A DNA stretch of 63,868 nt, filler included, from Perkinsus chesapeaki ATCC PRA-425 (GCA_013115145.1; 6 parts of 6 records of this genome joined end to end with filler, not necessarily neighbours in it), one strand, 5' to 3'. Shown: positions 1 through 63,868, counted from the first letter of the whole stretch. Translations and numbers: made by a program. The notes: generated by a model from the letters alone, not told the origin.

Positions 1-258
1 GCCCTTCTGGTCAACCCACAATCATCAGAATTCGCCGATTTGAGTTCGAGCGATCCGGCTTCACTTGGTTACCCTCGGCGGGGCGCCGATCGCTGCCCCG
101 CGGGCACTCCTGAACTACCGAGTGTATTGATACCGTCAGCTTTATAGGAGTTCTATCATCGGGCCAACTTAGCGTAGCTGAATGTCACTTATCATAGCAT
201 CTTTTCTATGATATTCATGACTTTTTAGGGCCTCTTAGTAAGAATTATACCAGCTTTT

Positions 259-335
259 AAAAAAGGTAAGCTGGGATTCGAATCTGCGTCCCCCATTTTC
301 CGAGCGAGTTGGGATACCGCTAGCCTGACGCATCC
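259..335 (-). pseudogene. Degenerate tRNA-like (tRNA-Pro-like) Pol III element or SINE head followed by a T6 tract
   Basis: Minus strand reads GGATGCGTCAGGCTAGCGGTATCCCAACTCGCTCGGAAAATGGGGGACGCAGATTCGAATCCCAGCTTACC-TTTTTT. It has an A-box-like CTAGCGGTA, a B-box-like GATTCGAATCC and CTCGCT-CGG resembling a tRNA-Pro anticodon arm. Acceptor and anticodon stems pair poorly. Confidence 0.4.
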
Positions 336-730
336 TGAGCAACCCTCAGTGAGCGTTAATCCGCAATGTTGTTTAGTGAGCCTTAGTTCTGGTTAACTAA
401 TAATCCTGTAGGTATTTGCGGCTATAAAAGTGCTTAAACTTGGAGCCTCCAACAGGACACCGCAGTTGTACTAGAGAAATTCCTTATGGACATCCTTGAA
501 GCGATCCAGCAACATTTGCCGAGCCCTCGACAGGGCTTGTTTAACGCGATCCGTGTGTTGTTCACAATAACAGAAACTAATGGGTCTGGAGGAGAACTGC
601 CTGTTAGAAATTCTAACAGGCAGAAATTCTAACTTACAATTGTTAACAGCATTTGTACTTTTCGTACTTATTCTGTGCTCCAAGGCCGCTCAAACTTTAG
701 AACAGAACACGGCCATCATTCACGAAACTA

Positions 731-2410
731 TTAATGTTTCTTACGCTTGCCGGCTGACTTCTTACTATGGCTATTTGATGCCTTATGTTCAGTAATGGAA
801 GGCTTACCCTCGTCGACTAGAGTGCGGGTGTCTCTACGATCCCATAAAACATCTCGCCAGTTAGCCAGCACAGAACCTTTGTCGTAAATGTTTCTGAGCT
901 CATCAAGCTCTGACTCCTTATTTTCCTTCTTGAGATAATCGTGCAGAGTTCGCCACTTTGCCGACTCATTGGTGGTAACATTGGTCGCAGCCAGATACAA
1001 ATGCCATGAAGTGAAACCGACCAGCACAATGGACATTATTGTGCACAAAGTAATCATCGCAATCATTATATATTCGTGTGTTAGGAGCCACTGGAATATA
1101 ATCCGGTAACTTGCCGAGAACTGCTCTCCAGTGTTAGGGTTGATGAACCGAGCGTTCCATAAATTGCGTTCCTGTACGAGAGCCATCAAGCTGATAACGC
1201 CGACAACAGCACCATAAACGCATAGGAAGGTGTTGGACAGTAGGAAGGCGATGAACCAGTGAACATTATTAACACCGACGCAGTTGTTAATCCACACACA
1301 GTGATGATCAAATCGAGCCACACAACAGTTACATAGAGAACAGTGCTTGCTACGTGCAGGCCTGAAAACAACATCACTCACAACAGCTTTGCTGCAACCA
1401 AAGCACTACCGCTATTGACGGAATATCTTCAAAGACATGTTGAATCGGATAGAAACTAGGTCGCATGGTCGACTACCGAACTATCGACTATCGAAATACT
1501 GTTTTTCCTGTGCTAATCGTTGCATATATTGTCAAAGTCTCGTGAACGAATCGGTGAAGGAGGCCATCCTGTAAACCTCGACGAGGGTGTTCGATTAGTA
1601 TGCGCTACATTATAAGCCTCCTTCACAACTATTTGTTATGAGAGCCATTCTGATCCTCCCCCAGTAACATACAGTGTAGCAGTAATTACGATTCTCCAAC
1701 GAACGGTAGGAGAAGCGATCCTTCCTCGCTGCATAACAGCACCCCCCCTCCCAGCCTACTGCTACTTCGGTTGCTTGCAGGTAGAGCACTCCTTATCGTG
1801 GAATAATATATTATCCATTGGATAGATCTCCGAAATGGCCTTCACATTACTCTTGGTGATAACACCAGGATCGGCAAGAGAGGCTAAAAAATGGAGATCA
1901 CTTTAGTTTCGACGCGGGCGGCAAGTAGTACCTCCTGCGAAGGTGTAAATGCAGAGAACGAATACTAGGAACCCAACGTACTTGTGATAGGCTGCGAGAT
2001 AGGTATTAGGAATTAGCGGGTAACCTGAGCAATGTGTTTATGCAATAAGGAGCCGGCAGTGTTCGTCTTACCGAAAACAACGTAGAGGAGATAACCTCCT
2101 ACTACAAGACTTAGATAAATGATCTGAACCTGGTAATCGACAGGTGAGCTCATTCTGACCTTGTTTGTATCTTTTTTATTACTATTGGGTTAGCTTCGTT
2201 GCATGTATAGTTCCACGCTGAGTCTAAAGCAATACCGCCACGGTCCGAGCCACAGCAGAGAACGCGTAGCACAGACCTGTGGGAGAAGGGCTGCTCGTGA
2301 CGACTATGAGGAAGCCTTACTTGAGCGCATTGGGGATGTATTCTGTTGCAGTCCGATAAAGGCGATCGAAGATGTTGTTGCCTTCAGATTTGCCCAGTAG
2401 GAATACCTGA
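731..2410 (-). CDS. DHHC palmitoyltransferase (SWF1/ZDHHC4-like), multi-exon; start codon not resolved
   Basis: The last exon encodes [31 protein letters not shown] helices and a TTNE motif. Upstream exons read by eye: [39 protein letters not shown] (~1780-1890), [17 protein letters not shown] (~1940-2020), [10 protein letters not shown] (~2190-2275), [16 protein letters not shown] (~2320-2408). Confidence 0.9.
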
Positions 2411-2945
2411 AGGTGGAAAGATTTGACGGTGGTTGATTCGACGTCCATCAATCCAATATAACCTATCTTAATCGCGTTAAAATGGCTACTAAGCACAAGA
2501 GCCAGTTCTCAGAACATTTGTCTACCCGAATGCAGGACGAATCACCTTCGCTAAAAGGCAGGTTTTGAACGTTCGCGGCCGACGCCGGCCACGCAGCTTC
2601 GTTCCGCTCGCGGGGCTGCATTATGAGACGTTCAAAAGATCCAAGTCTCACTGTGAGAGTGGCCGTACAAGTTGTACATCCCAAAAAGGGCCGTTGTGAT
2701 GGGAGGTCTATGATGAAGACAATATTAGTCACTATACTATGGCTTATACTGTATTGTTACTTTAAAAAACGTACTGAAATCAAATTATTACTTTCACACT
2801 ACTCTATCTCATCTACATTTAAGCGCTCAAGGGATTAACAAAAGCCGCAGGGATGGCTTTCAAGAACTCTACACCTTTTCAACGCCTATTTCGACAATAG
2901 TAACTCCTATTTCGACAGGCGACCGAAATTTATGTTAAGATTCTC

Positions 2946-3044
2946 GTTTAGTAATTTCAAATTCACCAGGTAGGTGGTTTAGTAACTTCAATATACCCTG
3001 GGAGGTGGTTTAGTAACTTCAATATACCCTGGGAGGTGCTTTAG
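2946..3044. repeat. 31-bp tandem minisatellite, left part, runs into gap
   Basis: Unit GTAACTTCAATATACCCTGGGAGGTGGTTTA repeated head to tail, with a degenerate first copy. Confidence 0.9.
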
Positions 3045-3199
3045 NNNNNNNNNNNNNNNNNNNNNNNNNNNNNNNNNNNNNNNNNNNNTTAATTAATTAA
3101 NNNNNNNNNNNNNNNNNNNNNNNNNNNNNNNNNNNNNNNNNNNNTGGTGAATATGTATGGCTAGCAGACAGTGACGTTGGTAAAGCTACTCCTACAACG

Positions 3200-4728
3200 G
3201 TGTCACAGTCTCAGGATAGTGCTCTATCTATGTTGATGCGTTGGCCTCTAACATGTCGTGCGGTGTATTTTAAGCTGGATATTAGCGACGCCTTTGGTTC
3301 GGTTTATACTAGTGAGCCTTTACGTCGTCTCTTCTGTACACGGACGGTTGGTGTTGATGGTCGAACTAGACTATGGATGGCTACACGGATCCCTCAAGGC
3401 TGGCGATATTCCCCTATTTACTTCCATAAGGTTATGACTTGCTTCTTGGAGGAAGTCAGAGCGGTCCTTTCGGAACGCGGTGTGGTCGCTTATGTTGTGA
3501 ATTATCAGGATGATTTACTTGGTGGTTCTCCAACTGAGAAAGATGCTCAATTGGCCATGAAGATTATTATTGACTTGGCTCAATCTCGAGGATTGGAAAT
3601 CCGCAGAGACAAATGTGAGCAAGGTGACTCTGTTAACTTCTGCGGCCTACAGGTTCGAGGAAGTTGTGTTGTCGCAGCTGAGAAACGAAGCCTATCTGCG
3701 GCGGTCGTTAGTGAGGCCCTGTCCGAGTTCTGTAAAACTAAAGATATTGGTAAACGACGCACTATGATTCGACAATGGTGCGGAAAGTTTCAGTGGTTTC
3801 GAAGATGGTTGCCAGCTACTTTGCAAGTGTCATTGCATCGTCTCCATAAAGTTGATCCTTTGTCTGATGATGCTGTTGAACTTGCTACTGAAATTGCTAC
3901 GGCATACTCTAGTGGTCTAATTGCTCTGCATGTTATAGGATCGGACTCTGCCTTCCGTGTTGTTGCATCTCTCATTGTAACCGATTGTAACGGTAACAGT
4001 CGGGGATCGATGTTATTGCACGTGATTGAGTACCCGGTTTCCTGTGCTGCCTCTGTATCTGCAGTTGAGCTCAATGGTTGGTCAGATGCTTCTGCTTCCA
4101 TTTCACGCTCTGTAGTTGAACGCTTGGGTTTGGAGAATGCTGCCGACCGATCTTATGCGGTGTTACCAGCTTGCCTCGATGGTGGTCTACTGACGGAAGC
4201 TGATGTTAAACGCAGTAGTACCTATAAGGAGCGTAAGAGTCAGTTACTAGCTGCTTACAGATTCCTTCCTATGATGTATTCACCAGCTTTCATTGTTACT
4301 GATAATCGTAACTCTACTCATTGGTGGCATAACTATGAAGAGTTTATTCAGACTGAAGGTGACCTCCGTATGGCTCTATCTTTTGAAAGGAATGTCAGTG
4401 GTATTATGATAATACCACTGACCTGATCTGTGGCACCCAGATAATACTATTATCTGGGTGCCACGAGAAGAATTATCTATTGTGGACAAGTTGGCTCGAG
4501 TGGATATGTACCCTCAAAGTATTGTAAAGCTACAAGTTACCAAATCTCAAGAAGATCCTCTTCGGCGAGTCATTGATGTTACGCTTGAGGAGGGGGAAGA
4601 GGAGAAGGCCGACGTCGTTATGCAATTATCAGAAGATGATACTCCTGACGAATTCCTATATTCCGATTATCTGGATTTGGATGTGGTAAAAGAAGAGCAA
4701 AGACAATGCCCTGAGTGTGCTCAATTTC
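3200..4728 (+). mobile_element. LTR-retrotransposon (Ty3/gypsy-like) pol fragment: RT, RNase H, start of integrase linker; frameshifted and truncated by gaps
   Basis: RT motifs KLDISDAF, RIPQGWRYSP and VNYQDDLL. RNase H-like IVTDCN and IVTDN. After a +1 shift near 4410-4425 the frame continues IIWVPREELSIVDKLAR (equivalent to ADALSR) and VKEEQRQCPEC (typical pre-integrase EQxxDPE linker). Confidence 0.85.
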
Positions 4729-4828
4729 NNNNNNNNNNNNNNNNNNNNNNNNNNNNNNNNNNNNNNNNNNNNTTAATTAATTAANNNNNNNNNNNNNNNN
4801 NNNNNNNNNNNNNNNNNNNNNNNNNNNN

Positions 4829-4930
4829 GTAACTTCAATATACCCTGGGAGGTGGTTTAGTAACTTCAATATACCCTGGGAGGTGGTTTAGTAACTTCAA
4901 TTTACCCTGGGAGGTGGTTTAGTAACTTCA
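4829..4930. repeat. 31-bp tandem minisatellite, right part
   Basis: Three or more copies of the same unit as 2946-3044, same orientation. Confidence 0.9.
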
Positions 4931-5016
4931 GTTTCGACACAATCATCTATGAATCACAATTTAGCAACTTTGTTAAAATCAATTTCGAATATAGGAACTT
5001 CAATTCTGACACATAC

Positions 5017-6244
5017 TTCCTAAGTTAGGAAATTCCTAACGCAGCAAGAAACTTAGACACGGAATATCCAAGTTAGAACTACCCTTCCTGTTGAATTCGC
5101 GGGAATAATGGCAGGCGTCGCCAAACTTGCAGCTCCCAGTGGGAGCTGCCCACCACGCTTAAGGCCCTTAAGACTTAAGGCTTAAGTAAACGGCATTATG
5201 GCATAATGATTATGCCCTGGGCATATCTTATCTTGCGCTTGCTGCCATTACGACACAAAGAGGATGAAGACAGAGATGTGCTGTAGAGTCTTCAGTGTAG
5301 ACTGACTGACGGGGAGCCTAGGTGGGGCCTCTTGGGACGTCAGTGAGCACACCCGTGACCATAAACTTTATGGCGTAAAGAAGGATCCTCCTCTGTGTGA
5401 TTCTACTTCAGAAGTAAATCGGCAGTAGATGCGCCTTGTAACTTACAACTTGTAAGACGTAACCTTTCAACTCCTGACGATAAGCAACGCCATACCTGTA
5501 AGCGCATACGTAGCCGAATATAGCCGCGTACCTCATAATCCTACATACACCAGTAAATAGAGTCTCGACTTACTTGTCTCTATTATAGAGAGCATCAATA
5601 GAGAACTCATCTTCCCTTTCCACTTTGCTGACCATAGGTGATGTCGGCCGCGCAGAATAGGCGCCAAGGTTTGGGGCCCAAACCTTGGGCCTCTGCCAAA
5701 CCACTGAGTGGTTTATCAAATAGAAAACAGTTTGGCGCCTACAATAAACTTTATATCAGATATATTATAAAGTCGATTATCAGTATACAATAATTGTCAG
5801 TAAAATACTGATCCACTCATTAACGTTAGACTTGTCGATTTTGGTATTTCCTCGCACCGCAACGATGTGACCCTGCAGATTGACTTCGTAGCGAATGGCA
5901 GAAGACGGCGTTTGGAGAACCGTGATCCCTAGTTCTGAAAAATCCAGATAGCCAAGCGGCGATAGACAACGTTCGCAGAACGGCCGTTTGAGAACTCTCG
6001 TAAACACCAGTAAAATTGACTAAAATTACGAGTAAATCAAGTGGTGGACTTGGGGATACTATCCCCGGCATAGTGACTTGACCAAAGCGCGAAGTGAAGA
6101 ATCCTGCTGGCCATCTCTAGTAGAGATTCTCTTGAGTAGAGCTTGACTAAGTCAAGCTGGTAGAGATAAACGGCAGAGTGGGTAGAGATCCCACGGCAAG
6201 AAGTGGGCCGATTTAAGTAGTCTACTTAAATCGGCCCACTTCTT
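5017..6244. repeat. Field of short odd-length (1-nt spacer) palindromes, often chained
   Basis: 19 inverted repeats with arms of 6-23 bp and a single spacer base were counted by eye, e.g. 5129-5149, 5664-5688, 6140-6158, 6198-6244. Confidence 0.9.
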
Positions 6245-7424
6245 CGGTTGTTTGGAGTCAAAACGTTTGACTGCTAGTAAAGATGCTCCCGCGTTCACGG
6301 CGAACGCGGTACTTCTCTCAGCCACAGTGCTATTCCTAAAAGTGTTGGTAAAGTCCTCGCTGCCACCGCTGCTGCTAGTGCTAGTTTAACCAGGCCAACC
6401 TCTTTGAACTTGTTCATAACCGTTTCAGACGCCTTCAACCAGACCAACGGGGGGCGGAGTCTTTCCCGATGGTTGCGAGGAGGCTCTTGCCAAGAGCCTC
6501 TTGGCCATCTCACGCTTGAGCCTGGTCTTATCCGGCGATGTTACAGACTCTTTAGTGGGTCCGGGTCCCGGACTCCGGGAAGACCCGAGGGAAATTTCAT
6601 GGGGTTCTTAAGGTATTCAAGATCCCTAATAGTCCGGGACTCCCACTTCCAGGCTTTCGAAGTTTCCTGTCGAAGTTTTTGTACGCTCCGACTCGGAGCC
6701 TCCGAGTCGGTGAGCTGATTGCCGCGACTCCTGTTCGGTCGTTGTTTTGGCTGCGCAGCCAAAAAATCGCGCTCGCCCAATTGTCATGATATCAGATTTG
6801 AATTTCAATCGCTAGTATCACGCTATATCCCAAGTTTCGTGTTCTTATTCGTAAAATTCAGTAAGTTATATGGTTCGCACTGTATATCCCTCACGGTGAG
6901 GGCCTCACCCATTTAGGCGGGTGGAGGTAGATACGTGGATACAACTATAAAATGTGTAATGTAAGTTATGTGTGGCGAGCGCTTATTGATTGTGTGCAGC
7001 CCTTCATTTATTTGCCTCTACTCATTTATCACAATGAAAATACAACATCTTTAAGCTATGTTATAGCCTAGCGTAAACACTTCTATGATTATTAGAGTGA
7101 GGAGTTGATCATTTGTTACTGATAGGGTTCTAATACTAATTATAGTATAATTATTATACATCAGCTGTTTTACTCCCACTCGTATTATTAACATTTTATT
7201 TGTATAATATTGAATGTCTAATTCCAATAAGTCTCGAGTTAAGATGGTACCAGAGGAGGAAGAATCTAACACAATGTCGATCATGTGCACGCATGCGTCC
7301 GGTTCTTTTCATAAATGTCAATTGCTCTTTACCACTAACTACACAAACTACAACAAGATAGAAACATATAGGATCTTTGAGTGAATGGTTATCATTCAAT
7401 AACTGAACGTAGCCAAGCCGATGT

Positions 7425-10400
7425 TTACGCGTGCTGAGCATCGAACTTGGGATACCTGAAACCAACGAAAATACATGCAGTCAGCGGTCGGAAGGAATCT
7501 ACTTCTCAGCAGCCTGCTCCCAGGTCATGCGATCGCTGCAAAGCTTGTAAACAAGATCGGCAACATCAGCTATTGGCAAGCGGATCTGACTCATACTATC
7601 CCGCTCACGAAGAGTGACCTGATACAAGGGCGATTAAACAAACGGTGCTAGACAGAAAGTTACAGTGTCATCCTCGAGACTCTGGAAATCAATAGTGATA
7701 CCGAAGGGGATACCGATCTCATCAGTTCTGGCATATCTTTTACCAATCGCCTGGCCACTGTCATCGACCTGGCAAAAGATGGTCTCATTCCGAGCCACAG
7801 GTCCATGGGAATCACCTTGTAACTGATACCGTGCTCCTTGAGAGCATCGGTTATCTTGTGCATTGCAGGCTTGAACTGGGTGGGGTTACTTGAAATAGGC
7901 AACACACTCACCTAGAATAAATAATGATATCCGTAATAGCCGAGCGATACCCTACCTTGGTGGGAGCGACCACAGGAGGCAGAGCAAGGTAGCATCGAAG
8001 CTCTTGATCCTCCATTTCGCGGGAACGGAACCTGATCGAACACTCCTTCCAAAGTCCGATAGGTTAGAAGCTTACGTGTGCTCCAAGATGGTATAGATGA
8101 TACGGCCAACACCGAAGGCAGGTTCGATTACAGAGGGGATGAAAGGCTGGAATGATAGTAATAGGAAGCATACAATTTGTTAACCTACAACTTCCTGAAC
8201 TCTTTTAGTGACAGTCTTCACCTTAACCATATCTCTTGTGATATTATACCGAGCACCAGTGCAGATCTTAAGTTCATAAACACCATTCTGAAAGCGAAGG
8301 TACAACGGATGTGGCTGGAGGTTCTTCCTTACCTCCTCAATGGCAGCGTCCATCTCAAGCTTTTGCTTGTCGGTCATATCGTTGAGAGCTTCAATAACAG
8401 TACCTACAGGAGAACCGTAACACAAAGGCACTAGGAGTACTAAAGTGATGATGGGCAATAACGAAGAGCTACATAAGGCCGAGAAAAAGTTAAGTATCAT
8501 ATACTGACAGACTCTGAAAATAATAATTATTACAACAAGTGGACTATCGGTGAACGTCCGCAAACGAATTATTGAATAATATCCATTTAATAAGGGTAAT
8601 ATAATATGTTCAATTATAATAGGTAATATTAAGTAATACAATATATCTAATAATATCTATTAACATTATTAGATTTCCTAAGTGACAATGTGGTGAGCTT
8701 ACCGGCTTCCTTCTTGAATGCAGGGCCTAATTTGCCCTTGTTGATCTTGCACTCTACAAATTCAACATCCTTCGGCTGATCAAACTTGTAGTTGGCCTTC
8801 AAGTCAACCTGTGGACAAAACTATTGCGGTAAAACGATCATGTCTCCTCTCACCTTCGAGGCCTTCGAGTGTGCAGTGAGATCGTAAGCAGATCTATCGG
8901 CAATACCAACAATTTCCGTCCAGCCATACGAAAGCAACGCCTCCGCATCCCAGCAGTCACAAGCGTAATGAGCCATCTCAGACTTAAGATGCTGACGGAA
9001 TCTGAGCACCCGCGATGGTGGCCATCTTCGAAGAGCAGCAGGGCTCTTACCTGAGCATGTCGCCATTGACACCAGCCTTGACGAGGAAAAGGTAAGTACG
9101 TCCCATAAAGTAACCAAGTGTCTGATGATTACAGAATGGAGCGGTATGAAAAATGCTCTCCTCTTCTCACCTCGTTGTTAATCATACCGATATCAACCGC
9201 CTGTCTCAATGTGAGATCAGTACGGAGCTTGCCATCGGTCAACTGGTTATGTTGGGGGAACAAAGGTAACTAAGAGTAGTATTGATGGCTACAACAAGCG
9301 GCAGCAACAACGGACGTACCTTAAGATCGGCAACCTTGTGGAAGTCGGGGTGGTCTTTATGTTCAGGATGAACGAAATGCTCAATCTCAGCCATGGGGAA
9401 CTCACGGACACGCAGAAGGCCAGCTCGGGGGGCAATCTCATTACGGAATCCAAGACCGATTTGGGCGGCTGAGAAGTACTAATTAATAACGGAGAAGTAG
9501 TGACAGCTTACCAGCAAAAGGCATCTTGCCGCCATTTTGCTCGAGAAGTCGACGGAAGTTGACAAACATTCCCTGGGCGGTCTCAGGACGGAGGTAGCCG
9601 ACCTGGTGTAAGATAGACGCCGATACTAGCAGCTAGGCTGCCCTACCAGATTGCCCTGAGGACCGATAGTGGTCTTAAACATGAGGTTGAAGGGATAAGG
9701 GAAGGAAAGATTCATCTGTTGCTTGATACCTGCAAAGGAGGCAGAGGAGGTATTCGATCCACAGCAGCTGCCACCGCCTCTTACCAAGCTCCTGGAAGAT
9801 CTTGTCGACCTCCTCAGCACTTAGGCTGTCGGCGACTCTGATCCACTTTTGCAACTAACAACACAGTCCACACGTCGGCGAAGTCTACGGCCCACCTGTT
9901 CCCGATCGCCTTCGAAGCTTGGGTCCTGCAACAGGGCTTCACACTTCTCCTCCAGGAGCTTGTCGGCCCTATAGTACTCATCAGGGTTCTTCTCGTTCTT
10001 AACCATCAAATCGGTGAACTAAAAAAGCAGTCGACAAACTCTTCAAACGCACTTGTTACCTTTTCGACGTGACCGCTAGTCTTGAGGACAATTTCAGGGG
10101 TAAGACAAGTGCCTGAGCGAGATGGTCACAGCGAGACGGAGCAAATGAAAACGCTTACATTGAATCTCAAGCATGTTGTCATGATTGATGAAATGACGTC
10201 TCCAGAGAGCCTCAAGATTAGCCTTCAGAGCACAACCCGGTGGGCCGAAGTCGTAGAGACCTGCAATAAAGTAATGTAAGGGNNNNNNNNNNNNNNNNNN
10301 NNNNNNNNNNNNNNNNNNNNNNNNNNNNNNNNNNNNNNNNNNNNNNNNNNNNNNNNNNNNNNNNNNNNNNNNNNNNNNNGGGAATAAAGTAATGTAAGGG

Positions 10401-10968
10401 AATAAAGTAATGTAAGGTAATAAAGTAATGTAAGGTAATAAAGTAATGTAAGGTAATAAAGTAATGTAAGGGAATAAAGTAATGTAAGGGAATAAAGTAA
10501 TGTAAGGGAATAAAGTAATGTAAGGTAATAAAGTAATGTAAGGTAATAAAGTAATGTAAGGGAATGAACAAGTTGAATTCTGATAATCGTGATACAACTT
10601 ACCAGCAACACCACCATAAATTGAGAAGGAAGGAGTGTACAGGAATCGACGCTTGCAAAGATCCTCCAAACCTGATAATGAACAATACTATCTACTGAAC
10701 AACAACAACAAAAACCCACCAGCGCGGTTGATCTTGTTGGCAGGGTTCGATTCGGCCTCGACTTCAATGAGCTTCTCAACATCAGCACGTAAGCTGGTGA
10801 GGATGTCAATCTCGGGTTTAAGCTCATCCCTGCTGACACCTTCCTTCTTCATCTGGCGAACCTTCTCGCCCTGGGCCTTCATCTGAAGGAGATGTGGTAT
10901 GAAATATGCATGAATGAAGGCTCCACCACCACCTTTGCTTGCAATTGAGCTAAGTTAGCTTCACTCAT
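7425..10968 (-). CDS. GARS1: Glycyl-tRNA synthetase (eukaryotic alpha2 type) with N-terminal WHEP-like domain, multi-exon
   Basis: Exons read [12 protein letters not shown]|[40 protein letters not shown]|[53 protein letters not shown], then the anticodon-binding domain [11 protein letters not shown] and final exon YPKFDAQHA*. Confidence 0.96.
10263..10563. repeat. 18-bp intronic minisatellite in GlyRS, with internal N run
   Basis: Unit AATAAAGTAATGTAAGG(G/T), about 11 visible copies. It explains the LPYITL-type repetitive ORFs in the track. Confidence 0.95.
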
Positions 10969-11189
10969 TGTCTTTAACAGTCCAGAAACAGTAGTGTTGA
11001 AAAACCGACGGTAAAACCGAATAGGTTGAGTGGAAGTATCCAGTCAACTATAAAACAGTAAAAATCCATCCCCCAATCCAACACAACAAGACACTGCAGA
11101 AACCAAATCACATGCCATCAATCCAACACGGCCTCCTTACCCTTGAAATCTACCGCTCCTTCCTCAACTTTCCCACCAGTAACACTACT

Positions 11190-36734: not shown

Positions 36735-38207
36735 TCAAGAGCTACCGCGGACCTCTTGAATGTCGCGATAGTCCAAACGCCCATCGCAGTTGGCGTCCAT
36801 CATATCGAATGTAGCTCCTGGTATACACACTCCGCAGCATGGTCCCTGCTTTCCCACCGCAACCTTACCACAGTATTTGAGGTCCTTCTCGTCTATTCTC
36901 TGAAGCTGCAGCAACATCCATATTAAAAACTCATTCCTCGTTATGAACCTGTGATACACGTAATGCATCTCTACCGCGGCTGCCAACCTCCGTACCTCGA
37001 GCTCTGGCACAAGCCTAGCCTTTTAAGCTCCTTGAATGCCTTCGAAAGCTGATCGAATGCTTTCGGGTCAAGCTCATTGCCAAACTGATGCAGCACCTAC
37101 CCACACCGCAAGCTATCCCATTGCACCCGTAATATCCTCTCTTACCCTTCGCTCAGCCTTTGCACGCTGTTTAATTAGTGGTATGCTAGCCAGACTCGAC
37201 ATAGTACTAGCTCCCACAGCCACTCCAATAGGAATGAAGAAAATAGTGAAAACCTTAGACGCGCTTGACGTAAGCTGGAGGTTGCCATACCCAACAGTGG
37301 TAACGGTCTGCACGCACCAATACAGTGCCTTAGGGCCACCCCAACCTTCCAGAAATCCGATAACTCCAGCGCCGACGCATAGAGTCTGCAGGAGCGAGCT
37401 TGCATAGAGAAGAACTAGAGCGTCGCTTACCACAGCAAGCCTGGCCAGCGATCGGAGTACATGCTTCCGGAGGACTCTATTCTGCAGTAGGGACTGTTCA
37501 CTCCGTTTCAAGTGCGACTGCTGGACTGCCTTCGCCATCTCCGTCTCAGTTGTCTGCACCCATTTATTCAACACCTACATTCGACACTACCCCCTGCCCA
37601 TCGTTTATTCCGCACCAGTCCCGCTGAATAGGCTGCAATGCCAACGCCAAGGATTAGGTAGCAGCATGCGAAGATAGAGCTTGTGGTGTCAAGAGGGAAA
37701 CTCATATCACCGTATCCGACAGTGGAGCCCGTGACTATAAGGAAGTACCTAATGGACAGAGGTATAGCCCTCCAGCCTTCAGGCTGTTCAGTCGGATATA
37801 CGCCACCACTTAATCTCTAAGTCCCGGGTACTGAATGTTCGAGACACTATAGATGGAATGTAATTGACTGTGCCTTCCGAACGAGAACGAGGTGGGTGAC
37901 CACCATCCCGCTACTAGGTACCACCCCAAATGCCCGAGTACTACGTTGAATCCACTAAACTCCAGCCTGCCCAACAAAGGCAGTAAAGTAGGCCCGCACC
38001 CGTATAGAAGGATATGCATATAATAGAGTGCTTCCACTCCTCCCAAGGCGTCTCCTCATCCTTTAATGACCGCAACGAAGAGTTCCTCTCTTCTGTTGTT
38101 GGGTGTTGTGGTATATAATTACTAGATTCCAGACCACCGCCAGGGGAGGCAGCCGAGGATCCATCGAGTGCCACGTAGGGCGATTCTGTTACAAGCGGGC
38201 AAATCAT
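36735..38207 (-). CDS. Two-pore-domain K+ channel with C-terminal EF-hand (plant TPK/KCO-like), multi-exon
   Basis: Pore 1 YFLIVTGSTVGYGD (~37705-37748), pore 2 YWCVQTVTTVGYGN, C-terminal FITRNEFLIWMLLQLQRIDEKD and EF-loop DANCDGRLDYRD. Confidence 0.9.
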
Positions 38208-38375
38208 GCAAAAAACAATCAAACACTTGATGGTAGGAAATCATGACACTCGCCCCAAGAATTAACAACTAAATACACTTTCATTCACGGATCGAAGCGT
38301 TCTCATGATGAACACCTCTCTGCAATGAATTCAGATGAAAAGCAACTTCCCAAGCGACAGCGGTGGCGACATAAA

Positions 38376-40091
38376 CTATCCAGCCACCAGCTTCATAAAC
38401 CTATTCTTCTTCTTTGTCGGGGTCGGCTCTACTTTAACAGACGATTCTGGAGGGCTCCCCGCAGAGTTAGCCTCGCTCATTCGTATCGTTTCCTCCTCCA
38501 TTATAGCATCAGGATCATATTCCTCACCGTCACCTTCATGCGACAGGTCTTTCACTGTTGTCGGTGTCACCATATCCACAGCCGGAGTTCCCGATTGGCA
38601 CGCCGTCGGTGTCTTCTGTTTCACCTCAACGCTCGGGTGACTAATTACCTGTCACAGCAAACCAAGTTACACAACGCAGCGTCTCTCAAGCTCTTTAATT
38701 GCCTGATGCCCTTCTCACCGTGTTAACGCTAGCAGCTGGAATATGACTGAGCTGTTGTTCACACACTGCTGGCTGGTACAGGTCATCAGCGTTCCTGAAA
38801 ACACCGCCAATGCCAGTGTAGGAACCGACACACTTACACTTCGTCAAAAGGGTTGGCAGAGGGACAAGGGAAGGGATTCGCGCCTAGCAAGACACCTGAG
38901 GTGAGCGAGGCCCGTACAAGCTCCACCTTCCTCGATGCTTCCGGCATCGTAGATCCTCTTGGCTCTGCTATGGATAGTCGCCAGTGGCAGCGTACACTCC
39001 TGCATCTCCTTCATCATCGACGCCAAATACGAAGATAACTGATAGCCAAACCTCGAATCTAGCGGCTGCGTTGAGAGTCGGAGCTCACTAGCCCGAGCAA
39101 TATAATAAATTCTTTCTCTCTTTCTGCATTCACACCACAGAGCTTGTTTCTAGCCTGCCTATCCATCTCCTCAAAGGAATGGGTTGCTACGCTGTGCTTT
39201 AGGTTATTCTGAAGAGTATTCTCTATCCAACGTTTCCACGTTAGAGCTTACTCTGTCAACTTTTTCAGCTGCGGTCTTATTAGACTTCTTCATCTTGGCA
39301 ACTTTAACATCATAATGCTCCATCAGGCTATGCGCTCGGTCACGATCCCTAAACACCCAGACCGCCGTCAACTATTTTATTTGTTGCTTGGTAGTATAAG
39401 CATCCAGATCTATCGTCATAATATACAGCGGTAAATATACATATGAATGCATATTGCAAGACTCCATTCTATGGCCACACAAGAGCCACTCGCAACTGGA
39501 CCAATAACTGCTCTTTGTGTTCCTCACTGTAGCATAACACTTATATCAGATCCCTGTTTCATGAGCTGTCTCGACGCAAACTTCATTCCTTCCAGGCTAT
39601 TCCCTCGAGCGCGTATTGCGACCTTAAGGTGGTCTAGGGCCTCGCTTATCGTACACCGTAGCGGAGCGTACTAAAAACAAACTCTTAGTCGCAACACTTC
39701 TAGAGGTGAACTCGTACCACATTGTCATCGGGGAAGAATGTTTTGCTAGACTCCACAAGGTCATTGTTAACACTCGCCAAGTCCTCCATGATCTTAGACA
39801 GATTCTCAACAGTGGCATTAAAGATCTACAACAAACCACCACTCCCTCAACTGCAACATGAACATCTCTCGGGTGTGCCATTTCCCGAAGATGACCTCCC
39901 GAAGATACCTTGCACCGTTCGAAGAAGTCAGATGCTAAAACCCGCTCATTCTCAAGAGGATCCCCTCGCATTCGTCGCACGCCTCTCATCTGAGAACATC
40001 AGCTCAAACCTCAAACCAACAAACACAACGATCATCTCATCACCTTCTCCTTGAGTCGACGCAGAGTTTTGGTACTCTCGAAAAAGGGCAT
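38376..40091 (-). CDS. BAR-domain protein, paralog B1, multi-exon
   Basis: Spliced: MPFFESTKTLRRLKEK|MRGVRRMRGDPLENERV..FFERCK|IFNATVENLSKIMEDL..|..DRDRAHSLMEHYDVKVAKMKK. It aligns with paralog A (DRDRAYADLDHYNHKIEDLK). This is a helical amphiphysin-like N-BAR pattern with an acidic C-terminal tail. Confidence 0.7.
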
Positions 40092-40284
40092 TGTCGGCAG
40101 GCAATAATGCACAACTACACCCAGTTTAACACCATTCCCAGTAAGGTATAGTCAGTACTCAACCACATGACTGCAACTACCAGTAGCCTACTAGCAACCA
40201 ACACACAATCCCCTCCCCCAAGTAACACCCAACGCAAACTTGTGGCAAGTAACATTTCATGGAAGATTATCGAATGAAGCTACC

Positions 40285-41954
40285 TTAACGGATAATAAGG
40301 ATGATGACGATAGGTAACCGCTGATCATAGACTGGCTGGCTTTCAAGTACTTCTTGTACCTACAAGAGGGGGTGAATAGCCCAGAGGTGTACAAGGCTTA
40401 CTTGCCGATTGTATATTACAGGATAGCAGTTACCTATCTGAGGAGACCTATTATACCTTTCATGCTGGCTGAAATAACAAAAGGTTGAAGACACGGAAAG
40501 AGCTAGTGATTTCGACCATAAGGAACGTTAAATCGCCGTATAGTATACGGCGTATACGTGATCAAGCGATAAGAAACGGCCGGAAGATATGTGCCGTCAT
40601 AACGGATCGCGGCGTTTCACAACTACTTGGCGCGCGCCATCAAAGTAGCTTTCATAGGCCGCGATTTTGCGGAGCGAGCTGCTACTGTATCATTGACACT
40701 GAAGGCGTGCCCAATCGTATGCCCCCTACTTTAATTAGCTATTGTTGCACGGTGGTGAGGACAGGTTATACCATAATGAACGGTGCTGTAGACGCACCAC
40801 TCTTCTGGTCGCTCACAGTGACATCATAACTGCACTCAACCAGTACAACTTGCCCTAGAATGCCCACCCGCCAAAGGCATACTTACGGTGCAATCCCCGA
40901 CACTTGATTTACGAGGGATCCCCCCGAATTCTGGCTGTGGAAGGGGAAGGGGTCCTCGTCTCGCTCCGCCTGCTGCCTCACCATTATGGGCACTTGATCA
41001 GTGAAAACCGATATTCCTTGCATGCCAGCTGAGGCCGTCACTCCAAGGTACCGAGAATACTAACACACAACAGCAAGTAAAGCATGTGTTCTTTCACACA
41101 ACGTAAACTCACCTCTGCAATTATCTTTGCAAAATCAGCCTCCTTACCTTCCAGCAGTTGCGACATCTCCGCTCGGACTTGATTGTCCAACTTAATGAAC
41201 GACTCTTGAGCCATGCGGTGCTTCTCAACATTCTGATCATCAAACTCCTGTCACATCCTGCTGGTCACTGCCTTACCCTTGAAAGCCTATCCTCGGCTTT
41301 TGGATCCTTCTTAGACCGCTTCGTGGCATCTGCCTTCAAATCCTCTATTTTGTGGTTGTAGTGATCGAGATCGGCATAAGCTCTATCGCGGTCCTTCAAC
41401 TTCTGCTGTAAATCAGTATTCCTTTGAGAAAGCTTCTGTGCCTCTCCAACGGCAACTTGGAGCTGCGGTCGAGATGCCTGGGTTGATTGGTGACAGCGGC
41501 TGAGTTGATCCGCGAAGATGGATATGGCCGGGGCGTACTGAAATGCACAAGCAGCCGTAGGTAAGACACAACCAGACCACAACTGCCTTACGCCACTGTC
41601 AGTAGTAGAGCTCGGAGTGCTCGATTCATCGTCTTTAGATGGAGCTATGATATTCCTCGATTGCTTGATAATTTCAGTCTGGGTGGTGGCTACTTGGTCC
41701 GTTAAATTTAACAATTTCACCAGCTGCTGGTGGAACGCCTGGTCAGAGAATCCACACTGGCCCTGACGCCGGCCTAGTTCAGCTACTTGTGCCTTCGCGG
41801 CGTGATCTAATAGAGCCGCCCTTTGCTTTTCAAGAGGGTCTGACGATATAGCTTTCACGCCTATGACCTGGCCGAACACTAACAGTCATACGGGAAGTTT
41901 AACAACTACCTTGTCGGTTAGATTCCGCCAAGTCTTGCTTGCGAATACTACCAT
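40285..41954 (-). CDS. BAR-domain protein, paralog A1, multi-exon; 3' end tentative
   Basis: MVVFASKTWRNLTDK|VIGVKAISSDPLEKQR.., LQQKLKDRDRAYADLDHYNHKIEDLKADATKRSKKDPKAEDRLSR and NVEKHRMAQESFIKLDNQVRAEM resemble amphiphysin/Rvs161 BAR helices 2-3. Confidence 0.75.
40721..41860. repeat. Near-identical segmental duplication, copy 1 (copy 2 at 45612-46753)
   Basis: Direct repeat of about 1.14 kb at an offset of about 4.89 kb, with only scattered substitutions and one small intronic indel. Confidence 0.97.
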
Positions 41955-42170
41955 TAGCTACCAATGGACAGTAATAATATACTACACGAGAGCAACAACG
42001 ATACCCTCACCTTACAATAACAAAAGAGCACATGTTTATATAGAAACTGGGATGAATATCAAAGGAAGTCCAGTACGAGTTCCCGAAGAGGAACGACAAA
42101 GAATACATACTGCACTGTGGCTAGTAGAATAATTAAGAAGGGGGCGGCAGGTGGGGATAAGCTGCTGCAT

Positions 42171-43008
42171 TGCCCTCATTGGGCCTCTTCCATAAGCAAC
42201 TTACTCGTGAGGAACTTACGAGTAAGAACTTAAGAACTTATATAAAATCGTTTCACTTACCAGATAAGGGGGGGGTAAGTTTACTTAAGTTTTGAACCCT
42301 CGCCCTTAAGGTAAGGAACCCTATCCTTATCGGATAAGATCTTAAGAAATACGAGTAAGTTAGTGAACTTATTTCACGTACCTTAGATCTTAACCACTTA
42401 CTTAACTTACCGGTAGACCACCCCTGCTCTGACCTTACGTGTTGAAAATGTATTCCCCTACTTACTTCGCACCGCTAATCTTCATACCCGCTTCGAAAAA
42501 TCCTCGCGGGTGCGGATCCACATGGAGCAATTTTACTATATGCTTTTGCACTTGCGCGTTTCGCAATCGATTCCCGATCACTTCTACAATTGCGCACGCG
42601 ATTAACAAATTTTGCGACAGCAGAGGGAAAGCTATGCCGCCGGCAGGCTGCACGTCGCGAGCAGCGTCTTCCAGCAACTTGATGCATTAAAGGACGTCGT
42701 GTCCGTCATCCGTGCGGTTCTCCTCAGTGATGAAGGGGGTCAACGGTTTATAACATAGGCCACGCGCGCGCGTCGCGCGTGAAATGTGTCAAGGGTTCCG
42801 CAGTACTGCCACCACGCGTTGCAACATGCGGAAGTTTTTAAGATTTGTGGTGAGGCCTCACCGCTGCCAAATCTTAAGGTGAGGTCCCTTAGGGTCAAGT
42901 CTGAGTTTTACGTGAAACGGCTTCACCGGTAAGTTAAGTAAGTGGGATAAGAGTCCTTACCCTAAGAATCTCCTAACTTGAGTTTGTTGTGAAAGAGGCC
43001 CATTGGCA
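42171..43008. mobile_element. Fold-back / MITE-like non-autonomous element with nested inverted repeats
   Basis: Imperfect outer IR (GCCCTCATTGGGCCTCTTCCATAAGCAAC vs 42983-43008) and a perfect 21-bp inner IR (42394-42414 / 42925-42945). Palindrome-rich subterminal regions. No TSD identified. Confidence 0.55.
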
Positions 43009-43039
43009 TTCCTTTTGGGAGCATAGCATATTTGCGCCT

Positions 43040-44238
43040 AGCAAAAACAGTTAGAGGTGAGCGAGGCCTTATAAAATCCACCTTCGTCGATGCTTCCCGC
43101 ATCGTGGATTCTCTCAGCGCCACTCTAGATAGTCGCCAGTGGCAGCGTACACTCTTGCATCTCCTTCATCATCGACGCCAGATACGAGGGTAACTGATAG
43201 CCAAACCTATCATTGGTTCCCAATGTATTTTGAAACCTCGAGTGGAGTGGCTGCGCTGAGAGTCGGAGTTCACAAGCCCGACTCGGCTGCCCGAGCATTG
43301 CTCGGCGAGCAATATAGTAAACTCTTTGTTCCATTCAGCATTAACACCACAGAGATTGCTCTACTGAAACAGTTTCAGAAACAATGCTTTTAGCTTGCAA
43401 TGCAAGCCTTGCATTTGCATCACTTCGCATTTGCTGGAAGGAGCGCCCTCTCACAACGCAACCACGAATCGGGGTCCCCGATGGCACCGTGCCAATGCTT
43501 TACAACTCCTTGACGTGAAATTGTTACCCAGCGAAACACATACGAAATCTCTAGGGGCCGCCTTTACTGTGTCCAGAGCTTGAACTCCAAGTCGAACAAT
43601 TCAACACCTTCAGCGCCGCTGGCGCCGAACCCTGGCTGTTCGGGCAAAACGATGAGTTATCGTGGATAGCGAACCCGGCGCGGTCGCAAGACCATAAAAA
43701 AAGGCCACGCAGATCCTCGTATCGGGTAGGCTACGATGAATTTGTTTTACGCACTCAGCCACCGGTCAACCAATAATGAACCGGTGGCCGTATACGGAAT
43801 CGCGAGAGAGCTACGAAAGACAATATACTAGCTTGAGCCACACTACAGTGAATGTACCCGTGCCCGTGCAGGGAGTCTGGTGAAAATCGTGCCTTGAGCC
43901 GTAATGTTCAGGACGGGAGGTGGTCAGAGGCCAACCTCAACCGACCCAGGGGTGATGGGCCAGCACCTTCTGCAAATTGCGTGTATTATCAGTAGTGACA
44001 AAACTGTGGTGTAAAATATGGCGCCCAGAAAAGAATCTAACAGACTCAAATACTAACAAATTGCATGTAGCAATGACTAATTTTGAATCAGCGATGCCTC
44101 TACCAGAAGTCAGTAATCTTCTGTTGACTCGATAATTTTGGACTCTCAGTCGCCACTCCGTGCTACCAGAGAACAAATACAACGATAAACACATCACCTT
44201 CTTAAATCGACGTACGGTTTTGCTGCTCTCGACGGCAT
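43040..44238 (-). pseudogene. BAR paralog B2 remnants
   Basis: 43040-43360 matches 38870-39160 but has a premature TAG (LPLATI*). The first exon at 44190-44238 matches B1 exon 1 with a frameshift after ATG. The middle exons are not recognisable. Confidence 0.75.
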
Positions 44239-44627
44239 AGTAGTTGGGCAATAAATCACAACTGCTGCAGTTGAACTGCGCCTTGTCCAACAACACTCAC
44301 ACACTAAACCTCACACCCGATACTCCACCACATGACACCTACTCAGCACACGCCTGCTACTTGAAGCCAACACACAATCTCCCAAGAATTAACCAACACA
44401 AGCTTGTGAAATGTAGCAGTCTACGGATGATTACCGGATAAGGACGGAATAATACTACCTTAACGGATAATAGGGATTGTAATGACGATGCACCTCTCCT
44501 GAGGTTTGCATAAAGGAGGCCATAAACAACAAGATGAACGAGTCAGGCATGGAGGAAATGGTAATAGTATGCTCCACCACACAACTGAGTTTCACTAACA
44601 GTATTAACACAGTAATACACATAAGTT

Positions 44628-46753
44628 CTAAAACGCAGGAGGAGCAGATGGCTGTTGTTGCGAAGGTCTGCGTGGAAGACTGCTGCCATACAAGTACTGC
44701 TGCTCAGGAGATGCCGACTGCGGCCCGACTGGTGCCGGAGATGCATAGGGCTGTTGTGGACTGTAGCTCGACCCTGGCCTAGCGTCGCCAAATGATGGGT
44801 AACCGTTGATATTAGACTGGCTAGTATTCAAGGGTACCTACAAGAAAGGATTAATAACCCCCCCAGTGTTACGAAAACTCACTTGCTGATTGGATATTAC
44901 AGGATAGCGATTATCTATCTGAGGGGACGTATTATACCGTTGATATTCACTGAAATAAGAACAAATTGTTGTCACCAATCAAGGTAGCATATCATGGCAA
45001 GCATATTCGATCACGGGAAGAACTGCTTGCTTCAATCATCGGATTACGAGACCAAGCGGCGGCGAGAAACGGTGGCGATATACGGTATTTGATGTCATGA
45101 CGGATCGCGGTGTTCGTAAATACTAGGTGCGCACCACTAAGATATCTTTCATAGCGCGAGATTCTGCAAGCTCTGCGACGAACTTGAGCGAGCCAGCGGC
45201 AGCAACACGCAACTGCGGCGCGTTGGGGAGTGCCGCAGCCGGCTGGGGGCCTCGTTAACTGGTTACGGCCCCGGAGACGAAAAGTTGGAAGCAGTTCACG
45301 TATCAGCTGTTTTCTCTGGTGTTGGAGAGGGCATTCACTTCTTTACACTGATTGCGTAGTCAGCTGATATGGCCCGCCGTTTGGGACGGCGAACACACCG
45401 CAGAGGCACCACCTTCAATAAGGGACAATATACAGTATTGGGAGGCGTGCGGATGAGCAACACCCGATACCTTCCCAACCCTAGACAGTCGCTGGGGTCA
45501 CAAGAGGAGAGAGCTACTACTGTTTCATAGATAACACTGAAGGCGTGCACAATCCACATTAATTATCCCGACCGAGAGGGCTCCCTCGGCGAGCAGTGGC
45601 CAAGTGCTGACGCCCCCTACTTTAATTAGCTATTGTTGCACGGTGGTGAGGATAGGTTAAACCATAATGAACGGTGCTGTAGACGCACCACTCTTCTGGT
45701 CGCTCACAGTGACATCATAACTGCACTCAACCAGTACAACTCGCCCTAGAATGCCCACCCGCCAAAGGCATGCTTACGGTGCAATCCCCGATACTTGATT
45801 CACGAGGGATCCCCCCGAATTCTGGCTGTGGAAGGGGAAGGGGTCCTCGTCTCGCTCCGCCTGCTGCCTCACCATTATGGGCACTTGATCAGTGAAAACC
45901 GATATTCCTTGCATGCCAGCTGAGGCCGTCACTCCAAGGTACCGAGAATACTAACACACAACAGCAAGTAAAGCATGTGTTCTTTCACACAACGTAAACT
46001 CACCTCTGCAATTATCTTTGCAAAATCAGCCTCCTTACCTTCCAGCAGTTGCGACATCTCCGCTCGTACTTGATTGTCCAACTTAATGAACGACTCTTGA
46101 GCCATGCGGTGCTTCTCAACATTCTGATCATCAAACTCCTGTCACATCCTGCTGGTCACTGCCTTACCCTTGAAAGCCTATCCTCGGCTTTTGGATCTTT
46201 CTTAGACCGCTTCGTGGCATCCGCCTTCAAATCCTCTATTTTGTGGTTGTAGTGATCGAGATCGGCATAAGCTCTATCGCGGTCCTTCAACTTCTGCTGT
46301 AAATCAGTATTCCTTTGAGAAAGCTTCTGTGCCTCTCCAACGGCAACTTGAAGCTGCGGTCGAGATGCCTGGGCTGATTGGTGACAGCGGCTGAGTTGAT
46401 CCGCGAAGATGGATATGGCCGGGGCGTACTGAAATGCACAAGCAGCCGTAGGTAAGACACAACCAGACCACAACTGCCTTACGCCACTGTCAGTAGTAGA
46501 GCTCGGAGTGCTCGATTCATCGTCTTTAGATGGAGCTATGATATTCCTCGATTGCTTGATAATTTCAGTCTGCGTGGTGGCTACTTGATCCGTTAAATTT
46601 AACAATTTCACCAGCTGCTGGTGGAACGCCTGACCACAGAGAATCCACACTGGCCCTGACGCCGGCCTAGTTCAGCTACCTGTGCCTTCGCGGCGTGATC
46701 TAATAGAGCCGCCCTTTGCTTTTCAAGAGGGTCTGACGATATAGCTTTCACGC
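44628..46753 (-). CDS. BAR-domain protein, paralog A2, 5' end lost in gap, with a Pro/Gln/Ser-rich C-terminal exon
   Basis: BAR core nearly identical to A1. Terminal exons EYQRYNTSPQIDNRYPVISNQQ|VPLNTSQSNING...QQPSAPPAF* with canonical splice sites. Confidence 0.75.
45612..46753. repeat. Near-identical segmental duplication, copy 2
   Basis: Matches 40721-41860 up to the assembly gap. Confidence 0.97.
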
Positions 46754-46853
46754 NNNNNNNNNNNNNNNNNNNNNNNNNNNNNNNNNNNNNNNNNNNNTTA
46801 ATTAATTAANNNNNNNNNNNNNNNNNNNNNNNNNNNNNNNNNNNNNNNNNNNN

Positions 46854-49235
46854 CGCTGAGTAGACTTGGGTTGCTTAGGGCACTAATCTGGTCATCAACA
46901 CTCGGCGCTGAGCTCTCATGTTGAACCATACCCTTGTCTACAGTTGATATACAACAGGTTTCGTCAGAAGTGCGTCCGGGGGAAATAGCTACCTGCAAAC
47001 ATTTACCCCCATCTTCCGCCCTAATTAGTTTCCCGGCGCCTGTGAAGGCGCAGCAGGATCTGCACCAGGTTTCTGCTTGAACTTGAACTCCCAGCTGCGG
47101 AACTGATCCTTGGGAAGTGCTTGGACTCGAGCATGCCAGTCGTCTTGTCCTTGAACCCAAAGAAAAAGTACTTCATCCCCTGCTTGTTGAATCTCGGGAT
47201 GACACCGTCGGCGTTCATCAAGGACGTGACGTTACTCTCGTTCCGGCATCCTCGACCCGTGACACCATAAACCACAGAGAACTTGGACGCAAAGCTTGAC
47301 AACGACTCTCCACGGTCGCCTCTCATCTTATCCTTGTGGTTACGACCATCGTTGCCTTGAATAATGCGTACCGTGTCTTGTCCGCTAGGTCTCTGGCTAA
47401 GAAGACTCCCGACCTCCTCTGACAGCCTGCACTCAGCTAAGATATACTCAACTAAAGTGTCGCGGCTACTACAGGTTGGAGAGTGAAACGGCACGCTGGT
47501 TTCCCAGTCTTGATCGGATTCGGCTCCTGTACGCTGACGGCACCGCCTAATGACACCTGTAGCTATGTCTTTAGGCAAACACGAAACAACTCGTCTAACG
47601 AGATGGAGCTCTTGGGCACGATCATCTGGAAATACCACTCGGTACAAGTCTCCGATAGCGATGGCGTCCTTCGCAAAGGAATCGGCCTCTTTCGGTGACG
47701 TAAACTTGAGCTTCTTCAAACGTTGGTCTAGTTCGCCACTCAGAACAGTGCGTCTAGCAAACTTGTCCCTCAAGGTCTTCGTCACCGTGAACCATGTCGA
47801 ACCATCGATGTCACACGCCTTGTCGGCCTCATCGTGACACTCGGGCACCCCGCTGAGTGTACCCAGAAGCTTTTCCCTGCAAGCGTTCACTAAATGGCCG
47901 TGAGGTAAGAACTGGCCATCAATGAATCGACCTGCGTTAGCTTCCGCAAGGATAGACTCAACTCTCTTGATGTGAGCGGTAACACGGAATACGTCCTTCA
48001 AGGCACCGATCGTCAACTTTCCTACCGTCCCAGCATCACAAAATGGCTTACGAGGTACAGAGGGTGCTTGAACTGGGCAACTTCGGACAGATACATACTG
48101 CTGAGGTGCTTGACGGGTAGCATCCCTCCCAACCATAGAAGCAGAATCCCCTGGATGGAGATCGATAAGATCTGTCTCTGGGAATGTTCCTGTCTGTACA
48201 TAGGACACTCCGGGAGCCGTTAAGCTTTCAGTATGAGTCGTCCTGACTTGGGTTCCTGATGTCAAATCAAACCTCTGGACACCATGAGAAATACTGCGTT
48301 CTGGTAGTATGGGGCCACTACCCAGAGGCGATGGAGTCATCTGCAGGAAACCGTCGTTCAACTCACGAGCTTGTCGTTGAACCGTAACCGAACGATGGGT
48401 ACTTCCCTGTTGAGTACGCAGTAACACAGCTCGAGGACTAAGTTGTCCTCCAAGCGATGACCGATGATTGTCCTCGATACAACCATTGACTTGATAGCGC
48501 TCTGACGTGACTGATCGCGCTACTCCTGATAATCTGGAGCGAGCAATGTCTCGAGACTGGCGTTCATTCAACTCATCACGCCTAAGCTCAAGTGCAAAAA
48601 CGTATGCACCAGCTTCTTCCAGAGCTTGTTGGAGCTGTTCTTCTCTCTCGCCTAACTCGGCCACCAATGCTTCGTCTTCTTCGGTTATGACGATGATGTT
48701 GTTCACTTGTTCTTCCACACGCTTAATCTGACCGCGAATCCGGCCTGCGTGCACCCTAGTTTTTCTCAGTTCACTAGCTAAGGATCCTGGACTATTGAAG
48801 GCTTCTGCAGACTCAACGCATGACTGTCGACGTTGACGCGGCCCTTCAACCTGGGCTGCTTGAACTGCCATCAAACCGGCAGTCTGTCTCTGCTGATGGT
48901 CGCCGTCGCTGAGCTCGTTACGCAAGAGTTCGGAAGGTGTCGCCATGATGTAACACTTTAACCAAACGAGCCAGTTGGCGCAAAACAAACTCTAAAATAG
49001 GACAGACGTGCAAGAGCATGGACTACAGCAATCTAAGGCTAATCATTCAGCATGAATCTTTCTAATTAATCCTCGCTCGCCCATTAACACAATCGCACAT
49101 CACCCCTATTGAAGCGTCATATATAGGAGTATAGCAAAATCGCTGAGAATATCCAACGTCACCGGGTCGTCAGCTGGGTTCAAGGAACGAGTAGAGGCGG
49201 CGGCGGAGTCCGCAGATCTGAGTATCACCGTCATC
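46854..49235 (-). mobile_element. Retrotransposon 5' portion: gag-like ORF1 (ATG 48946), -1 frameshift site and start of a second ORF, truncated by gaps
   Basis: Intronless 655-aa ORF with a coiled coil and capsid-like helices (WFTVTKTLRDKF, LKKLKF). G-GGA-AAC-TAA at 47034-47025, with the -1 frame open to the gap. Gap-flanked contig. Confidence 0.7.
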
Positions 49236-50189
49236 NNNNNNNNNNNNNNNNNNNNNNNNNNNNNNNNNNNNNNNNNNNNTTAATTAATTAANNNNNNNNN
49301 NNNNNNNNNNNNNNNNNNNNNNNNNNNNNNNNNNNCCCGCCCTGTTGCTCTTCAGGCATTTCTCTGGAAATGCGACATCTGGGAAGGGACGGGGCACCAT
49401 CGGCGATGGATCATGGTGCCCCGTCCCTTCTGGTCAGGGGCAGGAGCACTGTGCGACTCGCACATAGCAAACGAGAAGATCAACGAAGATTAGCGAGAAA
49501 ACACGCTTCAGAAGTGGACGAATATTGGATCCACGTCGAGTCCTGCTACTGTACACGGTTATGATTTTCATGAAGCAAATCATAACGGATGAATGACAAT
49601 GGCATTCAAGAGAAGTAGGTAGTTGCTTTGGGCTGGTCTATGTTACAATCGTTGAGTATTACGGTAATCAGCAGCAATATTTGACGATTTCTTTCAGGCT
49701 GCCTACACCGGCGGCACGTGTACGTGATGTGCCACGTGGTATTCAATTAGTGAAGCTGCTACTTCACTGAAGTGCACTCCATGTTACTTGCTTTTCCAAG
49801 GTAGAAGCTTTTTGAACCTGAGCAGGTTTCCCAATCCAAAAAGCCGCGATAGGAGAGACTTCTTCCCAACTTGGTTAAGTTATTCTCAGTCGTGAGGATC
49901 ACCAGGGGTGTACGAGCCTCGTGCTATAGGGGCTTGTGCTCGTATACGCGTATCGTCGTTCCCCTGAAGGTGCGCTACTTCTGGAATGGACCATCCCCAA
50001 TCATCATCATGCTCATGATGAGATCTGCTGATATCGATACTATCTGTTTTGGGGAAGTGTGCAACTGGCACATCATTTCCCAGGGGTCACGGGTTGCGCG
50101 AACTAATTCGATTCCCGAGGCTCAGCTATATTTTAGCGGTAATGGCTTAGCTTATTTCCTCAAAGATACTTCTGCAATATCTGATACTG

Positions 50190-50660
50190 ATGCCTAAATA
50201 CGTGTTGTCCATGATGACCTTAATCGCCTGTTGTGGTCATGCCCAACCACAACCTCTTATGGACGGGGTGGCCTTCAGACAATTCTTCTACGACCCCGCT
50301 GTTGGAGTGCTCGTTGCTGTTTTCTATTTCGAAATTCTGCCCCTGTTGCCCGACGATGACTCACGTCGAGCTCGGATGTCAGTGAGCACTACAGATGCTA
50401 CGATTCAAGTAACTGTCGACTTTGTGTATAATTCGCAAGAAGACGTCTTCACATTCTTATGGCAGGGTAACGCTCGCGAGAACTTCATAAATCAGTTCAA
50501 TGCTCTGCATCTTCCTGAGTTACATCTGGCCAGCACAGCTTTGCGACAGGGTGCTTGGGATGAGAATATTGGTATCTTTGTCCTCGACATTGGTGATCGA
50601 GATTATGTTTTCGAATTGGAAGAGTGGATTGATATCCCAGCTTTGGCATGTGCTGGATGA
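50190..50660 (+). CDS. Small secreted orphan protein, single exon
   Basis: ATG start, signal-peptide-like MPKYVLSMMTLIACCGHAQP, beta-strand-like alternating pattern, 156 aa. Confidence 0.65.
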   Translation: MPKYVLSMMTLIACCGHAQPQPLMDGVAFRQFFYDPAVGVLVAVFYFEILPLLPDDDSRRARMSVSTTDATIQVTVDFVYNSQEDVFTFLWQGNARENFINQFNALHLPELHLASTALRQGAWDENIGIFVLDIGDRDYVFELEEWIDIPALACAG

Positions 50661-51250
50661 AGTACTGTGCTTCTAGGATTGGTTGCTGAGTCTGCCGATA
50701 ATCCATACTTAAGGTGGTTATAAACTTCTTATTTGCAACTTATTTTCACCAATAAAAACGCTATTAACGTCCTATAATAGGGTCCACAAGGAGCTCTTTC
50801 TGAGAGCAGTAGTCATAGGAATAGGTCACAGTAGTCATTGTCTCATCCTTCCGAGTCTACGTTGCGTTTAGTCTGTCGAGATGCACTATGGGTGTAATGC
50901 CCATCAGGAATCAGATGATAGTGCAACAATCATCTGCAGCAACTTGTTCGCTCTAGCTCTTCTCCCAGGACTCGCTCGGGTCGCTCGTTGGATCGACACC
51001 GTTGAACTGTTAAACAGTTACCCACCTCTAGCGCGCAAGGATTCGCGAGAAATGCGAAAGGCTCTACAAGTGTGTAACTGCGCAATTTCCGGCAGTTTCA
51101 CGGAAATATTATACCCGGGAAGCTTTCAAGTGGTTTTCTCAACTCTTTACAATTCTTAACTATCTCAACACAACTCCTCAGGTTTAGAACTCAACACGGC
51201 TGAAGGAATGTAACAAAATTACACTTACCAATCTAGCGATGCGTGATTCA

Positions 51251-54200
51251 TCACGTCATCCTTAACTGATAGTCACCACTCTGTGTAATGTACCTTACCC
51301 AGGGAAGTGCTTGATATCTGAAATGAGCAGCATTGGTATCAGCCTCCCAACGTACAGGTAGACGTACGTTACCCCGATTTCTCCACAATCTTCAAATATC
51401 TCACTGTCAGCCCGCTCACTGTGAAGTAGGGGATCTCAAACTTAACAGAAATTGGTTTCTTCGCGTAGAGGTCCCTGCAAAGAAAATACAGACAATGGCT
51501 AACCAATACGATACGACTTCGTATCATCGTAAAAACACATGCGCAAACGACTTAGCTAACACAATTTTTTTTCTCGAGAAAATTTATGGAAAATTTTGAG
51601 ATTATCTGACTTTCCCTGAGAAAACAAACACTGGCTGATCCAAGACGACACGACGTCACGCGAAACGATCGACTGAAAGATCGTTGCAAGATCCAGAGCA
51701 TTGTCCAAAAAAAATGGAAAAGTTGCAGCTACAGTGGATTCCTAAAGTTACCACGAACTCTAACAATCAAAGAGAATTTCCTTAAGAAATGCTCAAAACA
51801 TTTGCGAATTATACGCGCATAAAACCTAACGAAAATTTCATGGAAGTTGTGCAAATATTTTGTATTCACCACCTTGCAGCTTCCATTGAAACACTCGGCA
51901 GTCCGAAATTCGATGTCATGATATAATCTTTTTGACCAGGGAACTGCTTAATCGACCAAATCACACAGTCCTTCTCAGGATGATACTTCACCGAGCCTAA
52001 ACACGTAAAACATGAAACGTTTCGCTCCGCCCACCTATCTTCCACCTGTACTAGCTTTAAATTGAGGAGTATCGACATCACCAGGAACCGGCACATGAAT
52101 CTCCACAGAATTAGCGATCGACCTGTCACCAATTTCATGGCGCGCGGTCATTTCTCTATCCCACCTGCTTTTAAACTGACTCTTTGCTTTAATCATAACC
52201 TCCAATCGCCTTCCTGATTGACTTGGATCAACAACCGCTTCGACAGTTATTAGAGGCTTCACCGGAGTGTTCAACCGATAACTACTCATTATAAAAAGCG
52301 ATGACAATCGATTTCCATCACAATTTGACAATCATCACACATACCTCATAAGTTCGAACCCCCCATCCGGAGGGATGAAAGATATTGTTCTGTCCTGCTC
52401 AAATCGACTGAGGAATATTTCTTAGCGGAGCGAAGCAATTCATGTATTACGTTTTTACCTCAATCGCACGCACTGGTGAAATTTGATATCTTCCATTTCA
52501 ACACCTTTACCTCCACGACTCGATCCGCCAGCTCTGTCAAGACTAGCTGGAATTTCGTGGCGCGCGACAACTTACCCTCCAGCTGCCAGCAGTTTATCAT
52601 TCAACCCCAACTTGCACTCGGGCATTCCCGACAAAAAAGATTTCATCTTCAACGACCCCAAAATTTCAGACCTGACAAAAATTTCCGCGGAGCGAAGCGA
52701 TTTTTCTATGCAATTTTCCTCACCTCAAAACCTGTCCATTAGCAGCCACTAAAAGATTCAATTTCTCCACAACATCCAGGAAGATCTCATTCTTCTTGTG
52801 CTGCCAAAAATTCCCTCGTAGAGTTATTAAAATCGATCAACTGGGCGCGCGCTAACCTTGATCCCCTCGGGTCGCCAACTAACCGCGCTCGTTGCTGCTG
52901 ATGGTGGAGCTTTCATCTTGTCAACTTTAACCTTCTTGTATTCGGTCTTGATGTATTCCCGAAGAATCTTCGTTTCGGTTGTCTGAAGAAGAAGACCAAG
53001 ACTTTCCCATTTTTTGGAAAATTTTCATTTTTTCCTGGAAAAATATTTCCCGTAATCTTGCGTAGTTCCCCTTTCAGAAGAGGAACTTTTCCCGGACTGC
53101 AATTCAGACTGGAGAAATCCAGAAATTGCGCGATGCTCAGCAGAAGGAAACGCCAATGTAAAATGCGTTCGACGAAGATTCGTTTTGTTTTTTTTTCCAA
53201 ATTATTGAGCTTTCAAAATTTTCCCGAAATAATTTGGGGCACCTGCGAGCTCCTCGGTTTAACAATCATTTTTTTCACACACTAAGGAGAGGCGCGACTG
53301 GCAAATTCAACGATCAATTAGAAACCATGTTCGCGAGGAAAGATATAGATAAGGTTGAAGCGAGCATTTCGTACCGAGAAAAGATACTACCTGCGGATAT
53401 CCATTATCCATCATCTCGTCGAGCAGCTCATAAGTCAGAACGAAGTTATCTTTTATGTGATCTTCATCAACAGTTTTGAAATAGTCTTTCAATACCTGAG
53501 CTTCAACCGTGCATCTCATACCGAAAAAGATACTCCCTTACATCCGCTAGTTTGTAGAGATATGACAGGATCATCATAGCATTGCCATTCCGCTGTGTAA
53601 CCGCCAAAAGATAAATATTATTATATTGAATCCAACAGTACACAATACCATCCTCGACGAAAACCGGCTGAAATAATTTCGTGGCGCGCAAGAATTCAAT
53701 AATAGCAGAATACGACCGAAACAAGCATAGAGTGGACATGAGAAATACCCTTTATTTTCAGTTGGCGAGCATTAAATAAACACCCTGCAGATGTTAATAA
53801 ACCGCCCAACTTGCGCTCAGCAACTTTTCAAGAGTCGGCCGATACTTTCAAGAACGTTTCCCCACTACGACAGATATCGTAAGTCGATGAGTTCCAGCGA
53901 CTGAGACATGACACGACAGCACTAAATATTTATTGATAGTGAAATTCGTGACGAGCTGCTGCAAGGGAGATGATCGAGAACATTGGGGATGAAGCATGCA
54001 AATATCTCTTTCGTTCGAATCGAATCACGTCACTTGCCGAATCACGTCACTTCCAAATTGGAGAACCTCGACAGAGACATCTCCTTCATGAACATTATAT
54101 TACCGACTGCCTCAGTACGCCGATCATAGCGGCCCGAGCATACAGATCAACTTATATTGGCAATTATGTAATAATAATTCACAATATATTATTTATATTC

Positions 54201-54735
54201 TATTATCGAGGTCGAGAGTGATCATTCATAGCGACCACCAATCGACGCGCTAGCCCTCACTGCCGATCAAACTAGAGCTATATTCTTTACGACACTACGC
54301 GATGATTATTAATAAAAAGTATTAATTATTTTGTTGATATAATAGTTATGAGATATATTATATTCTCCCGTACCACCTTAACATTAACATCATCCGAATC
54401 AATAACATTATCCACGAACTGTTCAGTAACACTCGGCGGAACCTGCAAATAATATCTCAAAATTCATCCCTTCGAATCAAAACGAGATCAATAAATTCGT
54501 TTTTATTCTGAAAATGACACAACTTGCTAAATAATAAAATTCGCCCCAACTATTGGCCAGCTGAAAACAACTTTGCTCAATTTTACCGCACACAAAAATA
54601 AAAAAATCGAGTGGAAAATTTTCGGAAAAAAGTTTTTTGGCAATATTTCGCCGGTAGTACCTCTCCTCGGTAATTACGCCAAATAATGACTTTACCTTTC
54701 ATATCTAAAATGAAGACCGCTGACGCACCCGACAT
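51251..54735 (-). CDS. AP1M1: AP-1 adaptor complex medium (mu1) subunit, multi-exon
   Basis: [25 protein letters not shown]|VPPSVTEQF..|[47 protein letters not shown]|[49 protein letters not shown] and [21 protein letters not shown]. Confidence 0.97.
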
Positions 54736-55303
54736 GATGAAGCGGTTAAAAAGGTATACTGTAAACGAAGAGATACATTGTCGACAAGATCAATATTGAG
54801 CCGATATGAAGATTGTCATTCTGTCATGTGTGGTGAAGGCCTTATCGCGTTGAAGGCATGGCCAGCCTGGGAGGGTGGCCGGCCCACGCGGATTTAGGGC
54901 TCAGAGGGCTCATCAACCATCCTCGTTATCGTCCGGCTCGGGCCAGAGCAGAATCGACGACATGACATTTCCACTCCCATCGTCATCGTTGTTGTTGCTG
55001 TTGTCTTCTTCACAAATGCGGATGCGGTTCGCCTCGAACATTGTTTATTCCCAGTCACTTGAAGAAGAACTTATTAAATTAAAATACGTACCCAGTAAAT
55101 GTATAAAGTCGGCGAAAAATACAAATTTAATAAACTTAATGTAAGTCCGGATTAGGAAGTTCTTTGGAAAATAGAGATTCGTTTTCAAAAAACCGCCACG
55201 ATTTTGCAAAAAAACGAGAGCGAAATCATAGCGGTCGCCCGAAATCCCAGAGACGCGGCATCTTGTGTGGTTCGTAAGTTGAGCTACTTTGTATCTTACC
55301 AGC

Positions 55304-58300
55304 ATGAGCTCGAAAGATTCCTCTGATGCTATGGTGGCTGATATGCTGAAGTTTATGGCGAGTGGAAATGGTAATATATGTCGCTGGGTAATATTATTAA
55401 TAGACTTATGTTGATAAAAATTGAACCAATTATTAATAAAGTAATCGGTAGTAAATTTACGAAAACTATATAAAGCTAATAATGAATTAGAAATACGAAC
55501 ATTATTAAAATGTATTGTTTTGGTGAAAATAAATTGATATATTCATAGCAGCTGAAATGATCTTCACGAGGTCAGTAATTATAATTGATGGGAAGAGTAT
55601 TGAAGATAACACTCGTTTTTATATGTTTTGATAGAGAGGATAATCTACTAGTTAAGTAATGATACATGTCGGTTTGTAACCTAACTCCCTTCTAGGAGAG
55701 GTCTTTCTCGCTTCGCGTCGCACCTTGGTTTAAGCTGCTAATTGTGGATAATATTAATTTGCTATTTGAGATACCGTCTATATTTCGCAACAGATGGATT
55801 TTTGAATCGTTTCCGCGTTTTTCGACACAGTGCGATTTGGTATAACATTATAGGTTGAAGTACGTATGATAATAGTAACAATGATTATTATATTATTGAA
55901 TATATTATTATATTGAAATTATTGTATTATACTATTATTTATATATATACATTTATATATACATTTATATATATACATTTATATATACATTTATATATAT
56001 ACATTTATATATACATTTATATATACATTTATATATATACATTTATATATACCTTTATATATATACATTTATATATACCTTTATATATATACTTTTATAT
56101 ATATACATTTATATATACATTTATATATACATTTATATATATACATTTATATATACCTTTATATATNNNNNNNNNNNNNNNNNNNNNNNNNNNNNNNNNN
56201 NNNNNNNNNNNNNNNNNNNNNNNNNNNNNNNNNNNNNNNNNNNNNNNNNNNNNNNNNNNNATATATATACATTTATATATACCTTTATATATATACATTT
56301 ATATATACATTTATATATATACATTTATATATACAATAATATTTATTCTATTAGAATAAGTATTGTAATGTCGATATTAGCAACTTAATTGTATTTCAGA
56401 TATGAAATATAAAGCAAATGGCAGCCCAGTGAGATCCCCTATGAACGGTTTGGTCGGGGAAGATACGGCTAAGGTAATATTGTGGCGCGTGACGGTTGAA
56501 TCAAGAGTGATCAATTAAAATGTGGAAGTCGCACCGAAGGCTTTTCTGAAGGAAATGTCGGTATGAGTTGATTGCTTATTATAGGTAACCGTGACTGAAT
56601 ATACTAGTGCAGAAAGTTCGCCACGAAATTTGGCTCCAACCGCGACAGGGAAGGCATTGGAGAGCGCTCATCGGTGGGAGGATTTGAGAATGTCGGATGA
56701 ACTGAGGAGAGGGATATTGGAGAAGGGGTTTGTTAAGCCGAGCAAGATACAGGTAATAGGCAACAGGAGGTGCTAGGAAGAATAGAGGGAAATATGGTAT
56801 AATATTACGAATAATAGAGGGAAATATGGTATAATATTACGAATAATAGAGGGAAATATGGTATAATATTACGAATAATAGAGGGTTATGNNNNNNNNNN
56901 NNNNNNNNNNNNNNNNNNNNNNNNNNNNNNNNNNNNNNNNNNNNNNNNNNNNNNNNNNNNNNNNNNNNNNNNNNNNNNNNNNNNTAAATATGGTATAATA
57001 TTAAAGAGTTGATTACTAAGTGTGTCCTAGATTATAGTAGCTGAATGTTTTACGCGGATTATTGACAAGGATTATTATTTTTTAGTAATAAAAAGATTAT
57101 TAGTATATAAATGATATTTAACATTTATTAATTTATATAATATTAGTTATTATTTTCAGGAGCTGGCTCTACCTATGATTCAGAATGGCCGGAACATGAT
57201 TGGTCAAGCTCAAAACGGTAGCGGAAAAACGGCCACATTTGCCTTGGGATTACTCAGTCGCATTGATATAGGGTAAGGAATTTACTGGCGCGCGGTCTTT
57301 CAAGATTCTTGACAGGTTGAAGAATGTACAAGCGTTGATTCTATCTCCTACTCGCGAGCTGGCTATTCAGAATTTAGATGTTGTTGAGGCGTTGGGGAAA
57401 TATACGGGTAATACTGGGTGAAACGGTTGATCGATTTAATAAAATGAATCTTTATCGGTTTTGAGGGACCATGTTCATCTGGGGTGCACTGTTGTTAGGG
57501 GTGTTATTAGGAATTATTGAAATTAGGTGGTCATATGGATCCCAGAAGGAATATATTTTATCTTAATTTTTAATTTGTAACATTTCAATAAGTGCATTTC
57601 CGACGAAAAAGTGGAGTCCGGGACTGTGAGAGAGGCAATTGTTGATGTCAAACCATGCTTTATCAATAGCTTTCCTTGCGGGAGGGGCAATAGGGTGCAT
57701 TAATACGGGATCTCAATCGGCTTTATGAAGCTGCTCCCTGTATGAAATTGACTTGGACTTATCTCTATGGTATTAAATTATCGTTATTTGTATTGACGAA
57801 GGAGAAAGTGCCTTGACGTCGAACGCCCTACGTGACGCAAGAGTTATTCAAAGAAGCGCGTTTTGGTGGCGTTATGAGAATTTGGCATGAACTCGAGACG
57901 AAATTGATGAAAAGTTAAATACTGCATATTAATATATAAATTCAATGAAATTCAACTATTCAACAATTTTATATTAGTGAAACGAAGGAATTTTATTAAA
58001 CTAAAAACCACTAGATAAATGCCGGTGTTGAATATTCCCTTTTTTGCTTATAATTCCTTCCATCTCATCAGGTGTGACGACACAATTGGTTGTCCCCAGC
58101 GCACCTGGATTGCCAAGGAATCCGAGGGAAGGGAGAGTGACTCAACAAGTAGGGAAAATGGTAGAAAATTTTACAACGGGTTGGTCAGGTTTTGTCGGGA
58201 ACACCTGGAAAAGTATTGGACTTGATAACGAAGAGGATGATTGATACGCGACATGTGACGATGTTTGTGTTGGATGAGGCTGATACTATGATACAGGTGA

Positions 58301-61300
58301 TAAAGAGGGTTAATAGATAATAGAGAATCTTAGGTTGATGCGAGGTTTAGGGTTAGTAGATAATAGAGAATCTTAGGTTGATGCGAGGTTTAGGGTTAGT
58401 AGATTNNNNNNNNNNNNNNNNNNNNNNNNNNNNNNNNNNNNNNNNNNNNNNNNNNNNNNNNNNNNNNNNNNNNNNNNNNNNNNNNNNNNNNNNNNNNNNN
58501 NNCAGGTTTAGGGTTAGTAGATAATAGAGAATCTTAGGTTGATGCGAGGTTTAGGGTTAGTAGATAATAGAGAATCTCAGGTTGATGCGAGATAAGAAAT
58601 GTATATATTACTGCCATAGAGCGTCGCAAATTGTGTGATTCTGTCCCCACTGGCGGCGGCGGGCGGTTTTGGCTTTCGTAATTCAGTTTCACTGGTGAGA
58701 TGGACTGGGATTTGCAATTGTATTAAGTCGTTGAGGGCGTGAGAGTTATTACTCGCTACTCCTCTCTCCAAGATGAACCTTTAATAGTAGTCATATAATT
58801 AATATCGGTTTAATAGTTATTATTTATCTCCTACTAGAAGGATAGTCTTATATTAGTAAGCTATTCATTTAACTGATTCGATATGTCATTTAAATGATAC
58901 ACAATCGATTCGACGGTGTCGAATTATTTCGAAACATCCAACTAGGTTCGACTCGTAAAATCTTCGACTTGTGTCGGACTAAAAAATGTTCGGGAAATTG
59001 CTGTGCAAAAGTTGTCGGATATTTTTTTCTGTTTTTTAGGTTCACAATAATATGGGCGCCGCGGTGAATAACATTCGATCCGTCTTGCCGAAGGACGGCT
59101 TGCAAATTTTACTATTTAGGTCAGTTTTTTTGGGAAAAAAATTTCGAGATTTTTTTCAGCGCAACTTATCCGGAAAACGTGCGACGTTTCGCTTTGAACT
59201 TGGTGCCTCATGCGAGCAAGATACAGGTATGAAATCGATCACGTGATCGATCATGAAATATTTTGTTTCAGGTCAGCAAGCAGGATCTAACATTAAGCAC
59301 GATTTGGCAAACATTCATCAACACTGGTACGAGCTTCCAAAAGAAGGTTGAGGTGAGTTTTAGGGCGCGCGAGAAATTCCTCAACATATTTTCTAGCGCC
59401 AGCGTCTTTCCTTTTGAGCGAAATCGCGAATCTGAAAAAACAATGGAATTGGCCTATCGATCGGTAAAGTATTGGGTTTTCGTTAAGGCTTTATGTGACC
59501 GTCTATCAACCTCGAACGTATCTTTTAAGATACTTTCCGACCTCTATGCGGCGATGAACGTCTCACAATCGATAATCTTCGTCAACTCAAGAGCCACTGC
59601 GTTCAAGTAATATTTCATGGCGCGCGGTTTTTGATTGGTCATTGTTAGTTTGGCGAAAACACTGCGTGATGAAGGGCATTCAGTGTCGCTGATTTGCGGT
59701 ACCCAAGTGACGGGCGCGGAGCAGATCAGTCCGGAATACCGGGACAAGATTATGGACGAGTTCAGAAATAAAGTCACGAAGGTCATGAGGGTCGAGCGAT
59801 GATGGCGAATTCATATACAGTATTATAAGTACAGATATCATTATATTATTATTAGTAGTAGTTTATATATATTATTAATTAGTGTGTATCTTATTACCAG
59901 TCCGGCATTATGGGAATATAGTGTCCGAGGGGTGCTAGTGCGGTAGGTGAAATATAAGTAAAATAAGTGGAAAAAACCGTAAATCCTGAAGTGTCCTAGT
60001 AATATATTTCTCCTTATTCGCATCACCGTACCTTGTGGTAGAATACAGTGTTCCTATTTGACTCCCTGGATGATATAGATGCCGCTTTTGTCGCTTAGAA
60101 GAATAAATAATTGTGATAATATTGGGTAGATAATAATTCAAAATTTCACGTTTATTAAATTTTATTCTAAGTTATGATGGTTAAGAACGGTTAAAAGGGA
60201 ATGATTATAATAAGCAGTAGTTTGGGGATGTGGAATTATTGTGAAGAAGAAATGCGAGAATTGGCAATATACTGCTGCCGGACGCGGCGTTCATCAGAAA
60301 CGCATATGGTTCAGAAATACTGCGCCTTTTAGGAAAATAAAAATTATTATTAATTAACCGTTTTTCCAGACCACCTAGTTGAGATTTATTGAGATTCGAC
60401 CAGACTAGATTATCGCAAGTAAAACGGAATAGTAAATTTTCAACGTAGTGTTGTTCACTTGGGTTCATAAGAATAGAATATTATCTAGCGCCGAAATAAA
60501 TTATTCAAAGCGAAACAGCAGCTGTGTGAGAGATCGGTGGGAGATATAATTATTGTTCCTCATCCTCCTAACAGTGTTTTCTATTCACCCCGCTATATGC
60601 CATGAGAGTATTGCTTAAAATATGACATGACGGATCACGCCAGCATCCATGTCCAGGATGCTGTCCACGGCGTTAATAATTCTAATACAGGGTTTATGAG
60701 AATATTATAGAAGAAAGAGTTTGGGTGCTGTGAAAATACAATTGCTAGGTATTGTACCTGACAATTCCTCTTCACGATGAGACTGCATGGAATTATTCTC
60801 ATTCTCCAAAAGTGGTTATCAGGTTCTGATCGCTACGGACGTGCTTGCCAGAGGGATTGATGTTCCTGCGGTAACATTGGTCGTTAACTTTGAGTTGCCC
60901 ATTGATCACAACCCAGGGCCAAATAATGGTAAATGCAACTATGAGACTTATCTCCATAGAATTGGACGTAAGGGGGGGAGGGGGTATATGAAGAAATTAG
61001 AGGAAAATTTCGAGCAGTATCGCGGAGTCGGAGTTTGTTCTTCCTTTTATTTAATGGAATTCTCTAATTGTTTGCTTCTTTGAGAGTTGAACTTGCCCAG
61101 CACCTCTAAGATCTCCCGGAGTAGTAATTTCCCGAGCCAGGAATCGAACCTGCGCCCATGATCATACCAATGACACAATATAAGTTCCCACCTCATCAGC
61201 CGAGAAGTTTTCCGGGAGAACTCTGATCCATATAATAATAGTGTTGCCGACGTCCCAGCGAACAGAGAGCTGTATGCGATTATCTTTTCCGATCAAGCGA

Positions 61301-61855
61301 AAGCGACACTTATCGCCAAATGGTGAATAATATGTACCTTCGAAAAATTCGGGAAGTTACAATTCGTGAAATTCACCGTCTCGGATTTGGGGTTTATTTG
61401 CCGTGAAAATCCGGCAGATCTCAGCGGTCGAAGGTCCATTTGTTGAATATTACTCTGATCATCCTTAGAACTAGGTATAATGCTGCATATAGTGGTTTAA
61501 AGTATATATCATTCAAGCTTTTGTGAGGAGCAACTCGCTCAAGGAGAATATGCTTGGTGCCAACCAAAGACAAGCCATCTTTTTTCGGAAATACAGACGG
61601 AAATACAGACGGAAAATCTCGGATGGAAATTTTTAATTTTTCCGCGTCAGTGTCTGCGCATGTCCTGTGAAATTTCCATTCCCCCCTTTAGGCACGGGGC
61701 GATTTGGACGGCGTGGTATTGCGGTGAATCTGGTCTCCGAAGCTGAGCTTGAGCTTGTGGCTGATATTGAGAATTACTTTCCGGGCACAACTGTAGATGA
61801 GCTAACTGCTGATGACATTGATACTGTAGAAGAAAGACTTAAGCAGTTACGCTGA
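55304..61855 (+). CDS. DBP5: DEAD-box RNA helicase DBP5/DDX19 (mRNA export), multi-exon
   Basis: Q-motif [78 protein letters not shown]|[12 protein letters not shown]. Confidence 0.96.
55940..56333. repeat. AT-rich intronic micro/minisatellite (ATATATACATTT-like, 12-14 bp) with N run
   Basis: Direct inspection. Confidence 0.95.
56781..57002. repeat. 32-bp intronic tandem repeat with N run
   Basis: Unit AATAGAGGGAAATATGGTATAATATTACGAAT, three or more copies. Confidence 0.93.
58314..58590. repeat. 43-bp intronic tandem repeat with N run, containing TTTAGGGTTAG
   Basis: Unit TAGATAATAGAGAATCTTAGGTTGATGCGAGGTTTAGGGTTAG, period 43 (58314, 58357). Confidence 0.93.
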
Positions 61856-62138
61856 GCCAGAAAGAAACGTTTCTAGTATTTCAAGGAGGTTCATTTTGTT
61901 AATTAAGGGGAATATTTTGTCCTTGACGTTGAAATGGTGCGAAGTGTCGAAAAATATTTCAATGGTACTGTATGTTAACGATATACTGGAAAAAAGTACA
62001 GTACGTGAACCGTATGACACCACTCCCCATTTTAGGAGCGGCCGTTTTCGGTCATGATGAAAATTAATGATGATAACGCGGAGCTATTTTCTGGTCTGGA
62101 AGTTTAGTTGTTGATCTTCTAGTTGTTCTCCTTTCGTT

Positions 62139-62861
62139 TTGTTCCCGCCTGTCTACAACAATCGTCCGCGCTTCAGAGCGACCTGGCCAGTATCACGTTC
62201 CCGGCGGTTGGCTGCGTCTCTGTCGAGGAAATTCTCGCGCGTGACTTACGCTACTGTATATATCATAATTCTGATGATTTTCCTCGAAGGTCTGCCTTAC
62301 GTTGGTCCGACGATCTTGACCGCTCTCATCATGGACTATATTTTAAGGAGGCTGGGATACCCTTATGGAACTCCTATTGATATATCTCCCAGTGCAAACT
62401 CATTTCTCAGATTCCTTGGCTCGGTTATGGTCATCGCTGGTTGCATCCTCATTATTTTTATGTTACTTTTTATTGGCATAGTGCTCGTGCTCACAGGCGC
62501 GTTCATCGAGGATCTTGTCGAGAAGGATGCGGACTTGTCTCAAAGCGACCGGGTGAGCTCTCTGGTACCAACAGTTATCGGTAGAAGAATCCTTCTGCAA
62601 GCTACCGAATGCATGGTCCGACCTGAAGATACTTCTGCCGTTTGTACGCAAAACTCTTTTATCAGTGAGGATGGCTTCTCGCAAGGCCCCTGTTGCGCCA
62701 TCTGCCTCGGCGATGAGAGTGATCTGGTCTCGGTTGTGGAACTGATAGCTTGCGGGCACAGATTCCACAGAGGCTGTCTTGAAGCTCATGTTCACTGGTC
62801 GCTGAAGAAGCAGAAAATTCCGGACTGTCCGCTTTGCCGGGGAAAGTTCATGGCAGTATGA
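62139..62861 (+). CDS. Transmembrane RING-H2 E3 ubiquitin ligase; true start probably in an upstream exon
   Basis: Two to three hydrophobic segments, then the C3H2C3 pattern CAIC-x14-CGHRFHRGC-x14-CPLC. Confidence 0.88.
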   Translation: MFPPVYNNRPRFRATWPVSRSRRLAASLSRKFSRVTYATVYIIILMIFLEGLPYVGPTILTALIMDYILRRLGYPYGTPIDISPSANSFLRFLGSVMVIAGCILIIFMLLFIGIVLVLTGAFIEDLVEKDADLSQSDRVSSLVPTVIGRRILLQATECMVRPEDTSAVCTQNSFISEDGFSQGPCCAICLGDESDLVSVVELIACGHRFHRGCLEAHVHWSLKKQKIPDCPLCRGKFMAV

Positions 62862-63472
62862 GTGAAGACATCTGGTGAAAAATTTAGCACATGTTCATGT
62901 TACCTGATTGCTGATATATTAACGCTGTTGCTCAACTTTGTTGGTGTTCGGAGATTTGTTAATTAAAGAATGTTCTTAGTGAAAGGCAGGCGCTCCTGGC
63001 GCTGCACGCTATTATTTCGTCAGGGAACTACCTGGAACAACGCAGTGGTTACAAATAGGCGGTTTTCTAGGCGTTAAAGCTAAGCGCTGATGTGGGTTAG
63101 TGGGCCGCATTTATTAATTGCGATAGCAACCCGCTACTGATGTAGTTAGTAACGAATATGTCGAAGGGCCAAGGGCCCTGTTTTGTTCCTTCTACAATCG
63201 CGGTTAAGTCGTGACCGGATCATGGACAAGCACTAGAAAAAGACACCGAACAGGTCAACTCAGCTCGCGCCGGTAAAGATGCTATGACGTAAAGCTGTAC
63301 AGTGTAGTGGTGTTGTAGTCTCACTTATAACTCAATATGGATGCTTATGTCCGCTCATCAACGCAACCTCATCGTGGAGCCTCAGCTTGCCGCCCGCGGG
63401 TTTGTTTGGGCCAGAGGAATCTTCGCTGGAGGCTGTCTATGAATATCATAACGGGTTTCTGGTATATTATTG

Positions 63473-63793
63473 TCAAGAAAACTCGAGGAGAGGGAGTCCA
63501 GCGACGGAAATACAATTCGACAAACTAGAGAGCTGGTGATAATCAATCGAAAACAGAGCCTCTTGACTCGAATAGTTGAACAAAGATTTCAGTTCCGAGG
63601 CGGAAGGTATCCGTAAATCAGCCTTTTCAGCTCCATCTGGAAATGATTCCCAGTTCTCCTGGAAGATTATCTTGAAGTCTTCCAAGTTCAACAAGAGTCG
63701 ATACTTTGAGATTGATGGCACCACTAGTATGTATCCAGACAAGGCGGATTCCATAGAAGGTGAATGCGGATTCCTCAGTGCAGAAAGCGCCAC
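63473..63793 (-). CDS. Possible 3' exon of a gene extending beyond the window
   Basis: 106-codon open frame with protein-like composition. No recognised motif. Confidence 0.3.
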   Translation of the reverse strand: MALSALRNPHSPSMESALSGYILVVPSISKYRLLLNLEDFKIIFQENWESFPDGAEKADLRIPSASELKSLFNYSSQEALFSIDYHQLSSLSNCISVAGLPLLEFS

Positions 63794-63868
63794 TGTGTTG
63801 CACTGGGCGCACGCCCTTTTAATCGATGTCCAACATACTTGGATTGTCGTGTTAACATCTTTGGTGGA

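Follow-up and report, generated by a model that had tools for sequence, protein, structure and literature searches.

Two intergenic stretches of a contig of the clam parasite Perkinsus chesapeaki, a polyploid species, are densely filled with short palindromes whose arms are separated by exactly one base, and most of them are joined in pairs into a 22-bp module of fixed geometry, built each time from a different local 8-mer. These palindromes are probably excision footprints of cut-and-paste transposons, of the hAT type or with another DDE transposase of the same chemistry. The mechanism is of a known kind, that of hairpin-mediated excision footprints; the form that it takes here is unusual, being stereotyped, long and very dense. 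The argument starts from what is directly observed, namely the geometry of the modules, their statistics, the target motif, the single-copy status, one pair of empty and scarred sites and the restriction to intergenic DNA.

Palindromes with a one-base spacer

The contig concerned (JAAPAO010000882.1, from GCA_013115145.1) is 10,652 bp long and lies whole at positions 4829-15480 of the window, i.e. the entire 63,868-nucleotide stretch of DNA that was analysed. The sequence-only reading of this DNA had listed 19 palindromes with a one-base spacer and arms of at least 6 nt between positions 5017 and 6244. All of them were found at these coordinates, and two that had been missed (5173-5187 and 6052-6066) raise the total to 21. 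Maximal perfect palindromes with arms of at least 6 nt were then counted against 200 dinucleotide-preserving shuffles. The claimed excess over chance was borne out: 21 palindromes with spacer 1 in 5017-6244, for a shuffle mean of 0.27 (maximum 2). The wider stretch 5000-7200 contains 31 (shuffle mean 0.53), and 6 were counted in 14901-15480 (shuffle mean 0.15).

A scan of this contig by spacer length confirmed that the enrichment is limited to spacer 1, spacers 0 and 2-11 being at chance level; even palindromes (spacer 0) number 0 or 1 per stretch. With 9-nt arms and one mismatch allowed, odd palindromes outnumber even ones by 15:2 in one intergenic stretch and by 3:0 in the other. No excess was found for any spacer in the genic stretches 7201-10282 and 10380-14900, and the one-base-spacer palindromes are confined to the two intergenic stretches of the contig (4930-7424 and 14840-15480). 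The field also contains a single strong even palindrome (6745-6764; 10-nt arms, no central base), which a model with a one-base offset leaves unexplained.

The contigs assembled in Logan from three runs (X1, X2 and X3) of two studies cover 4977-6999 with zero differences. In X1, the depth of the palindrome region is about 105, against about 118 for the neighbouring single-copy gene. Positions 5026-6917 are single copy by depth, with repeats on either side at 4940-5025 and 6970-7273. An artefact of assembly, amplification or cloning would fit with the break of the X1 contig at the 47-bp palindrome and with the fact that the X1 run may be the source data of the assembly. However, the contigs of the second study (X2 and X3) span the same region at single-copy depth, and random chimeras would be neither reproducible nor limited to 7+1+7; we regard the probability of an artefact as close to nil. 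The arms are mutually unrelated in sequence and therefore do not form one repeat family, as had been stated, and the single-copy depth agrees. On these same two grounds, a dispersed palindromic repeat family (REP, MITE or organelle type) was rejected. The sequence-only reading had named three ways in which it could fail, i.e. similar counts in shuffles, reads that do not support the sequence, and a multi-copy element; what was found is counts far above those of the shuffles, reads in agreement and a single copy.

A 22-bp module

Arm length is strongly peaked. Among the 34 intergenic palindromes with arms of at least 7 nt, 22 have arms of exactly 7 nt and 6 have arms of 8 nt, the others having arms of 9, 10, 10, 11, 12 and 23 nt. 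Such a mode at 7 with few longer arms is expected if the mechanism sets 7 and the longer arms result from chance extension, plus a small tail from 9 to 23. Most palindromes are paired, with centres 7 nt apart, and the chaining reported previously (X-n-X'-n-X) is real and regular. Each pair corresponds to a 22-mer derived from a local 8-mer W, as W[1-7] + reverse complement of W + W[2-8]. It can also be written a1 K n K' a1' K n', where K is a 6-mer, K' its reverse complement, primes denote complements and W = a1 K n'.

Modules were scored on 14 base-pair constraints, with a threshold of at least 12/14. The 3.2 kb of intergenic DNA contain 21 such modules (10 perfect), of which 17 (7 perfect) are in the field 4930-7424, scored to 7480, and 4 (3 perfect) are in the field 14840-15480 (Table 1). 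By comparison, 7 kb of genic DNA contain none, and the value in shuffles is 0.01. Every one of the 10 perfect modules has the complements of a8 and a1 at its two centres. Direct 6-mer repeats show the same regularity, with a main peak at period 14 in the two intergenic fields (9 vs. 0.37 and 4 vs. 0.08 in shuffles). A weak peak at period 16 (4 vs. 0.33) reflects a variant in which one filler base is added (e.g. at 5017), and no peak was found at period 8, the period of classical short footprints. At 5359, 6052 and 6113, what look like lone palindromes are accompanied by a third arm that has undergone one or two changes, while the modules at 5281 and 15130, whose middle arm is mutated, are detectable only through their 14-nt direct repeat.

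Table 1. Genes, palindromes and 22-bp modules of the contig (window positions; module scores out of 14 constraints)
Feature	Position	Remarks
Intergenic field downstream of GlyRS, to contig end	4930-7424	31 one-base-spacer palindromes
Variant module with one filler base	5017-5040	W[1-7], reverse complement of W, A, full W (period 16)
Module, 12/14	5132-5153	first palindrome 5129-5149 with 10-nt arms
Three-palindrome chain on CTTAAG	5158-5187	perfect module 5166-5187 nested in an older palindrome centred on 5165
Perfect module and later lone palindrome	5194-5225	module 5194-5215; palindrome 5211-5225 overlaps its third arm
Decayed module, 12/14	5281-5302	one middle-arm change breaks both palindromes; 14-nt direct repeat intact
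Module, 13/14	5359-5380	one third-arm change
Module, 13/14	5435-5456	first base of W itself, not its complement, at the second centre
Palindrome with 12-nt arms containing a module, 13/14	5664-5690	palindrome 5664-5688; module 5669-5690
Module, 13/14	6052-6073	
Module, 12/14	6113-6134	
Lone palindrome, 9-nt arms	6140-6158	no recognisable third arm
Lone 47-bp palindrome, 23-nt arms, one central base	6198-6244	longest in the window; X1 contig breaks there
Decayed module, 12/14	6250-6271	
Perfect module	6483-6504	
Perfect module	6559-6580	G TCCGGG T CCCGGA C TCCGGG A
Perfect module	6685-6710	module 6685-6706; second palindrome extends to 11-nt arms (6688-6710)
Perfect module	6888-6909	
Plain 8-mer, 'empty' state	7071-7078	G CGTAAA C
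Perfect module	7138-7159	within multi-copy repeat 6970-7273
GlyRS stop	7425-7427	minus strand
Small gene		next to GlyRS (its upstream neighbour)
Methyltransferase gene	about 12.7-14.4 kb	plus strand
Second intergenic field, beyond methyltransferase 3' end	14840-15480	6 palindromes, 4 modules
Perfect module	14935-14956	
Perfect module	14990-15011	
Decayed module, 12/14	15130-15151	one middle-arm change
Perfect module	15339-15360	

Target motif

The 21 8-mers deduced as targets share a symmetrical preference. The strongest signal is a G or C at positions 1 and 8 (34/42; p=2e-6), followed by Y2/R7 (34/42; p=3e-5) and T2/A7 (22/42, i.e. 52%; p=5e-4), T2 being weaker than A7 (8/21 vs. 14/21). The preferred target would be S-Y-N4-R-S. 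Dyad symmetry in an 8-bp preference is expected of a dimeric transposase. The Hermes hAT transposase favours 8-bp targets of the form 5'-nTnnnnAn-3', and the Hermes/hobo system shares with our modules the 8-bp duplication and the dyad-symmetric target preference (PMC10368747). With 21 sites and so weak a T2, the match to the Hermes motif is partial; the strong G/C at positions 1 and 8 is a further difference from Hermes, and the transposase would here be known through its scars alone.

This motif and the fixed geometry also bear on a polymerase process acting without any transposon, by short-range template switch or U-turn at forks, or by snap-back in break repair (e.g. polymerase-theta-type end joining). 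About 7 nt of the opposite strand would be copied before a switch back, and iteration would give X-n-X'-n-X. Formally, the chain would also result from reflecting its last 7 nt again and again at the final base, the window is without a transposon, and the module at 5435 has the centre predicted by a U-turn (a1 itself, with a 6-nt first arm). Template switching is known to create and perfect short inverted repeats (PMC5453318, PMC8604942), and short-range template-switch mutations resemble our palindromes by their clustered changes and by local inverted copies that make or perfect hairpins (PMC5453318, PMC7954356, PMC8604942). These events are not known to have a fixed length, a fixed 8-mer duplication or a target motif, whereas all three are present here. 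Variable lengths, positions and spacers without target duplication would be expected from such a process, but the spacer is always 1, the arm 7 and the period exactly 14. Moreover, a U-turn predicts a1 at the second centre while most modules carry a1', and the dyad-symmetric motif is typical of the target of a dimeric enzyme. The snap-back synthesis put forward in the sequence-only reading meets an additional difficulty, as annealing in a snap-back would require a loop of at least about 3 nt. A polymerase process is therefore, in our judgement, quite unlikely.

A putative empty site and scar in a repeated sequence

The repeat at 6970-7273 is present in about 3.5 copies by depth and has TGTG...CACA ends (solo-LTR-like); a repeat search on it found no terminal repeats. 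Over 7038-7264, two to three of the copies match the window exactly. A divergent one, seen on contigs of X1, X2 and X3, displays 17 substitutions, mostly transitions, the window copy being the richer in A/T. At the place where the window copy has the plain 8-mer, this paralogous copy has 14 extra nt behind position 7071 and, with 7075 A>G, reads G CGTGAA G TTCACG C CGTGAA C, i.e. a perfect module. The bases at the two new centres are complementary to those that end and begin the 8-mer. The divergent copy also carries a degraded version of the 7138 module. A single event of 14 nt thus separates the 8-mer from the 22-mer, and its direction may be a gain, or a loss by slippage.

Gene context and related species

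Locus L006, a contig of 10,652 bp with an identical gene order in reverse orientation, is taken to be this same contig. GlyRS is encoded on the minus strand, and the protein deduced from its exons is about 90% identical to GlyRS of P. marinus. Its 3' end is a mini-exon located after an intron (7425-7457; 10 codons), and the protein continues past the apparent stop at 7502. The NCBI model KAF4652810.1 (911 aa; window 7498-12569, L006 2912-7982) apparently results from the fusion of GlyRS with the upstream small gene, which in P. olseni is a separate 253-aa model beside a GlyRS of 669-674 aa. A GlyRS intron contains an 18-bp minisatellite (10283-10560) with two unit variants, split by an assembly gap of 97 N. 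A 103-aa gene with introns is annotated inside the palindrome field (5447-6417; L006 9064-10034); it has no Pfam match on record, no RNA support was seen for it, and it is probably a spurious prediction. At the contig end, a 31-bp tandem repeat of 3.3 units (4829-4930, also 4992-5005) reaches a depth of about 843 against about 105 for single-copy DNA, and it is probably the reason why the assembly stopped there.

The order methyltransferase/small gene/GlyRS is common to P. chesapeaki, P. marinus and P. olseni. In the latter two species, a helicase gene begins 300-550 bp past GlyRS, whereas the P. chesapeaki contig continues past GlyRS, up to its end, with at least 2.5 kb of DNA that is unalignable. 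No alignment of the palindrome-bearing intergenic DNA to P. marinus or P. olseni was obtained. Over five orthologous loci of these two species (115 kb), we found 0-2 weak modules per locus and no bias between odd and even palindromes. With such scarcity, the process would be lineage- or locus-specific, and the difference between the species at this locus points to a recent burst confined to the P. chesapeaki lineage. The module-like 22-mers of P. marinus and P. olseni (12-13/14; L001:17193, L002:17022 and L003:2025), for which chance gives about 0.05-0.1 per locus, may be old scars of the same kind; the two of P. marinus are at corresponding positions of its two GlyRS loci.

Several searches concerned the products of the contig. 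No tRNA and no Rfam family were found by scanning it, and the palindrome region is absent from all the listed RNA runs. A Pfam scan of the pieces other than GlyRS detected no domain. The search for homologous proteins with an exon ORF gave no match, exact look-up of 11 ORFs of the window found none on record, a protein atlas search on the upstream gene returned nothing informative, and metagenome scans by protein and by the 31-bp repeat unit gave no match.

These data make it highly improbable that the hairpins are functional and kept by selection, whether as cruciforms, origin or centromere DNA, protein-binding dyads or structured RNA downstream of GlyRS (3' UTR or non-coding transcript). The palindromes are indeed dense, often perfect and confined to non-coding DNA, and the 47-bp palindrome scores as terminator-like. 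Against such a function, the arms are unrelated to each other, the region is linked to no RNA family, tRNA or listed RNA run, no conservation is seen in P. marinus or P. olseni, and the modules show every stage of decay, which suggests that they decay neutrally. The same modules are also present inside a repeat copy and in two separate stretches; the latter makes the single cruciform-based structural locus envisaged in the sequence-only reading unlikely.

Excision footprints as the best explanation

The preferred reading, i.e. excision footprints of hAT-type transposons, can be set out in four steps. An element would insert at an 8-bp target W = a1..a8, preferably S-Y-N4-R-S, and duplicate W. 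At excision, the transposase would nick one nucleotide into each flank, an offset known for hAT chemistry from Hermes, and each flank would close as a covalent hairpin (left a1..a7-a8'-a7'..a1'; right a8'..a2'-a1-a2..a8). The hairpins would then be opened far from their tips (at least 8 nt, on the 3' side), leaving 3' tails with an unfolded inverted copy. Finally, as these tails would share only the 8 complementary nucleotides that come from the duplication, they would anneal there before gap filling. The product would always be the same 22-mer (a1..a7, a8' a7'..a2' a1', a2..a8), with 14 additional nt and two overlapping 15-bp palindromes centred, 7 nt apart, on the complements of a8 and a1. 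This derivation would account for the 7-nt arm, the distance of 7 between centres, the increment of 14 and an outcome that stays the same irrespective of where the hairpin is opened. The lone palindromes (arms of 7-23 nt, the 47-bp one included) would be ends joined after loss of the other duplicate, and the chains (5158-5187 and 5194-5225) would be later events landing in earlier scars. The transposon itself, the opening far from the tip and the annealing step are what this model supposes.

Published excision footprints provide the closest parallel. Elements of the hAT superfamily duplicate 8 bp (PMC10368747), and the footprints of Ac/Ds, a hAT element, contain inverted copies of the flank (P nucleotides) that arise by resolution of flank hairpins and are centred on the complement of the base beside the element; in S. 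cerevisiae, their arms reach 20 nt and microhomology at the joint is common (PMC5873905). Ac/Ds footprints in plants, S. cerevisiae and Candida albicans resemble our modules in the 8-bp duplication kept on both sides, the position of the palindrome centres, the implied hairpin intermediate and the microhomology at the joint (PMC5873905). The retained duplication is found here as arms 1 and 3, direct copies of one 8-mer, and odd palindromes centred on the complements of the end bases (as defined in PMC5873905) are found with spacer 1 only and in every perfect module. Ac/Ds experiments differ in giving heterogeneous and mostly short footprints (0-3 nt in Candida), against one long form here, with both hairpins fully unfolded and 14 nt added. 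They are also experimental excisions, whereas the scars described here are natural, fixed and extremely dense. The sequence-only reading had postulated an undescribed process of sequence writing. A recurrent writing from local sequence, event by event, still holds and hairpin opening is its best mechanism, but the geometry is that of the published Ac/Ds footprints (PMC5873905), and 'undescribed' must be given up.

Other hairpin-forming systems fit less well. V(D)J P nucleotides and Transib resemble the modules in that a covalent flank hairpin is opened off-centre, resulting in templated palindromic additions. RAG and Transib hairpins have no one-base offset and give even palindromes, with P tracts of 1-4 nt, and Transib duplicates 5 bp. 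The symmetry is here strictly odd, with even palindromes at chance level, and the duplication is of 8 bp, which speaks against the RAG-type hairpin mentioned in the sequence-only reading. MULEs form flank hairpins and duplicate 8-11 bp, their excision in yeast being mostly precise (PMC5499845). A duplication of 8 bp would agree with Muta1 (8-9 bp), and hairpins on the flanks are a trait in common (PMC5499845). A MULE, or another superfamily with 8-bp duplications and offset hairpins, may be the source. Scars of the P-element type were rejected, as they would carry a shared element-end sequence. The dense short palindromes in non-coding DNA of Volvox organelles (PMC2670323) are similar in appearance, but such organelle and bacterial families have a common consensus and are spread by copying, whereas here the DNA is nuclear and single copy and each palindrome derives from the sequence at its own site.

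The genus does have DDE cut-and-paste transposons, as Dada in P. marinus shows (PMC3706591). A search of the window for an element that has both terminal inverted repeats and an 8-bp duplication found none, no 'filled' site was seen, and the runs agree with each other throughout 5026-6917. For transposon traffic, some 21 scars in 3.2 kb, of which half are still perfect, is a very high density. Taking perfect modules to be about 3-4% diverged, this amounts to roughly one event per ten substitutions. As short classical footprints are absent, the outcome of repair would have to be unusually uniform.

These features have to be weighed in relation to a nuclease or domesticated transposase that would act without a mobile element, making 8-bp-staggered breaks with hairpin ends at S-Y-N4-R-S, repair of which would write the 22-mer directly. 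Geometry and target motif would be the same as in hAT excision, no element is present in the window, the phenomenon looks lineage-specific, and hairpin-making domesticated hAT transposases exist (Kat1, cited in PMC10368747). However, two direct copies of the 8-mer would require gap filling across the staggered cut before the hairpins form, which a cycle of insertion and excision provides naturally. We thus consider this possibility very unlikely. Its simplest form, a single-step staggered cut with hairpins, was rejected: by derivation, it would invert the 8-mer without adding length, and the 14 nt would not be gained.

Implications for Perkinsus genomes

The literature, of which our coverage is incomplete and gives no proof of novelty, yielded no account of a genome in which such scars are naturally present at high density; within the same incomplete coverage, no palindrome feature of Perkinsus nuclear DNA was found.

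A bolder proposal, unlikely though conceivable, is that P. chesapeaki has a lineage-specific and probably still active process of sequence writing. A hAT-like transposase, either hyperactive or domesticated, would act together with an unusual repair of hairpin ends and add a stereotyped 14-bp inverted-plus-direct duplication at S-Y-N4-R-S. Repair would proceed by annealing over the 8-nt duplication and not by opening near the tip and end joining, at about one event per ten point substitutions; the extreme version would do without a mobile element. Such a writing process would contribute greatly to the build-up of intergenic DNA and potential hairpins.

If the palindromes are excision footprints, the 22-mer would be a clean and countable mark of past cut-and-paste transposition, which could be scanned for in any genome, even when the elements are gone. 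Excision scars would then not be rare curiosities: they would make up about a tenth of an intergenic region and would have seeded dozens of perfect hairpins. The uniformity of the scars suggests that hairpin-capped breaks in this perkinsozoan are resolved by long unfolding and microhomology annealing, and not by Artemis-like opening of the tip.
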